DNA from: Candidatus Omnitrophota bacterium
GTDB taxonomy: Bacteria; Omnitrophota; Gorgyraeia; Aquiviventales; Aquiviventaceae
Assembly: GCA_016206585.1 (NCBI GenBank)
Contig: JACQRE010000158.1
Span: 1-63,693 of the forward strand
Reading direction: 5' to 3'
DNA: 63,693 nt
Shown: piece by piece, positions 1-63,693 of the stretch
How positions within the stretch are numbered: position 1 is the stretch's first letter
How the letters are laid out: every line of letters starts with the position of its first letter
Notes under the pieces: generated by a model
Database searches by the model: none
What the model was told of the DNA's origin: nothing
Seen by the model: only the letters and a program-made list of their open reading frames with translations
Translations under genes and position numbers: made by a program

Positions 1-2
1 GG

Positions 3-176
3 GAGCTGGAGATCACCGACGTGAACAATGCGTACATCCAGCGCGGCCAGATGGCCTACGACATCCTGGACGGCTGGTGGACGGACGCGGGGCTGCCGGA
101 GACGCTCTACCGGGCGACGACGCTGGTGCGCGAGCGCGCCCTGCGCGAAGGCCGCGTCGTCGAGAGGGCGGGATGA
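3..176 (+). CDS. rfbA: glucose-1-phosphate thymidylyltransferase, C-terminal fragment (5' end lies outside the window)
   Basis: Frame 3 reads [57 protein letters not shown], an RmlA-type C-terminus. rfbB and rfbD follow. Confidence 0.75.
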
Positions 177-313
177 TCCCACCACCTGGCGGGTCCCGCC
201 AGAGGCGGGATGGCTCGCAGATGACCGTTTTAAACAGACTAAGCGAGCCCCGGCCGGTTGGCCTCAGGGCTCATGGGATTCGCCAACCGGCCGATCACCA
301 GGTGGTGGGATGA
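173..313 (+). repeat. ATGA-flanked intergenic element, copy 1: closing stem plus three hairpins
   Basis: The 14-bp stem 176-189 ATCCCACCACCTGG pairs perfectly with 298-311. Hairpins are 194-200/204-210, 212-218/243-249 and 251-262/282-293. ATGA occurs at 173-176 (stop of rfbA) and at 310-313 (start of rfbB). Confidence 0.8.
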
Positions 314-1347
314 CGCAGGTCTTGGTGACGGGCGGAGCCGGCTTCATCGGCTCGCACTTTATCCGGCTCTGGCTCGCAAGCCACCCGGATGACCGCGTCG
401 TCAACCTGGACCTCCTGACGTACGCCGGCTCGCGCGAGCGGCTCGCGGATCTGGAGGGCTCCTCCCGCTACCGATTTGTGCAGGGGACGATTGGCGATCC
501 CGCGGTGGTGCGGCAGGCGATGCAGGGCTGCGAGGCCGTGGTCCATTTCGCCGCGGAGACGCACGTGGACCGCTCCATCACCGACGCCGCACCGTTTCTG
601 CGCACGAACATTGAGGGGACCGACATCCTCCTGGACGCGGCGCGGGCAGGCGGTGTCGCGCGGTTCCTGCACGTGAGCACCGATGAGGTGTACGGGCCGG
701 TGCTGGAGGGGGAGGTGGATGAGCGGGCCCCCCTGTCCCCGCGCAGCCCCTACGCCGTCAGCAAGGCGGCCGGCGATCTGCTGGCCCAATCGTACTGGGC
801 GACGTACAGCCTGCCGGTGGTCGTGGCGCGGCCCACGAACATCTACGGGCCGGCGCAGTTCGTGGAGAAGTTCATCCCCCTGGCGATCATCAACAGCCTC
901 GAGGGGCTTCCGGTGCCGATCTACGGCGACGGGCAGCAGCGCCGCGCGTGGCTCTACGTCCAGGACGCCTGCGAGGCGGTCCGCACGATACTCGAGCGGG
1001 GGCAGCTGGGCGAGGTCTACAACATCGCCGGAGGCACCGAACAGCCGAACCTCGAGACGGCGCGGGCGATCGCGAAGCTGCTGGGCCGTCCGCCCGAGAG
1101 CCTGCAGCACGTGACGGACCGTCCCGGCCACGACCGGCGCTACGCGATGCACGACGCCAAGCTGCGCGCGCTGGGCTGGCGGCCGGCGACGCCATTTGAT
1201 CAGGGGCTAGCACAGACCGTGGCGTGGTACCGCGGCCAGCAGGACTGGTGGCGGCCACTGGCGAAGCGACTCCGTGAAGATCCTTATCACTGGCTCAACC
1301 GGTCTGCTCGGCCAGGCGCTGGGCGGCCATCTCGCAGCGCTCGGTGA
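310..1347 (+). CDS. rfbB: dTDP-glucose 4,6-dehydratase
   Basis: [17 protein letters not shown]..., YAVSKAAGD (YxxxK), DRPGHDRRYAMD. Typical RfbB length and motifs. Confidence 0.95.
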   Translation: MTQVLVTGGAGFIGSHFIRLWLASHPDDRVVNLDLLTYAGSRERLADLEGSSRYRFVQGTIGDPAVVRQAMQGCEAVVHFAAETHVDRSITDAAPFLRTNIEGTDILLDAARAGGVARFLHVSTDEVYGPVLEGEVDERAPLSPRSPYAVSKAAGDLLAQSYWATYSLPVVVARPTNIYGPAQFVEKFIPLAIINSLEGLPVPIYGDGQQRRAWLYVQDACEAVRTILERGQLGEVYNIAGGTEQPNLETARAIAKLLGRPPESLQHVTDRPGHDRRYAMHDAKLRALGWRPATPFDQGLAQTVAWYRGQQDWWRPLAKRLREDPYHWLNRSARPGAGRPSRSAR

Positions 1348-2233
1348 CGTGACCGGGGTCTCCAGGCGCCCACCAGCGTCGAGGGGAGGTTCTGCTCATG
1401 TCGCCTGCGACCTGCGCGACGCCGGCCGCGTGGCGGCGCTCGTTTCGCGGCTGCAGCCCGACGCCGTCATCCACTCGCAGGCGATGTCGGACGTGGACCA
1501 GTGCGAGCGGGATCCCGGCCTGGCGCGGGCGATGAACGCAAAGACCACCGCGAACCTCGTCCGGGCGCTGGGGGGCGCGCCGGCCGTGCTGCTCTACGTG
1601 AGCACCGACTACGTCTTTGACGGCGAGAAGGGACAGCCCTACAACGAGCAGGATGCGCCGCGGCCGATCAGCGTCTACGGGCAAAGCAAGCTCGAGGGCG
1701 AGCGGGAAGCGCTCCGCCATCCCCGCGCGGTGGTCGTCCGTCCCAGCACGCTCTTCGGGCCGGGACGGATGAACTTCTGCGACGCGATCGTGCGCGCCCT
1801 GCAGGAGGGGCGGACGATCGAGGCGTTCGTCGATCAGACGACCTCGCCGACGTACACCGAGGACCTGGCGGAGATGATGAAAGAGCTCATCGTGGTGTTG
1901 ACGCAATCGGGCCCTGCCCCCACACCAAACAGCGTCACCGGCGCAACAAGCCAAGCGACGCGTTTGGTGTGGGGGCGTGCCTCACGGATCGTGCACATGA
2001 GCAACGCGGGAGGGGCCAGCCGCGTGGCGTTCGCGCACCGGATCGCGGATCTCCTGGGCCGTTCCCGCGAGGCGGTGCGGCCGATCCGCATGGCCGATCA
2101 GCGCCGCCCGGCGAAGCGGCCGGCGTATTCCGCATTGACCAGCGCGGAGTTGGTGCCACTGACAGGGAGGATGATGCGACCATGGGACGACGCGCTGCAC
2201 GCCTATCTGCGCCAACGGGGCTGGCTCGGCTAG
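1274..2233 (+). CDS. rfbD: dTDP-4-dehydrorhamnose reductase
   Basis: GTG start gives MKILITGSTGLLGQAL, then STDYVFDG and YGQSKLEGE. It overlaps the rfbB 3' end by 74 nt and carries a ~20-aa in-frame insert. Confidence 0.9.
   Translation: MKILITGSTGLLGQALGGHLAALGDVTGVSRRPPASRGGSAHVACDLRDAGRVAALVSRLQPDAVIHSQAMSDVDQCERDPGLARAMNAKTTANLVRALGGAPAVLLYVSTDYVFDGEKGQPYNEQDAPRPISVYGQSKLEGEREALRHPRAVVVRPSTLFGPGRMNFCDAIVRALQEGRTIEAFVDQTTSPTYTEDLAEMMKELIVVLTQSGPAPTPNSVTGATSQATRLVWGRASRIVHMSNAGGASRVAFAHRIADLLGRSREAVRPIRMADQRRPAKRPAYSALTSAELVPLTGRMMRPWDDALHAYLRQRGWLG
1917..1975. repeat. 59-nt palindromic mini-element inserted in frame inside rfbD
   Basis: CCCCCACACCAAAC (1917-1930) pairs perfectly with GTTTGGTGTGGGGG (1962-1975). 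The loop contains GCAACAAGCCAAGCGAC. These are the same motifs as the intergenic hairpin families. Confidence 0.75.
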
Positions 2234-3519
2234 CCAAGAAGATCGCCGCCCGGCGCGCCCGCATCGGGGTGATCGGGCTCGGCTACGTGGGGCTGCCGCT
2301 GGCGGTGGAGTTCGCGAAGGAGGGGTTTTCCGTCACCGGGATCGACCTGGATCCCGCCCGGGTGCGCGGCGTCAACGCCGCGCGCTCCTACATCCTCGAC
2401 GTGCCGAGTGAGGACCTCCGCCGGCTGCGCGCCGCCAGACGGCTGCGGGCCACCGCCTCGTTCAACGTGCTCGGCGCGCAGGATGCCGTCATCATCTGCG
2501 TGCCGACCCCCTTGCGCAAGACGCGCGAGCCGGACATGTCGTACATCCTCTCCGCCACCAAGGAGATCGCGCGGCACATCCGAAAGGGGCAGCTCATCGT
2601 CCTGGAGAGCACGACCTATCCGGGCACGACCGATGAGGTGATCCTGCCGGCCCTGGAGGCGCGCGGGCTCACGGTGGGCCGGGACTTCTGCCTCGCCTTC
2701 TCGCCGGAGCGCATCGACCCGGGCAACGCCACCTACATGACCCGCACCATCCCCAAAGTCATCGGCGGCATCACGCCGCAGTGCACGAAGCTGGCGACGG
2801 TGCTGTACGGCTGCGCCATCCACCGGACCGTGCCCGTGTCCTCCTCGAAGGTCGCGGAGATGGTGAAGCTGCTGGAGAACACCTTCCGCGCGGTCAACAT
2901 TGGCTTGGTGAATGAGATCGCGCTGATCTGCGACCGGCTGGGCATTGACGTCTGGGAAGTCATCGACGCGGCGAAGACGAAGCCCTTCGGCTTCATGCCG
3001 TTCTACCCGGGACCCGGCATCGGCGGCCACTGCATCCCGTCGGATCCGATGTATCTGGCCTGGAAGGTGCGCGTGCACGGCTTCGAGGCCCGCTTCATCG
3101 AGCTGGCCACGCAGATCAACGGGGCGATGCCCGAGCACGTGGTGGAGAAGATCGGCGGCGTGCTCAATGCCCGCCGCAAGGCGCTGAAAGGCGCGCGCGT
3201 CCTCCTGCTGGGGCTCGCCTACAAGAAGGACGTCGGCGATCTGCGCGACTCGCCGGCGTTCGACGTCGCGCGCCTCCTGGAGCAGCGGGGGGCTGTGGTG
3301 GACTACCACGACCCGTTCGTGCCCTCGACCGAGCTCAACGGCCGCCGGCGCTCCTCGTCGCCGCTGACGCCCGCCACGTTGCGGCGCTCCGACTGCGCCG
3401 TGGTCCTGACGAACCACTCGAAGGTGGATTACACCCTGGTGCTGCGCTGGGCCCCGGCCGTTGTGGATACGCGGAACCAATACCAGGGGACCAGATCAAA
3501 GAAAATCGTGAAGCTATGA
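2182..3519 (+). CDS. nucleotide-sugar 6-dehydrogenase (UDP-GlcNAc/ManNAc dehydrogenase family, TviB/WbpO/WecC-like)
   Basis: RIGVIGLGYVGLPLAVEF, GGHCIPSDP (catalytic Cys), LGLAYKKDVGDLRDSP. The start is uncertain: ATG 2182 overlaps rfbD by 52 nt. Confidence 0.88.
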   Translation: MGRRAARLSAPTGLARLAKKIAARRARIGVIGLGYVGLPLAVEFAKEGFSVTGIDLDPARVRGVNAARSYILDVPSEDLRRLRAARRLRATASFNVLGAQDAVIICVPTPLRKTREPDMSYILSATKEIARHIRKGQLIVLESTTYPGTTDEVILPALEARGLTVGRDFCLAFSPERIDPGNATYMTRTIPKVIGGITPQCTKLATVLYGCAIHRTVPVSSSKVAEMVKLLENTFRAVNIGLVNEIALICDRLGIDVWEVIDAAKTKPFGFMPFYPGPGIGGHCIPSDPMYLAWKVRVHGFEARFIELATQINGAMPEHVVEKIGGVLNARRKALKGARVLLLGLAYKKDVGDLRDSPAFDVARLLEQRGAVVDYHDPFVPSTELNGRRRSSSPLTPATLRRSDCAVVLTNHSKVDYTLVLRWAPAVVDTRNQYQGTRSKKIVKL

Positions 3520-3520
3520 G

Positions 3521-3575
3521 AGCGCGGAGTGCGGAATTCGGAGTTCGGAGTGGAAGCGTCATTCCGAACTGCGTC
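3521..3575. repeat. heptamer-repeat hairpin (CGGAGTn family)
   Basis: GCGGAGT GCGGAAT TCGGAGT TCGGAGT at 3524-3551, followed by the complementary ATTCCGAACTGCG at 3561-3573. Confidence 0.6.
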
Positions 3576-3595
3576 TTCATGAGAGGTTGTCTGTG

Positions 3596-4540
3596 ATGGC
3601 GAAATACTTGGTGACGGGGGGCGCGGGGTTCATCGGGTCGCACATCGTGGACCGGCTCCTCGCGCTGGGACATCAGGTCCGCGTGATGGACGACCTCTCG
3701 TCGGGCAACCTGGAGAACCTCGCCGGGGTGCGCGCCACGATCGAGCTCGTCCAGGCGGACATCCGCGACCGGCAGGCGATGGCGAAGGCCTGCGCCGGGG
3801 TGGAGCGCATCATCCACGCGGCGGCCTGGCGCAGCGTGCCGAAGTCGATGGCCGATCCGTACGGCTACACCGATGTGAACGTCCTGGCCACGGCCAGCCT
3901 GCTGGAGCAGGCGGTCAACGCCAAGGCGAAGCGGGTCGTCTGCGTCTCGTCCAGCTCGGTCTACGGCGAGACCGACCGAGTGCCGCTGCGCGAGGACCAA
4001 CCGACGCTGCCCATCTCCCCCTACGCCGCCTCCAAGCTGATCGACGAGATCCTCTGCGGCCTCTTCTCGCGCAGCTTCGGCCTCGAGACGGTGTCGGTGC
4101 GCTACTTCAACGTGTTCGGGCCGCGCCAGAGCCTGGAGAACGACTACGCGGTCGTGATCCCCAAGTTCATCTCGTGCCTCCTGCGCAAGGAGCCGCCGCC
4201 GGTCTACGGCGACGGCAAGCAGTCGCGCGACTTCACCTACGTGGAGAACGTGGTGGAGGGCACCATCGCCGCCTCGCAAGCGCCCGGCGTCAACGGCGAG
4301 GTGTTCAACATCGCCCTCGGCGAGGAGCACACGGTGCTCGACCTCCTCAACGAGCTCAACGCGATCATGGGCTTGTCCGTTCCGCCCGCCTTCAAGCCGC
4401 CGCGGCCCGGCGACGTGCGCCGGACGCTGGCCGATCCGTCCAAGGCGATGCGGCGGCTCGGCTGGAAGGGGACGGTTCCGTTCGCCGAAGGGCTGCGCCG
4501 CACCGTCGAGTGGTTCTGCGCGCATCCGCCTGGGTCATGA
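3596..4540 (+). CDS. SDR-family NAD-dependent sugar epimerase (WbpP/TviC-like)
   Basis: [43 protein letters not shown] lies 9 nt upstream of the ATG. Confidence 0.88.
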   Translation: MAKYLVTGGAGFIGSHIVDRLLALGHQVRVMDDLSSGNLENLAGVRATIELVQADIRDRQAMAKACAGVERIIHAAAWRSVPKSMADPYGYTDVNVLATASLLEQAVNAKAKRVVCVSSSSVYGETDRVPLREDQPTLPISPYAASKLIDEILCGLFSRSFGLETVSVRYFNVFGPRQSLENDYAVVIPKFISCLLRKEPPPVYGDGKQSRDFTYVENVVEGTIAASQAPGVNGEVFNIALGEEHTVLDLLNELNAIMGLSVPPAFKPPRPGDVRRTLADPSKAMRRLGWKGTVPFAEGLRRTVEWFCAHPPGS

Positions 4541-4567
4541 CCACGCGTTGCTTCACGCTGCGGGCTC

Positions 4568-4616
4568 CAGGCTACAAGCTGCAGCTTGCGGCTTGTAGCT
4601 TGCGGCTTGCAGCCTG
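4568..4616. repeat. heptamer-repeat hairpin (GCTTGCG family)
   Basis: GCTTGCG GCTTGTA GCTTGCG GCTTGCA at 4584-4611. Segment 4568-4583 pairs with 4601-4616 (14 Watson-Crick pairs plus 1 GU out of 16). Confidence 0.65.
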
Positions 4617-4621
4617 ATCGC

Positions 4622-5737
4622 ATGCAGCACGCCCATATCCCGCTCATCGATCTTCAGGCCCAGTATCGCTCGATCCAGCGCGAGGTTGACGCCGCGATCC
4701 GGCGCGTGGTCGCGCGCGGCCAGTTCGTCTTGGGGCCGGAGGGCGACGCGCTCGAGCGGGAGCTGGCGGCCTACTGCGGGACGCGCCATGCGGTCGCACT
4801 GGCGTCGGGGACCGACGCGCTGGAGCTCTCGCTGCGAGCCCTCGGCATCGGCCCGGGAGATGAGGTGGTCACGACCGTCTTCAGCTTCTTCGCCACCGCC
4901 GAGGCGATCATCGCCGCCGGTGCCACCCCGGTCTTCGCCGACATTGAGCCGCAGAGCTACACGCTCGATCCGGAGGCCGCCGCGCGCGCCGTGACCCGAC
5001 GCACCAAGGCGATCATCCCGGTCCATCTCTACGGCCACCCCTGCGACATGGGGCGGATCGCGGCCCTCGCGCGCCACCGGCGGCTGCAGGTGATCGAGGA
5101 CTGCGCGCAGGCGATCGGTGCCACGTGGCGCGGGCGGCGCGTCGGCGGATTCGGCGCGGCCGGCTGCCTGAGCTTCTATCCGAGCAAGAACCTCGGCGGC
5201 TACGGCGACGGCGGCATGGTGGTGACCAACGACGCGCGGCTGGCCAGGGCCCTGCGGCTGCTGCGCAACCACGGCGGCCGCCAACGCTACCAGCACCTCG
5301 TCCTGGGGAAGAACAGCCGGCTCGATGAGCTGCAGGCGGCCATCCTGCGCGTCAAGCTGCGCTACCTGGACCGGTGGAACGCCGCGCGCCGCCGGCATGC
5401 GCAACGCTACGCCGCGGCGTTGACCCGGCGCGGCCTCCGCCGCGCGGGGTTGCCGAAGGAACAGCCCGGCTGCCGGCACGTCTACCACCTCTATACGATC
5501 CGCTCCTCGGCACGCGCACGCCTCATCCGCGCGCTTGGCGGGCAGGGCATTGCGACGCAGGTGGCGTATCCCTCCACGCTGGCCGCGCAGCCGGCCCTCA
5601 GGCCGCTGCGGCTGCGGGCCGGACGATTTCCCGTGGCTGAGCGGGCTGCGCGCGAGGTGCTGGCTCTGCCGATGTATCCGGAGCTGACCGGCCGCGCCAT
5701 CGATCGCATCGCGCGGGTAGTAGCACAATCCGCTTGA
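4622..5737 (+). CDS. DegT/DnrJ/EryC1/StrS-family sugar aminotransferase
   Basis: IPLIDLQAQYRSIQREVDAAI, GTDALELSL, SFYPSKNLGGYGDGG. Confidence 0.92.
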   Translation: MQHAHIPLIDLQAQYRSIQREVDAAIRRVVARGQFVLGPEGDALERELAAYCGTRHAVALASGTDALELSLRALGIGPGDEVVTTVFSFFATAEAIIAAGATPVFADIEPQSYTLDPEAAARAVTRRTKAIIPVHLYGHPCDMGRIAALARHRRLQVIEDCAQAIGATWRGRRVGGFGAAGCLSFYPSKNLGGYGDGGMVVTNDARLARALRLLRNHGGRQRYQHLVLGKNSRLDELQAAILRVKLRYLDRWNAARRRHAQRYAAALTRRGLRRAGLPKEQPGCRHVYHLYTIRSSARARLIRALGGQGIATQVAYPSTLAAQPALRPLRLRAGRFPVAERAAREVLALPMYPELTGRAIDRIARVVAQSA

Positions 5738-5813
5738 GTAGCCTATAATAAATGGCAATATTTTATAAAATTGTATCGGCGCCCTCTTCACCACCACAAC
5801 CCAGGAGCCTGCC
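5734..5813 (+). promoter_or_regulatory. AT-rich promoter/operator island upstream of the LexA-like gene
   Basis: A ~45-bp AT-rich patch in a GC-rich genome. It has TTGAGT(5734-5739)-N17-AATATT(5757-5762), a perfect TATAAT at 5744-5749, and the 12-bp palindrome ATTTTATAAAAT at 5760-5771. AGGAG lies 6 nt before the GTG at 5814. Confidence 0.5.
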
Positions 5814-6113
5814 GTGACCAAACAAGCCCTCACCCAGAAGCAGCAGGTGGTCCTCGAGTTCATTCAGCGCTTCTTCACGGAGCACCGGAAGTCGCCGCTC
5901 ATCCGGGAGATCCAAACCGGCTGCCAGATCGCCTCGTACAAATCCGCCATTGACCGGCTCAACGCGCTGGAGCGCAAAGGGTTCATCAGGCGGGCGTCCA
6001 ATAAGCACCGGGGCATCCGGTTAGTGCGCCGGCTGGCCGTTGAAGCGCCGGTGGCCGCCGGAGGGCCGCCGCCGCTGGGCGAGGGAGCGGCCGAGGGAGC
6101 CTCGGTGGTATGA
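5814..6113 (+). CDS. LexA-like winged-helix DNA-binding protein lacking the S24 peptidase domain
   Basis: [29 protein letters not shown]...[17 protein letters not shown]...RGIRLV matches the LexA N-terminal domain. A VAAG motif follows. The protein ends after 99 aa. Confidence 0.75.
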
Positions 6114-6253
6114 TCCCACCACCTGCGCCCCCTTGCCGCAGGCAAGGCACGAAGCGCGCCATGACCAGTCTTGCGGATTTTCAACCGCGCGCTTCGGCGT
6201 GGCGGCCTGCTGTGACGACCATGAGCCGCCGCGAGGCGCAGGTGGTGGAATGA
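6110..6253 (+). repeat. ATGA-flanked intergenic element, copy 2
   Basis: Stem 6113-6128 pairs with 6236-6251 (15/16). Hairpins are 6131-6137/6141-6147, 6150-6159/6187-6196 and 6199-6206/6225-6232. ATGA occurs at 6110-6113 (stop) and at 6250-6253 (start). Confidence 0.8.
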
Positions 6254-7212
6254 GAGTCCTCGTCACCGGCGGGGCGGGGTTCATCGGCTCCCATCTGTGC
6301 GACCGGTTTCTCCGGGACGGCCATGAGGTCGTCTGCGTCGATAACTTCCTGACCGGCAGCCGGACCAACATCGCGCACCTGCGTGCGCAGTCGGCGTTCC
6401 GGCTCATCGAGCACGACATCTCGAAGCCGCTCACCCTCGACGGGGCGATTGACGCGATCCTCCATTTCGCCTCGCCGGCCAGCCCGATCGACTACCTGAA
6501 GCTGCCCATCCAGACGCTGAAGGTCGGCTCGCTGGGCACGCTCAACGGCCTGGGGATCGCGAAGGCCAAGCAGGCGCGGTTCCTGCTCGCGTCGACCTCG
6601 GAGGTGTACGGCGACCCCAGCGTCCATCCGCAGCCCGAGAGCTACTGGGGGCACGTGAACCCGGTCGGGCCGCGCGGCGTCTACGATGAGGCCAAGCGGT
6701 TCGCCGAGGCGATCACGATGGCCTACCACCGGGAGCACCAGGTGGCCACGCGCATCGTGCGGATCTTCAACACGTACGGCCCGCGGATGCGCATGCAGGA
6801 CGGCCGGGCGATCCCGGCGTTCATCACGCCAGCGCTGCGGGGGGAGCCGATCACCGTGTTCGGGACGGGGGCGCAGACGCGCTCGTTCTGCTACGTGGAC
6901 GACCTCGTCGAGGGGATCGTGCGGCTGCTCCACTCCGATCACGCCGAGCCGATGAACCTGGGCAATCCGGAGGAGTACACGATCCTGCAGCTGGCCCAGC
7001 GCATCATCGAGGCCACGGGAAGCAAAAGCCGCATCGTCTACCAGACGCTGCCCCAGGACGATCCCAAGCAGCGGTGTCCCGACATCACGCTGGCAACGCG
7101 GACGCTGCAGTGGCAGGCGGCGACCCCGCTGGCCGCCGGGCTGCCGAAAACGATCGAGTGGTTCAGAACAGCCATGGGGCTGGCGTCCGCCGCAGGAGCG
7201 CGCCATGGCTGA
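6250..7212 (+). CDS. UDP-glucuronate decarboxylase (UDP-xylose synthase)
   Basis: [58 protein letters not shown]. Confidence 0.92.
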
Positions 7213-7621
7213 TCGACCTCCGCGTCCCTGGACCGCGATCGGGCTCGGCCTCGTGTTCGGCCTCTATGCCGTGCTCCTCGTCGCCGCGGTGCGCACGGGA
7301 GCACACCAGGCGTTCACCGGATGGACGGCGAAGCTGCTCACACTCGGCGGCATCGCCCTCGGGCTGCTGCCGTGGGGGGCGTGGCTACGGCCCCGGATCG
7401 TGTGGGGCCTGGGGCTTCTGGGGTGCTGGGCGCTGGTGGCGTGCTACCTCGTCCTGCTGGCACCCATCGCGCTGGTGGTCCGTCTCATCGGCGATCCGCT
7501 CAGCCGCCGGCGGCCCGCCCCCCCACCAACCAGGTTGGTGGGGGGGCCCGCCGGCTCCTCGCACTGGCTGGCGCGGCCCCCGCTGCCCAATACGCTTGAC
7601 GCTGCCCGTGTTGAGTACTGA
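7205..7621 (+). CDS. small polytopic membrane protein, SxtJ-like
   Basis: Three or four hydrophobic spans, then [13 protein letters not shown]. It lies immediately upstream of a carbamoyltransferase, as SxtJ-type genes do. Confidence 0.6.
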
Positions 7622-7752
7622 ATCACCAATGACCAAATTCCAAACACCACATAATCACCAAACATCAATGCACCAATCACCAAACCGTTTGGTGATTCGG
7701 TCATTGGTCCATTGGTCATTATGTGGTGATTGGAATGTGGTGTTTGGTTATT
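7621..7752. repeat. long imperfect hairpin, CACCAAn/TTGGTGA family, copy A1
   Basis: ~65-nt arms around centre CAAAC-C-GTTTG (7681-7691). AT-richer than the flanks. Starts at the last base of the SxtJ-like stop codon. Confidence 0.8.
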
Positions 7753-7768
7753 GCGAGCGTGCGGTGTG

Positions 7769-9595
7769 ATGCATATTCTGGGACTCTCCTGCTACTTCCA
7801 CGACGCGGCGGCGGCCCTCCTGCGCGACGGCGTGCTGATCGCCGCTGCGGAGGAGGAGCGGTTCTCCCGCACGAAGCACGACTTCGGCTTCCCGCGCCAC
7901 GCCATCGACTTCTGCCTGCGGCAAGGAGGCCTGACCGCGCAGGACCTCGACTACGTGGTGTTCTACGAGAAACCGTTCGTGAAGTTCCAGCGCATCCTCC
8001 AGTCGAACCTGCGGACGTGGCCGCGGTCCTGGCGCGCGTTTCCGGACGCGATGACCCACTGGATGCGCGAGAAGCTCTGGACGCGCACCCTCATCCAGGA
8101 AACGCTGGGGATCCCCGCGGAGCGGATCCTCTTTTCCGAGCACCACCTCTCGCATGCGGCCAGCGCCTTCTTCTGCGCGCCGTACGAGGAGGCCGCGATC
8201 ATCACGGTCGACGGGGTGGGGGAGTGGACCACGACGACGATGGGCCGCGGATCCGCCACATGGAACGGGCAGGGCCGCAACGAGATCGTCCTGTCGCACG
8301 AGATCCGCTTCCCCCACTCGCTGGGGCTGCTGTACTCCGCGTTCACCGCGTTCCTCGGCTTCGAGGTCAACGAGGGCGAGTACAAGGTGATGGGCATGGC
8401 GCCCTACGGGCAGCCGCGGTACCGCGATCGCGTGGCCCAGGTGCTGCATCTTGAACGCGACGGCAGCTTCTGGCTCGACCTCGACTACCTCAGCTACCAC
8501 TACTCCGACCGCCGCTCGTTCAGCCGCAAGCTCACGCAGCTCTTCGGCGAGCCGCGCGTGCCCGAGAGCGAGTTCTACACACGCTCGACCGGCCTGCCGG
8601 ACCGCCACGACGCGCGGAGGCTCGAGGCGAATGAGCACTACGCCGACGTCGCCGCCAGCATCCAGCAGGCGACCGAGGACGCGCTCCTGGCGATGGCGAA
8701 CCGTGTGCATGACGAAACCGGGCTCACGCGGCTGTGCCTGGCCGGCGGGGTGGCGTACAACAGCGTGGCGAACGGCCGGCTCCTGCGCGAAACGCCGTTC
8801 ACGGACATCTACATCCAGCCGGCGGCCGGCGATTCCGGCGGGGCGGTGGGGGCGGCCCTCTACGCCTACCACGTGCTGCTGCAGCGGCCCCGCGCGTTCG
8901 TGATGGACCACGCGTACTGGGGGGCCGCGTTTTCGGATGCCCAGCTCGAGGCCGCCCTGCGGGACCGGAACCTGGCCTTCGAGCGGTTCTCGGACGATGA
9001 GGAGCTGCTCGAGGAGGTCGCCGGAGCGCTCGCCGATGGGCGCGTGGTCGGGTGGTACCAGGGGCGCACCGAATGGGGCCCGCGGGCGCTGGGCAACCGC
9101 AGCATCCTCGCCGATCCGCGCCGGGCGGAGATGAAGTCGATCGTCAACGAGAAGATCAAGTTCCGGGAGCCATTCCGGCCCTTTGCCCCGTCGATTCTCA
9201 TGGACCGCGTGGCCGAGTACGTCGACTTCCAGGACAGCGACCGGCATCTCCCCGCCCAGTTCATGCTCTACGTGGCGGACGTGCGGCCCGAGCAGCGCAG
9301 CCGCATCCCCGCGGTGACGCACGCGGATGGCAGCAGCCGGCTGCAGGCGGTGTCCCCCAGGACCAATCCGCGCTACGCCCGGCTCATCGAGCGCTTCGAA
9401 GCGCGGACCGGGGTGCCCGTGGTACTCAATACCTCGTTCAACCTGCGCGGCGAGCCGATGGTCAACGCTCCGGCGGATGCGGTTACGACGTTCCTCAACA
9501 GCGGGATCGATTGGCTCGCGCTCGGGTCGTATCTCGTGCGGAAACCGGGAAGCGTCCGCGCCGACGCGCCGGCCCAGGCGGCCGCGGCAACGTGA
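7769..9595 (+). CDS. NodU/CmcH-family carbamoyltransferase
   Basis: MHILGLSCYFHDAAAALLRDG, EERFSRTKHD, LCLAGGVAYNSVANG, TSFNLRGEPMV. Confidence 0.93.
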   Translation: MHILGLSCYFHDAAAALLRDGVLIAAAEEERFSRTKHDFGFPRHAIDFCLRQGGLTAQDLDYVVFYEKPFVKFQRILQSNLRTWPRSWRAFPDAMTHWMREKLWTRTLIQETLGIPAERILFSEHHLSHAASAFFCAPYEEAAIITVDGVGEWTTTTMGRGSATWNGQGRNEIVLSHEIRFPHSLGLLYSAFTAFLGFEVNEGEYKVMGMAPYGQPRYRDRVAQVLHLERDGSFWLDLDYLSYHYSDRRSFSRKLTQLFGEPRVPESEFYTRSTGLPDRHDARRLEANEHYADVAASIQQATEDALLAMANRVHDETGLTRLCLAGGVAYNSVANGRLLRETPFTDIYIQPAAGDSGGAVGAALYAYHVLLQRPRAFVMDHAYWGAAFSDAQLEAALRDRNLAFERFSDDEELLEEVAGALADGRVVGWYQGRTEWGPRALGNRSILADPRRAEMKSIVNEKIKFREPFRPFAPSILMDRVAEYVDFQDSDRHLPAQFMLYVADVRPEQRSRIPAVTHADGSSRLQAVSPRTNPRYARLIERFEARTGVPVVLNTSFNLRGEPMVNAPADAVTTFLNSGIDWLALGSYLVRKPGSVRADAPAQAAAAT

Positions 9596-9604
9596 GGGGT
9601 GGGG

Positions 9605-9775
9605 ATGTCACGGATCGGATCGCGGGCGGGGATCGTCGGACGGTTGTTGCAGTACCTATGGCGGGAGCGGCTGTGGTGGCTGATCCCGGCGGTCATCATC
9701 TTGCTGGTCTTCGGCGGGCTGATTTTCTTCAGTCAGAGCTCGGCCGTCGCGCCTTTCGTCTACACGCTGTTTTGA
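9605..9775 (+). CDS. 56-aa hydrophobic mini-protein (DUF5989-like), absent from the supplied ORF track
   Basis: My own translation: [56 protein letters not shown]. It sits 9 nt after the carbamoyltransferase stop and 1 nt before gmd. Confidence 0.65.
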
Positions 9776-9776
9776 G

Positions 9777-11978
9777 GTGACCATGACACGCGCGCTGATT
9801 ACAGGCATCACGGGACAGGACGGCTCGTACCTGGCGGAGCTGCTGCTGCAGAAGGGCTACGAGGTGTTCGGGATCATCCGGCGCTCGAGCACCTTCAACG
9901 CCACGGTGCCCTTCAGCAAGGTGCTGCAGGAGTGGCAGGCCTCCGGCCAGCTGCACCTGGAGTACGGCGACCTCAACGATGCGAGCTCGCTCAACAAGAT
10001 CGTGCACTCCATCCGGCCGGATGAGATCTACAACCTCGCCGCCCAGAGCCACGTCCAGGTGAGCTTCGACATCCCGGAGTACACCGGCGAGATCACGGGG
10101 CTGGGCGTCGTGCGGTTGCTTGAGGCGATCCGCGAGAGCGACCTCAAGCCGCGGTTCTACCAGGCGTCCAGCTCCGAGCTGTACGGCCGGGTGCAGGAGA
10201 CGCCGCAGCGCGAGACGACCCCGTTCTACCCGCGCAGCCCCTACGCCTGCGCGAAGGCGTACGCGTTCTACATCACGCGCAACTACCGCGAGGCGTACGG
10301 CCTCTTCACCTGCAACGGAATTTTGTTCAATCACGAGACGGTAGCGTCATTTATGCCGATGTTTTGTAAGAACGTTGATGAGGATGAATTTGACATCAAA
10401 CCCATCTGTGAAATCGTCCCTTTTGATGAATCCAATACACAGTATCAAGCTCGAGAGGTTTCCGGAATTTGCGTCTGGGGAAAAGGCGCATGGGTCGATG
10501 TCTCGTATGCCTCCGCATATCCGCATGACGTGATGAGCGACAACAAGAAGCCCAGATTCATCAATGCTCGATCAGGGGCGTTCATGGCGACTTCGAGCCA
10601 TGTCGGCTTCATGGAAGGCGGCGAGGAAAGAGAAGTTGGCAGGATGAGCATTGGCGATCGTTTGGAGCAGCTCGATTTGCCGGAACCTTCCGGGCGAAAC
10701 CCCTATCCGATCTCTGAAGAGGAAGCCGAGCTCTTGGGCATGATGGTGGGGGATGGGTCCTTCACACGGTCGAGGCGGGGCATTGGCGTGCATGGAAAGT
10801 TTACCAATTCATGTCCTGAAATGCGTCAGCGCTTCAGCGACTTATGGTCAAAAGTCACAGGAGGACGCACCACCTATTACCCGACTCGTTCAGGCTTTAA
10901 TCCTGATAACATCGTGGGTCAACTCAGTCTCATAGGCCGAAATGACTGGTTGAGAAGTATAGACATTTATAACCGAGATAGAACCAAGCGCGTTCCCAAA
11001 GTCATTTTGAATTCCGGAAAAGCGATTATGCTGGCGTTCCTGCGCGGCTATAACGCGACCGACGGTCTCAAAAGTAACCCCTGCACGTACGAGTTTAGAA
11101 ACTTTAAGACAAATTCAGCCACATTGGCGATGGGGTTGTGGTATCTGATCGATCAGACCACCATGCAAGATGTCAATTTAACGGTCGAAACCAAAGCAGA
11201 TGGCCGCATCTTCTACTCACTGAACCTATTATCGACGACCGATAACCTCTCGAAGGAGCACAGCGTTCGTGAACTTGCGTTGGCAGACGTGTCTCAACGG
11301 GAAATATCACGCCGGACGGGCATCTCAAGAACCTTTATCCGTAAAATCCAGAACGGCGGTTCCGCATGCTTGACGCATCATCTGCGAAAGGAGTCCTCCG
11401 AAATCAAGAAAATCGTTGAAATGCCGAATTATCAGGGGTGGTTCTATGATCTTGAGACATCGTCGGGTGAATTTCATTGCGGCATTGGAACAATCCATGT
11501 TCACAATTCGCCCCGCCGGGGCGAGATTTTCGTCAGCCGCAAGATCACCCGGGCGGCGACCCGCATCAAGCTGGGGCTGCAGGATGCGCTGCTCCTCGGG
11601 AACCTGGAGGCGAAGCGCGACTGGGGTTACGCGCCCGAGTACGTCGAGGCGATGTGGCTCATGCTCCAGCAGGAGCGGCCGGACGACTACGTGATCGCCA
11701 CCGGCGAGACGCACTCGGTGCGCGAGTTCGTGGAGGAGGCCTTCGGCCACCTGGGCCTTCCGTGGGAGCGGTACGTGAAGACCGATCCGCAGTACCTGCG
11801 GCCCTCCGAGGTGGACGCCCTGGTGGGCGACGCCTCGAAGGCCGGGCGGCAGCTCGGGTGGCGCCCGAAAGTGAAGTTCAAGGACCTGGTGCGCATCATG
11901 GTCGATGCGGACCTGCTCGTGGCGGAACAGGAAGCGCACGCGCAGAGCTTCCAAGCGAAACCGCTCTCCGTGTCATAA
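9777..11978 (+). CDS. gmd: GDP-mannose 4,6-dehydratase interrupted by an in-frame intein (precursor 733 aa, spliced product 343 aa)
   Basis: [43 protein letters not shown] // [15 protein letters not shown]. The start may be the ATG at 9783. Confidence 0.93.
10338..11507 (+). mobile_element. 390-aa intein with a LAGLIDADG homing-endonuclease domain
   Basis: Block [19 protein letters not shown] motifs [11 protein letters not shown] and [13 protein letters not shown]. Blocks [25 protein letters not shown]|S. Visibly AT-rich compared with the flanks. Confidence 0.88.
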
Positions 11979-11980
11979 CC

Positions 11981-12062
11981 ACAGCCAGCAACAAGCAACA
12001 AGCGACACGCAGCACGTGAAGAATATTCTTTCCGTGTTGCATGTCGCATGTTGCATGTCGCG
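11981..12062. repeat. heptamer hairpin, GCGACAA/GCAACAA family, copy B1
   Basis: Left arm is ...AGCAACAAGCAACAAGCGACACGCAGCACG. The core is the palindrome AAGAATATTCTT (12019-12030). Right arm is CGTGTTGCATGTCGCATGTTGCATGTCGCG. Confidence 0.75.
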
Positions 12063-12079
12063 AATCGGATTGTTGTCCC

Positions 12080-13240
12080 ATGCACATTGGGATTGAAGGC
12101 CACGGGTTCTGGGGGGAAGGGGGCAGCCAGACCCGGTACGCCTTCCAGCTCATCAGAGCGCTCGCCCGCATCGACCGGACAAACCGCTACATCGTGTTCT
12201 TCAACTCGGCCCGTCGCCGGCTGCCCGGCCAGGGCCGGTTCAGGGAACAGCTCCAGAACGACAACTTCTCCTACGTCATGACCCGCCTGCCCAACACCGG
12301 TTCGCCCTGGCTCAAGCGGCTGCGCCGCGACGTGCTCTGGCCCTGGCGGGGCGCACAGCGCGGCATCGGGTTGTTCCACTCCACCGCCCAGCGCCGCATG
12401 TACACGAACGGGGTCGCCTCCGTGCTGACGATCCATGACCTCGCCGGGCTGGTGCACCCCGAATGGTTCCCGTCCGACTCGCTGGCGCACGAGCAGAATG
12501 CCACCGCCCTGCGGGACATCCGGCAGGCGCGCCTGACCATCGCCTCATCACGCAACACCCAACAGGACATCCAGCGCATGGCGGGCGTTGGGCTGGAACG
12601 GGTGCGGGTCGTCCTGCTGGGCGTCGACACCGGCGAGTTCCACCCCGTCGAAGATCCCGCCGCCATTGAGGCGGTGACCCGCCGGCTGGGCATCCGCGGC
12701 CCCTACCTGTTGCACGTGGGCGACCTGGTGCCGCGCAAGAACCTGGAGCGGCTCATCCGCGTCTTCGCGCGGCTGAAGGCGTCGAAGCGTCTCCCGCATC
12801 AGCTCGTGCTCGCCGGCAAGCGGAACTACGGGCCGCCCAGCCTGTTCGAGCTGCCGCGCGCGCTGGGTGTGGGCGACGACGTGCTGTTTCCCGGGTTCGT
12901 CGAGGAGGCGAATCTGCCGGCCCTCTACGCCGGGGCCGCGCTGTTCGTGTACCCCTCGTGCTACGAGGGGTTCGGGTTGCCGCTCCTGGAGGCGATGGCC
13001 TGCGGGGTGCCGGTGATCTCCTCCAACGCGGCCTCGTTGGTGGAGGTCGCCGGAGAGGCCGCCATCATCCTGGACCCCTCGGATGAAGCCGGGTGGGAGG
13101 AGACGATCGGGGATCTCCTGGACGATGACGCGACGCGGCGCGCCCTGATCGCGCGGGGGCTGGCGCACGTGCAGGGGTTCACGTGGGACAAGACGGCTAA
13201 GCAGACGCTCGCCGCGTACCGCGAGTTGGGAGCCGACTGA
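12080..13240 (+). CDS. GT4-family glycosyltransferase (paralogue of 17418..18575)
   Basis: MHIGIEGHGFWGEGG..., YPSCYEGFGLPLLEAMACGVPVISS. Confidence 0.9.
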   Translation: MHIGIEGHGFWGEGGSQTRYAFQLIRALARIDRTNRYIVFFNSARRRLPGQGRFREQLQNDNFSYVMTRLPNTGSPWLKRLRRDVLWPWRGAQRGIGLFHSTAQRRMYTNGVASVLTIHDLAGLVHPEWFPSDSLAHEQNATALRDIRQARLTIASSRNTQQDIQRMAGVGLERVRVVLLGVDTGEFHPVEDPAAIEAVTRRLGIRGPYLLHVGDLVPRKNLERLIRVFARLKASKRLPHQLVLAGKRNYGPPSLFELPRALGVGDDVLFPGFVEEANLPALYAGAALFVYPSCYEGFGLPLLEAMACGVPVISSNAASLVEVAGEAAIILDPSDEAGWEETIGDLLDDDATRRALIARGLAHVQGFTWDKTAKQTLAAYRELGAD

Positions 13241-13375
13241 GAATCACCAATGACCAAGCACCAAACACCACATAATCACCAATGGACCAATGACCGAATG
13301 ACCAAACGGTTTGGTGATTGGTGCATTGGTGTTTGGTGTTTATGTGGTGATTGGAATTTGGTGTTTGGTGATTCG
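13241..13375. repeat. CACCAAn-family hairpin, copy A2, inverted relative to A1
   Basis: It fills the whole stop-to-start gap. The centre is CAAAC-G-GTTTG, the reverse complement of the A1 centre. The reverse complement of its right arm matches the A1 left arm at 60 of 65 positions. Confidence 0.8.
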
Positions 13376-13377
13376 AA

Positions 13378-14220
13378 ATGAATATGCCGCCTGTTGTGAT
13401 CCTGTGCGGGGGCCGCGGCACCCGCCTGCGCGAGCGGACCGAGAGCATCCCGAAGGCGCTCGTCGAGATCGGCGGCCGGCCGATCCTCTGGCACATCATG
13501 AAGATCTACGCGTCGTTCGGCTGCCGGCGGTTCATCCTCTGCCTCGGATACAAGGGCGACCAGATCCGCCGGTGCTTCACGGGACGGCGAGGGGCTGTCC
13601 CTCGACTCGCCACCGTGTCTTCCGCACGGGGCTCGCTCGGGACTCCGCCCCCTGACGAGGTTCAGGGGGGCTCCGCGCGCGGTGCAGTCGGGATGGAGGA
13701 CACGGTGGAGCACCGCGAGGCGGGGCAGACGTGGACGATCACCTTCGCCGACACCGGCGTGGACACCAACAGCGGCGGGCGCCTCGCCCGCATCGTCCCG
13801 CGGCTCGAGGCCTCACTGGCCTTTGTGACGTACGGCGACGGGCTGGCGCGCATCGACCTGGAGGAGCTCCTGGCGTTCCACGAGTCGCACAGGCGGCTGG
13901 CCACGGTCACCTGCGTGCGGCCGGCGTGCCCCTTCGGCGTCGTCGAGGTGGGCGGCGAGGACCAGGTGACGGCGTTCCGGGAGAAGCCCCCGATGCGGGA
14001 CTGGGTGAACGGCGGCTTTTTCGTCTTCGATCGCCAAGCGCTCGACGGGTTCGGGGACGACGAGGTGCTCGAGCGCGAGCCGCTCGAGCGGCTGACGCGG
14101 GCGGGGCAGCTGTCCGCCTACCGGTTCGACGGGTTCTGGATGTGCATGGACACCTACAAGGACGCCCAGCAGCTCAACGTGCTGTGGGAGCGCGGGGAGG
14201 CGCCATGGAAAATCTGGTAG
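13378..14220 (+). CDS. rfbF: glucose-1-phosphate cytidylyltransferase
   Basis: VILCGGRGTRLRE, PKALVEIGGRPILWHIMKIY, GYKG, VNGGFFVF, GFWMCMDTYKD, APWKIW. About 23 aa are inserted after GYKG. Confidence 0.88.
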   Translation: MNMPPVVILCGGRGTRLRERTESIPKALVEIGGRPILWHIMKIYASFGCRRFILCLGYKGDQIRRCFTGRRGAVPRLATVSSARGSLGTPPPDEVQGGSARGAVGMEDTVEHREAGQTWTITFADTGVDTNSGGRLARIVPRLEASLAFVTYGDGLARIDLEELLAFHESHRRLATVTCVRPACPFGVVEVGGEDQVTAFREKPPMRDWVNGGFFVFDRQALDGFGDDEVLEREPLERLTRAGQLSAYRFDGFWMCMDTYKDAQQLNVLWERGEAPWKIW

Positions 14221-15233
14221 ACGGCGTCGTCGCCGCCCAGCCCGGCTGGTCCGGTCGCCGCGTGCTCGTCACCGGTGCCACGGGGTTCGTCGGGACGTGG
14301 CTGGCCAAAGCGCTGCTCGACTCCGGCGCCCAGGTCGTCTGCCTGGTGCGCGACGCCGATCCCAACGCGCTCTTCATCCGGGGCGGGATCGACGAGCAGG
14401 TGACGATCGTCGCCGGCTCGCTGCAGGACTACTTCCTCCTCGAGCGGGCCCTGAAGCAGTACGAGATCGACACGGTGTTCCACCTGGCGGCCGAGGCGAT
14501 CGTGCCGAACGCCATCGTCTCGCCGCTGTCGACCTTCGAGTCGAACATCCGCGGCACCTGGCAGCTGCTCGAAGCGGTGCGCCGGACGCCGACGGTGACA
14601 CGGACGGTCGTCGCCTCCAGCGACAAGGCGTACGGCGCGCAGCCCAGGCTGCCGTACACCGAGGAGGATCCGCTGCGCGGCCGCCACCCGTACGACGCGT
14701 CGAAGTCGTGCGCCGACCTGCTCGCGCAGGCCTACGCGTCCACCTACGAGCTGGCGGTGGGGATCACCCGGTGCGCCAACATCTACGGGCCCGGCGACAT
14801 CAACTGGAGCCGGCTCATCCCGGGCACGATCCGCTCGATCCTCCGGCGGGAGCGGCCCGTCATCCGCAGCGACGGCAAGTCCACGCGCGACTACCTCTAC
14901 ATCGCCGACGCGGTGGAGGCGTACCTGACGCTGGGGACCCGCGTGGAGGAGCCCGGCATCCGGGGCGAGCCGTTCAACTTCGGGCCGGGGCGGGCGGTCT
15001 CGGTGCTCGACCTGGCCGCGAGGCTGCTGGCCCTCGGGCCGTATCCCGAGTTGACGCTCGACATCGTCAACACGGCGAAGGCCGAGATCCGCGACCAGAG
15101 CCTCTCGAGCGAGAAGGCGAAACGGCTGCTCGGCTGGAGGCCCAGCGTCGGGCTGGATGAGGGGTTGGAGCGCGCGATGAAGTGGTACCAAGCGTTCCTG
15201 GAAGAAGACCTGGAAATTACCAGTAGAACATAG
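14205..15233 (+). CDS. SDR-family NDP-hexose 4,6-dehydratase (CDP-glucose dehydratase-like)
   Basis: RVLVTGATGFVGTWLAKAL, SSDKAYG, HPYDASKSCADL. It sits downstream of rfbF with a 16-nt overlap. Confidence 0.75.
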   Translation: MENLVDGVVAAQPGWSGRRVLVTGATGFVGTWLAKALLDSGAQVVCLVRDADPNALFIRGGIDEQVTIVAGSLQDYFLLERALKQYEIDTVFHLAAEAIVPNAIVSPLSTFESNIRGTWQLLEAVRRTPTVTRTVVASSDKAYGAQPRLPYTEEDPLRGRHPYDASKSCADLLAQAYASTYELAVGITRCANIYGPGDINWSRLIPGTIRSILRRERPVIRSDGKSTRDYLYIADAVEAYLTLGTRVEEPGIRGEPFNFGPGRAVSVLDLAARLLALGPYPELTLDIVNTAKAEIRDQSLSSEKAKRLLGWRPSVGLDEGLERAMKWYQAFLEEDLEITSRT

Positions 15234-15238
15234 GCCCT

Positions 15239-15333
15239 CAGCGACATGCGACATGCGACAAGCAACACTTCAACCGCCGATCCTTTAAGAGCTTGGTGGT
15301 TCCGTGTTGCATGTTGCTTGTCGCTTGTCGCTG
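15239..15333. repeat. GCGACAn-family hairpin, copy B2
   Basis: 30-nt arms at 15239-15268 and 15304-15333 are complementary at 26 of 30 positions. The loop is 35 nt. Confidence 0.8.
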
Positions 15334-15343
15334 ATACTCCTGT

Positions 15344-16366
15344 ATGACGCGCACCCCACTCGTGACCGTCTGCGTTCCCACCTATAACCGCGCCGGGTAC
15401 CTGCGCCAGTGCCTGGATTCGATTCTCGCGCAGACGGTGGACGCGTTCGAGCTGCTGGTGCTCGACAACGCCTCGACCGATGACACCCCTGAGGTGGTGC
15501 GGCATCTCGCGGATCCGCGCGTGCGCTGCGTCCGGCACCCGGAGAACCTGGGACAGATCCCCAACGTCAACCGGGGGCTGGAGCTGGCGAGGGGCGAATT
15601 CGTGTGCGTCTGCCACGACGACGACGTGTGGGCGCCGCGGTTCCTGGAGCGGCAGCTCGAGGTGATGCGCCGCCACCCGTCGGTCGCACTCTCGCACACC
15701 GCCGTCTGGCTCTGCACGGAGGAGGGGGTCGCGCGCGGCGTCCATCGGGTGAGTGCCCGCGACTACCTGCTCAACGGACGCGAGGCCTTTCTGCGCTACC
15801 TGGCGTTCGGGCACGACGTGGTGTTTTCCACGACGATGGTCCGCCGCGCCTGCTACCAGCAGGCCGGGCCGTTCGATGCCCGCTACCTGTGCGCCGACTT
15901 CGACATGTGGCTGCGCCTCTCGCTGCAGGGCGATGTCGCCTATGTGGCCAAGCCGCTGGCCGGATACCGGGTCCACGGGGCGAGTGCGTCGAGCGGCATG
16001 ACCGCCGTGCGGTGGTTCCAGGAGTATTTCGAGATCTTCGACCGGGCGGTCGCCCTGGGCGCTCCGCAGCTGCCGGAGTTGCCAGCACTGGCCGGTCGGC
16101 TGCGCGCCCGCGCGAAGCGCTTCCAGGCCCGGCGCGCCCGCATCGAGGCGGCCGCGTGCCTCGCGGCGGGCCACGACGCCGCCGCGCAGGAGTATCTCGA
16201 CGCGGCGGCGCGCCTGGATCGCTCACTGCCCAGTTCGCTCGCCACCGGGGCGTTGCGCCTGTGCCGCAATGCCGCTGGCCGCAGCGTGCTGAGTGGGATC
16301 AAGGCGGTACGACGTCGAGTACGCTCAGCGACAAGCGACAAGCGACAAGCAACAGTTACGCAATAG
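15344..16366 (+). CDS. GT2-family glycosyltransferase
   Basis: VTVCVPTYNRAGYLRQCLDSILAQT, LVLDNASTDDT, CHDDDVW. Confidence 0.9.
   Translation: MTRTPLVTVCVPTYNRAGYLRQCLDSILAQTVDAFELLVLDNASTDDTPEVVRHLADPRVRCVRHPENLGQIPNVNRGLELARGEFVCVCHDDDVWAPRFLERQLEVMRRHPSVALSHTAVWLCTEEGVARGVHRVSARDYLLNGREAFLRYLAFGHDVVFSTTMVRRACYQQAGPFDARYLCADFDMWLRLSLQGDVAYVAKPLAGYRVHGASASSGMTAVRWFQEYFEIFDRAVALGAPQLPELPALAGRLRARAKRFQARRARIEAAACLAAGHDAAAQEYLDAAARLDRSLPSSLATGALRLCRNAAGRSVLSGIKAVRRRVRSATSDKRQATVTQ
16326..16355. repeat. solo arm of the GCGACAA family (no partner arm)
   Basis: GCGACAA x3 at 16328-16348, then GCAACAG. It encodes the last residues (SDKRQATVTQ) of the GT2. Confidence 0.65.
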
Positions 16367-16383
16367 CCAAAAGCGGGTCATCA

Positions 16384-17358
16384 ATGAAAACGGCATTACT
16401 GGAATGGCTGGCGTGTCCCGCGTGCCGGGGCACGCTGCGCCTGGCACAGCCGGTGCACCAGGGCGAGGAGATCGTCTCCGGCGCGCTGGGCTGCGAGAGC
16501 TGCTCGCGCGCCTACCCGATCGTGCGGGGGATCCCCCGCTTCGTCGCCGACGACAGCTACGCCGGCAACTTCAGCTTCGAGTGGAACCGGTTCCAGACCA
16601 CCCAGCTCGACAGCCGGCAGCAGCGCGGCGAGTCGGAGCGGCGCTTCCGGCAGAGCCTCGACATCCCGCTGGAGCAGCTGAAGGGGCAGCTCGTCCTGGA
16701 CGCCGGCTGCGGGATGGGCCGCTTCGCCGAGATCGCCCTCCATCACGGGGCCACGGTCGTGGCGATGGACCTCAGCTTCGCGGTGGACGCGGCGGCGAAG
16801 AACCTCTCGCCGCAGCCCGACGCTCACGTGGTCCAGGCGAACCTCTTCGCCCTGCCGTTCCGCCCTGAGACGTTCGACCTGATCTACAGCCTCGGCGTGC
16901 TGCACCACACGCCCAACCCCCGGAAGGCGTTCGAGGGGCTGGTGGAGCTGCTCAAGACCGGCGGGAAGATCAGCGTGACGCTCTACAGCGGCTATAACAC
17001 CGTCTACGTGCGCTCCACGAGCTTCTGGCGGTTCGCGCTGAAGCGGCTCCCCGGCCGCTGGCTCTACCGCCTGTCGCACCTCGCCATCCCGTACTACCAC
17101 CTCTGCCGGATCCCGCTGCTCGGGTTGGGGTTTCAGGCGCTGTTTCCCATCAGCATGCACCCGGATCCCGAATGGCGGGTCCTCGACACCTTCGACTGCT
17201 ACAGCCCCACGTACCAGTCCTACCACACCCACCACGAAGTGTTCCGGTGGTTCAAGGAGGCGAACTTGACCGGCGTCGAAGTGCTGGAACCAGGCATCTC
17301 GTTAATTGGTGGAAAGCGCACAGTCAGCGACAAGCGACAAGCAACAAGCAGCACTTGA
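16384..17358 (+). CDS. class I SAM methyltransferase with an N-terminal Trm112-like zinc ribbon
   Basis: LEWLACPACRG...CESCSRAYPIVRGIPRF, then VLDAGCGMGRF and LLKTGGKI. Confidence 0.85.
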   Translation: MKTALLEWLACPACRGTLRLAQPVHQGEEIVSGALGCESCSRAYPIVRGIPRFVADDSYAGNFSFEWNRFQTTQLDSRQQRGESERRFRQSLDIPLEQLKGQLVLDAGCGMGRFAEIALHHGATVVAMDLSFAVDAAAKNLSPQPDAHVVQANLFALPFRPETFDLIYSLGVLHHTPNPRKAFEGLVELLKTGGKISVTLYSGYNTVYVRSTSFWRFALKRLPGRWLYRLSHLAIPYYHLCRIPLLGLGFQALFPISMHPDPEWRVLDTFDCYSPTYQSYHTHHEVFRWFKEANLTGVEVLEPGISLIGGKRTVSDKRQATSST

Positions 17359-17400
17359 AGAATATTCTCACGTGTTGCCTGTCGCTTGTTGCCTGTTGCT
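17321..17400. repeat. GCGACAA-family hairpin, copy B3
   Basis: Left arm CAGTCAGCGACAAGCGACAAGCAACAAGCAGCAC, core TGAAGAATATTCT, right arm CGTGTTGCCTGTCGCTTGTTGCCTGTTGCT. Confidence 0.75.
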
Positions 17401-17417
17401 AAACGGGTGGTTGTTCC

Positions 17418-18575
17418 ATGCATATTGGGATTGAGGCGCACGGGTTCTGGGGCGACGTCGAGGGGCAGGGCGCCTACATCGCCAACCTGATCCGCGCCCT
17501 GGGCCGGCTGGACCGGACCAACCGCTACACGCTCCTGTTCAACTCCTTCACCCGCACGCCGGCGCGCCGCGCGGCGGTCGCGCGGCAGCTGCCGCCGAAT
17601 TTCCAGGCGGTGTTCCTGCCACTGCCCAACGTCTACCACCCCTCGGTGCTGTTCATGAAGGAGCGGGTGGTCTGGCCGGCGGTGACCCGGCGGCTCGGGA
17701 TCGACGTGTTCCACGCGACGTCGTATCGCGGCATCTTCGCGGAGGGCATGCGGACGGTGCTCAGCGTCCACGACTTCGCCTACCACCACTGCCCGGAGAC
17801 GTTTCGCCCTGAGAGCCTCGGCTATTACCGGCGGCTGCCGCAGGATGCGGCGCGGGCTGCGCTGGTGATGACCCTCTCCGACTCCAGCCGCCAGGATGCG
17901 GTGCGCGTGCTCGGGCTGCCGCCGGAGAAGGTGCGGACGGTCTACGCCGGCGTCGACCTGGACCGGTTCAACACGCGGTCCTCCCTGCCGGAGGTCGAGG
18001 CCACGCGCTCCCGCTACGGCATCCGCTCGCCGTCCATCCTGTTTCTCGGCAACCTGAACCCGAAGAAAAACGTCGGCACGCTGATCGCGGCCCTCGGCCG
18101 GCTGCGCGCGCAGGGCCAGGACCGGTATCAGCTGGTCCTGGCCGGCAAAGCCACGGCGCACCAGGACTCGATCCGCCGGGCGATTGCCGCATGGTCGCTG
18201 GGCGCTCAGGCGGTGTGCACGGGCTTCGTGCCGGACGAGGAGCTTCCGCTCCTCTACCGCGCGGTGGACCTGTTCGCGTTCCCGTCGCTGTTCGAGGGGT
18301 TCGGCCTGCCGGTGCTGGAGGCGATGGCGTGCGGCACCCCGGTGGTGGCCTCGAACGCGACGTCGATCCCCGAAGTGGCCGGCGAGGCGGCGGTCCTGGT
18401 GGATCCGCGGGATGCGGCAGCACTCGCCGCGGCGATCCGGCGCGTGTTCGAGGACGCGGCGCTGCGCGCCTCGCTCGTCGAGCAGGGGGCAGCACAGGCG
18501 CGCCGTTTTTCCTGGGAGCAGGCGGCCGCCCGCGTGCTGGACGTCTACCGCGCGGCGGGCAACGGGGCGAGATGA
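17418..18575 (+). CDS. GT4-family glycosyltransferase
   Basis: MHIGIEAHGFWGDVEG..., FPSLFEGFGLPVLEAMACGTPVVAS. Confidence 0.9.
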   Translation: MHIGIEAHGFWGDVEGQGAYIANLIRALGRLDRTNRYTLLFNSFTRTPARRAAVARQLPPNFQAVFLPLPNVYHPSVLFMKERVVWPAVTRRLGIDVFHATSYRGIFAEGMRTVLSVHDFAYHHCPETFRPESLGYYRRLPQDAARAALVMTLSDSSRQDAVRVLGLPPEKVRTVYAGVDLDRFNTRSSLPEVEATRSRYGIRSPSILFLGNLNPKKNVGTLIAALGRLRAQGQDRYQLVLAGKATAHQDSIRRAIAAWSLGAQAVCTGFVPDEELPLLYRAVDLFAFPSLFEGFGLPVLEAMACGTPVVASNATSIPEVAGEAAVLVDPRDAAALAAAIRRVFEDAALRASLVEQGAAQARRFSWEQAAARVLDVYRAAGNGAR

Positions 18576-19372
18576 ATCCAATCTCCCAGTCGGTGTCGGT
18601 GGTGATCCCGGCGTACAACGAAGCCAAGCGGATTGGGCTCACGCTCGACCGCATCGAGCGGTTCTTCTCCGGCCAGGCCAGGCCGTTTGAGGTCATCGTG
18701 GTGGATGACGGCAGCGCCGATGAGACCTCCGCCGTGGTCGAACGCTTCTGCGCCCGGCAGCCGGACCGGTTCCGGCTGCTGCGGCAGGGGCGGAATGCCG
18801 GCAAGGGGGCGTGCGTCCGGCGCGGCATGCTGGAGGCGACGGGGCAGCTGCGCCTCTTTTCGGACGCCGACCTCTCGACGCCGATCGAGGAGCTGGGCAA
18901 GCTCATGGCCGCGCTGGGCGAGGGCTGCGACATCGCCATCGGCTCCCGCGGCCTGCCGCAGTCGGAGCTCGTGCTGCGCCAGCCCAAGTACCGCGAGCTG
19001 ATGGGGCAGGGGCTGAACCGGCTGCTGCGGCTGATGCGGCTCACGCGGTTCCACGACACGCAGTGCGGCTTCAAACTGTTCTCCCGCGAGGCGGCCCAGG
19101 CGATCTTTGCGCGGCAGACGATCGACCGTTACGGGTTCGACGTGGAGATCCTCTGGCTGGCCGAGCGGATGGGGTTTCGCATCGCCGAAGTGCCGGTGCG
19201 GTGGATCCACGACGCGGACAGCCGCGTGCAGCCCGTGCAGGACGGCCTGCGGACGCTCTCCGACGTGCTGCGGCTGTCGCTGCGCCGCGATGGCGCCGTG
19301 CTGCCGCCGGCGCGCCGGGAGACGCGCTCGCCGTCGGATGCTGCCGCGCACGAGGCGCAGGTGCGGCGATGA
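18572..19372 (+). CDS. GT2 glycosyltransferase (polyprenyl-phosphate hexosyltransferase-like)
   Basis: VSVVIPAYNEAKRIG, VIVVDDGSADET, FSDADLS, DTQCGFKLF. ATGA overlap with the upstream gene. Confidence 0.88.
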   Translation: MNPISQSVSVVIPAYNEAKRIGLTLDRIERFFSGQARPFEVIVVDDGSADETSAVVERFCARQPDRFRLLRQGRNAGKGACVRRGMLEATGQLRLFSDADLSTPIEELGKLMAALGEGCDIAIGSRGLPQSELVLRQPKYRELMGQGLNRLLRLMRLTRFHDTQCGFKLFSREAAQAIFARQTIDRYGFDVEILWLAERMGFRIAEVPVRWIHDADSRVQPVQDGLRTLSDVLRLSLRRDGAVLPPARRETRSPSDAAAHEAQVRR

Positions 19373-20091
19373 ATCCGCAGGCCCAGCAGCATCTCCACGA
19401 GCACGCCCCGCACCACTGGTGGTCGCGGGGGCAGGAAGCGCTGCTGCGGCAGGTGCTGTCGCGGTGGCTCTCGCCTGGGTCGCTGATCTTGGACGCGGGC
19501 TGCGGCTCAGGCCGTATGCTGCCGATGCTGGAGGCGTTCGGCCGTCCGGTCGGCCTCGATGAGAGCCTGGACGGCCTGCGGCTGGGCGGGTACCCGCGCC
19601 TGGCGCGCGCGTCGCTCACCGCGCTGCCGTTTTCCGCCGCCGCCTTCGATGCGGTCATCTGCCTGGATGCGATCGAGCACGTGGAGCGCGACGAGGCAGC
19701 ACTCGCGGAGCTGGTCCGGGTGCTGCGTCCCGGCGGACTCCTGGCGCTGACCGTGCCGGCCTACGGCTGGCTCTTTTCGCGCCACGACGTCGCCCTGGGC
19801 CACTACCGGCGCTATTCCGGGCGCGAGCTGAGGCGCAAGCTGCTCGCCGCCGGCGTCACCGTGCGGTACCTGAGCCCGTTCAACACGCTGCTCTTTCCCA
19901 TCGCGGCCGCCGTGCGGCTGGCGGAGAAATGGCGGCCAGCACCCCCGGAGCGCCTGCACGCCGACATCGTCCGGGTGCCGCCGCGGCCGGTGAACGCGCT
20001 GCTCGAGCAGGTCTTCCGGGCGGAGCGGCTGTGGCTCGGGCGCGGCACCGCACCGTTTGGCCTGTCGCTCCTTGGGATCGCGACGAAGTGA
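19369..20091 (+). CDS. class I SAM methyltransferase
   Basis: ILDAGCGSGRM, FDAVICLDAIEHV, LRPGGLLALTVP. Confidence 0.85.
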   Translation: MNPQAQQHLHEHAPHHWWSRGQEALLRQVLSRWLSPGSLILDAGCGSGRMLPMLEAFGRPVGLDESLDGLRLGGYPRLARASLTALPFSAAAFDAVICLDAIEHVERDEAALAELVRVLRPGGLLALTVPAYGWLFSRHDVALGHYRRYSGRELRRKLLAAGVTVRYLSPFNTLLFPIAAAVRLAEKWRPAPPERLHADIVRVPPRPVNALLEQVFRAERLWLGRGTAPFGLSLLGIATK

Positions 20092-21779
20092 TGCGGATGC
20101 GCGGGGCGCTGGCCGCGATGCTCCTGGCCGCCCTGGCCCTGCGCGCGTGGGGCATCACGACGGGGCTGCCCGGGCTCTACTGGCATGACGAGACCGGGAC
20201 GCTGATGGGCTCGCTGCGCATCGGCGTGACCGGTCTGCGGGGCGCGGGATACAGCTACTTCCACGGGTCGCTCCTCTCGCTGCTGCTCTTCGCGGCGGAA
20301 GGGGCCTACTACCTCGTCGGCCGGCTGACGGGCGCGTTTGCGAGCCTGAACGATTTCCTGCTGCACGTCGCCTCGGATCCGAGCGGCTGCGTGATCCTGG
20401 TGCGCGCCGTGCTGGTGGCGGTCAGCGTCGGCGTCGTCGCGCTCACGTACGCCCTGGGCGAGCGGCTGGTGGACCAGACGACCGGGCTGATCGCCGCGCT
20501 GGGGGCCGCGGTCTCGTTCGGCTTCGTCCAGCTGGCCTTCGGGAAGGAGGATCAGCTGTACACGCTGCTGCTCCTTACGAGCGTCTGGGCGCTGCTCCGC
20601 AGCCTGGAAGCCGGGGCGAAGCCGAGCGGCCTCTTCGCCTCCGGGGCGTTGCTGGGGCTGGCGATGGGCGTGAAATACCTGGCACTCTTGGGCGGCGTCT
20701 TCATCCTCGTCGCCTGGTGGTGGCACCGCGAGCAGCTCTCCATTAGCCGGCTCCTCGTCTGGGGGGCCGGCTTCCTGGGCGGGCTGCTCGCCGGCATCCC
20801 AGCACTCCTCGTCGACCTCGCGGCGGTCTGGCGGGACGCCTCCCAGATCTATGGGGCCAACACGTCGCACGGGTTCCTGGTGATCGAGGGGCCGAACACC
20901 TCGTGGCTGTCGTACGCCGGGCCGACGGTCAGCGACAACGTGGGGATCGTCTTGGCGGTCGCCTGCGGTGCCGGGGTGCTCCGGTGCCTCCAGCGGCGCG
21001 ATGGGCGTCTGCTGAGCTGGCTGCTGGCCTATCCCATCGTCCTCACCATCGTGCTGGCCCGCGTGGTCTGGATCGGGCAGGGCAACGCGGTGCCGTATTT
21101 TCAGCTGCCGGCGATGCCGTTTCTCCTGATCCTCGCCGCCCTGGGCATCCGGGAGGCGCTGGCGAGTTCGCACCGCGCGGCGCGCGCCGCCGGGCTGGCG
21201 GTCCTGTGCGCCGGCGTGCTGGTGAACGGGCCGCCCATCATCCGGTACAAGCGGTGGCTGGCGTCCGACGACACCCGCACGCTGGCGAAGGCCTGGCTGG
21301 AGGCGCGCGTGCCCGCCGGGAGCCGGATCGCCGTGGAGGGCGGGCTCAAGGGCTACGTCTGGGCCGGGCCGCAGCTCGCCGAGGATGAGGCGACGCTGCA
21401 GCGCGAGATCGAGCGCTCCAGGCAGGAGGGGGGGACCGGCCGGTTTTGGGAAGAGCGGGCGAGAGCGCTGCACCGCGGCGCGGCACCGCGCTATACCCTG
21501 ACCAAAGTGGTGCGGGTCAGCGAGCTGACGGAGGAGCAGCTGCGCGCGCACGACTACGTGGTGCTCTCCCGGCGGCACGACGAACCGTGGGCCGGCTTGC
21601 CGTCGTTCGAGCCGGTCGAGCGGTTCGAGCCGGCCCCGCCGATCTCCTACGACTTCGCGCCCATGCTGAGCCGGACCGACTTGCTGCGCCTGCGGGTCGT
21701 GCCCTTGTGGGGGCCGGCGCGGCTGGCCAAAGGGCCGCGCATCGTCATTCTCAGGCGCGCAGCGCCGGGGGCGGGATGA
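20091..21779 (+). CDS. polytopic GT-C-type (ArnT/PMT-like) membrane glycosyltransferase
   Basis: More than 10 hydrophobic spans and an early loop YWHDETG. A soluble C-terminal domain follows. Confidence 0.6.
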   Translation: MRMRGALAAMLLAALALRAWGITTGLPGLYWHDETGTLMGSLRIGVTGLRGAGYSYFHGSLLSLLLFAAEGAYYLVGRLTGAFASLNDFLLHVASDPSGCVILVRAVLVAVSVGVVALTYALGERLVDQTTGLIAALGAAVSFGFVQLAFGKEDQLYTLLLLTSVWALLRSLEAGAKPSGLFASGALLGLAMGVKYLALLGGVFILVAWWWHREQLSISRLLVWGAGFLGGLLAGIPALLVDLAAVWRDASQIYGANTSHGFLVIEGPNTSWLSYAGPTVSDNVGIVLAVACGAGVLRCLQRRDGRLLSWLLAYPIVLTIVLARVVWIGQGNAVPYFQLPAMPFLLILAALGIREALASSHRAARAAGLAVLCAGVLVNGPPIIRYKRWLASDDTRTLAKAWLEARVPAGSRIAVEGGLKGYVWAGPQLAEDEATLQREIERSRQEGGTGRFWEERARALHRGAAPRYTLTKVVRVSELTEEQLRAHDYVVLSRRHDEPWAGLPSFEPVERFEPAPPISYDFAPMLSRTDLLRLRVVPLWGPARLAKGPRIVILRRAAPGAG

Positions 21780-22975
21780 TCACCGTCTTGCATCTCTCGC
21801 ACTGCCTCAACCGCTACGACTATATCGACGCGGTGATCCGGCACGCGGACCCCGCGCAGTTCCGCATGCTGGCCGCGACGCTGACGGATGACGGCTCGGT
21901 GCGTCCCGGGGCGGCGCCGTATCCGGTGACCGTGTTGGGCGTGCGCGCCCGGACCCAGTGGCCGGCTGCGGCGGCGGCGCTGCGGCGCCTGTGCCGGAGC
22001 GAGCGCGTGGACGTCGTCCATACGCACAATCTCGATTCGACGGCGATCGGCGCCTTCGCCGCGCTCGGCATCCGCCGGGTGCGGCTCGTCATCGGGCGGC
22101 ACTACGCGGATGCGCTCTATCAGCTGCGCCCCGCCTGGAAGTGCCGCGCCCTCCTGGCGCTGGAAGGCTGGTGCAACCGCCGCGCGGCGCGCCTCATCGC
22201 GCCCTCCTCCATGGTGCGCGCGATCCTCGTGGAGCGTCAGCGCGTGCCGGCGCGGCGTGTCGCGCAGATTCCGTACGGGTTCGACTTCGCCAAGCATCAG
22301 GCGTCCGTGGATGCGCCGGCACGGCTGCGGCGCGAGCTGGGGCTGGAGGGGGCGGCCGTGCTGGGCAGCTTCTCGCGGTTGAACGCCGATAAAGGGCACG
22401 CCGATCTGTTGCGCGCCTTCGCCCGGCTGCAGCCGGGGCGGCCCACGCTGCGCCTGCTCCTCGTCGGGGAGGGGAACGTCAGGCCGCGCCTTGAGGCGCT
22501 GGCCCGGGAGCTCGGCGTGCAGGAGCGGGTGCGGTTCGCCGGGTGGCGCGCGGATGTCATCGACCTCATGGCGATGGCGGATGTGGTCGCGCACCCCTCG
22601 CTCCACGAGGCGTTCAGCCAGGTGATGGTGGAGGCGCTGGCCATGGGCAAGCCGCTCGTGATCACCGACGTGAGCGGTGTCGCCGATGTCGTGCGGGATG
22701 GCTGGAACGGGCTCATCGTCCCGAAGGCGGATCCGGCGGCGCTGGCGGCGGCGGTCACGCGGCTGCTCGACCATCCCGAGGAGGCCGCCGCAATGGGCGC
22801 GCGCGGGCGCGCGCGGGTGCGCCGCGAGCTGGACATCCACGTCATCATCACACAGTACGAAGCGGTCTATCGGAACGTGATGGGGCAGGAACAATCACCA
22901 AACACCAAATCTCAATCACCAAATAATCACCAAGATCCAATCACCAATGACCAAACAATTGAGGTCATCGCGTAG
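21776..22975 (+). CDS. GT4-family glycosyltransferase
   Basis: VAHPSLHEAFSQVMVEALAMGKPLVITDVSG. The last ~30 aa are a translation of the left arm of repeat A3. Confidence 0.88.
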   Translation: MITVLHLSHCLNRYDYIDAVIRHADPAQFRMLAATLTDDGSVRPGAAPYPVTVLGVRARTQWPAAAAALRRLCRSERVDVVHTHNLDSTAIGAFAALGIRRVRLVIGRHYADALYQLRPAWKCRALLALEGWCNRRAARLIAPSSMVRAILVERQRVPARRVAQIPYGFDFAKHQASVDAPARLRRELGLEGAAVLGSFSRLNADKGHADLLRAFARLQPGRPTLRLLLVGEGNVRPRLEALARELGVQERVRFAGWRADVIDLMAMADVVAHPSLHEAFSQVMVEALAMGKPLVITDVSGVADVVRDGWNGLIVPKADPAALAAAVTRLLDHPEEAAAMGARGRARVRRELDIHVIITQYEAVYRNVMGQEQSPNTKSQSPNNHQDPITNDQTIEVIA

Positions 22976-23041
22976 TTGTTTGGTGATTGGTGTTTGGTTA
23001 TTGGAGCTTATTTGGTGATTGGAATTTGGTGATTGGTGATT
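22893..23041. repeat. CACCAAn-family hairpin, copy A3
   Basis: ~66-nt arms at 22893-22958 and 22976-23041, with a 17-nt loop. The stop codon of the upstream GT4 lies in the loop. Confidence 0.8.
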
Positions 23042-23063
23042 TCATGAGCAGCGAGATGTGTTG

Positions 23064-23852
23064 ATGTCCACAGCATCCTCCATGGAACGGATCAAGCGAA
23101 TCGCCAACGTGTTCAGCCGCTACTCGCATCCCTCGGATGACTTCGCGGCGATCGTGACGTACCAGGTCGCGGTGCGCAACCCCGTGCTGCGCTTCCTCCT
23201 GCGCCAGGCCCCGGTCGCCCCCCTCGTCTTCCGGCTGCCGTCGCTGCGGCGCGCCCTCTGCGCCTACAGCACGACGGAGCGCATCGTGGAGGTCCCGTTC
23301 GTGCTGCGGCATCTGACGCTTCCTAAGGGGTCCGCCATCGCGGACTTCGGCTGCACCGAGAGCCCGCTCGCCCTCCACCTGGCCAATGCCGGCTACCAGG
23401 TGACCGGCATCGACCTGCGGCCCTACCCCTTCGATCACCCCAACCTCCGCACGATCCAAGGGGATGTGCTGGGCGGCGTCCTGCCCGGCGGGGCGTTCGA
23501 CGCCGCGATCTGTCTCTCGACCATCGAGCACGTCGGGCTGGACGCGTACGGCGGCCGGCTGATGGCGGATGGCGATCTGCGCGTGATGCGGGAGCTGCGC
23601 CGCAGCCTGCGGACGGGCGGGACGCTGCTCCTCACCGTGCCGTACGGCTGCGGTCGGCTGCCCGGTTCGCGCGTCTATGACCGGGACAGGCTGAGCGCGC
23701 TGCTCGAGGGGTTTGCGGTCGACGCAGAGGAGTACTACTACAAGCAAGCGGGACGCCACTGGATCGTCTCGGACCGCGAGACGGTCGGGGCGGTGGAGTC
23801 CCGCGTCGCCACGCAGGGGGTCGCACTCATCGCCGCCCGCAAGAGGGACTGA
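23064..23852 (+). CDS. SAM methyltransferase-fold protein (DUF268-like)
   Basis: IADFGCTESPLALHLANAGYQVTGIDL, ICLSTIEHVGLD, LRTGGTLLLTVP. Confidence 0.7.
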   Translation: MSTASSMERIKRIANVFSRYSHPSDDFAAIVTYQVAVRNPVLRFLLRQAPVAPLVFRLPSLRRALCAYSTTERIVEVPFVLRHLTLPKGSAIADFGCTESPLALHLANAGYQVTGIDLRPYPFDHPNLRTIQGDVLGGVLPGGAFDAAICLSTIEHVGLDAYGGRLMADGDLRVMRELRRSLRTGGTLLLTVPYGCGRLPGSRVYDRDRLSALLEGFAVDAEEYYYKQAGRHWIVSDRETVGAVESRVATQGVALIAARKRD

Positions 23853-25657
23853 TGCGGCATACGTTATCGGTCATCATCCCGTGCTACAACGAGGCGCGGA
23901 CCATCCGCGACGTGATCCGCCGGGTCCAGGCGGTCGACCTGGGTGAGGTGGACACAGAGATCGTCGTGGTCGACGATGGCTCGCGCGACGGCACGCGGGA
24001 CATTCTGCGCCAGCTCTCGACGGTCACCGTCATCTTCCACGAGCGCAATCAGGGCAAGGGCGGGGCGATCCGCACGGGCATCGCCGCGGCCGCCGGCGAC
24101 CTGGTCATCATCCAGGATGCGGACACCGAGTACGACCCCGGCGATTTCCAGGCGCTGATCAGGCCGATCCTCGACGGCCGGACCGAGTTCGTGATGGGCT
24201 CGCGCTTCCTCCGGGAGAAGCGGCGCTACCTCTGGGGCGGCAACTCGCCCTTTTTCACCCACTACGTCGGCAACCAAGTGGTGATCTGGCTGACCAACTT
24301 CCTGTATGGGAACAGGGCGACCGACTACGAGGGGTGCTACAAGGTGCTGACGCGCCGGCTCGCGGTCGCGCTGGACGTGCGAGCCAAGGGGTTCGAGTTC
24401 GACAACGAGCTGATCTGCAAGGCGCTGCGCCTGGGCCATCCGATCGTCGAGGTGCCGATCCGCTACACGCCGCGCAGTTATCGGGACGGGAAGAAAATCA
24501 CCTGGCGGCACGGCCTGCAGATGGTGTGGACCATTCTGCTGTGGCGGGTGCGCCCCCTGCGTCTCCCGCCAGCGGCCGCCGGAGCTGGACGCGCCGCGGC
24601 GATCGTCTCCGCCGCCGTCCCGAGGGCCGGCACGCCGCTGGTCAGCATCTGCATTCCGGTGAAGAACATGGAGCGGACCATCCGGCAGACGGTGGCCTCG
24701 GCGCTGGCGCAGACGTATCCGCACCTCGAGGTGCTCGTGGTGGACAACCGCTCCACCGACCGCACGCGCGAGGAGGCCGCCGGTTTCCAGGATCCGCGGC
24801 TGCGGGTGATCCAGAACGCCGAGGACGTGGGCGTCTACGGCAACCACAACCGGTGCGTCGAGCACGCACGCGGCGAGTTCGTCAAGTTCCTCCACGGCGA
24901 CGATCTGCTGGAGCCGGCGTGCGTGGAGCGGATGTTGGAGCCCGTCCGAGCGCCCGGCGGCGAGCGGATCGGCCTCGTCGCCTGCGGCGCCATTGAGCTG
25001 GGCCCGTCTGATGCGGAGTGCCGCCGCACGGTGATTCCGCCCGGGCCGCTGCGGATCCCGGGCGGCGAGCTGTACGAGGCGGTGCCGCGGCTGGGCAATT
25101 TCATCGGCACCCCGACGATGACGCTCCTGCGCCGGCAGACGGTGCGTGACGCCGGCGGGTTCGACGCGGCGATCCGCCACTCGGCCGATTTCGACTGCTG
25201 GCTGGCCATCGCCGAGCAGGCCGACGTCGCCTTCGTGCCGCACCACCTCGTGCGGCTGCGCACCGACCCGCCGCCCGCCGATCCGCGCCGGCGCTACAAC
25301 GCGGAGCAGATCCTCCACTACATCACGGTGCTCAAGAAGCGCTACGGCCGGACGCTGGGCCGCGAGCCGCTGTGGCGCTCGCCCTTGGGGCGATGGATCT
25401 GCCGCGAGTCCGTGCTCTACACGCTGGCCTACGGCCGCGAGGCGCTGCGCGGCCACCCGGATGCGTTCCGGCGGCTGGTGTCGGAGCTTCGCCGGGACGG
25501 CCTGCTGCCCCAGCTCTCCTGGCAGCTCATGCTCCACGGACCGGGGACGGTGTTCCGGACGGTCACCCGCTCGTCGCCGGACCCGTACCAGCGGATCTCG
25601 GCCTATTTCGGGTCGCACCGGGAACGGGCGGACGCCGTCCAGAGAGCCCGCGCATGA
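23852..25657 (+). CDS. fusion of two GT2 glycosyltransferase domains
   Basis: Domain 1: SVIIPCYNEARTI, VVVDDGSRDGT, IQDADTEYDP. Domain 2: VSICIPVKNMERTI, VVDNRSTDRT, LHGDDLLEP. Confidence 0.88.
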   Translation: MRHTLSVIIPCYNEARTIRDVIRRVQAVDLGEVDTEIVVVDDGSRDGTRDILRQLSTVTVIFHERNQGKGGAIRTGIAAAAGDLVIIQDADTEYDPGDFQALIRPILDGRTEFVMGSRFLREKRRYLWGGNSPFFTHYVGNQVVIWLTNFLYGNRATDYEGCYKVLTRRLAVALDVRAKGFEFDNELICKALRLGHPIVEVPIRYTPRSYRDGKKITWRHGLQMVWTILLWRVRPLRLPPAAAGAGRAAAIVSAAVPRAGTPLVSICIPVKNMERTIRQTVASALAQTYPHLEVLVVDNRSTDRTREEAAGFQDPRLRVIQNAEDVGVYGNHNRCVEHARGEFVKFLHGDDLLEPACVERMLEPVRAPGGERIGLVACGAIELGPSDAECRRTVIPPGPLRIPGGELYEAVPRLGNFIGTPTMTLLRRQTVRDAGGFDAAIRHSADFDCWLAIAEQADVAFVPHHLVRLRTDPPPADPRRRYNAEQILHYITVLKKRYGRTLGREPLWRSPLGRWICRESVLYTLAYGREALRGHPDAFRRLVSELRRDGLLPQLSWQLMLHGPGTVFRTVTRSSPDPYQRISAYFGSHRERADAVQRARA

Positions 25658-27966
25658 CGGAACTCGTCTCCTCGAACCGGTGGCGCTACGCGGTCTGGGC
25701 GGTGCTGGCCGCCGGCGGCGCGCTGCTAGCACTGGGCTGGCTGGATCTGTTCGGGTGGATCGCCCGCCACCTGAGCCCCGACGGCGTCCTGCAGTCCGAG
25801 ACGCTGTCGGAAATCCGCCGGTTCAACCAGGCCACCCCCGTGGTGGGCGGAGCGCTGGTGGGGGCTGCCCTCGCCGCCGCCGCGATGCGGGACCGCCTTC
25901 AGGCGTGGCTGCGCGCGTTCGACGTCCCGGAGGCGGTGACGGCCGAGTCGCCCGCGCTCCAGCTCTTCCTCGTGAGCGTCATCGGCCTGTTCCTTCAGAT
26001 GCTCATCATCCGCTGGGTGTCCTCCGAGGTGCGCATCTTCGCCTACTTCAAGAACCTAGCACTGCTGGGCTGCTTCTTCGGGTTCGGTCTCGGCACAGGC
26101 CTTGGCCGGCGCCGCATCTCGTTGCTCCTCATCTTTCTCCCGCTGCTCGCCCTGGCCCTCTATGTGCAGTTTCCCGAGTACCTCGGACCCCTGTCGCTGC
26201 CCAACCTGATCCGGTTCGTCGGCAGCTTTGATGATCTGCGCTACTGGGTCTCCGCGCCGCGCAAGGCGCTGCTTTGGAGTGCCGGCCTGATCCAGATCGC
26301 GGCGATCTTCCTGACGGTGCTGCTGCCCTTCATCCCCATCGGGCAGTGGCTTGGCCGGCTGCTGAGCACCGCGCCGCCGCTGCGCGCCTACACGATCAAC
26401 CTCCTCGGCAGCCTGGCGGGGATCTGGCTCTTCTCGGGGCTCTCCTGGGCGTGGCTGCCGCCGGTGGCGTGGTTCGTGCTGGCACTGGCGGGCCTCCTCG
26501 TCCTCCTGCGGCGCCATCGAGCCGGCTGGGCGGGCACGCTGGTCTTCGGCCTCGCCCTGCTCGCCGTGCTGGGCCTGCCGCGCGAGGGCCTCCGCGTCGT
26601 GTGGTCGCCCTACCATCAGCTCCTCGTCCATCCGGTGCCGGCGGGGGAGGGAAGCGGGCGCGTGCAGCACATCATCGAGGTCAACCACACCTTCTACCAG
26701 AACGTCGAGGATACCCGGCGGCCCGCGCCGGTGGCCCTGTCACACTATGAGGTGCCCTACCGCATCGTGCCGCAGCCCGGGCGCGTGCTGATCGTGGGGG
26801 CCGGCTCGGGCAACGACGTGGCCGCAGCACTGCGCGCGGGAGCCGGCCATGTGACCGCGGTGGAGATCGATCCGGCGATCGCCGCGCTGGGGCGCGAGCT
26901 GCACCCCGAGCATCCGTACGACTCGCCGCGCGTCCGGCTGGTCATCGACGATGCGCGCGCCTACTTCAAGCGGGCCGGGGAGCGGTACGACCTCATCGTC
27001 TTCGGGATGCTCGACTCCCATACGTTGTCCTCCACCGTGACCAACATCCGGCTGGACCACTACGTCTATACCGTGGAGAGCTTGCGCGAAGCGCGCCGCT
27101 TGCTGGGCCCGGAGGGCGTCCTGGTGCTCACCTTCGCGCCCGGCATTCCCTGGATGCACGACCGGTTGGCCGAGACGCTCCAGCAGGTCTTCGATCAGCC
27201 GCCGCTCCTCATCGGGCCGACCCTGATCGCGGGCGACCCCTCGCAGATCCAGGCCGCGCTGGCCAGGGATCCGCAGCTCGCCCAGGAGGTGCGGCCCCAT
27301 GCGTCCCACCCCGCGATCCGCGTCACCACCGATGACTGGCCCTACCTCTATCTGCCGCGGCGCGGTATTCCCCTCTTACAGTTGGCCATCACGGGGCTGG
27401 TGGGGCTGCTGTTCTGGCTCATCGCGCGCCGCAGCCTGGGATCGATGGCCCGTCTCGACGGGCAGTTCTTCTTCCTCGGGGCCGCGTTCCTGCTGATCGA
27501 GTTCCAGGGGGTCAGCCGCGCAGCCCTCCTGTTTGGGACGACGTGGCTGGTGAACGCCATCATGATCTCCGGCATCCTGCTGATGGCGCTCGCCTCGACC
27601 GGGTTCGTCGCGCGCCGCCGGATCGTCTCGACGCAGCCCTTCTACGCCGGGCTGCTGCTGTGCGTGCTGCTGGGCGCGCTCCTCCCGCTCGAGCATCTGG
27701 CGGGCGGCGGTCTCTGGTCGCGCGCCATCGGGCCGGTCGCGCTCCAGACCGCGCCGCTGTTCTTTTCAGGCGTCATCTTCGCCGCCGCATTTCGCCAGGC
27801 GCGGGACGTCCGGGCGGCGTTCAGCTCCAATCTGCTAGGGGCGGTCGCCGGCGGCCTGGTAGAGTCGGTGTCGTATCTGACCGGGATTCGCGCGTTGAGC
27901 TGGGTGATCCTCCTCTTCTATGCGCTGGCGTGGGTGAGCGGGGAGCGGGCCACCGCTCATGGCTGA
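25654..27966 (+). CDS. polytopic membrane protein fused to a spermidine-synthase-like (SAM-fold) domain
   Basis: RVLIVGAGSGNDVAAAL, VTAVEIDP, YDLIVFGMLDSHT, flanked on both sides by multi-span hydrophobic regions. Confidence 0.7.
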   Translation: MTELVSSNRWRYAVWAVLAAGGALLALGWLDLFGWIARHLSPDGVLQSETLSEIRRFNQATPVVGGALVGAALAAAAMRDRLQAWLRAFDVPEAVTAESPALQLFLVSVIGLFLQMLIIRWVSSEVRIFAYFKNLALLGCFFGFGLGTGLGRRRISLLLIFLPLLALALYVQFPEYLGPLSLPNLIRFVGSFDDLRYWVSAPRKALLWSAGLIQIAAIFLTVLLPFIPIGQWLGRLLSTAPPLRAYTINLLGSLAGIWLFSGLSWAWLPPVAWFVLALAGLLVLLRRHRAGWAGTLVFGLALLAVLGLPREGLRVVWSPYHQLLVHPVPAGEGSGRVQHIIEVNHTFYQNVEDTRRPAPVALSHYEVPYRIVPQPGRVLIVGAGSGNDVAAALRAGAGHVTAVEIDPAIAALGRELHPEHPYDSPRVRLVIDDARAYFKRAGERYDLIVFGMLDSHTLSSTVTNIRLDHYVYTVESLREARRLLGPEGVLVLTFAPGIPWMHDRLAETLQQVFDQPPLLIGPTLIAGDPSQIQAALARDPQLAQEVRPHASHPAIRVTTDDWPYLYLPRRGIPLLQLAITGLVGLLFWLIARRSLGSMARLDGQFFFLGAAFLLIEFQGVSRAALLFGTTWLVNAIMISGILLMALASTGFVARRRIVSTQPFYAGLLLCVLLGALLPLEHLAGGGLWSRAIGPVALQTAPLFFSGVIFAAAFRQARDVRAAFSSNLLGAVAGGLVESVSYLTGIRALSWVILLFYALAWVSGERATAHG

Positions 27967-29500
27967 CGCCGCAGCGCTGTCTCTCTTGGCGGCTCCGCCG
28001 GTCTCGGGCCGGGCCGAGGTGCAAGCACGGCAGCGGTTCCTCTGGCTGTGCGCGTCATTGCTCGCGGTCTATGGCGTGATCTTCTGGTGCTTCGTGCCTG
28101 GGCGGACCGACGAGTACTGGGATCACACCGCGGCGATCCGCGCCCTGACGGAGAGCTTCCTCCATCCGGTGCATCCGCTCATGCAGGTTCCGCTGGCCGG
28201 TGAGCGGTGGTTCAATCCGTACCTGCTCCTGATGGCCGGGATTGCCAAAGCGGCCGGCCTCATGCCGGTGGACGTGTTAAAGCTCGGCGGTCCGCTCAAC
28301 CTGGCCCTGCTCTTCGTGGGGCTCTACCGCTTCGCGGCGGTTTCGACGGGCCTCGGACGCGGCGTGGCGGGCTGGATGCTGATCAGCTACCTGTTCTTCT
28401 GGACGACGCGGGGGGCCATGGTGCGGGAGCTGGGCTACTCGCCGGCGGCCTTCGTCGCCAGCGGCACGCCGCTGCTCTGGTGGTTGGCGCTGCGCCTGGT
28501 GAACCGTCCGACCGCCGCGCGAATGGCCTGGGTGGTGGCCGCCGGATCGATCCTGTGGCTCTGCCATCAGCTCGCCGCCGGAGTGGCCCTCATCAATGCG
28601 GCATGGCTGATGCTGCTCGAGCCGTCCAGTCCGTGGCGCCGTCGAGCGCTCCTCGCGCTGGGCATGGCCTGCGGCATTCTGCTGCTCAGCGAATGCTGGC
28701 CGTATTTCTCGAGCGTGCGGCTGCTGCTGGGCAGCTTCCGGCAGTACGGCTATGGCAGCAGCCATATCCACCAAGCCTGGGAGGCCCGTCTGTATCTCGC
28801 ACTCCTCGGGCCGAATCTCCTGGGTCTCGTGCTGCTCACGACGCGACAGGGCCGCTCGCTGCTGGAGCGGTTTCTGCAGGTTTCCGCGGGGAGCTTCGGG
28901 GTGTTGTGGGCGGTGCTGCTCGCGGCGCGCTCCCAATACCACAGCGCGGCGATTCTGGCGGTCGGCAACGCCTTCGCCTTGCGCGTGGGGCTGGAGCTCG
29001 CGCGTCCGGCGGGTCCCGGCTGGTCCGCCATCCTGCGCACCGCCCTCATCCTGGCGATCCTGCTGCAGGTGAAATTCACGGCCGGGTGGTTCCATCAGAT
29101 GTACGGCACGCCGTCGGGCGCGGCGTACCGGCAGATGCTCCAGGACTACCGGCAGCTTCCGCGCCATGTCGGCCGGTCGGACGTCGTCCTCAGCGACCTG
29201 TGGACGTCGTGGCAGGTGCCGACGTTCGCCGGCAAGACGCTCACCCGGCCGCCCGGACACGAGGTGGATTACTCGGTGCCGTACCGGGAGCAGCAACAGC
29301 GCGCCCGGGCGCTGCAGCAGCTCCTGGACCCCGCGACGTCCGGGGCGATCCGGCAGGCGCTCCTGCAGCGCTACCACATCCGCTACGTCCTGGTCAATCG
29401 CGTGCTGGCTCCGGAGTTCGACCTGCGCCACCTCGTCCGGATGGGCGAGACCGTGTGGGAAACACCCCGCCTGACCCTGGTGAGGCTTTCCGCATCATGA
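27959..29500 (+). CDS. polytopic membrane protein, function unknown (polymerase/GT-C candidate)
   Basis: 513 aa, about 12 hydrophobic spans, no recognisable motif. Confidence 0.6.
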   Translation: MADAAALSLLAAPPVSGRAEVQARQRFLWLCASLLAVYGVIFWCFVPGRTDEYWDHTAAIRALTESFLHPVHPLMQVPLAGERWFNPYLLLMAGIAKAAGLMPVDVLKLGGPLNLALLFVGLYRFAAVSTGLGRGVAGWMLISYLFFWTTRGAMVRELGYSPAAFVASGTPLLWWLALRLVNRPTAARMAWVVAAGSILWLCHQLAAGVALINAAWLMLLEPSSPWRRRALLALGMACGILLLSECWPYFSSVRLLLGSFRQYGYGSSHIHQAWEARLYLALLGPNLLGLVLLTTRQGRSLLERFLQVSAGSFGVLWAVLLAARSQYHSAAILAVGNAFALRVGLELARPAGPGWSAILRTALILAILLQVKFTAGWFHQMYGTPSGAAYRQMLQDYRQLPRHVGRSDVVLSDLWTSWQVPTFAGKTLTRPPGHEVDYSVPYREQQQRARALQQLLDPATSGAIRQALLQRYHIRYVLVNRVLAPEFDLRHLVRMGETVWETPRLTLVRLSAS

Positions 29501-30768
29501 AGCCCGGCGCTGAGACGACGCGCGTGCCGTATCGCTGGGACTGGCTGCCGCTGGCGTGGCGGTTCCTCCGCACCGATCAACAGCTCGCACACATCCTGCA
29601 TGGCGGCCATCTCGCCTACCTCAACGCGCTCTGGCGCGACGGCGCCCCGCTCATGGTCTCCGGACGGCACTGGCCGTCCCCCTCCGTGCCGCTGACGGAC
29701 AGCCGCGCCATCGACAACGGCTACCGTCCCGCCAACGCGCCCGGGGCGGGGTTCGAGCGGCAGCCGCTGGTGGTGGGCGACGTGGAGGCGGTGCGGGAGC
29801 AGTTCCGGGACATCGCGGTGCAGGAGTGGTGGCATCTGGTGGCCCCGGGCGGGTATGTGCTCCTGCGGCTGGCCGGCCGTTCAGGGTTCGGGGGACGCGC
29901 CGTCCCATCGGCTGAGCGGGCCCTCCAGCTGTGCGCGCACGGGGTGGTGCGGTTTTGGAAGCGGTTGTATCTCGGGCGAGGGGAATTGCTCCTGATCCAG
30001 AAACAGGCCTCCGTCGAGCTGGGGCGGGCGGAGGAGTGGAGCTTCGGGATCATCAGTAACGGCCAACGCGCCGGCTGGCTGCAGGAGGCGATCGCCGCGA
30101 TCCGGGAGCAGGGCATTCCCCGCTACGAGATCATCCTCGTGGGGCCGCGCGACCGGCTGCCGGCGGAGGGCAAGGATCTGCGCGTGATCGACTTCACGCA
30201 GCACGATGACCGAGGGTGGATCAGCCGCAAGAAGAACCTGGTCGCCGAACACGCGCGCTACGAGAACCTCGCGATCCTCCACGACCGGATCCGGCTCGAC
30301 CCGGACTGGTATACGGGGATGCTGGCCTACGGCAACGCGTTCTGGCTGCTTGGCGTGCCGATCCGCTCGCAGGCGCCCCAGGCGCGGACCGTCGACTGGG
30401 TGCGGTTTGACGGGCGGCGGGGGCTGCGGCGGCTGGCGGAGATCGAGCTGCTCGACTACGCGGATTGGGATCCGTGCGTGTTCATCAACGGGGCGCTGCT
30501 GATGGCGAAACGATCCTGCTGGCTGCAGATCGGGCTGGATGAGCGGCTGTTCTGGCAGGAGGACGAGGACGTGTGGTTCTCCCGGGCGTTCATCGCCCGC
30601 GGCTGGCTGCCGCGCCTCAACGTCCTGGCCGCGGCCTGGTCGAAGACGTTCTACCCGACGCGGGTCTCCTTGCAGCTCTTGCCGGACGGCGGGCGGCGGC
30701 GCGTGGTGATCCCGTGGAGCCGCTTCTCCCGCACCCCGCAGCCGCTCCCATCCGGAGCGGCCTCATGA
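29497..30768 (+). CDS. two-domain soluble protein with a GT-A-like C-terminal half
   Basis: ATGA overlap with the upstream gene. WSFGIISNGQRAGWLQEAIAAIREQGIPRYEIILVG, WQEDEDVW. Confidence 0.6.
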   Translation: MKPGAETTRVPYRWDWLPLAWRFLRTDQQLAHILHGGHLAYLNALWRDGAPLMVSGRHWPSPSVPLTDSRAIDNGYRPANAPGAGFERQPLVVGDVEAVREQFRDIAVQEWWHLVAPGGYVLLRLAGRSGFGGRAVPSAERALQLCAHGVVRFWKRLYLGRGELLLIQKQASVELGRAEEWSFGIISNGQRAGWLQEAIAAIREQGIPRYEIILVGPRDRLPAEGKDLRVIDFTQHDDRGWISRKKNLVAEHARYENLAILHDRIRLDPDWYTGMLAYGNAFWLLGVPIRSQAPQARTVDWVRFDGRRGLRRLAEIELLDYADWDPCVFINGALLMAKRSCWLQIGLDERLFWQEDEDVWFSRAFIARGWLPRLNVLAAAWSKTFYPTRVSLQLLPDGGRRRVVIPWSRFSRTPQPLPSGAAS

Positions 30769-32153
30769 GCACGCTGGTCGTCGAGCCGGCGGTGCGCGCG
30801 GGCGGTCTGACGGAGAACGCCGTGCGGCGGGATGCGCTGATCCGGCTCAACCGGCTGTGGGGGATCGCGTCGCGGGTCGCAACGACCCTACTGGGGTTCC
30901 TGTCGGTGCACCTGGCGATCCGGTACTTCGGGGCCGAGCGCTACGGAGTGTGGCTGGCACTGTCCACCATTCCCGGATGGCTGGCACTCCTCGAGCTGGG
31001 GCTGGGTCCGCTGCTGCGCAACCGCATCGCACAGGCCTCAGCGGGCGAGGACGCCGCCCAGATCCGGCGGCTCGCGAGCGCTTCGTTCCGTTCGCTGGCT
31101 CGCGCGGCACTCGCCGCAGGAGCGATCGCCCTCCTCGTCATCCCCCGCCTGCCGTGGTCCCGGTGGGTTGGCGCGGAGGGGGTGCCGCCCGCAGCCCTCG
31201 TGGCCGCGGCGGGGTGGCTGACGGCCGCCGGCATCGCGTCGCTGCCTCTGCTGGTGGCCGGACACGTCGCCGTCGGGCTGCAGCGCGGCTACCTGATGGA
31301 GCTGTGCCAACTGGCGTCGGTGGCCGCGGTGGCCGCCGGCCTGTGGCTGCTGAACGCCGCCGCCCCGAACGGCTCATGGCTGGCAGGCGTGCTCGTGCTG
31401 GGGGTGGTCCCGCAGCTCATGTTGCTGCTGTTTTTTGCCGCGTTCTTCGCCGCGCCCGCCTTCCGCGCGCTGCGCCCCTCGTGGCAGCGCTCGGGAGCCG
31501 AGGCACTCGCCGGGACGGCGGGAGCGCGCGCGCTCTTCTTCGGGCTGCACGGCGCCTCGCTCATGGTCGCCCTGGGCGAAAGCTGGGTGATCCTGCACGT
31601 CGCCAATGCCGGCGTGGTCGCGCAGGCCGGCGTGGTGCAGCGATGGTACCTGCCGGTCGCCATGCTCCACTCGATCCTCCTGACCCCGCTGCATCCGGCC
31701 TACGCCGAGGCGATGTCGCGCGGCGATCATGCCTGGAGCCGCCGGACGCTCGCGAGATTTTCCGTCCTGTCCTGGGTGCTGATCGGCGCCTTCGGCGTGT
31801 TGCTGCTCCTCACGCAGCCGCTCTACGTGCGCCTGATCGGCCAGGGGGCGGTGGCCAGCGACGCATGGCTGGGCGTGCTCTACGGGCTGCGGATGATCGA
31901 GAACGCGGTGGGCGGTTCGTACGCGACCTTCCTCCTGGCGACCGGACGCGTCGGGCGGCTGTTGGCGTACAACCTCCTCGGAGCGATCAGCTACGTGCCG
32001 CTCGCCCTGTGGCTGGGCCGCGGGGGCGGAGCCGCCGGGGTCGTCCTGGCCGGCCTGCTCGCCTACCTGCCGGTGGCGGTCAGCAACTGGCGCCAGGCCA
32101 CGCGGATGTTGCGGCCCGCGGCTGGACAGCCCTCTACGGAACCAGTAGGATGA
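30765..32153 (+). CDS. Wzx/MOP-type polysaccharide flippase
   Basis: About 12-14 transmembrane spans. The N-terminal region LLGFLSVHLAIRYFGAERYGVWLALSTI is typical of oligosaccharide flippases. Confidence 0.65.
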   Translation: MSTLVVEPAVRAGGLTENAVRRDALIRLNRLWGIASRVATTLLGFLSVHLAIRYFGAERYGVWLALSTIPGWLALLELGLGPLLRNRIAQASAGEDAAQIRRLASASFRSLARAALAAGAIALLVIPRLPWSRWVGAEGVPPAALVAAAGWLTAAGIASLPLLVAGHVAVGLQRGYLMELCQLASVAAVAAGLWLLNAAAPNGSWLAGVLVLGVVPQLMLLLFFAAFFAAPAFRALRPSWQRSGAEALAGTAGARALFFGLHGASLMVALGESWVILHVANAGVVAQAGVVQRWYLPVAMLHSILLTPLHPAYAEAMSRGDHAWSRRTLARFSVLSWVLIGAFGVLLLLTQPLYVRLIGQGAVASDAWLGVLYGLRMIENAVGGSYATFLLATGRVGRLLAYNLLGAISYVPLALWLGRGGGAAGVVLAGLLAYLPVAVSNWRQATRMLRPAAGQPSTEPVG

Positions 32154-32782
32154 TCATCTTGGCCCATCGGGGTAACCTCGACGGCATCGCGGGTGCGCGC
32201 CGGGAAAACTCGCCCGAGGCGGTCCGCGACGCGCTAGAGGCGGGGTTCGGCGTGGAGATCGACGTGCGCGCGCAGGGCACACGGCTCTACGTGTCGCACG
32301 ATCGACGGCGCTGGGTGCGGACGCGGGCCTTCGAGCGGTATGAGCCGCTGCTGCGTCGGGCTGACGGACAAAGCATCGGCCTGGACATCAAGGATCCCGG
32401 GGCGGTCGCCCCGCTCGAGCGGCGGCTCCGGAGCCTGAAGCTGCGCCGGGCGTTCCTGTTCGATTTCGAGCTGGCGGGGGCGCGGCCCACGTCGGTGCGG
32501 CGGCACGCGGTGCGCGTCTCCGACCTGCCGGCGGAGGATTACCGGCGGCGCGACCTGGCGCGGTGGGCGTACATCTGGCTCGATGAGATGCGGCGGGAGT
32601 GGGTGACCGCAGCCCTCGTGCGCGACTTGCGGCGGCGGTCGCGCGCCAGGATCCTGTGGGTGTCCCCCGAGCTGCACGGCCGGCCGCACACGCGCCGCTG
32701 GCGCGCGGCGAGGCGCTGGCCCATCGACGGCATCTGCACCGACTATCCCCTGGAGTTCCAGCGCTGGTGGACGGACCGATGA
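32150..32782 (+). CDS. glycerophosphodiester-phosphodiesterase-like protein
   Basis: MIILAHRGN...ENSPEAVRDALEAGFGVEIDVR and ICTDYP. Confidence 0.6.
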   Translation: MIILAHRGNLDGIAGARRENSPEAVRDALEAGFGVEIDVRAQGTRLYVSHDRRRWVRTRAFERYEPLLRRADGQSIGLDIKDPGAVAPLERRLRSLKLRRAFLFDFELAGARPTSVRRHAVRVSDLPAEDYRRRDLARWAYIWLDEMRREWVTAALVRDLRRRSRARILWVSPELHGRPHTRRWRAARRWPIDGICTDYPLEFQRWWTDR

Positions 32783-33429
32783 TCAAGAGCATTCTCTTCG
32801 ATCTGGACGGCGTGCTCGTCGACGCGACGGGGTGGCACTACAAGTCCTTCAACCTTGCGCTGCGGGACACCTGCGGCTTCGAGCTGACCCCCTTGGAGCA
32901 TGAGGCCACGTTTAACGGGCTGCCCACGAAGGAGAAGCTGCGGATGCTGATCCAGCAGGGCCGGGTGCCGCTGGAGAAGGCCCGGCAGATCTTCGAGGCG
33001 AAGCAGCGGCAGACCAACCAGGTGATCGAGACCGACTGCGTGCCGCAGCCCGCGAAGGTGGCGATGATCCGGCAGCTCGCCGCCTCGTACCGGCTGGCCT
33101 GCGTGACCAACAGCATCCGGCAGACGGCGGAGCTGATGCTGCGCAAGGCCGGCTACCTGCCGCATCTGGAGTTCTTCCTCAGCAACGAGGACGTGACCCG
33201 GCCCAAGCCGCATCCGGACGGGTTCATCATCGCGATGCACAAGATGGGCGTGCGGCCGGAGGAGACCATCGTGGTTGAGGATGCGCCGAAGGGGATCGCC
33301 GCGGCCAAAGCGGCCGGCTGCCACGTGCTCGAGATTCTCGGCTATCACGATCTCGATGTGCACCGGGTGACACGGTTTCTGGAGGCTCTGGAGGCGCCTG
33401 ACGGCGCGAGGAAGGAGGCGGTGGCATGA
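32779..33429 (+). CDS. HAD-superfamily phosphatase
   Basis: ILFDLDGVLVD, VTNS, KPHPDGF, VVEDAPKGIAAAKAAG. Confidence 0.85.
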   Translation: MIKSILFDLDGVLVDATGWHYKSFNLALRDTCGFELTPLEHEATFNGLPTKEKLRMLIQQGRVPLEKARQIFEAKQRQTNQVIETDCVPQPAKVAMIRQLAASYRLACVTNSIRQTAELMLRKAGYLPHLEFFLSNEDVTRPKPHPDGFIIAMHKMGVRPEETIVVEDAPKGIAAAKAAGCHVLEILGYHDLDVHRVTRFLEALEAPDGARKEAVA

Positions 33430-34142
33430 ACATCGTGATTCCCATGGCCGGCGAGGGGGCCCGCTTCCGGGAGCGGGGGTACAGCTTTCCCAAGCCGCTC
33501 ATCCCGGTGCAGAACAAAACGATGATCCAGGTGGTCGTGGAAAACCTGGGCCTCGACGGGCACTACATCTTCCTCTCCCGGAAGGAGCACCTGCAGCAGT
33601 ACGCCATCGAGCCGATGCTGCGGCTCTTCGTCAAACGCTTCACGATCGTGGAGGTGCCGGGTCTGACCGAGGGGGCCGCCTGCACCGTCCTCTTGGCGCG
33701 GCAGCTGATCGACAACGAGGATGAGCTGGTGATCGCCAACAGCGACCAGTGGGTCCGCTGGGACCCCTCGCGGTTCCTCGCGTACCTGCGGCGGGAGCAG
33801 GCGGACGGCGGCATCGCCACGTTCCACGCCACCCACCCCAAGTGGAGCTACGCCCGGCTCGATGCGCGCGACTACGCGGTGGCGGAGGTGGCCGAGAAGG
33901 TGCCGATCAGCACGCACGCCACCGTCGGCATCTACTACTTCCGGCAGGGGCGGATGTTCGTCAGCGGCGCGGAGGAGATGATGCGCAAGAACATCCGGAC
34001 GAACAAGGAGTTCTACGTCTGCCCGGTCTACAACCAGCTCATCGGCCAGGGACTCAAGATCCTCCACTATCCGGTGGAGGAGATGTGCGGTCTCGGCACG
34101 CCGGAGGACCTCGAAGTGTTCGTCCGGCAGAAAAGCTTGTAG
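33426..34142 (+). CDS. sugar-phosphate nucleotidyltransferase (GT-A fold)
   Basis: MNIVIPMAGEGARFRERGYSFPKPLI, TEGAACTVL, GIYYF. Confidence 0.75.
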   Translation: MNIVIPMAGEGARFRERGYSFPKPLIPVQNKTMIQVVVENLGLDGHYIFLSRKEHLQQYAIEPMLRLFVKRFTIVEVPGLTEGAACTVLLARQLIDNEDELVIANSDQWVRWDPSRFLAYLRREQADGGIATFHATHPKWSYARLDARDYAVAEVAEKVPISTHATVGIYYFRQGRMFVSGAEEMMRKNIRTNKEFYVCPVYNQLIGQGLKILHYPVEEMCGLGTPEDLEVFVRQKSL

Positions 34143-34191
34143 AACCGGTTTCATCAATCCCCGCGACCGCGCAGGTAACCCCGGGGCGCTG

Positions 34192-35619
34192 ATGCCCAGC
34201 GAGACGTTGCAGGTTCCCGCACGCGCGAAGACGAGCGAGCTGCCCGACCGCAGCCTGGATGCCGTCATCCGCCTCGCCATGCTCCTGCTGGCACTCGGCA
34301 ATGTCGGAGCGGTCCTCGCGTTTTTCACCGTCCGGTGGTCCGCGCTCTGGTCCTACCGGATGGAGAAGATGGCCGTGACCGGCTATGTCGTGGTGATGGT
34401 CTTGGCGGTCCAGCTGGGATGGTGGAGCCGGCGCATCCGCCCGAGGGTGCTGCTGCTCAACGTCAGCCAGGCGCTGGTGGTGATCGCGCTGGCCTGCGCT
34501 GACGCCGTCCTGACGCGGATGCCGTCGCTCCTGCCAACGGTGCTCATCAATTTTGAGCCGCGGCTCAACCCGGCGCTGGAGCAGGCGCGTGAGACGCTGC
34601 TGGACTACCTCCCGTACAGCCCCTGGGTACGCTTCAAGCCCCACATCCTCGTGCGGACCATCGGCGACCGGCGGGACGATTTCGTCTATACGTGGACCAC
34701 CGACCGGTTCGGGTTCAAGAACGATGACGCGTTCGCGGAGCGCGCCGCCCGTGACGGGGTTGCCGCGGTGGCCATCGGCGACTCCTTCGTGGAAGCGGCT
34801 GGGGTGCCGACGGAGGAGACCTGGGTTTCACGGCTCTCCCGCCGAGGGTTTCCGACCTATAATCTGGGGGTGCAGGCCTTCGCGCCGCAGCAGATGGCGG
34901 GGGCCCTCGACCGGTTCGGCCGCCACTTCCGGGCGCGGTACGTCCTGATCGGCTACACGCCGGGCTTCGAGGGCCGCACGCTGCGCGTCAGGGATGCCGG
35001 CGCGAAGCTGGGCGACCCGGCATTCCAGTCGATGCTGGAGCCCCAGTACCTGCAGGAACGCCGGCCCAGCGACATCCCCCGATGGCGGGTGCTCAACGCC
35101 GCCTTGGAGCTGAGCAAGAGCCGGTTGCGGTACCTGCTGCGGACCCGGCGGGCGCGGTGCCACGCGGCAGCGCCCGGCTCCGTCTTCACGCCGTACTGCG
35201 CCGAGGTGCAGGATGGCGCCCGGGTGTCCTTCAATCCGTCGGGCGAACCCTGGCGCCTCACCGCCGCGTCGCTGGAGGAGACCGCGCGGATTGCCCGCGA
35301 GATGGGTGCCAGCCCCGTGATCGTGCTCTTCCACAGCCGGGCCTTCCTGTATTACCCGCGCGTGATGGGCCGCGATGCGCCGGCCGACCATTATGAGCGC
35401 CGCACGGCGCAGACGCTCCGCGCCTGGGCGCAGAGGCACGGGGTCGAGCTCATCGATACGGAGTTGGTCTTCGTGCGCTACCTAGCCGGGGTGGACGAAT
35501 CCGCGGACGTCTCCGCGCTGCCGTTCTTCTTGGCCGACGGCCACATCGGCCCCGTGGGCCAGCGGCTCGTGGCCGAGGCGGTCGCGGACACGCTGGGACG
35601 TGAGGCATTCGCTCCATGA
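34192..35619 (+). CDS. membrane-anchored SGNH/GDSL hydrolase (O-acyl esterase or transferase candidate)
   Basis: N-terminal transmembrane spans, AIGDSFVE (block I), ADGHIGPVG (block V). Confidence 0.65.
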   Translation: MPSETLQVPARAKTSELPDRSLDAVIRLAMLLLALGNVGAVLAFFTVRWSALWSYRMEKMAVTGYVVVMVLAVQLGWWSRRIRPRVLLLNVSQALVVIALACADAVLTRMPSLLPTVLINFEPRLNPALEQARETLLDYLPYSPWVRFKPHILVRTIGDRRDDFVYTWTTDRFGFKNDDAFAERAARDGVAAVAIGDSFVEAAGVPTEETWVSRLSRRGFPTYNLGVQAFAPQQMAGALDRFGRHFRARYVLIGYTPGFEGRTLRVRDAGAKLGDPAFQSMLEPQYLQERRPSDIPRWRVLNAALELSKSRLRYLLRTRRARCHAAAPGSVFTPYCAEVQDGARVSFNPSGEPWRLTAASLEETARIAREMGASPVIVLFHSRAFLYYPRVMGRDAPADHYERRTAQTLRAWAQRHGVELIDTELVFVRYLAGVDESADVSALPFFLADGHIGPVGQRLVAEAVADTLGREAFAP

Positions 35620-37208
35620 AAGACCGGATGGTCCCGTCTCGCTTGGTGCTGTTGGCCGGCGGTGCCGTACTCGCCATGGCCCTCGTCCTGCGCCTGCCGC
35701 AGCTGACCGCCATCTATCAATGGGACGAAGTGGACTACGTCCGGGCCGCGGCGCTGGGCGTGCGCGCGAATTACCTGAGCGAGCACACGATGCCCCCGGC
35801 GGTCTTCGTGCACCGCGGGCTCGTCAAGTGGCTCCATCTGGGGGACGAGATGATCCGGCTGCCCGACGGCTACGACCCCTCGCGGGATCCCGTGGCCCTC
35901 GCGCACAGCCATCCGCCGCTGTCCCTCTATCCCGTGACGGCGGCCCTTCGTCTCTTCGGTGAGCATGAATGGAGCGCGCGGCTGCCTGCACTCCTCGCCA
36001 GCCTCTTGACGCTCGTCGCCCTGGGGTTCACCGCCCGCGCGGCGTTCGGTCCATCCGGAGAGGCGACGGCCGTGTGGGCGGCCGGAGCCCTGGCGCTGAT
36101 GCCGGCCCACGTGCAGTCTAGCCACGTGGTGTCCATGCACCCGCTCTCTACGCTGCTGCTGGTGACGGCCTTGGGGTGCTGGTTCCGGTTTCGAGCGGCC
36201 CGTCGGTGGGGATGGTTCTACGGGATGGCCGCCCTGCTGGCCCTGAGCCTGTTGGCGCTTGAAACGGTCCCAGCACTCTTGGGATTTGCAGGGCTCGTGG
36301 CCTGCGATCGGGACGTCGTGCGGGTGGAACGGCGGCAGTTCCACGGATCGTGCCATCTGGTCGGGGCCTTGGCGGTCTTTCTCGTCGTGCTCGCTGCCGG
36401 CTGGCCCGGCGGGTTCCTGCGAGGCGGCTGGGTTCAACTGATCTTGCACCGGAGCTACTTGGTCGCGACCATGCTGCGCCAGGGTCCTTCGTGGCTCAGC
36501 GTCTGGGCCTCCACCGATCCCGCATGGGCCTTCCTCTCTATCGCCGGCTGTGCGGCCTGCGCCTGGTGGGCCATCCGGGAGTGCTGCTGGAGCGTGTGGG
36601 GTCCGTTGGGATGGCTGGCGGTAGTGACCGTGGCCGGATTATCGGCCAACCCGTTTCGCAATCCCGCACACGGGATCTGGCTGATGGCGCTGCTGTCGCT
36701 GCCGCTGGGCTACACCGTCACCCGGCTCTTCCGCGCACCGCCGCCAGCGCGCGTCCTGGCCGTCGGCCTGGTCGCGCTCATGGCCGCGTCGCAGACCGCC
36801 CACACGGCACGGGCGCTGCGCGCCGACGACGGCAAACGGCTCTTGCGCTACGTGGCTGAGGCAATCCCGCCCAACGCGACGATCCTCGCCGACGGGGCGC
36901 ACATCTACCGCCACTATTTCCCGGAGCGGCGGTTCGTGGACCTGACGTTTTTTGAGGGATCCCGCGGCCTGCGGCAGGCCGGGCGGTTTACCCCCGAGAC
37001 GTCCAGCCGGCTGCGCGAGACGCTGGATGTCCGCGACGGCATCCGCGAGGGGCGCTACGACTACGTGATCCTGCAGCCCGGACGCGAGGCGCTGGATCCC
37101 GATCTGGCCCGGCTCCTGCAGGAGCGCTACCGCCTGGTGCCGGAGACCTCGTCCCCCGAGTTGATGTACCACCTCGTGGGTGGCGCGGAGCCGCAGCGGC
37201 ATGGGTGA
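35616..37208 (+). CDS. polytopic GT-C-type (GT39/83-like) glycosyltransferase
   Basis: The first loop has YQWDEVDY. About 11 transmembrane spans are followed by a soluble C-terminal domain. Confidence 0.65.
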   Translation: MKDRMVPSRLVLLAGGAVLAMALVLRLPQLTAIYQWDEVDYVRAAALGVRANYLSEHTMPPAVFVHRGLVKWLHLGDEMIRLPDGYDPSRDPVALAHSHPPLSLYPVTAALRLFGEHEWSARLPALLASLLTLVALGFTARAAFGPSGEATAVWAAGALALMPAHVQSSHVVSMHPLSTLLLVTALGCWFRFRAARRWGWFYGMAALLALSLLALETVPALLGFAGLVACDRDVVRVERRQFHGSCHLVGALAVFLVVLAAGWPGGFLRGGWVQLILHRSYLVATMLRQGPSWLSVWASTDPAWAFLSIAGCAACAWWAIRECCWSVWGPLGWLAVVTVAGLSANPFRNPAHGIWLMALLSLPLGYTVTRLFRAPPPARVLAVGLVALMAASQTAHTARALRADDGKRLLRYVAEAIPPNATILADGAHIYRHYFPERRFVDLTFFEGSRGLRQAGRFTPETSSRLRETLDVRDGIREGRYDYVILQPGREALDPDLARLLQERYRLVPETSSPELMYHLVGGAEPQRHG

Positions 37209-37968
37209 CGGGATGGCACTGCGCGGACGCGCCGCACGGCCCGCCGCCGGTGCTGCGGGCGAGTTCTATGAGGGCACGCAGGGCGGCAGGGATCTGGAAG
37301 TGCTCGCGGATGCCCGCAACTATTACCGGTGGATCCTCCGGCAGTTCGCGCCGTTTCTGGGACGCCGGGTCGTGGAGATCGGCGCGGGCCTCGGCAACTT
37401 TTCCCGGGTGATCCTCTCGGATGCGGGCGTTTCGGAGGCGGTCCTGGTGGAGCCCGCCGCCAACCTGTTTCCGCGCCTGCGGGAGCGGTTCGCCGGCGAT
37501 CCCCGCGTCCAGACGCGGCACGGCCTGTTTGAGGACGTCATTCCCGAATCGATGGGAGCGGATTCGGTCGTGCTCGTCAATGTCCTGGAGCACGTCGAAG
37601 ATGATCTTGGGCTGCTGCGCCACATCCGCCAGCGGCTCATCCCGGGCGGCCACGTGCTGCTGTTCGTCCCGGCGCTGCCGGCGCTGTTTGGCTCGATCGA
37701 TGAGGTCGCCGGCCATTACCGCCGGTATCTCAAGCCCTCGCTCGCCGCGCAGCTCGCTGAAGCCGGATTCACGGTGGAGCGCCTCCGGTACGTCAACCTG
37801 CCGGGCACCATCGCGTGGTTCCTGATCGGCCGCGTGCTCAAATGGCGGGTGTTTCAGCCTGGCTCCGTGCAGCTCTACGACCGGCTGGTCATCCCGCTGA
37901 TCGCCGCGCTCGAGCGGTGGTGGGAGCCGCCGGTGGGGCAGAGCCTGATTGCCATCGCAAGGAAGTAA
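37201..37968 (+). CDS. class I SAM methyltransferase
   Basis: VVEIGAGLGNFS, VLVNVLEHVEDD, LIPGGHVLLFVP. Confidence 0.85.
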   Translation: MGDGMALRGRAARPAAGAAGEFYEGTQGGRDLEVLADARNYYRWILRQFAPFLGRRVVEIGAGLGNFSRVILSDAGVSEAVLVEPAANLFPRLRERFAGDPRVQTRHGLFEDVIPESMGADSVVLVNVLEHVEDDLGLLRHIRQRLIPGGHVLLFVPALPALFGSIDEVAGHYRRYLKPSLAAQLAEAGFTVERLRYVNLPGTIAWFLIGRVLKWRVFQPGSVQLYDRLVIPLIAALERWWEPPVGQSLIAIARK

Positions 37969-37990
37969 TACACTCAGCGACAAGCGAACA

Positions 37991-39322
37991 ATGAACATCG
38001 AAGAGCGAACAATCGACACGCTCGCTCGCGACGCGGCGGATGTTCCTCGGCGCGAGGAGGCGGCAGAGCCGGGCGCATCGCTGCGCGGGGTGCGCGCGCT
38101 CTACCTCTCCTACGACGGGCTGCTGGAACCGCTGGGACAGTCGCAGATCCTGCCGTACGTGCGCGGGCTCGCCCGGTGCGGTGCGGTGATCCGCCTGCTG
38201 ACGTTTGAGAAGCCCGAGGCGTGGCGGTCGGGCCGGGACGCGATGGCCGCATTGCGCCGCGGCCTCGAGGCCGAAGGGATCGGGTGGACCGCGCTGCGCT
38301 ACCATCGATCGCCGACGGTGCCGGCGACCGCCTACGATCTGCTCCGGGGCGTGCTCGTCGGGGTGTGGGTGGCCCTCCGGTGTTCCGTACACCTCGTGCA
38401 TGCGCGCAGCGAGGTGGCCGGCATCATGGCGTGGGTGGTGAGCCGGCTGACCGGAGCGCGCTTCCTCTTTGACATGCGCGGCTTCTGGGCGGATGAGCGC
38501 GTTGAGGCGGGCCTGTGGCCGGCCGAGGGGTGGCTCTACCGCGCCGCGAAGCGATGGGAAGGGCGCCTGCTGCGGGATGCGCAGGCGGTCGTGACGCTCA
38601 CCGAGGCCGCACGGTGCGAGGTGGAGCGGGACGCGGCCGCCCGGCCCCGCCGAGCCAAGGTCGCTGTCATCCCCACCTGCACCGACCTGGACCGGTTTCA
38701 GCCGGCACCCAAGTCCACGCGTCTGCTGCAGGCGCTGCGGCTTGAGGAGCAGTGGCTCCTGCTCTATAGTGGTGCCTTGGGCACGTGGTATCTCCTCGAG
38801 GAGATGGCCCGGTTCTTCCAGGCGATCCGCCGGCGGCAGCCCAATGCCCATTTTCTCGCGCTGACGTCCCAGGATTCCCGCGTCGTGCAGACCGCCTGGG
38901 CGCGCTGTGGCATGGACGAGACGACGATCACCGTCCGCACCGTCCCGTTTGCTAAGATGCCGGAGTGGCTCTCGCTCGCGGATGCCTCGGTCCTCTTCCG
39001 TCGGCCGGGCGCCTCCCTGGCCGGGGTGTGTCCCACGAAGATCGGAGAGTCTCTGGCCTGCGGGGTGCCTGTCGTGATCAATGCGGGCATCGGCGACTGT
39101 GATGTGATGGTCCGAGCGCGTCGCGTCGGGGTGGTGATGCCGCAGCTGCTCGGCGAGGCGTATGACGCGGCGGCCGTCGACGTCATCGCGTTATCGCGTG
39201 AGCCGGACGTGCGCGCGCGCTGCCGCGCAGCCGCAGAAGCGCTCTTCGGATTGGAGCGCGGCGTGGCCGGGTATGCGGCGGTCTACCGCCGTCTAGAAGC
39301 TGGAAGGGGAACAGACGCATGA
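37991..39322 (+). CDS. GT4-family glycosyltransferase
   Basis: LYLSYDGLLEPLGQSQILPYV, RGFWADERVE, GVCPTKIGESLACGVPVVIN. Confidence 0.8.
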   Translation: MNIEERTIDTLARDAADVPRREEAAEPGASLRGVRALYLSYDGLLEPLGQSQILPYVRGLARCGAVIRLLTFEKPEAWRSGRDAMAALRRGLEAEGIGWTALRYHRSPTVPATAYDLLRGVLVGVWVALRCSVHLVHARSEVAGIMAWVVSRLTGARFLFDMRGFWADERVEAGLWPAEGWLYRAAKRWEGRLLRDAQAVVTLTEAARCEVERDAAARPRRAKVAVIPTCTDLDRFQPAPKSTRLLQALRLEEQWLLLYSGALGTWYLLEEMARFFQAIRRRQPNAHFLALTSQDSRVVQTAWARCGMDETTITVRTVPFAKMPEWLSLADASVLFRRPGASLAGVCPTKIGESLACGVPVVINAGIGDCDVMVRARRVGVVMPQLLGEAYDAAAVDVIALSREPDVRARCRAAAEALFGLERGVAGYAAVYRRLEAGRGTDA

Positions 39323-41163
39323 TCACGGCCGTGGGGGCGTGGCTTGACCAGCCGATCCGGGTGCGCGAATTGGCGGTGATGGTGGGCGTCTGGACCGCCC
39401 TGCTGCTGATCAGCTACTCCCAGGCTCCCCATGCAGCCGCGGTGCCGTGGCTGGTCTTTGCGGCCGGGTTCGGCCTCATGCTCCTGCTCGGGCGATGGCT
39501 GAAGATCGCTCCGGCGCTTGGCCGCGTCCTGCTGGCGGTCTATGCCGTGAAAGCGACCGCGGCTGTCGTGTTCTTCGGCGTGTCATGGCACCGCCTCTCG
39601 TTTCTCTCATCCTACCAGGTGGGCCAGGGGTTCTGGAGTTTTGCGGCGGACGCCATCACCTACCACCATTACGGGCTCTCCATGCTGGAGTCCTGGCGGA
39701 CCGGTACCCCGTTCAACATTCCGATGACCAGCGTGCCGTTTCAAGTGTATTGCGGGCTGGTGTACCGGGTGATCGGGCCGCATCCGCTCGGCCTGATCCT
39801 GCTCAACAGCTGGTACGACGTCGGGACGGCGTGGATCGCCGCGGGAGTGGCGATGCGAATCGGCTCGTCCCCGCGCATCGGCCTCCTGGCCGCCGGGCTG
39901 GCGGGCTGCTGGCCGAGCACCCTCCTGTGGAGCTCGACGCTGACCAAGGACCCGCTCTTCCTGTTCCTGGAAGCGAGCGCCATCGGCCTGGTGCTCCGGC
40001 TCGCGCAGCAGATTGGGGCCGGCCGGCTCTCACGCGCCTGGTCCGCACAGCGGCCCTTCATGGGGGCGGTGGCGGGACTGTGCCTCAGCCTCTTCCTGGC
40101 CACGCAGCTGCGAGGGTATGCCGGCCAGCTCCTCACCATCGCCGGCTGGATCGTGATGGCCGGGCTGATGGGCGCTGGGCTGCTGCGCAAGGACTGGTTG
40201 CGCGTGGGGCATTCAATGGTCGCGGTGCTGTTCACCGTGCTCACCTTCTTTGCGGCTGGGTGGGTCAACCCGCTCGCACTGGTCAGCCCAAGAACTCCCG
40301 TCCAGCGTTCAGCGTTGGAGTCCAACGCTGCTGCCGATGCCGCATTGCGGGTCGCGCTGACGTCCCACGCGTTCACGCGCCATTCGCACGATCTGAGGGC
40401 CGCCACACACTCGCTCGAGGAATCCGTCCCCATGCCGAAGGGCATGCTGCAGGAGCTGGAACGGCAAGGCGTCTTAACGGATGGCGCACCGACCACCGGT
40501 CATCCGCGAACCGATCACATCATCAATGCCTCTTGCAGCAGTCTGATCAAGCAGCCCTTGCCGAACGTCGTGTATGGGCTGGTGAACGGGAACTGCCAGG
40601 TGGTGGAGGCGTACATCGCTTCAGTGATCCAGCCCTCACCGGAAGAGTTCTTCAAGCTGCCGACCAATCCGGCATCGTTTTCCTGGACCAACGTCAAGAC
40701 GCGGCGGACCGGGTTCTTGACCTCCGGCGGCACCATCGTCGGAGTGCACCTGAGCCTCGAGACCCTCCATGATGTGTTCTGGCACCTGCCCGAGATCATG
40801 GCGATCCCGGTGTTCTACCCCTTTCCCCGCGACTGGCCCGCGTTCCTGCACGGCGGGGCGAATGCGAAGTGGTATCTGCTCGAAGCGATGCTGCTCTGCG
40901 TGCTGTCTCCGCTGTGTGTGATCGGCATGGCCTGGTGCGTGTGGCGTCGGCGCTGGAATGGCTGCTTTGTGTGCGGAATCCTGCTGATGTTCCTGCTCCC
41001 GCTGGGCATCGTGGTGGCCAACTACGGGACGCTGTTCCGCCTCCGGCTGCAATGTCTCCTGCCCTTCTCCATCCTCACCGCCGTCGGGTTCGGCGCGCTG
41101 GCCTCGGTGCGCTGGCGGCTGCCCGCGCTCTTGCGGCTGGCGCCAAGCCGCTGGCGGGCCTAG
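39319..41163 (+). CDS. polytopic membrane protein with a ~190-aa extracytoplasmic loop (polymerase/GT-C candidate)
   Basis: 614 aa with many transmembrane spans. The loop region (about 40290-40800) is less GC-rich. Confidence 0.55.
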   Translation: MITAVGAWLDQPIRVRELAVMVGVWTALLLISYSQAPHAAAVPWLVFAAGFGLMLLLGRWLKIAPALGRVLLAVYAVKATAAVVFFGVSWHRLSFLSSYQVGQGFWSFAADAITYHHYGLSMLESWRTGTPFNIPMTSVPFQVYCGLVYRVIGPHPLGLILLNSWYDVGTAWIAAGVAMRIGSSPRIGLLAAGLAGCWPSTLLWSSTLTKDPLFLFLEASAIGLVLRLAQQIGAGRLSRAWSAQRPFMGAVAGLCLSLFLATQLRGYAGQLLTIAGWIVMAGLMGAGLLRKDWLRVGHSMVAVLFTVLTFFAAGWVNPLALVSPRTPVQRSALESNAAADAALRVALTSHAFTRHSHDLRAATHSLEESVPMPKGMLQELERQGVLTDGAPTTGHPRTDHIINASCSSLIKQPLPNVVYGLVNGNCQVVEAYIASVIQPSPEEFFKLPTNPASFSWTNVKTRRTGFLTSGGTIVGVHLSLETLHDVFWHLPEIMAIPVFYPFPRDWPAFLHGGANAKWYLLEAMLLCVLSPLCVIGMAWCVWRRRWNGCFVCGILLMFLLPLGIVVANYGTLFRLRLQCLLPFSILTAVGFGALASVRWRLPALLRLAPSRWRA

Positions 41164-41183
41164 AACGCCGTCTCGTAGCATCC

Positions 41184-42308
41184 ATGCGCATCCTCGCCGT
41201 TGCCACCAATCCCGAGACCGGTGCCAGTACCCGCTTCCGCGTCCTCCAATGGGCGCCGGTGCTGGAGCGCGAGGGGTTTTCGCTGGCGGTCGAGCCCTTC
41301 TACTCCCCCCGGGCCTCGGCGGTGCTGTATCGGCGCGGCCGGCCGCTGGGCAAGCTCTCGCATTTCATCCGCGGTGCCATCCGGCGCCGCGCGGTGCTCG
41401 CCCGCGCGTCCACCGAGGCCGAGATCCTCCTCATCCACCGGGAGGCGTTTCCGCTGGGTCTGCGCTGGTCGCTCGGCGCGGTCAAGCGGTTCGGCGGGCC
41501 CCTCCTCTATGATTACGACGACGCGATGTTCGTGCCGCAGCGGCAAGGGCGGGGAGTGCTCGCGCGGCTGGAGCACCTCGACACCCCGAAGGAGCTCATG
41601 GCGCTGAGCGACGTCGTGCTGGCCGGCAACGAGTTCCTCGCCGCGTACGCGCGCCGGTACGCGCGCCGCGTCGTCCTGCTGCCCACCTGCATCGACACGG
41701 CGCGGTTCAGGCCCGGACCCGCATCCGAGCCAGACGGCCGGCCCCTCACCATCGGCTGGATCGGCAGCCACTCGACGACCAAATACCTGGAGAGCGTCAA
41801 GCCGGTGCTGGAGCGGCTCGGTGCCGGCCTCCCGTTTCGCGTCTCCATCGTGGGCAGCGCAGTACCGCTGAGGCTGCGCGGCGTCGAGGTCAGCCAGACC
41901 GCCTGGGCGCTCGAGCGCGAGGCGGAGGATTTTGCGCGCTGCGACATCGGCGTCTATCCGTTGTGGGACGACCCGTGGAGCCAGGGCAAGTGCGGGTTCA
42001 AGGCGATCCAGTTCATGGCCTGCGGCGTGCCCGTCGTCGCCTCCGCGGTCGGAGCGAACCGCGAGATTATCCAGGACGGCGTCAACGGGTTCCTCGCCGC
42101 CACACGCCAGGAGTGGCTCGAGAAGCTGGGCCGGCTGCTCACCGATGCCGCCCTGCGCGCGCGGCTGGGCGAGGCGGGGCGGCGGACCATCGAGGAGCGC
42201 TATTCTCTGGCGGCACAGGCGCCACGGCTCGTTGGAGCGCTGCGCGAGGCGCTCACGAACCACAGAAGCACAGAGACAGTGCCACAGAAGCACAGAGAAG
42301 AGCAATGA
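41184..42308 (+). CDS. GT4-family glycosyltransferase
   Basis: IGWIGSHSTTKYL, KCGFKAIQFMACGVPVVASAVGANREII. The C-terminal tail (NHRSTETVPQKHREEQ) is a translation of repeat C1. Confidence 0.85.
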   Translation: MRILAVATNPETGASTRFRVLQWAPVLEREGFSLAVEPFYSPRASAVLYRRGRPLGKLSHFIRGAIRRRAVLARASTEAEILLIHREAFPLGLRWSLGAVKRFGGPLLYDYDDAMFVPQRQGRGVLARLEHLDTPKELMALSDVVLAGNEFLAAYARRYARRVVLLPTCIDTARFRPGPASEPDGRPLTIGWIGSHSTTKYLESVKPVLERLGAGLPFRVSIVGSAVPLRLRGVEVSQTAWALEREAEDFARCDIGVYPLWDDPWSQGKCGFKAIQFMACGVPVVASAVGANREIIQDGVNGFLAATRQEWLEKLGRLLTDAALRARLGEAGRRTIEERYSLAAQAPRLVGALREALTNHRSTETVPQKHREEQ

Positions 42309-42384
42309 CCAATTACCAAGGCTCCTTTTGGTGTTTGGTAATTGGCTTTCTCTGTGTTTCTGTGGGATTCTGTGGTTCTGTGGT
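42259..42384. repeat. mosaic hairpin C1 (CACAGAA outer arms, CCAAT/TTGGT inner arms)
   Basis: ACCACAGAAGCACAGAGACAGTGCCACAGAAGCACAGAG...CCAATTACCAA / TTGGTGTTTGGTAATTGG...CTCTGTGTTTCTGTGGGATTCTGTGGTTCTGTGGT. Confidence 0.8.
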
Positions 42385-42401
42385 GTCGGGAGCCGTGTGA
42401 C

Positions 42402-44321
42402 ATGTGCGGCATCGCAGGGATCGTCCGGTTCGACGGCCGCCCCGTCGAAGAAGAGCTCCTTGAGCGGATGACGCAGATGCTGGCCCACCGGGGCCCGGAT
42501 GGGCAGGGCGTCCAGGCGTTCCGGGCCGGGGCGTTCCAGGCGGGGTTCGGGCATGCGCGGCTGAAGATCATCGATCTCTCCGACGCCGCCGCGCAGCCGA
42601 TGGTGAACGAGGACGGCACGATCGCGGTCGTCTTCAACGGCGAGATCTACAACTACCGCGAACTGCGCCAGGAGCTCCTCCGGCCCGGGATCGCGTGCCG
42701 CACGAGCTCCGACACCGAAGTGATCCTGCGGCTCTACGAGGCCGAGGGGTCCCGCGGGGTGCGGCGGCTCGAGGGGATGTTCGCTTTGGCGATCTGGGAT
42801 GCCCGCACCGGATGCGTCCTCCTCGCCAGGGACCGGGTGGGGAAGAAGCCGCTCTTCTACTACGCCACCCCCGCGCTGGCCGCGTTCGCCTCGGAGATCA
42901 AAGCGCTCGTGTGCCATCCCGACGTCCCGGCCGAGGTCGATGCGGAAGCCCTCCCCGCCTTCTTCCTCTACGGGTATGTGCCCAGCCCCAGGACGGTCTA
43001 CCGCGGGATCCGCAAGCTGGGGCCGGGCGAGCTGATGACCATCCAGGCTGACGGCCGCATCACGCGCGAATCGTACTGGAACCTGGAACTGCCACCGGAG
43101 GCCGACGCCCGTCGCGCGCCCTCGGACGCCGAGGCGATCGCGCGCGTGCGCGAGCTGATGACGGCGGCGGTGCGCCGCCGGATGATCGCCGACGTGCCGC
43201 TCGGGGCCTTCCTGAGCGGCGGGATCGACTCGACGATCGTCGTCGGGCTCATGAGCCAAGCCAGCCGTCGGCCGGTCCGGACCTTCAGCATCGGATTTTC
43301 AAGCGACCCGCGGTTCGACGAGACGCGCTACGCCCGGCTCGCCTCAACCCGGTTCAACACCGCGCACACCGAGTTCGTCGTGGAGCCCTCGGCGATCGAG
43401 CTGGTCGAGCGGCTGGTGTGGCACCACGACGGGCCCTTCGCCGACTCCTCGGCGATCCCGACGTACCTGCTCGCCCAACTGACCCGGCAGCACGTGACGG
43501 TCGCCCTCACCGGCGACGGCGGCGATGAGGTCTTCGCCGGCTACCTACGGTTCTACGCGGCCATCCTCTGCGAGCGCATCCCCTCGCCGGTGCGGCAGGC
43601 GGTCCATCGGCTGCTGGGGGCTACCCCGGAGCGCGCCGCCCACCGTAGCCTCTGGCGCCGGGTGCAGAAGTTCGCCGGGAGTGCGGCCCTGCCGTTTGCG
43701 GAGCGCTTCACCCGCTGGATCTCGGTCTTCTACGAGGACTTGCCCGAGCTGGTTCCCGGCGGGCTGGGCACCGGGGTCGTGCAGGAGGCGCTGCGCCCGG
43801 TCCATGCGGCGCTCGAGGAAGCGGGCGGAGCCTCCCCCCTGTCGCGGCTGCTCGCGCTGAACCTCAAGACCTACCTCCTCGATGACCTGCTGGTCAAGAT
43901 GGATCGCTGCACGATGGCGCACGGGCTGGAGGCGCGCTCGCCGTTTCTGGACCGTGAGCTGCTGGAATACGCCTTCTCGCTGCCGGATGCGATGAAGCTG
44001 CGGTGGGGCCGCACGAAGGTGATCCTCCGCCGCGCGTTCGCCGATCTGGTGCCGCCGGAGATCCTGCAGCGCGGCAAGATGGGGTTCGGCGTGCCGTTGC
44101 AGGCGTGGTTCGCGCGCGACCTGCGCGACTATCTTCAGGATGTGCTGCTGGGTCCCGAGGCGCGGCTGCGCGCGCATGTGGACCACGCGTACGTGCGGCG
44201 GCTCTGGGACGCCCACGTGCGTGGGGAGGCGGATCACTCCCACCGGCTCTGGACGCTCCTCACCTTTGAGGTGTGGCTGCGGCAGGGGCTGCGGCAGCCT
44301 GCGGGGATGGCGCTTCGATGA
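42402..44321 (+). CDS. asparagine synthase (glutamine-hydrolysing) family amidotransferase
   Basis: MCGIAGIV, HRGPDG, FLSGGIDST. Confidence 0.92.
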   Translation: MCGIAGIVRFDGRPVEEELLERMTQMLAHRGPDGQGVQAFRAGAFQAGFGHARLKIIDLSDAAAQPMVNEDGTIAVVFNGEIYNYRELRQELLRPGIACRTSSDTEVILRLYEAEGSRGVRRLEGMFALAIWDARTGCVLLARDRVGKKPLFYYATPALAAFASEIKALVCHPDVPAEVDAEALPAFFLYGYVPSPRTVYRGIRKLGPGELMTIQADGRITRESYWNLELPPEADARRAPSDAEAIARVRELMTAAVRRRMIADVPLGAFLSGGIDSTIVVGLMSQASRRPVRTFSIGFSSDPRFDETRYARLASTRFNTAHTEFVVEPSAIELVERLVWHHDGPFADSSAIPTYLLAQLTRQHVTVALTGDGGDEVFAGYLRFYAAILCERIPSPVRQAVHRLLGATPERAAHRSLWRRVQKFAGSAALPFAERFTRWISVFYEDLPELVPGGLGTGVVQEALRPVHAALEEAGGASPLSRLLALNLKTYLLDDLLVKMDRCTMAHGLEARSPFLDRELLEYAFSLPDAMKLRWGRTKVILRRAFADLVPPEILQRGKMGFGVPLQAWFARDLRDYLQDVLLGPEARLRAHVDHAYVRRLWDAHVRGEADHSHRLWTLLTFEVWLRQGLRQPAGMALR

Positions 44322-45595
44322 TGAAACGCGTGAAGGGGTGGATGGCCGTGCAGCTCCTCGTGACCGGCACAGGCGTGGGGCTGGGGCTCTGGCTCGTGCA
44401 CGTCGGGACCCTTCGAGGGGCCGGAGGCAGCGACCGGCTGCGCGGCACGCCGGAGAGCGAGACGATCCTGGGTCTTGGCGGCGACGACGAGATTGACGGA
44501 CTCGCCGGCCGGGATTTGCTCTACGGCCACGACGGCGATGACGTCCTGAGGGGCGGCGACGGCGATGATCTCCTGGTGGGCCTCCAGGGGAGCGACCGGC
44601 TCGAAGGGGGTGCTGGGGCCGATCTGCTGAATGGGGGCGGCGGGGATGATACGCTCGATGGCGGCGCGGGCGATGACGTCCTGAGCGGGCTGGACGGCCA
44701 CGACACGCTCATCGGCGGAGGCGGCAACGACCGGCTGGAGGCGGATGCCGGCAACGACCGCTTGGAGGGCGGGCCGGGCGATGACGCGCTCTTGGCGGGA
44801 CCTGGAGACGATGTGCTCATCGGGTCGGCAGGCGACGACACGCTGAGTGCCGGCGAGGGCGATGACCGCCTCGACGGAGGGGCCGGCGATGATCAGCTGT
44901 TCGGGGACGCCGGCAACGACCGTCTCGATGGCGCAGACGGGCACGATCTCCTTGAGGGCGGCGAGGGCGCGGATCAGCTGGCGGGGGGTCCGGGGAACGA
45001 CCGCTTGGACGGCGGTTCCGGCGATGATGAGTTGGACGGCGGCGCGGGCCACGATCTCCTGGACGGCGGCGCGGGCCGCGACCGGTTGATTGGCGGATCC
45101 GGCGATGACATCGTGCGGGGGCTGGGTGGCGACGATGTCCTCGAAGGGGGCGACGGCAACGACCAGCTGCTTGATGAGGTGGGTGGCAACGATACATTGG
45201 ACGGCGGGACGGGCGATGACCGGCTCTCCGGCTACCTGGGCGATGACCATCTGCTCGGCGGGGAAGGGGATGATCGCTTGGACGGCGACAAGGGCGACGA
45301 CCGCCTCGACGGCGGGGCGGGCGATGACCAGCTCCAGTTGGGCGATGGCGATGACCATGGTTCTGACGGAACGGGCTCGGATCAGGTCGAGGGCGGGCCG
45401 GGCAGCGATACGATTGAGCTCGTGCAGGATGGCACGGCTGACCGCGTGTCCGCAGGGTCCGGCGATGACGCGATGTGGGTTCATTTCGACAGCGGGCCCG
45501 ATGAGATTGTCTGTGGGGAGGGCACGGATACGGTGGATCTCCATGGCAACACGCAGGCGCGCGTGGCGGCGGATTGCGAGCAGGTGATCCCCTGA
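44318..45595 (+). CDS. RTX-type calcium-binding repeat protein with an N-terminal hydrophobic anchor or signal
   Basis: Roughly three dozen GGxGxDxLx nonapeptides. The N-terminus is MMKRVKGWMAVQLLVTGTGVGLGLWLV. Confidence 0.88.
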   Translation: MMKRVKGWMAVQLLVTGTGVGLGLWLVHVGTLRGAGGSDRLRGTPESETILGLGGDDEIDGLAGRDLLYGHDGDDVLRGGDGDDLLVGLQGSDRLEGGAGADLLNGGGGDDTLDGGAGDDVLSGLDGHDTLIGGGGNDRLEADAGNDRLEGGPGDDALLAGPGDDVLIGSAGDDTLSAGEGDDRLDGGAGDDQLFGDAGNDRLDGADGHDLLEGGEGADQLAGGPGNDRLDGGSGDDELDGGAGHDLLDGGAGRDRLIGGSGDDIVRGLGGDDVLEGGDGNDQLLDEVGGNDTLDGGTGDDRLSGYLGDDHLLGGEGDDRLDGDKGDDRLDGGAGDDQLQLGDGDDHGSDGTGSDQVEGGPGSDTIELVQDGTADRVSAGSGDDAMWVHFDSGPDEIVCGEGTDTVDLHGNTQARVAADCEQVIP

Positions 45596-45690
45596 CACCA
45601 CAGATGACACAGAAGCCACACAGAACCACAGAGGGAGGCGGCTTATTCACACGCTTCTGTGCTTCTGTGGATTTCTGTGATTTTGTGGTG
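45596..45690. repeat. CACAGAA-family hairpin, copy C2
   Basis: CACCACAGATGACACAGAAGCCACACAGAACCACAGAG ... CTTCTGTGCTTCTGTGGATTTCTGTGATTTTGTGGTG. It starts directly after the RTX stop codon. Confidence 0.75.
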
Positions 45691-45712
45691 CGGGTGGTTC
45701 AGGGGATTCCGC

Positions 45713-45741
45713 TTGACACGATTTCGGTTGTGCGGTACGTT
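45713..45741 (+). promoter_or_regulatory. candidate sigma-70-type promoter
   Basis: TTGACA (45713-45718), a 17-nt spacer, then TACGTT (45736-45741). It lies about 55 nt upstream of the regulator ATG. Confidence 0.45.
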
Positions 45742-45796
45742 CATGCAGTGAACACCATCCTTCCGCGATGCGCCCTCCTCGGCGCTGTGGGGTGCG

Positions 45797-46423
45797 ATGA
45801 ACCCTGACGCCTATCGCGAACTCAAAGTGCTCGAAGAGCTGTCCCACAATGCCGATCACACCCAGCGGCATCTGGCCAAGCAACTTGGGGTCGCACTGGG
45901 CCTGACCAACCTCATGATCAAGCGGCTGGTCCGGAAGGGCTATGTCAAGATCGTGAACCTCCAGCGCAACCGCATTCGCTATCTGGTCACCCCCCAGGGC
46001 ATTGCCGAGAAGACCCGCCTCACCTACGAGTACCTGGAGTACTCCCTCTATCTGTATCGCCGCGTCCGCGAGGTGCTCCAGCAGCGCATGCGCGAGGTCG
46101 GCGAGCGCGGCGGGAAGGACATCGTGCTCTTCGGGGTCGGGGAGCTCGCCGAGGTCGCCTACCTGACGATCCGGGGGCAGGGGCTCAACCTCGTGGGGGT
46201 CGTGGATGACCGGGTGGCCGGCACGACGTTTCTGGGGCTGGCCGTGTCGCCCTCCGAGGCGCTGCCGGCCCTGCAGTTCGACGCCGTGATCGTCAGCTCC
46301 CTGGATAACGAGTTGGTCGGACTGAACAGGCTCCAGGAACTGGGAATCGACCGGGCACGCATCATCGTCATGGAGCAGCGCGGCTCGCAGATTCACCCGG
46401 TCCTGCCGGGAGCCAGCCGATGA
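45797..46423 (+). CDS. MarR-like winged-helix regulator fused to a Rossmann-like C-terminal domain
   Basis: TQRHLAKQLGVALGLTNLMIKRLVRKGYVKI, then DIVLFGVGELAEVAYL...VGVVDD. Confidence 0.7.
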   Translation: MNPDAYRELKVLEELSHNADHTQRHLAKQLGVALGLTNLMIKRLVRKGYVKIVNLQRNRIRYLVTPQGIAEKTRLTYEYLEYSLYLYRRVREVLQQRMREVGERGGKDIVLFGVGELAEVAYLTIRGQGLNLVGVVDDRVAGTTFLGLAVSPSEALPALQFDAVIVSSLDNELVGLNRLQELGIDRARIIVMEQRGSQIHPVLPGASR

Positions 46424-46560
46424 TCCCACCACCTGCGCCGGCCACGCCGGTGGCGTGGCCGCGAGGCGCTCGAATGAGTCGACACGTCATGAGAGTGATG
46501 CAACTACTGAACGGCCTCGCCACGGCGGCGTGCCGCCGTGGGGCGCAGGTGGTGGGATGA
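46420..46560 (+). repeat. ATGA-flanked intergenic element, copy 3
   Basis: Perfect 17-bp stem 46423-46439 / 46542-46558. Hairpins are 46440-46448/46452-46460, 46461-46467/46514-46520 and 46521-46529/46532-46540. ATGA occurs at 46420-46423 and 46557-46560. Confidence 0.85.
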
Positions 46561-47294
46561 GCCAACGCACTGGGCGTGCGAGGCGCCTTCGCTGGCTGCT
46601 CATCGGGTCGCTCGCGCTGACAGCGCTCATCGGGTCGTTGACCGCCACGCTCACGACCCGCCAGGGCGTGAACTTCCAGGTCACCGCCGCCCCGCTTCCT
46701 GCCTACGTCAAGGCGATCGATTTCCTCCATCGCGACGCGCACTACTACCTCCTTGCCCGGGAGATCACCCGGGGCCTGCCGGCGGGCCGCCGCGCGGCGG
46801 CCGACCGCGACCGCGCGCTGGCCGTCTTCCGCTGGACGCAGGAGCACCTGCGCCCGACACCGGAAGGCTGGCCCGTCGTCGATGACCACATCCTGCACAT
46901 CATCATCCGGGGACACGGTGTCGCGGATCAGTACGCGGATGTCTTCACTACCCTCTCGACATACGCTGGCGTGCCGGCCTTCTGGCAGCCGATCCGTGAG
47001 CCGGCCTCGGGCCGGACGCTCATCCTCTCCTATGCGAAGGTGGACGGCCGCTGGGCCGTCTTCGACGTGTTCCACGGGGTGGTCTTCAGCCGGCCGAGCG
47101 GGGAGCTCATCAGCGCGGAGGAATTGGCCGCGGACCCCGCGCTGGCGGATGTCGCCTCCGGAAGCCTCCCCTACCGCCAGCTCTTGACGGGTTATCGCGC
47201 CCCGGTGGTGCCGCGTCCCTTGCGCGCCGAACTGCAGATGCCGTGGCCCCGGGCGGTCCACACGTTGCATCAGATGGTTGGAGGCACCAGGTAA
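46557..47294 (+). CDS. membrane-anchored transglutaminase-like protein, probably catalytically inactive
   Basis: N-terminal transmembrane span. RGHGVADQYADVFTTLSTYAGVPA resembles the transglutaminase core but has Ala where the catalytic Cys is expected. Confidence 0.5.
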   Translation: MSQRTGRARRLRWLLIGSLALTALIGSLTATLTTRQGVNFQVTAAPLPAYVKAIDFLHRDAHYYLLAREITRGLPAGRRAAADRDRALAVFRWTQEHLRPTPEGWPVVDDHILHIIIRGHGVADQYADVFTTLSTYAGVPAFWQPIREPASGRTLILSYAKVDGRWAVFDVFHGVVFSRPSGELISAEELAADPALADVASGSLPYRQLLTGYRAPVVPRPLRAELQMPWPRAVHTLHQMVGGTR

Positions 47295-48040
47295 TGCCGC
47301 CCTCGTCGCGCGTGCTCGCGATCATTCCCGCCCGGGGCGGCTCCAAAGGGATGCCACGGAAGAACCTGCGGCTGCTGGGCGGCGAGCCGCTCATCGTGCA
47401 CACCATCCGGCACGCCCAGCAGGCGACGCAGATCGACCACATCGCGGTCTCCACCGATGATGAGGAGATTGCGGCGGTGTCGCGCACGACCGGCGCCGAC
47501 GTGATCCGCCGCCCGGCCGAGCTGGCGACCGACACCGCCTCCTCCGAGGCGTCGCTCCTCCATGCGCTGGACGTCTTGGCGCGCGAGCAGTGGATTCGCC
47601 CCGAGCTGGTCGTCTTGCTCCAGTGCACCTCGCCGCTGCGAGCGCCCGACGATATCGATCGGGCGATCGCCACCTTGCGGCGCCAACGCGCCGATTCGCT
47701 CTTCTCCGCGTGCCGAAGCCATGCCTTCGTGTGGCGTCACACCGCCCGCGGGCCGATCTGCCTGACCTATGACTTCCGCCGCCGGAAGCCCCGCCAACAG
47801 CTTCCGCCTGCATGGGTGGAGAACGGGTCCATCTACCTCACCACGTCGGCTGCGCTGCGCAAGAGCCGCAACCGCCTGAGCGGGACGATCGCGGTCCATG
47901 AGATGTCGCCGCTCGACTCGTTCCAGGTGGACACCGAGGAGGACTTTGCCCTCATCGAGCAGCTCTGGGCGCTGCGCCACCGCAGTCACCAGGAGACACC
48001 GCGGGCGGCTCGCCGTGCGGTGGCTCAAGCCAGGAGCTGA
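47294..48040 (+). CDS. acylneuraminate cytidylyltransferase family (CMP-nonulosonate synthetase)
   Basis: LAIIPARGGSKGMPRKNL, LLQCTSPLR, ENGSIY. Confidence 0.88.
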   Translation: MPPSSRVLAIIPARGGSKGMPRKNLRLLGGEPLIVHTIRHAQQATQIDHIAVSTDDEEIAAVSRTTGADVIRRPAELATDTASSEASLLHALDVLAREQWIRPELVVLLQCTSPLRAPDDIDRAIATLRRQRADSLFSACRSHAFVWRHTARGPICLTYDFRRRKPRQQLPPAWVENGSIYLTTSAALRKSRNRLSGTIAVHEMSPLDSFQVDTEEDFALIEQLWALRHRSHQETPRAARRAVAQARS

Positions 48041-48045
48041 GCGGC

Positions 48046-48924
48046 ATGGGACGCACGGTGTCGATGGCCGGCAGGCTGGTCGGGGAGGGGCAGCCCGTCT
48101 GCATCGTCGCGGAAATCGGCATCAATCACAACGGCGACGTCGAAACGGCCACACGGCTCATCGACGCGGCGGCCGAGGCCGGGTGCGACGCGGTCAAGTT
48201 CCAGAAACGCACGCCGGAGCGCTGCGTCCCGCGGGAGCAGTGGGGCGTCCCGCGTGACACGCCGTGGGGCGTCATGCCGTACATCGACTACCGCCACCGT
48301 CTGGAGTTCGGCGCGGAGGCGTACCAGGCCATCGACCGCCACTGCCGCGCGCGCGCCATCCCCTGGTTCGCCTCCTGCTGGGACGAGCCCGCGGTCGAGG
48401 CGATGGCGCCGTTCGATCTGCCGTGCTACAAGGTCGCCTCGGCTCACCTGACGAATGACGCCCTCCTGCGCGCGCTGCGCACCACCGGACGGCCGATCAT
48501 CCTCTCCACCGGCATGAGCACGCTCGAGCAGATCCGGCACGCGGTGGATGTCCTGGGGGACGAGGAGCTCGTGCTGCTCCACTGCACGAGCACGTACCCC
48601 GCGAAGCCGGAGGAGCTCAACCTGCGCATGATCGAGACGCTGCGGCGGACCTTCGCCTGCCCGGTCGGCTATTCCGGCCACGAGGTGGGGCTCCAGACGA
48701 GCCTGGCCGCGGCGGCCTTGGGGGCCTGCCTGATCGAGCGGCACATCACGCTCGACCGGGCGATGTGGGGCAGCGACCAGGCCGCGTCGGTCGAGCCGCA
48801 GGGGTTCGCGCGGCTCGTGCGCGACATCCGTGTGATCGAGTCCGCCATGGGCGACGGCGTCAAGCGCGTGTACGAGAGTGAGCGGCCGGTGATGGCGCGA
48901 CTGCGCAAGCCGGTGGCGGCGTGA
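48046..48924 (+). CDS. NeuB/SpsE-family sialic-acid-synthase-like protein without a SAF domain
   Basis: VAEIGINHNGD, DAVKFQKR, YKVASAHLTN, ILSTGMS, LHCTSTYP, GYSGHE. Confidence 0.85.
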   Translation: MGRTVSMAGRLVGEGQPVCIVAEIGINHNGDVETATRLIDAAAEAGCDAVKFQKRTPERCVPREQWGVPRDTPWGVMPYIDYRHRLEFGAEAYQAIDRHCRARAIPWFASCWDEPAVEAMAPFDLPCYKVASAHLTNDALLRALRTTGRPIILSTGMSTLEQIRHAVDVLGDEELVLLHCTSTYPAKPEELNLRMIETLRRTFACPVGYSGHEVGLQTSLAAAALGACLIERHITLDRAMWGSDQAASVEPQGFARLVRDIRVIESAMGDGVKRVYESERPVMARLRKPVAA

Positions 48925-49754
48925 TGGCGACGGCGCTGGACCGGCTCTACGCCTGGGCGCCGTGGCTCTACCGGTACGCGATGTCCCGCGGCTGGATCGC
49001 GGAGCACAAGTGGATCGACATCGGGGCGGAGCGGTTCGACGACTACCTCGCCGATTCGCATCCGGACCGTGCGTGGTTCGTCAACTGGTGCGCCGCTCAG
49101 CGCCCCTGTACGGTGCTGGAGATCGGGGCCGGCGCGATGCACGAGATCAAGCAGCTGAGGGCGCTGGGCCATCTGGCGTCGGACATCCGGTACACCGTGA
49201 TGGATATCGCCCCGCAGTTGCTGGCCGAAGGCCGGAAGCATCTGCCGGACGTCACGTTCGTGAAGGGGTCGATCAACCGGATCCCGCTGCCGGATGACGC
49301 GTTCGATCTGGTCTGCTGCCGGGCGGTGCTCGAGCACCAGCCCGGCTACCGCCGCCCGATCGAGGAGATGCTGCGGGTCAGCCGTCGGTACGTCGTGGTG
49401 AACCTGTTCCGCTGGGCGATGGACCGGGACGTGATCGCGCGGGGCAAGTACTATTCGAACGCGTATCACATTGAGCCGCTCCTGGCGTTCGCGGGGTCCG
49501 TCAGCGGCCGCGTGCTGCCCATCCTGATCCCCCGTGGGAACGAACCGGGGCTCAACCGGTACGAGGATCCGACGATCCGGCGCAACGGCGACCACTTGGT
49601 CCTCGTGATGGCCAAACGTCCGGACGATTCGCTCGACGGCGCCCTGCAGTGGCTGGAGCGGCTGGGCATCCGGCACATGGCGAACCCCGATCACCAGGTG
49701 CTCGCCGGCGGGACGGCCCACGCGGCGCGGCAGGCCGAGGAGTTGGCGACGTGA
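48921..49754 (+). CDS. class I SAM methyltransferase
   Basis: VLEIGAGAMHE, FDLVCCRAVLEH. Confidence 0.75.
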   Translation: MMATALDRLYAWAPWLYRYAMSRGWIAEHKWIDIGAERFDDYLADSHPDRAWFVNWCAAQRPCTVLEIGAGAMHEIKQLRALGHLASDIRYTVMDIAPQLLAEGRKHLPDVTFVKGSINRIPLPDDAFDLVCCRAVLEHQPGYRRPIEEMLRVSRRYVVVNLFRWAMDRDVIARGKYYSNAYHIEPLLAFAGSVSGRVLPILIPRGNEPGLNRYEDPTIRRNGDHLVLVMAKRPDDSLDGALQWLERLGIRHMANPDHQVLAGGTAHAARQAEELAT

Positions 49755-51154
49755 CGACGGCAACACGCGTACAAGCCATCAGGCACGAGCGGTCGGCTCG
49801 ATGGGCGATCGGATTGCTGCTCGCGGTGTGCCTCGTCGCGCGCACGGGGTTCGTGCTGATTGCGTACCGCCACACGCTGAAGGGGGCGGAAGCGCATCCG
49901 TGGTTGTTCGTCGAGCAGGATACGACCGGCTATATGATCCGGGCGCTGGACCTCGTCCAGGGGCGAGGCTTCATGGCCCATCCGCCGGAGAGCCGCCGGA
50001 CGCCGCTGTACCCGCTGATCCTCGCGGGCATGGTCCGGGCGTGCGGCCTGCAACACCTCGACGTGAACCGCCTGCGGCCCGAGAACGCCGGCGCGTGGCT
50101 GATCTTCCGCTCGCCACTCTGGATGCCGATGGCGCTGCTCCACCACGCCCTGGGGATGTTGACGACGCTGATGGTGTTCCTCATCGCCCGGGAGCTGACC
50201 GGTTCTGTGGCAGCCGCCTGGGCGGGGGCGATGGCCCTTGAGAGCTCACCCGTCCGGCTGGCGACCGACACGGTGATGCTGCCCTACGTCGTGATGGGCT
50301 TCTGGTTGATCCTGTGCGTGTGGACGTTCTTGCGGGCGGTTCGGATGCGGCGGCTGGGATGGCTGGCGGCGGCGGGAGCCTCGCTGTGCCTTGCGACGCT
50401 GGCTCAGCCCATGCCGCTCTATCTCTGGCCGGGCTTTCTTGCGCTCATCCTCCTGTTCTGGCGGGGTCAGCGGCTGGCACTGGCCGGGCTGATCTTCTGT
50501 GCGGCCGCCACCGCACTGCCCATGGCGTGGCTGGTCCGCAACGGATGGCTCAGCGGCGTCTACCGGTACAGCATGAACGGCGATGCGAGCCTGTTCCAGC
50601 TGAAGGTGCCTCTTGCGCTGATGGAGCGGGACCGCATCAGCTTTGCCGAGGCGGAAGAGCGGCTTGTGGCGGAATCGGAGCGGCGCATCGCGCGCGCCGA
50701 ACGGCGGCTGGGGCGCCCGCTCAACGGGTTTGAGTGGGAACGGGAGCGCGGCGCGGTGGCGGTCGACTTCATCCGGTCGCATCCGCTCAGCTATGTGTCG
50801 TCCATGGTGCGGGGCGTGCCGGGCCTGTTGTTCGATCAGGCTGGCCGGCGGACCGGCGTCTATGACCGGGGGCTGATGGCCTGCCTCCTCGCGCTGGCGG
50901 TCGTGGCGATGGCGCGCTTCGCGCGCCTTAGAGCTCCTCACAGCATACCGCGCGAGTGGCACAGCCTGTTGCTGCTTGGCGGGCTCGTGGGCTACCTCAC
51001 GGTGCTCACGGTTCCGGCGCTGCCGGGCTACGTCCGGTTCAAGGCGGTCCTGATGCCGTACCTGTGCATCCTGGCGGCGGTCGGGTTGGATCAGGTCGCG
51101 CGGTGGCGCGCCCGGTCCGCTCCGGTGACCGCCTCGGCGGTCGGGCGCGCATGA
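49751..51154 (+). CDS. polytopic GT-C-type (ArnT-like) glycosyltransferase
   Basis: GTGA overlap start. FVEQDTTGY and RTPLYPLILAG, with multiple transmembrane spans. Confidence 0.6.
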   Translation: MTTATRVQAIRHERSARWAIGLLLAVCLVARTGFVLIAYRHTLKGAEAHPWLFVEQDTTGYMIRALDLVQGRGFMAHPPESRRTPLYPLILAGMVRACGLQHLDVNRLRPENAGAWLIFRSPLWMPMALLHHALGMLTTLMVFLIARELTGSVAAAWAGAMALESSPVRLATDTVMLPYVVMGFWLILCVWTFLRAVRMRRLGWLAAAGASLCLATLAQPMPLYLWPGFLALILLFWRGQRLALAGLIFCAAATALPMAWLVRNGWLSGVYRYSMNGDASLFQLKVPLALMERDRISFAEAEERLVAESERRIARAERRLGRPLNGFEWERERGAVAVDFIRSHPLSYVSSMVRGVPGLLFDQAGRRTGVYDRGLMACLLALAVVAMARFARLRAPHSIPREWHSLLLLGGLVGYLTVLTVPALPGYVRFKAVLMPYLCILAAVGLDQVARWRARSAPVTASAVGRA

Positions 51155-51777
51155 TCCGGGCGTTCATTCAGGCGCGGATGAGCTCCTCGCGGTTTCCGGG
51201 CAAGGCGCTCGCCCCGCTGGCCGGCCGGCCGTTGATCGAGCATGTGATCGCGCGCGCCGCCGCGGCGATGCCGGCGGAGCAGATCGTCGTCGCCACGAGC
51301 ACCGACCCTGCCGACGACGCGCTGGCCGAGCATGTCCGCCGGCTGGGGATCGCGGTGTTCCGCGGTTCGCTCGGCAACCTCGTGGAGCGGTTCCAGGGCT
51401 GCCTGGGCGCGCATCCGTGCGACTGGTTCTTCCGCATCTGCGCCGACAGCCCGTTCCTGGATGAGACGCTCTTTGCACGCATGATGGCGTACGCGGATGA
51501 TTCGGAGGCCGACCTCGTGACGAACCTCTTTCCCCGGACCTTCCCACACGGGCAGAGCCTGGAGATGGTCCGCGCCGAGACGTTCGCGGCGCTGGACTCC
51601 TCGCAATTGAGCGCGGAGGAGCAGGAGCACGCGACCCGGGTGTTCTATGCGCATCCGGAGGCGTTCCAGATCGTCAACCTCGAGCCGTCGGAGCCGGTGT
51701 CGCTCGATGTGCGCCTCGCCGTGGACACGCCGGAGGACATCCCGCGGCTGGAGCAGCGGATGGCGACGGTGCGATGA
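51151..51777 (+). CDS. SpsF-like cytidylyltransferase
   Basis: MIRAFIQARMSSSRFPGKALAPLAGRPLIEHVI. Confidence 0.8.
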   Translation: MIRAFIQARMSSSRFPGKALAPLAGRPLIEHVIARAAAAMPAEQIVVATSTDPADDALAEHVRRLGIAVFRGSLGNLVERFQGCLGAHPCDWFFRICADSPFLDETLFARMMAYADDSEADLVTNLFPRTFPHGQSLEMVRAETFAALDSSQLSAEEQEHATRVFYAHPEAFQIVNLEPSEPVSLDVRLAVDTPEDIPRLEQRMATVR

Positions 51778-52793
51778 GCACGCTGAGCGCGAAGCGTCGA
51801 GTCCTGGGCGTGGCCGTCGCGGGGCTGGGGGTCGGCGCACAGCACGCCAGGGCGTACGCGGCGACCGGGCGGTGCGACGTGCGCTACCTCTATGACGTGG
51901 ATTCGGCGAAGAGCCGCGAGCTCAGCGAGCGGCTGGGGACCGGGCGCGCGGCGGAGCGATTCGAGCAGCTCCTGGAGGATCCGGAGGTCGACGTCGTGTC
52001 CATCGCCTCGTATGACGATGCGCATGTCGGGCAGGTGATCGCGGCACTCCGGGCGGGGAAGAGCGTCTTCGTGGAGAAACCGCTGTGCCGCTCCATGGCG
52101 GAGCTCGAGACGATTCAGCGGACGTGGGAGGCCCATGGCTGCCGTCCGCTGGCGTCCAACCTCGTGCTGCGCGCGGCCCCGCTCTATCAGCGGCTGCGCG
52201 CGCGGATCGAGGCGGGTGAGCTCGGGTCGCTCTACGCCTTCGACGGCGAGTACCTGTATGGCCGGTTGTCCAAGATCACCGACGGCTGGCGCAAGGATGT
52301 GCCGGACTACTCCGTGATGCAGGGCGGCGGCGTGCACCTGGTCGACCTCATGCTCTGGCTCACCGGCCAGCGGCCGGTGGCGGTGACCGCGCGAGGCAAC
52401 CGGATCTGCACAGCAGGCAGCGCCTTCCGCTACCACGACTACGTGGCGGCGGCCTATGAGTTCCCGTCCGGGCTGATCGGCCGGATCACGGCAAACTTCG
52501 GCTGCGTCCACCCGCACCAACACGTCGTCCGGGTCTTCGGCACCGCAGCGACCTTCCTCTACGACGATGCCGGGGCCCGGCTGCACACCAACCGCGACTC
52601 CTCTGTGCCGTCGACCCGGCTCGCCGAGGCGGCGCTGCCCGAGTCCAAGGGCGATCTCATCCCGGCCTTCGTCCGGGCGGTTGCGCAGGGTGAGGACCTG
52701 CGGGTGCAGACCCAGCAGGAGTTCGATGTGATGCGGGTGACACTCGCCGCCGATGAGGCGCTGGCGGCGGGCCAGCGGGTGACGATTTCCTAG
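51774..52793 (+). CDS. Gfo/Idh/MocA-family oxidoreductase
   Basis: GVAVAGLGVGAQHA, VFVEKPLCRS. Confidence 0.85.
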   Translation: MSTLSAKRRVLGVAVAGLGVGAQHARAYAATGRCDVRYLYDVDSAKSRELSERLGTGRAAERFEQLLEDPEVDVVSIASYDDAHVGQVIAALRAGKSVFVEKPLCRSMAELETIQRTWEAHGCRPLASNLVLRAAPLYQRLRARIEAGELGSLYAFDGEYLYGRLSKITDGWRKDVPDYSVMQGGGVHLVDLMLWLTGQRPVAVTARGNRICTAGSAFRYHDYVAAAYEFPSGLIGRITANFGCVHPHQHVVRVFGTAATFLYDDAGARLHTNRDSSVPSTRLAEAALPESKGDLIPAFVRAVAQGEDLRVQTQQEFDVMRVTLAADEALAAGQRVTIS

Positions 52794-52795
52794 TC

Positions 52796-53959
52796 ATGTC
52801 GATCGCCGCGCCAGCACGCGTCATCCCATTCGCCAGGCCGTGGATCACCGAGGAGGACCGCCGCGCGGTCGCGGAGGTGCTGGAGGGGCACATCCTCACG
52901 CACGGGCCGCAGGGCCAGTCGTTCGAAGCGGAGTTCGCGGCCTTCCTCGGGCCGGAGGTCTCGTGCGTGACGGTTAGCTCCTGCATGGCCGCCCTCCACC
53001 TCGCCTACCTCCACTTCGGGATCGGGCCGGGCGATGAGGTGATCGTGCCGGCGCAGACGCACGCCGCTACGGTCCACGCGGTCGAGTGGGTCGGGGCCAC
53101 GCCGGTGTTCGTCGACTGCGATCCGGCGACTGGCAACGTGACGGCGGAGGGGATCGCCGCGGCGGTGACCCCGCGCACCAAAGCGATCGGGCTGGTGCAT
53201 TTTATCGGCATCCCATGCGACATGCCGCGGATCATGGCGCTGGCACAGCGGCACGACCTCAAGGTCATCGAAGACTGCGCGATTGCGCTGGGCGCCCGGC
53301 ACGGGGGGCGCCACGTCGGCCTCTTCGGCGACGCGGGCTGCTTTTCGTTCTATCCCGTCAAGCACCTGACGACGGGGGAGGGCGGGATGTTCGTGAGCCG
53401 CCACCCCGCGGTCGCCGGGGCGGTGGCGCGCCTGCGGGCCTTCGGGGTGGACCGCTCGCACACGGAGCGCGCCGTGCCCGGGCTCTACGACGTGCCCTCG
53501 CTCGGGCTCAACTACCGGATGAGCGAACTGCAGGCCGCCTTGGGCCGCTCGCAGCTGCGGCGGATCGATGAGAATCTCGCGCGGCGGCGCGCGCACTTCA
53601 CGATCCTGCGAGCGTCGCTGCGGGCGGTGCCGGACGTGCGCATCCTGGAGGCGACGGAGCCGGACGCCGCCACCAGCCACTACTGCCTGAGCGTCGTGCT
53701 CGAGGGGCCGCTCGCCGCGCGGCGGAACGCGATCCTCGCGGCACTCACGGCCGCCGGCGTCGGGACGAGCGTCTACTACCCGCACCCGGTGCCGCGACTG
53801 CAGTACTACCGGGCCCGCTACGGATACGACGCGTCCCGCTGGACGCAGGCGCAGCGCATCAGCGATCAGTCGATCGCCCTGCCGGTGGGGCCCCATCTGG
53901 CCGACGACGACGTCGAGTACGTGGCGCAGCGATTCATCCATGCCGTGGAGGAGAGCTGA
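52796..53959 (+). CDS. DegT/DnrJ/EryC1-family aminotransferase
   Basis: IPFARPWITEED, SFYPVKHLTTGEGGM. Confidence 0.9.
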   Translation: MSIAAPARVIPFARPWITEEDRRAVAEVLEGHILTHGPQGQSFEAEFAAFLGPEVSCVTVSSCMAALHLAYLHFGIGPGDEVIVPAQTHAATVHAVEWVGATPVFVDCDPATGNVTAEGIAAAVTPRTKAIGLVHFIGIPCDMPRIMALAQRHDLKVIEDCAIALGARHGGRHVGLFGDAGCFSFYPVKHLTTGEGGMFVSRHPAVAGAVARLRAFGVDRSHTERAVPGLYDVPSLGLNYRMSELQAALGRSQLRRIDENLARRRAHFTILRASLRAVPDVRILEATEPDAATSHYCLSVVLEGPLAARRNAILAALTAAGVGTSVYYPHPVPRLQYYRARYGYDASRWTQAQRISDQSIALPVGPHLADDDVEYVAQRFIHAVEES

Positions 53960-53961
53960 GG

Positions 53962-55005
53962 ATGAGCACGGAACTCCGGGGACGACGGATTGCCCTGATC
54001 GGCGGGGCCGGGTTCATTGGCCACAACCTGGCGCTGGAGCTGGCCCGGCAGGGCGCCAAGGTGGACGTGATCGACAGCCTGCAGGTGAACAACCTGCTGA
54101 CGTTCTCCGCGAAGATGCCCGACCTGGTCAACCGGGAGCTGTACCTGCGCATCATCCATCAGCGGCTCGACCTGCTGCATGAGGCCGGCATCCCGCTGCA
54201 CGTGCAGGACGCGCGGGACTACCACGCGCTGGGCAAGCTGCTCAACCAGCAGATCAAGCCGCAGGTGATCGTGCATCTCGCGGCGGTGGCGCACGCGGGC
54301 CATTCCAACAAGGATCCGTACAGCACGTTCGACCACAGCCTGCGCACGCTCGAGAACGCCCTGGACTGCGCGCGCGATTCCATCGAGCAGTTCATCTTCC
54401 TCTCCTCCAGCATGGTGTATGGGAATTTCAAGGCCGACGAGGTCGACGAGGAGCACCCGCTCGAGCCGATCGGCATCTACGGCGCGCTCAAGGTGGCGGG
54501 CGAGAAGCTGGTGATCGCCTATCACCAGGTGTTCGACCTGCCGTATACCATCATCCGGCCCTCGGCGCTGTACGGCCCGCGGTGCGTGAGCCGGCGCGTC
54601 GGGCAGATCTTCATCGAGAGCGCCCTGAGCGGGTCCACCCTGAGAGTCGACGGCGATGGCAGCGAGCGGCTGGATTTCACCTACGTCGACGACCTGGTGG
54701 ATGGGATCTGCCTGGCGATCCGGCATCCCGCGGCCCGGAACCAGATCTTCAACATGACGTATGGCGGCTCCCGGTCGATCCAGGAGCTCGTCGAGATCGT
54801 GCGCCAACACTTCCCGCGCGTCGAGGTCCAGCGCGTTCCGCGCGACGCCCTGATGCCGTTCCGCGGCACGCTGAGCACGCGCAAGGTGGTGGCACAGCTG
54901 GGGTATGCGCCAACGCATCCGCTCGAGGCGGGCTTCGCCAAGTACGTCGAGTGGTACCGCGCGCTGGTGGGCGAGCCCTCGGCGACGGCGGAGGTCCAAG
55001 CGTGA
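53962..55005 (+). CDS. SDR-family NAD-dependent epimerase/dehydratase
   Basis: IALIGGAGFIGHNL, YGALKVAGE. Confidence 0.85.
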   Translation: MSTELRGRRIALIGGAGFIGHNLALELARQGAKVDVIDSLQVNNLLTFSAKMPDLVNRELYLRIIHQRLDLLHEAGIPLHVQDARDYHALGKLLNQQIKPQVIVHLAAVAHAGHSNKDPYSTFDHSLRTLENALDCARDSIEQFIFLSSSMVYGNFKADEVDEEHPLEPIGIYGALKVAGEKLVIAYHQVFDLPYTIIRPSALYGPRCVSRRVGQIFIESALSGSTLRVDGDGSERLDFTYVDDLVDGICLAIRHPAARNQIFNMTYGGSRSIQELVEIVRQHFPRVEVQRVPRDALMPFRGTLSTRKVVAQLGYAPTHPLEAGFAKYVEWYRALVGEPSATAEVQA

Positions 55006-55952
55006 ACATTCTCTTCGCCGGCAACAAATCTCGCGGAACGCTCTGCCTGCGCGCGCTCCACGAGCGGGAACACCGCATCGTCGGCGTCCTGGCGCACCCG
55101 GCACCCGGCGAGCCCGCCGCGGGCAGCGTGGCAGCGGCGGCGCGGGAGCTGAGCGTGCCGCTGTGGCAGCCCGAGGACGTCAACGCGCCGGCGATGCTGG
55201 CGTCGCTGCGCGCCCTGCGGCCCGACCTGATCGTGATGGTCGGCTACAGCCCGATCGTCGGGCGCGCGTTCTTGGAGCTGGCACCCCGCGGCGGCCTCAA
55301 CCTGCATGGGGGCAAGCTGCCGCAGTACCGCGGCTCCTCGCCGATGAACTGGGCGCTGATCAACGGCGAGCGGGAGTTCACGATCTCCGTCGTGCGCGCC
55401 GACACCGGCGTGGACACGGGCGAGGTGCTCAGCGAGCGGACGTTTCCCATCGGCCTCCACGACACAATCGCCGACGTGCAGCGCCTCGCCGATGACGCGT
55501 TCCCCGGCCTGTTGCTGGACGTCGTCGAGCGGCTGGCGCGCGGGCCGGTGCGCGGGCGCGCGCAGGATGGCTCGCAGGCGGGCTACTATCCGCTGCGGTT
55601 TCCCGAGGATGGACTGATCTTGTGGGATCTGTATACCGCGGAGCAGGCCCACAACCGCATCCGCGCATTGACCGATCCCTATCCCGGCGCCTTCACCTGG
55701 TGGAAGGGACGCCGGGTCAAGTTGCGGCGCTCCGCGTTGGCGAAGCAACGGCGCTACGGCGAGGCGGGACGGGTCTACCTCAACAGCGAGCGCGGCGTGC
55801 TCATCTGCGCCAAGGATCGGTGCCTCTGGATCGAGCAGGCGGTGGTGGAGGACACCGGCGAGCCGCTGCGAGAGGTAGTCGCCCGGTACGACCAGATGGC
55901 CACACTGCGCCAGCTGGCCGTGAGCGCGCTGAATGCCGGAGTGGCCCTATGA
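55002..55952 (+). CDS. formyltransferase (Fmt/ArnA N-terminal-domain-like)
   Basis: GLNLHGGKLPQYRGSSPMNWALING, VDTGEV. Confidence 0.85.
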   Translation: MNILFAGNKSRGTLCLRALHEREHRIVGVLAHPAPGEPAAGSVAAAARELSVPLWQPEDVNAPAMLASLRALRPDLIVMVGYSPIVGRAFLELAPRGGLNLHGGKLPQYRGSSPMNWALINGEREFTISVVRADTGVDTGEVLSERTFPIGLHDTIADVQRLADDAFPGLLLDVVERLARGPVRGRAQDGSQAGYYPLRFPEDGLILWDLYTAEQAHNRIRALTDPYPGAFTWWKGRRVKLRRSALAKQRRYGEAGRVYLNSERGVLICAKDRCLWIEQAVVEDTGEPLREVVARYDQMATLRQLAVSALNAGVAL

Positions 55953-56968
55953 AGATCGGCGCGCACGACACGGCGATCCGTCCGCTGATCGTGGCCGAGA
56001 TCGGCAACAACCATGAGGGCCGGTTCAAGGTCGCTCAGGAGCTGGTGCTGGCCGCCGCCTCGTGCGGGGCGGACGCGGTGAAGTTCCAGACGTTTCAGGC
56101 GGAACGGTTCGTGAGCCGCGCCGATGCGGCGCGGTTCCAGCGGTTGAAAGGCTTCGAGCTGGCCCCGGCGCAGTTCACGCAGCTCGCCGAGCTGGCCCGC
56201 TCACGGGGCCTGATTGTTCTGTCCACGCCATTGGATTTGGAGAGCGCGGCGTTCCTGGAGCCGCTGGTCGACGCGTTCAAGATCGCCTCCGGCGACAACA
56301 CCTTCTATCCGCTCATCGAGCGGGTGGTGCGCAGCGGCAAGCCGTTGATCGTGTCCACAGGGCTCAGCGATACCGAGCAGGTGCGGCGCACCGTGGAATT
56401 TATCCGGACGCGGCAGCGGACCCAGGGGTATTCGGCCGCGTGGGCGCTGCTGCACTGCGTGAGCAGCTATCCGGTGGAGCCGGCCCAGGCGAACCTGCGC
56501 TCGATCCCGTTCCTCGCCAAGACCTTCGGCGTGCCGGTGGGTTACTCCGACCATACGGTGGGCATCGAGGCCGCCGTGCTGGCGGCCGCCCTGGGGGCGG
56601 AGATCATCGAAAAGCACGTGACGCTTGACCACGACTACTCGAAGTTCCGCGACCACCAGCTCTCCGCGAATCCGGAGCAGTTGCAGCAGCTGGTGCGGCG
56701 TGTGCGCGAGGTCACCGCCATGCTCGGCCGGTTTGACAAGAGGGTCCAACCCTGCGAGCAATCCGCCACACGGCAGCTGCGCCGCTCGATCGCCGCCGCC
56801 GCGGACCTGCCGGTCGGCGCGCAGCTGCGATGGGAGGATCTCGTCTGGCTGCGTCCGGCCGCCGGCCTCGCCCCGGGCGAGGAAGGGCAGCTGGTCGGCA
56901 AAGTCCTCAAGCGGGCGGTGGGAAGCGGAGAGCTCATCGGCCTCTCGGACGTGGAGCCGACGCGCTGA
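55949..56968 (+). CDS. NeuB-family nonulosonic acid synthase with a C-terminal SAF domain
   Basis: VAEIGNNHEG, DAVKFQTF, FKIASGDNT, VSTGLS, LHCVSSYP, GYSDHT, then a SAF-like tail. Confidence 0.88.
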   Translation: MKIGAHDTAIRPLIVAEIGNNHEGRFKVAQELVLAAASCGADAVKFQTFQAERFVSRADAARFQRLKGFELAPAQFTQLAELARSRGLIVLSTPLDLESAAFLEPLVDAFKIASGDNTFYPLIERVVRSGKPLIVSTGLSDTEQVRRTVEFIRTRQRTQGYSAAWALLHCVSSYPVEPAQANLRSIPFLAKTFGVPVGYSDHTVGIEAAVLAAALGAEIIEKHVTLDHDYSKFRDHQLSANPEQLQQLVRRVREVTAMLGRFDKRVQPCEQSATRQLRRSIAAAADLPVGAQLRWEDLVWLRPAAGLAPGEEGQLVGKVLKRAVGSGELIGLSDVEPTR

Positions 56969-58800
56969 TGTGCGGCATCGCCGGCTACCTCGGATCCCGG
57001 ACGATCGACGAGGCGCATCTCACCGAGTGTCTTGCCCTCATGGGTCGCCGCGGCCCGGACTACGCCGCCGCGAAGTCCTGGGCGCTGCCGGGTGGCCGGT
57101 CGCTCACCCTCCTGCACACGCGGTTGAACATCATCGACCTGCACGATCGGGCCAACCAGCCGCTGCGCGTCGGATCGAAATGGATCGCCTACAACGGCGA
57201 GCTGTACAACTACGTGGAGCTGCGCGAGCAGCTGGCGGCGGAGGGCATCGAGTTCACCACGACGTCGGACACCGAGGTGCTGCTGCGGGCGATCGACCGC
57301 TGGGGCTGGGAGGCGCTGGACCGCTGCGAGGGGATGTGGGCGCTGGCGGTCTACGATGAGGCCGAGCGGTCGCTCACGGTCTGCCGGGACCGGTTCGGCG
57401 AAAAGCCGCTCTACGTGGTGCGGGATGGTGACGGGCTCTACTTCGGATCGGAGGTCAAGTTCCTCGTTGCGCTGCGGGGCCGGCCGCTGACCGTGAACGC
57501 CGCCCAGCTCCAGCGCTACCTCGTGAACGGCTACAAATCGCTCTACAAGTCCGGGCAGACGTTCTTCAACGAGCTGACTGAGCTGCCTCCGGCCACCCGC
57601 CTGTGCATCGACGCCGAGGGCCGGGAATCGAGCGAGGCCTACTGGGAGCTCCGGGCGCGCCCGGAGGCCGGCATGTCGTACGAGGAGGCGGTCGCCGGGG
57701 TCCGGGAGCGGCTGATCCGGTCGGTGGAGCTGCGGCTGCGCTCCGACGTGCCGCTGGCCTTCTGCCTGAGCGGCGGGGTGGACTCGAATGCGCTGATTGG
57801 CATTGCGCGGCGCGTCCTCGGTGCGGACGTCCGTGGGTTTACGATCCGCAACACCGACGCGCGCTACGACGAGGGGCCGCTGGTCGATCACGCGGTACGC
57901 GAGCTGGGGATCCGCCACACGTGGGTGCCGACCCAGACCGAGGAGTTCTTGCCAAGGCTGCAAGCGCTGGTCAACCACCATGATGCGCCGGTCTATACGA
58001 TCACCTATTACGCCCACTGGCTCCTGATGGAACAGATCGCATCCTACGGCTACCGGATCGCAATCAGCGGCACCGCAGCCGATGAGCTGTTCACCGGCTA
58101 CTACGACCACCATCTCGCCTACCTCTATGAGGTGCGCGGGGAGCCCGCACTGCATGCGGCGTCGCGCGAGGCCTGGCGGACGCACGTGCAGCCGGTCGTG
58201 CGCAACCCCTACCTGCGGGACCCGGACCTCTTTCTGCACGATCCGGCGTTCCGCCGGCACATCTTCCTGGATGCGGAGGGCTTTGCGCAGTATCTCGCAG
58301 CACCCCGGGCGGAGCCGTTCACCGAGACGGCGTTCTCGGACAGCCTGCTGCGCAACCGGATGCTCAACGAGCTCTTTGTCGAGAACGTCCCCGTCATCCT
58401 GCATGAGGATGACCTGAACGCGATGTCGTGCTCGATCGAAAACCGCTCACCGTATCTCGACCGAGCGCTCGTCGAGTTCGCCTACCGGATCCCCTCGCGG
58501 CACCTCGTGCGGGACGGCTTCGCGAAAGCGGTCCTGCGGGATGCGATGGAGGGCCTTGTGCCGGAGCCGATCCGACGGGCGCACCGGAAGGTCGGGTTTA
58601 ACGCGCCGATCCATGCCTTCCTGGACGTCCGCGATCCTCACGTGCGGCGCCACATCCTGAGCGAGAGCCCCATCTTCGAGTTCGTCAAGCGCGACCGCGT
58701 CGCCGCACTCATGGACAAGGCGGATCTGCCAAACAGCGAGAGCAAATTTCTGTTCTACGTCCTCAGCAGCAAGTACTTCCTGGAGCGGTTCGGCTCATGA
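56968..58800 (+). CDS. asparagine synthase family amidotransferase (second copy)
   Basis: MCGIAGYLG, GRRGPDY, CLSGGVDSN. Confidence 0.9.
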   Translation: MCGIAGYLGSRTIDEAHLTECLALMGRRGPDYAAAKSWALPGGRSLTLLHTRLNIIDLHDRANQPLRVGSKWIAYNGELYNYVELREQLAAEGIEFTTTSDTEVLLRAIDRWGWEALDRCEGMWALAVYDEAERSLTVCRDRFGEKPLYVVRDGDGLYFGSEVKFLVALRGRPLTVNAAQLQRYLVNGYKSLYKSGQTFFNELTELPPATRLCIDAEGRESSEAYWELRARPEAGMSYEEAVAGVRERLIRSVELRLRSDVPLAFCLSGGVDSNALIGIARRVLGADVRGFTIRNTDARYDEGPLVDHAVRELGIRHTWVPTQTEEFLPRLQALVNHHDAPVYTITYYAHWLLMEQIASYGYRIAISGTAADELFTGYYDHHLAYLYEVRGEPALHAASREAWRTHVQPVVRNPYLRDPDLFLHDPAFRRHIFLDAEGFAQYLAAPRAEPFTETAFSDSLLRNRMLNELFVENVPVILHEDDLNAMSCSIENRSPYLDRALVEFAYRIPSRHLVRDGFAKAVLRDAMEGLVPEPIRRAHRKVGFNAPIHAFLDVRDPHVRRHILSESPIFEFVKRDRVAALMDKADLPNSESKFLFYVLSSKYFLERFGS

Positions 58801-59798
58801 GCGCTCGGTCGATGTCCCCGATGCCATTGGAGGCGGGAATCGGCTCGCCACCGCTCCTCCGGCCCGTCGACGAGGAGGAGGCCGCCCGGCTGTCGCCCTG
58901 GCCGTTCCGATTGGCGGGCCGCGAGGCCTGGCAGCCGTCTGCAAAGCGCTCCGGCAGCGCCCGGGCGGAATACGACAGCGGCTGGTACGCGGATCTGCTG
59001 GATGCGTGGCAGCGGTTTCTGGAGGCCGCCCCTCCGGCGCCTCGGCATCCCGGGATGGCGTTCCGGTTCTTTGATGCGCTGCGGCGCGCCAACAACGCGG
59101 CGATGCAGCGCCACCCGGAGATCTACGGGGACGTGAGCCTGGACGCGTACCTGGTCAGCGCGGCGGATCAGCTCTACGCGGCGGACCTCAACGTGTTCGA
59201 GGCGTGGTGGCGGAACCTCCTCGTCGAGCGGGTCGCCTGGGCGCACGAGGCCGCGCCCTTCGGGACGCTGGCGGAGATCGGCTGCGGCAGCGGGGTGAAC
59301 CTCCTGACGATGTATTCCAGGCTGCCGGTGAATCGGATCGCCGGATGCGACATCTCCCCGAATGCCGTGGACGCGGTGCGGCGCATCGCGTCGGATCTGG
59401 CGATCCCTGCGGCGATGCGCGTGGGAGATTTCCTGCAGCCGGAGACGCTGCAAGCCCTCGTGCCTGCGTCAGGGTCCTGGGCGCTGCTGTCGGTGCACGC
59501 CCTGGAGCAGGTCGCCCGGCTGGGGATGGAATGGTTTGAGCGGGTGGTGGCACTCCAGCCGCCGCCGGCCATTGCCGTGCACTGTGAGCCAATCCAGTGG
59601 GGTGATGGTTCCCCCTTTGCGATGTCGTGCGCGCGGTACGCGGCCCTCAACGGCTACAACCAGGATCTCGCGGCGGCATCCCGCGCGGCCGAGTCCGCCG
59701 GGCTGATTCGGACCATCCGGACGGAGCGGCGCGTCCTGGGCCATTCGGCGTACAACCCCACATCGATCCTCATGTGGGTGCCAGCGAGGAGCGCGTGA
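58797..59798 (+). CDS. SAM methyltransferase-fold protein
   Basis: LAEIGCGSGVNLL, ATGA overlap. Confidence 0.65.
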   Translation: MSARSMSPMPLEAGIGSPPLLRPVDEEEAARLSPWPFRLAGREAWQPSAKRSGSARAEYDSGWYADLLDAWQRFLEAAPPAPRHPGMAFRFFDALRRANNAAMQRHPEIYGDVSLDAYLVSAADQLYAADLNVFEAWWRNLLVERVAWAHEAAPFGTLAEIGCGSGVNLLTMYSRLPVNRIAGCDISPNAVDAVRRIASDLAIPAAMRVGDFLQPETLQALVPASGSWALLSVHALEQVARLGMEWFERVVALQPPPAIAVHCEPIQWGDGSPFAMSCARYAALNGYNQDLAAASRAAESAGLIRTIRTERRVLGHSAYNPTSILMWVPARSA

Positions 59799-60949
59799 TG
59801 CGGTACTGCAGCCGGTGCATCGTGCCCGACACCCGGCCGGACGTTCGCTTCGATGCGCAGGACGTGTGCTCGGCGTGCCGCGCCCATGACGAAAAACAGC
59901 ACCAGGTGGACTGGAGCGCCCGCCGGCAGGCCTTCGAAGCGCTGGTGGATCGCGTCAAGCGGCTCAAGCGGCGCTACGACTGCCTGATCCCTGTCAGCGG
60001 CGGCAAGGATAGCACCTGGCAGGTGGTCACCTGCCTGCAGCACGGCTTGCATCCCCTGACGGTGACGTGGAAGCCGCCCGCCCAGACCGCGATCGGCGCC
60101 GCGAACCTCGAGAACCTCGTCAGCTTGGGCGTGGACCACCTGGCGTTCCAGATCAACCCGCAGGTGGAGAAAAAGTTCCTCTACCAATCGTTGGTCCGGT
60201 ACGGGGCGACCGCGATTCCCATGCACATGGCGATGTTCAACATCCCGCTGACTCTGGCGGCGGCGCTCGACATCCCGCTCCTGGTCTGGGGGGAGAACTC
60301 GGCCGACGAGTACGGCGGGGTCGGCGATGAGAGCCGAGGCCACCGGATGGACGGCCGCTGGCTGAAGCGCTACGGCGTCACCCATGGGACGACCGCCCGC
60401 GACTGGATCTCCAAGGAGCTGACCGAACAGGAGCTGGCCCCCTACTTCGGGCCGGGGGACGAGGCGTTGGCCCGCAAGGACATCCATGCGGTGTTCCTCG
60501 GCTACTACTTCAACTGGGATCCGGTGGCCACGTACGCGGTGGCCGCCGCCCACGGGTTCCGGGCGCGCCCCGAAGGGCCGAAGGTCGGCTATTACCCCTT
60601 TGCGGACATCGACGACGAGTTCATCTCGATCCACCACTACCTCAAGTGGTACAAGTTCGGCTTCACGCGGCTGTTTGACAACCTGTCGTTGGAGATCCGC
60701 AACGGCCGCATGGCCCGCGACGAGGCGATTGCGCTGGTCCGCGAGCGGGGTGTCGAGGTGCCGCACGAGGACATCGAGCGGTTCTGCGCCTTCACCGGCA
60801 TGCCGACCGGCCGGTTCTTCGAGATCATCGAGCGGTTCCGCAACCCGGCGGTCTGGACGCGCCGGGACGGCACCTGGAGGATCGAAGGGTTCCTGGTTCC
60901 GGACTGGAAGTGGGAAGAGGAGGTGTCCCGTGCAGCTCACACCCGTTGA
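59798..60949 (+). CDS. N-acetyl sugar amidotransferase (PP-loop, WbpG/PseA-like)
   Basis: MRYCSRCIVPDTRPDVRFD..VCSAC, IPVSGGKDST. Confidence 0.88.
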   Translation: MRYCSRCIVPDTRPDVRFDAQDVCSACRAHDEKQHQVDWSARRQAFEALVDRVKRLKRRYDCLIPVSGGKDSTWQVVTCLQHGLHPLTVTWKPPAQTAIGAANLENLVSLGVDHLAFQINPQVEKKFLYQSLVRYGATAIPMHMAMFNIPLTLAAALDIPLLVWGENSADEYGGVGDESRGHRMDGRWLKRYGVTHGTTARDWISKELTEQELAPYFGPGDEALARKDIHAVFLGYYFNWDPVATYAVAAAHGFRARPEGPKVGYYPFADIDDEFISIHHYLKWYKFGFTRLFDNLSLEIRNGRMARDEAIALVRERGVEVPHEDIERFCAFTGMPTGRFFEIIERFRNPAVWTRRDGTWRIEGFLVPDWKWEEEVSRAAHTR

Positions 60950-61316
60950 TCCGCCGCGCGTCTTCGACGTCGGCTGCCTCGTCAAGATCCAGCTGAAGGA
61001 CTGCGGCCGCGTGGCCCTCGAGGCGGATGAGCAGGTCACATTCGTGACGGAAACCGGCGGTGAATTTGATGTGGTCAGAAAGTCGTGGGGGTTCTACGCC
61101 ACCCCCTCGCTGAACCAGCGGCTGCCCCGGTTCGGTCTCCGGGCGGTGCTCGTGAAGAGCCCGGACGGCAAGTACTACGTCTGGCTCGTGGAGCGGGGCA
61201 AGGAGCCGGACTTCCAGCGGTACCTGGAGGCGGAGCGGCAGGCGGTCGTCTCGTGGCTGGATACCGACCAGGCCCTGGAGCGGCTCGCCAAACAGATGGA
61301 GCGCGCCCCGGCATGA
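60930..61316 (+). CDS. 128-aa hypothetical protein
   Basis: GTG start 7 nt after GGAAGAGGAGG. It overlaps the upstream gene by 20 nt. No motif recognised. Confidence 0.55.
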   Translation: MQLTPVDPPRVFDVGCLVKIQLKDCGRVALEADEQVTFVTETGGEFDVVRKSWGFYATPSLNQRLPRFGLRAVLVKSPDGKYYVWLVERGKEPDFQRYLEAERQAVVSWLDTDQALERLAKQMERAPA

Positions 61317-62155
61317 CGGTGGCTGCGGCCAAAGGGTTGGCGTGCGTGTGCGGCGGGGAGCCGTTCGCGCCGCTCTTTACCTATGCGTCCCCGCCGCCCG
61401 GCGAGCCGCGGTACGCCTTTGCCCTTGGCGCCTATCGCCGCGAGGTCTGGCGGTGCCAGCGGTGCGGCCATTGCCGCGCGGTGCACGACCTCGATGCCAG
61501 CGCGCTCTACTCCGGCGACTACGTCAACACCGCGTATGCGGGCGACGGGATCCTCCGGGCGTACGACCGGATCATGGCGCTGCCTCCGTCCCAGTCGGAT
61601 AACGCGGGGCGGGTCGCGCGCGTGGTGGCGTGGGCCGAACGGTTGCCGCTTCCACCCGGGCGCGCGCGCACGATCCTCGACGTCGGTTCCGGGCTGTGCG
61701 TGTTCCTGAGCCGGATGAAGGCTGCGGGCTGGGCGTGCACCGCGCTCGATCCGGATGCGCGCGCGGTGACGCACGCCCGCGAGGTGGTGGGGGTGGACGC
61801 CATCCAGGGGGCGTTCCTCGATGTGAGCGGCCTGGGCCGATTCGACCTCATCGCGTTCAACAAAGTGCTGGAGCACGTCCAGGAGCCTGCGGCGATGCTG
61901 ATCAAGGCGGCGAAGCATCTGGCGCCGCGCGGCGGCCTCTATGTCGAAGTGCCGGACGGCGAGATGGCCGCCCGCGCCGGCGCGCAGCGCGAGGAGTTCT
62001 TCATCGACCACTGGCACGTCTTTTCGGCCGCGTCGCTGACGCTGCTGGCCAGCCGGGCCGGCTATGCGATCCAAGCGCTCGAACGGCTGCAGGAGCCCAG
62101 CGGCAAGTACACGCTGCGGGCCCTGCTCGTATCCATCAGCGAGGAGGCGCGCTGA
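61313..62155 (+). CDS. class I SAM methyltransferase with an N-terminal Cys cluster
   Basis: CVCGG...CQRCGHC, ILDVGSGLCVF, FNKVLEHV. Confidence 0.85.
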   Translation: MTVAAAKGLACVCGGEPFAPLFTYASPPPGEPRYAFALGAYRREVWRCQRCGHCRAVHDLDASALYSGDYVNTAYAGDGILRAYDRIMALPPSQSDNAGRVARVVAWAERLPLPPGRARTILDVGSGLCVFLSRMKAAGWACTALDPDARAVTHAREVVGVDAIQGAFLDVSGLGRFDLIAFNKVLEHVQEPAAMLIKAAKHLAPRGGLYVEVPDGEMAARAGAQREEFFIDHWHVFSAASLTLLASRAGYAIQALERLQEPSGKYTLRALLVSISEEAR

Positions 62156-62910
62156 TGCCGGTTCAGCCCCAGGCGGCCTCGGCGCGGCAGCAATGGGAGG
62201 CCTCGTTCGCTGCCCAGATCGCGGAGGGCGCCTACAACACCGCACCGGTCGAGCCGGTGGTGCGGATGGTCGCCTACTACCTGCGGCACCATGTGGTGCG
62301 CGAGCGCATCAGCTCGCTGAAGTTCCTCGAGCTGGGCTGCGGCGCGGGTCCCACCCTCGTCTGGCTGGCCCAGAAGGGCATCGAGGTCAGCGGAGTGGAC
62401 ATCTCCCCCACGGCGCTGCAGCTGGCACGCCAGCAGCTTGAGCGCGCGGGGTGTGCTGCCCGCATCGGCACGCTGACGGAGTGCTCCGTGATCTCGGTGC
62501 CGCATGAGGACGGCGCGTTCGACGGGGTCATCGAATCGTGCGTTTTCCAGCATCTGCCGAAGGCGGAGCGCGCCGCGGCGTTCCGGGAGGCCGGCCGGCT
62601 GCTGCGGCCCGGCGGGCTGTTTGTCGGCTACCTGCTCGACGTCGGGCACACGATCTTCGCGGCGAAGCGCGCGGAGCAGCTTCCGGAGGATCCCGGCACG
62701 CTGATCCTGTCCGACCAGAAGAGCCGCGTCCAGCTGGAGAACCTCGGACTGTGCCACTTTTACCGCCGGGAGGAGCTGCCGCAGCTGCTCCGCGGCTTTT
62801 CGGCCGTCGATCCGTGCTTGACCACCTACGCGCTTCCGCGCGAAGAGGCGAAGCGGCGCGGCTACGACGAATATGTCCAGAGCATGTGGACGGTGTATGC
62901 CATCAAATGA
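62155..62910 (+). CDS. class I SAM methyltransferase
   Basis: FLELGCGAGPTLVWL, VIESCVFQHL, LRPGGLF. Confidence 0.85.
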   Translation: MPVQPQAASARQQWEASFAAQIAEGAYNTAPVEPVVRMVAYYLRHHVVRERISSLKFLELGCGAGPTLVWLAQKGIEVSGVDISPTALQLARQQLERAGCAARIGTLTECSVISVPHEDGAFDGVIESCVFQHLPKAERAAAFREAGRLLRPGGLFVGYLLDVGHTIFAAKRAEQLPEDPGTLILSDQKSRVQLENLGLCHFYRREELPQLLRGFSAVDPCLTTYALPREEAKRRGYDEYVQSMWTVYAIK

Positions 62911-62917
62911 TCACGGC

Positions 62918-63685
62918 ATGAGTGCCGGGACACGATCCTTCAAAGATTACGTGGACGATGCGGGCCACATGGCCCTGTACCGCGCGTACCAGCAGCGATA
63001 CGCGCGTTCCATCCGCGAGAGCGACCGCGTCCTGATCGAGATCATCCGCGCGCTGGTCGCGAAGCGCCCACGCCCGGGCCGGCCGCTGAGGCTGCTCGAT
63101 GTCGGGTGCTCGACCGGGAATTTGTTGGGGCATCTCAAGCAAGCGCTTCCAGGCCTTGCGCTGTCTGGAGCCGACATCGTCTCCGAGGTGATCGCGGAGT
63201 GCCGGGCCAATCCGGATCTGGCCGGCATCCAGTTCGATGAGATGAACGTGCTCAACCCGCCTGCGGCGGGGTCATCGTTTGACCTGGTGGTGACCAATGC
63301 CGCGCTCATGTTCTTTGACGATGACGAATTGGGCGTGGCCCTGCGCCATCTCGGCGCCCTGGCGGCTCCCGGCGGCTGGTTCGTGGCGTTCGACTATTTC
63401 CACCCCTTCGAGCAGCGCGTGGCGCTGACCGAAACCAGCCGGCTCCATCCTCACGGGCTCACGTTCCACCTGCGGCCGTATGGAGTGATGCAACGGTTGC
63501 TGGAGGAGGCGGGGTTTGAATCGCCAGCCTTCAGGCCGTTTCACCTGCCCATTGATCTGCCGCCACCCAGCGATCCCGGCCAGATCAGCAGCTATACCGT
63601 GAGCCAACAGGATGGCGGGCGACTCTGTTTCCGTGGGACGCTGTACCAGCCGTGGTGCCACCTGACCGCGCAACGCAGGCGCTGA
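62918..63685 (+). CDS. class I SAM methyltransferase
   Basis: LLDVGCSTGNLL, FDLVVTNAALMF, APGGWF. Confidence 0.82.
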   Translation: MSAGTRSFKDYVDDAGHMALYRAYQQRYARSIRESDRVLIEIIRALVAKRPRPGRPLRLLDVGCSTGNLLGHLKQALPGLALSGADIVSEVIAECRANPDLAGIQFDEMNVLNPPAAGSSFDLVVTNAALMFFDDDELGVALRHLGALAAPGGWFVAFDYFHPFEQRVALTETSRLHPHGLTFHLRPYGVMQRLLEEAGFESPAFRPFHLPIDLPPPSDPGQISSYTVSQQDGGRLCFRGTLYQPWCHLTAQRRR

Positions 63686-63693
63686 AGCGTCCA

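Follow-up and report, generated by a model that had tools for sequence, protein, structure and literature searches.

The window, by which we mean the whole stretch of DNA analysed (63,693 nt, the whole of contig JACQRE010000158.1, Candidatus Omnitrophota bacterium, assembly GCA_016206585.1), contains three copies of a short structured element, of which the third, copy 3, is the subject of this study. Copy 3 lies between a gene for a winged-helix HTH_24/MarR-like protein and HY599_06550, a Candidatus Omnitrophica gene for a transglutaminase-like protein (Table 1); homologs of the latter 245-aa ORF bear the transglutaminase core domain PF01841. The original prediction had the element bridging the stop codon of the MarR-like gene and the start codon of the transglutaminase-like gene, with ATGA at both flanks, a closing stem of 17 bp and three hairpins, H1 to H3. 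This arrangement is borne out by the sequence at every coordinate. The left arm ATCCCACCACCTGCGCC is matched by its exact reverse complement at the other end with 0 mismatches on both strands, and the downstream ATG contributes its A and T to the 3' arm. The loop of H2 has a reduced G+C content. An ORF spanning the element, hereafter the mini-ORF, starts on the stop of the upstream gene and ends on the start of the downstream gene. Folded as RNA, the 141 nt of copy 3 form a four-way junction of -95.4 kcal/mol (RNAfold) with the same pairing as described, H3 having 8 pairs and a 4-nt loop in this fold. Shuffled versions reach -62.4 ± 3.7 kcal/mol (z = -9.0), and 0 of 200 shuffles were as stable. 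A scan for promoter-like or terminator-like sites around copy 3 found none.

Table 1. Positions in the window of copy 3 and its parts, of the flanking genes and of copies 1 and 2.
Feature	Position	Strand	Remarks
Upstream gene, 208-aa winged-helix HTH_24/MarR-like protein	45797..46423	+	45% identity to the L243 ortholog
Left ATGA	46420..46423	+	orthologous empty site is ATGA
Mini-ORF start ATG, copy 3	46420-46422	+	within left ATGA
Mini-ORF, 46 codons plus stop, MIPPPAPATPVAWPRGARMSRHVMRVMQLLNGLATAACRRGAQVVG	46420..46560	+	-4 nt overlap at either end
Upstream-gene stop TGA	46421-46423	+	doubles as left copy of the putative TGA target duplication
5' closing-stem arm, 17 bp (left terminal inverted repeat)	46423..46439	+	codes IPPPAP of the mini-ORF
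Copy 3 core, 134 nt, TCCCACCACCTG... to ...CAGGTGGTGGGA	46424..46557	.	terminal inverted repeats form the closing stem
H1, GGCCACGCC-ggt-GGCGTGGCC, 9-bp stem, 3-nt loop	46440..46460	+	
H2, 7-bp stem (46461-46467 / 46514-46520), 46-nt loop	46461..46520	+	
H3, CACGGCGGC-gt-GCCGCCGTG, 9-bp stem, 2-nt loop as originally predicted	46521..46540	+	
3' closing-stem arm (right terminal inverted repeat), SD-like AGGTGGTGG inside	46542..46558	+	
Second ATGA	46557-46560	+	
Right TGA copy	46558..46560	+	mini-ORF stop, overlapping downstream ATG 46557-46559
Downstream gene HY599_06550, 245-aa transglutaminase-like protein	46557..47294	+	
Copy 1, 141 nt ATG to TGA	173..313	+	rmlA-like 3' end / dTDP-glucose 4,6-dehydratase-like gene
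Copy 2, 144 nt ATG to TGA, right end GGTGGAATGA	6110..6253	+	LexA_DNA_bind small protein / NAD-dependent epimerase/dehydratase gene

When up to 3 mismatches are allowed, the window has five occurrences of the 17-mer arm, compared with 0.54 expected. That there are three copies in the window was confirmed, as copies 1 and 2 show the same ends and architecture as copy 3. The common ends are ATGATCCCACCACCTG and CAGGTGGTGG(G/A)ATGA, and each copy consists of a closing stem and three hairpins. The interiors of the three copies are mutually unrelated; likeness to a 134-nt subfamily is confined to the first hairpin of copy 1, and copies 2 and 3 are without relatives among the copies listed. Two of the three copies follow genes for small DNA-binding proteins, as had been noted: an HTH_24/MarR-like protein for copy 3 and a LexA_DNA_bind protein for copy 2.

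Distribution and shared form of the family

A scan of a genome collection with the 14-mer GATCCCACCACCTG returned 119 loci, nearly all of which were chance matches to a pattern that is too short. Genuine elements were present in three of them only, L031 and L119, both Candidatus Omnitrophota MAGs, and L057, a MAG. A specific two-ended pattern retrieved at least 120 loci from metagenomes and no element from viral contigs, which gives no sign of phage carriage. From the retrieved loci at least 157 elements were extracted, derived from Omnitrophota MAGs and metagenomes, and 138 of these could be oriented by their flanks. The family is common in Candidatus Omnitrophota. Its canonical form is 5'-ATGA/TCCCACCACCTG...CAGGTGGTGGGA/TGA-N, and because sampling demanded exact 12-nt ends, the conservation of the ends is overstated. 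Most listed copies are 110-152 nt long and contain no transposase gene, the sole ORF per element having 39-50 codons and no conserved sequence among the listed copies. A literature search for the end sequences gave unrelated primer matches only. Copy 3 is apparently a member of a widespread, translated, MITE-like family targeting ATGA start codons that has so far gone undescribed.

The terminal inverted repeats are perfect over 12-17 bp and consist of TCCCACCACCTG(CGCC) and its complement; variant copies carry compensatory double changes in which both arms are altered together. The G+C content of the listed elements ranges from 0.42 to 0.81, and the internal hairpins of the family are variable in sequence. 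A closing stem with exactly three hairpins was obtained for 91 of the 114 unique elements folded (listed copies), and the closing stem measures 15-16 bp in 97 of these 114. Within a subfamily of 125 nt the stems are almost invariant and the loops hypervariable, with compensatory changes in five pairs. Orientation inside subfamilies is skewed 23:2 among the listed copies. The sense strand folds better in 52 listed copies and the antisense strand in 60, so that there is no strand asymmetry, and a strand-specific structured RNA was dropped as a candidate since the two folding energies are indistinguishable.

The four-way junction common to copies with differing interiors could in principle belong to a non-mobile, conserved structured RNA gene or ribozyme residing in intergenic regions. 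This reading, already disfavoured, has a vanishingly small chance of being right. Conserved unpaired nucleotides are lacking and the loops are hypervariable, both strands fold equally well, and the element stands before unrelated genes and is present or absent at orthologous sites, as described below. In addition, a search of the whole window with Rfam gave 0 matches at the gathering threshold; at E < 10 there was noise, the top match being a miRNA model with 17 bits against a threshold of 100 bits.

Insertion of the element at start codons

The flanks of each element were joined and then compared against the other retrieved loci, which yielded five homologous loci that lack the element, and the gene pair orthologous to that around copy 3 supplied a sixth. 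All six have (A/G)TGA exactly at the junction, and their downstream start is ATG or GTG. The empty site for copy 1 is GGCGGCATGAGAGTC in L153, a stop/start overlap, and that for the element at L153:3608 is CGTGAAG in L231. The element at L231:5163 has its empty counterpart in L153 as TAGGCGATGAAAGGC, a start codon without overlap. The remaining sites are CAATGACGG in L174 for the element in L119, CACATGAAAATC in L238, at the start of plsX, for the element in L178, and GCGGATGAGCAC in L243 (Omnitrophica MAG PCVX01000026) for copy 3, the last being a plain ATGA overlap. When the gene pairs of L243 and copy 3 are compared, the regulators are 45% and the transglutaminase-like proteins 55% identical, the latter aligning from residue 1. 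The start assigned by the gene caller to the downstream gene of L243 lies 51 nt too far downstream. Among the retrieved loci no polymorphism between empty and filled sites was found at high identity, the orthologs found being 72-77% identical.

Each element has TGA on both sides as a rule, TGA/TGA being predominant among the flanking triplets of the listed copies. Eight listed copies have concordant flanks other than TGA (TAA/TAA, TGG/TGG, TTA/TTA). The co-varying triplets look like a target duplication of 3 bp, a reading based on these eight concordant variant flanks together with the orthologs of 72-77% identity. Because of the six element-free homologous loci and the co-varying flanking triplets, the copies are regarded as insertions. 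Copy 3, judged by its sequence and its empty counterpart, is very probably a mobile insertion at ATGA; since the orthologous gene pair lacks the element, it would be an insertion and not an ancestral operon control.

The right end of the element carries ATG in 133 of the 138 orientable copies listed. This right ATG opens a downstream ORF in 120 of the 138 listed copies, counting ORFs that reach 60 codons or more or that run off the contig. A long upstream ORF stops on the left TGA in only 83 of 138, about 40% of the listed copies adjoining no upstream stop. Thus, the constant feature of the insertion site is the downstream start codon and not the stop/start overlap.

The size of the element, its terminal inverted repeats, the flanking duplication with empty sites and the occurrence at many unrelated loci all agree with the structural definition of a MITE. 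A search of the approximately 0.8 Mb of retrieved loci turned up neither an autonomous copy nor a transposase bracketed by a long-range pair of ends. The element would probably be moved by a transposase with a 3-bp staggered cut. Alternatively, mobility could follow a single-strand, structure-dependent route, mediated by a Y1 transposase of the IS200/IS605 type, by a RAYT, or by a site-specific recombinase whose substrate is the folded cloverleaf. The extreme secondary structure with subterminal hairpins, the conservation of the stems, the invariant placement after the fixed tetranucleotide ATGA and the lack of a transposase partner in the same 0.8 Mb are all in keeping with such a route. Nonetheless, we consider it improbable, as the triplets flanking the element on either side change in concert, its ends are genuine terminal inverted repeats, and a single subfamily is found in either orientation with respect to ATGA, unlike the strand-specific IS200/IS605 elements. 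Equally improbable is the corollary that the right-hand TGA is part of the element and not a duplication, no DDE cut-and-paste being involved.

The original prediction also proposed that the element may fix how much regulator is made relative to the downstream protein. This was not borne out by the genes that surround the other copies, which are functionally unrelated. The 63 upstream proteins scanned with Pfam (listed copies) fall into 97 families, including ribosomal S17 and L16, an RNA polymerase beta (RpoB) domain, DnaB, RuvC and FtsK. For the 77 downstream proteins scanned (listed copies) there are 135 families, among them ribosomal L14, NAD-dependent DNA ligase, PurA (adenylosuccinate synthetase), the glycine-cleavage P protein, PlsX and RuvA. 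No enrichment of regulators was found by Pfam among these 63 upstream and 77 downstream proteins. The idea is further countered by the listed copies, about 40%, that adjoin a downstream start only, and by the plain ATGA of the orthologous gene pair in L243. Judging from these annotations, the element has entered operons that are essential and highly expressed, and it shows no particular tie to regulators.

The mini-ORF and its possible role in translation

In the window, the stretch between left ATG and right TGA spans 141, 144 and 141 nt in the three copies and is open in all of them, coding for MIPPP...QVV(G/E) followed by a stop. Of 125 unique copies listed, 102 (82%) have an ATG-to-TGA length divisible by 3. 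In 95 of these 102 (93%) the used frame is free of stops, with 0.0041 stops per codon (listed copies). The five other frames of the listed copies are open in 37-52% of cases and contain 0.021-0.037 stops per codon; if the element is flipped, the equivalent frame is open in 48% of the listed copies. All 13 listed members of the largest subfamily, which is 125 nt long, have the used frame open. Its unused orientation has stops in about half of the copies, and two reversed copies mirror this pattern. A further indication comes from tandem pairs, where 12 junctions among the listed copies share one identical 1-nt insertion, GGTGCGGATGA for GGTGGGATGA, by which the stop is lost. In 10 of these 12 junctions (listed copies) the insertion joins the two mini-ORFs in frame. 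Fusion of the mini-ORF in frame to the downstream gene occurs as a minority variant (e.g. in L242).

There are also exceptions. About 18% of the unique copies listed have a length not divisible by 3, and a stop occurs in 7% of the listed copies whose length is divisible by 3. Because of these exceptions, several of which stand before real genes, read-through appears to be favoured but not obligatory. SD-like motifs upstream of the left ATG show a modest enrichment, occurring in 33 of 118 listed copies, where a control interval has them in 15 of 118. The selected feature is, as far as can be judged from sequence comparison, the open frame and not a protein. A functional small protein was discarded as a candidate, the peptide sequences of different subfamilies being unrelated. 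The MIPPP start follows from the canonical end sequence, and the PPP motif as the selected feature was weakened by variant ends that code for PSP, PRP, PLP and others.

Within the closing stem, the 3' arm carries the SD-like AGGUGGUGG, which is computed to pair with a generic anti-SD at -10.7 kcal/mol. Taken in isolation, the stem, which encloses the SD-like AGGUGG together with the downstream gene's AUG, amounts to approximately -38 kcal/mol, so free initiation at this AUG should be blocked. Two routes of translational coupling are recognised, RNA unfolding and reinitiation at -4 nt (PMC12548453), and termination-reinitiation at ATGA overlaps is described in the abstract of PMC6728339. Following insertion, the old ATG with its old RBS, or a ribosome terminating at the overlapping UGA, would start the ORF that spans the element (MIPPP...QVVG). 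Translation of this mini-ORF would melt the closing stem that hides the downstream SD-like sequence and AUG. At its end, the UGA overlapping the regenerated AUG (AUGA, -4 nt) would permit reinitiation or fresh binding of a 30S subunit. In off-frame or stop-bearing copies, unfolding of the 5' arm by itself may suffice. The insertion would in this way be nearly transparent to translation, which would explain the persistence of copies in ribosomal-protein and polymerase operons.

This model of coupling accounts for the length periodicity, the depletion of stops, the frame-fusing insertion in dimers and the tolerance in essential operons. On the strength of these patterns, it is likely that the downstream gene is coupled through translation of the mini-ORF. 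Copy 3 is likewise probably a MITE-like, non-autonomous element whose mini-ORF restores translational coupling across the insertion.

The question arises whether the copies are kept for regulation and not just tolerated, in which case the host would have recruited the element to throttle translation in cis. Both the SD-like sequence and the downstream AUG do lie inside the stem of approximately -38 kcal/mol, and all mini-ORFs with canonical ends start with MIPPP. Polyproline runs stall ribosomes without EF-P. Furthermore, the loops drift and the stems are conserved, and the orientation bias is 23:2 among the listed copies. We nevertheless judge such a recruitment quite unlikely, because the neighbouring genes are unrelated in function, no shared condition or regulon is apparent, and the element is absent from orthologous sites. 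The same low probability is given to the more particular proposal that the stem and MIPPP tie downstream expression to upstream translation, ribosome helicase, EF-P or temperature; here the PPP run is broken in variant ends (CCA-TCA-CCT, CCA-CGC-CCT, CCA-CTA-CCT).

A role in mRNA processing or stability, in which RNase III cuts the duplex, or exonucleases are blocked by it, and the abundances of the two cistrons are uncoupled, is highly improbable. Cleavage by RNase III or RNase E within the stem was raised in the original prediction. The perfect stem of 15-17 bp, lengthened by stacked hairpins, would suit this role, as would the position of the element, co-oriented, inside operons and without promoter or terminator signal, and the Correia elements of Neisseria are a precedent for it. 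On the other hand, processing leaves unexplained the 3-nt periodicity, the stop-free used frame and the frame-fusing dimer insertion. The folding energy shows no strand asymmetry (52 sense, 60 antisense, listed copies), and a translated mini-ORF would hold the duplex open.

The constancy of the stems, the joint change of both arms in variant ends and the orientation bias sit poorly with a purely neutral passenger. The first and the last of these may indicate that the structure itself is selected and not just tolerated. What is selected could be the competence to transpose, the open frame or a role at the RNA level. As flipped copies are often closed, selection for the open frame could underlie the orientation bias. 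A more far-reaching reading, put forward tentatively and rather unlikely to be correct, is that of a transposon family that homes to start sites throughout the phylum, recognising an ATGA behind an RBS, a target resembling its own right end AGGTGGTGGGATGA, and that persists by way of translation. If this were true, hundreds of genes per Omnitrophota genome, those of ribosomal-protein and RNA-polymerase operons among them, would be expressed only after a MIPPP mini-ORF has been read. The cloverleaf of approximately -90 kcal/mol would then add a genome-wide layer of expression that depends on EF-P and on the ribosome helicase.

Returning to an insertion coupled by its mini-ORF, the element would be the first of MITE type, that is with inverted repeats, for which comparative evidence indicates placement at start codons to the exact nucleotide, and by the same kind of evidence the first under selection for translation through itself. 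It would account for many annotated "intergenic" gaps and likely mis-called starts in Omnitrophota MAGs. Because the RBS is buried in an exceptionally stable stem, the copies would allow the models of coupling by unfolding and by reinitiation to be tested on natural examples. They would also offer a compact, portable coupling cassette as a candidate for synthetic operons, and an example of a selfish element able to colonise essential operons when the flow of ribosomes is preserved.

Comparison with known systems

With prokaryotic MITEs such as Correia, ERIC, RUP, Nezha and Chunjie (PMC10969869), the Omnitrophota element shares the small size, terminal inverted repeats and flanking direct repeats. 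The absence of a transposase gene, a stable hairpin, many copies and co-transcription with neighbours are further points of likeness (PMC10969869). It differs from MITEs in general by its nucleotide-exact placement at ATGA, and by a length periodicity and stop depletion that point to selection for read-through. In the 2024 review of MITEs (PMC10969869) the phrases "start codon" and "stop codon" do not occur, and neither start-codon placement nor a coupling ORF is described. The in-frame intragenic elements mentioned there are RPE, ERIC and QMITE1 (PMC10969869). RPE, the Rickettsia palindromic element, to the extent that Ogata et al. 2000 is summarised in PMC10969869, is alike in being palindromic, mobile and approximately 100-150 bp long, with a length and open frame compatible with translation that let it persist in coding contexts; according to the same summary it is unlike in being inserted inside genes and becoming part of the host protein. 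The Omnitrophota element, situated where one gene gives way to the next, normally forms a separate mini-ORF that brings a start and a stop of its own.

Membership in the REP/REPIN group was rejected. These sequences are short extragenic palindromes or doublets, associated with a RAYT gene, and have no terminal repeats or duplications, in contrast to the exact start-codon sites, the duplicated TGA and the terminal repeats of 12-17 bp found here. Derivation from an IS200/IS605 palindrome was rejected as well: elements of that type insert strand-specifically 3' of a fixed tetranucleotide without duplication or terminal inverted repeats, whereas the present family has terminal inverted repeats, co-varying flanks and both orientations within one subfamily.

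The closest concept, by analogy, is that of the mycobacterial MIRUs. MIRUs are direct-repeat units of approximately 46-101 bp, often in tandem (VNTR), and have neither long terminal inverted repeats nor a cloverleaf; they are not known outside mycobacteria. Like the element described here, they are short repeats at start codons or intercistronic junctions, with an internal ORF that overlaps the flanking stop and start (-4 nt). Copy 3 and its relatives have the ATGA at both ends and the -4 nt overlap of a MIRU and are not direct-repeat mycobacterial units; they differ from the MIRU as described by their terminal inverted repeats, cloverleaf-like fold, apparent TGA duplications, presumably unrelated sequence and occurrence in another phylum. 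According to a 2025 review, MIRUs appear to insert at start codons, and their internal ORF, coupled at -4 nt, minimises the impact on host genes (PMC12548453), a statement that goes back to Supply et al. 1997 as cited in PMC12548453. With the present family, an approach so far described for mycobacterial MIRUs alone would reach an uncultivated phylum and another class of element.

Natural translational coupling resembles the proposed mechanism in that the RBS is hidden in a structure and freed by the upstream ribosome (PMC12548453). The AUGA overlap with -4 nt spacing is common to the element and to natural ATGA coupling (PMC12548453; abstract of PMC6728339). Unlike natural coupling, the element would represent a portable cassette, delivered by transposition, in which coupling is used twice in series, from the upstream gene to the mini-ORF and from the mini-ORF to the downstream gene.

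Stem conservation and tandem pairs

The closing stem and the stems of all three hairpins are near-invariant in the 125-nt subfamily of the ATGA element, a MITE-like insertion at ATGA start codons, and the hairpin loops are almost randomised from copy to copy (alignment A4, comprising the retrieved loci L127, L131, L138, L145, L153, L162, L168, L186, L193, L196, and L232). Neutral decay of inserted copies would not be expected to leave such a combination of constant stems and variable loops.

The sequence CAGGTGGTGCGGATGA, which carries one extra C, recurs as the end of the upstream member in tandem element pairs. In the stem, the inserted C would form a bulge. The insertion also abolishes the stop of the mini-ORF, the short frame that runs through an element from its left ATG to a right TGA overlapping the downstream ATG, and it brings both mini-ORFs of a tandem pair into one frame. 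Twelve junctions of this type were found, and 10 of these are open back to an in-frame ATGATCCC. The interiors of the upstream members are unlike each other, and the repetition of CAGGTGGTGCGGATGA ends across differing members may reflect either convergence or a dimer-type subfamily.

Positions of the features described in this part (L-numbers denote retrieved genome or metagenome loci)
Feature	Source	Position
Tandem junctions with CAGGTGGTGCGGATGA	L122, L127, L141, L145, L155, L165, L169, L183, L185, L188, L201	
Variant element, ends TCCCACGCCCTAGCAG and CTGCCAGGGCGTGGGA	L242 (JACPSR010000142, Candidatus Omnitrophica)	1390-1504
Right-end-like site GAGGCGCAGGTGCGGCGATGAATCC	Window	19340-19372
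AT-rich palindromic intergenic repeats	Window	7620-7752, 13242-13374, 22893-23041
Second palindromic repeat family	Window	11980-12061, 15237-15331, 16324-16369, 17319-17400
440-aa ORF, RTX calcium-binding nonapeptide repeats	Window	44273-45595

Variant ends and start sites

A variant element of 115 nt is located 5' of a homolog of the window transglutaminase-like gene in L242, and it shows that the element family is wider than the exact 12-nt termini applied in the scan. GGAGG is found 5 nt ahead of the left ATG of this variant, and the frame continues straight into the downstream ATG, making a 37-aa N-terminal extension of the downstream protein possible.

In the Omnitrophica MAG contig PCVX01000026 (L243, 1450-1501), where the orthologous gene pair lacks the element, the public gene call puts the start of the transglutaminase-like gene at 1501. 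The ATG at 1450 shares bases with the stop of the upstream gene, and homology with the window protein starts from there. In Omnitrophota MAGs, starts that adjoin an element or an ATGA overlap may be called wrongly.

At a further ATGA in the window, GAGGCGCAGGTGCGGCGATGAATCC is similar to the right end of the element, with 3 mismatches to the 17-mer arm of the copy 3 closing stem, and it lacks a left partner. This similarity may have arisen by chance, or the site may be a relic or a natural start-site context similar to the element end.

Other repeats in the window

Approximately 200 nt 5' of the copy 3 regulator gene, RTX calcium-binding nonapeptide repeats fill nearly the whole of an ORF, with 13 Pfam HemolysinCabind stretches and DNA repeats of a 27-nt period. 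Gaps of the polysaccharide gene cluster are the sites of a palindromic family in which GCGACAAGC/GCAACAAGC units face complementary units across an AT-rich centre, GAAGAATATTCT. Another set of palindromic repeats, AT-rich and conspicuous in a contig of 68% G+C, is composed of short units resembling CACCAA(A/T), among them AATCACCAATGACCAAATTCCAAACACCACATAATCACCAA and its complement. The arms of these repeats span 41-133 nt with a complementarity of 85-89% both within and between sites, and they constitute a repeat family distinct from the ATGA element.
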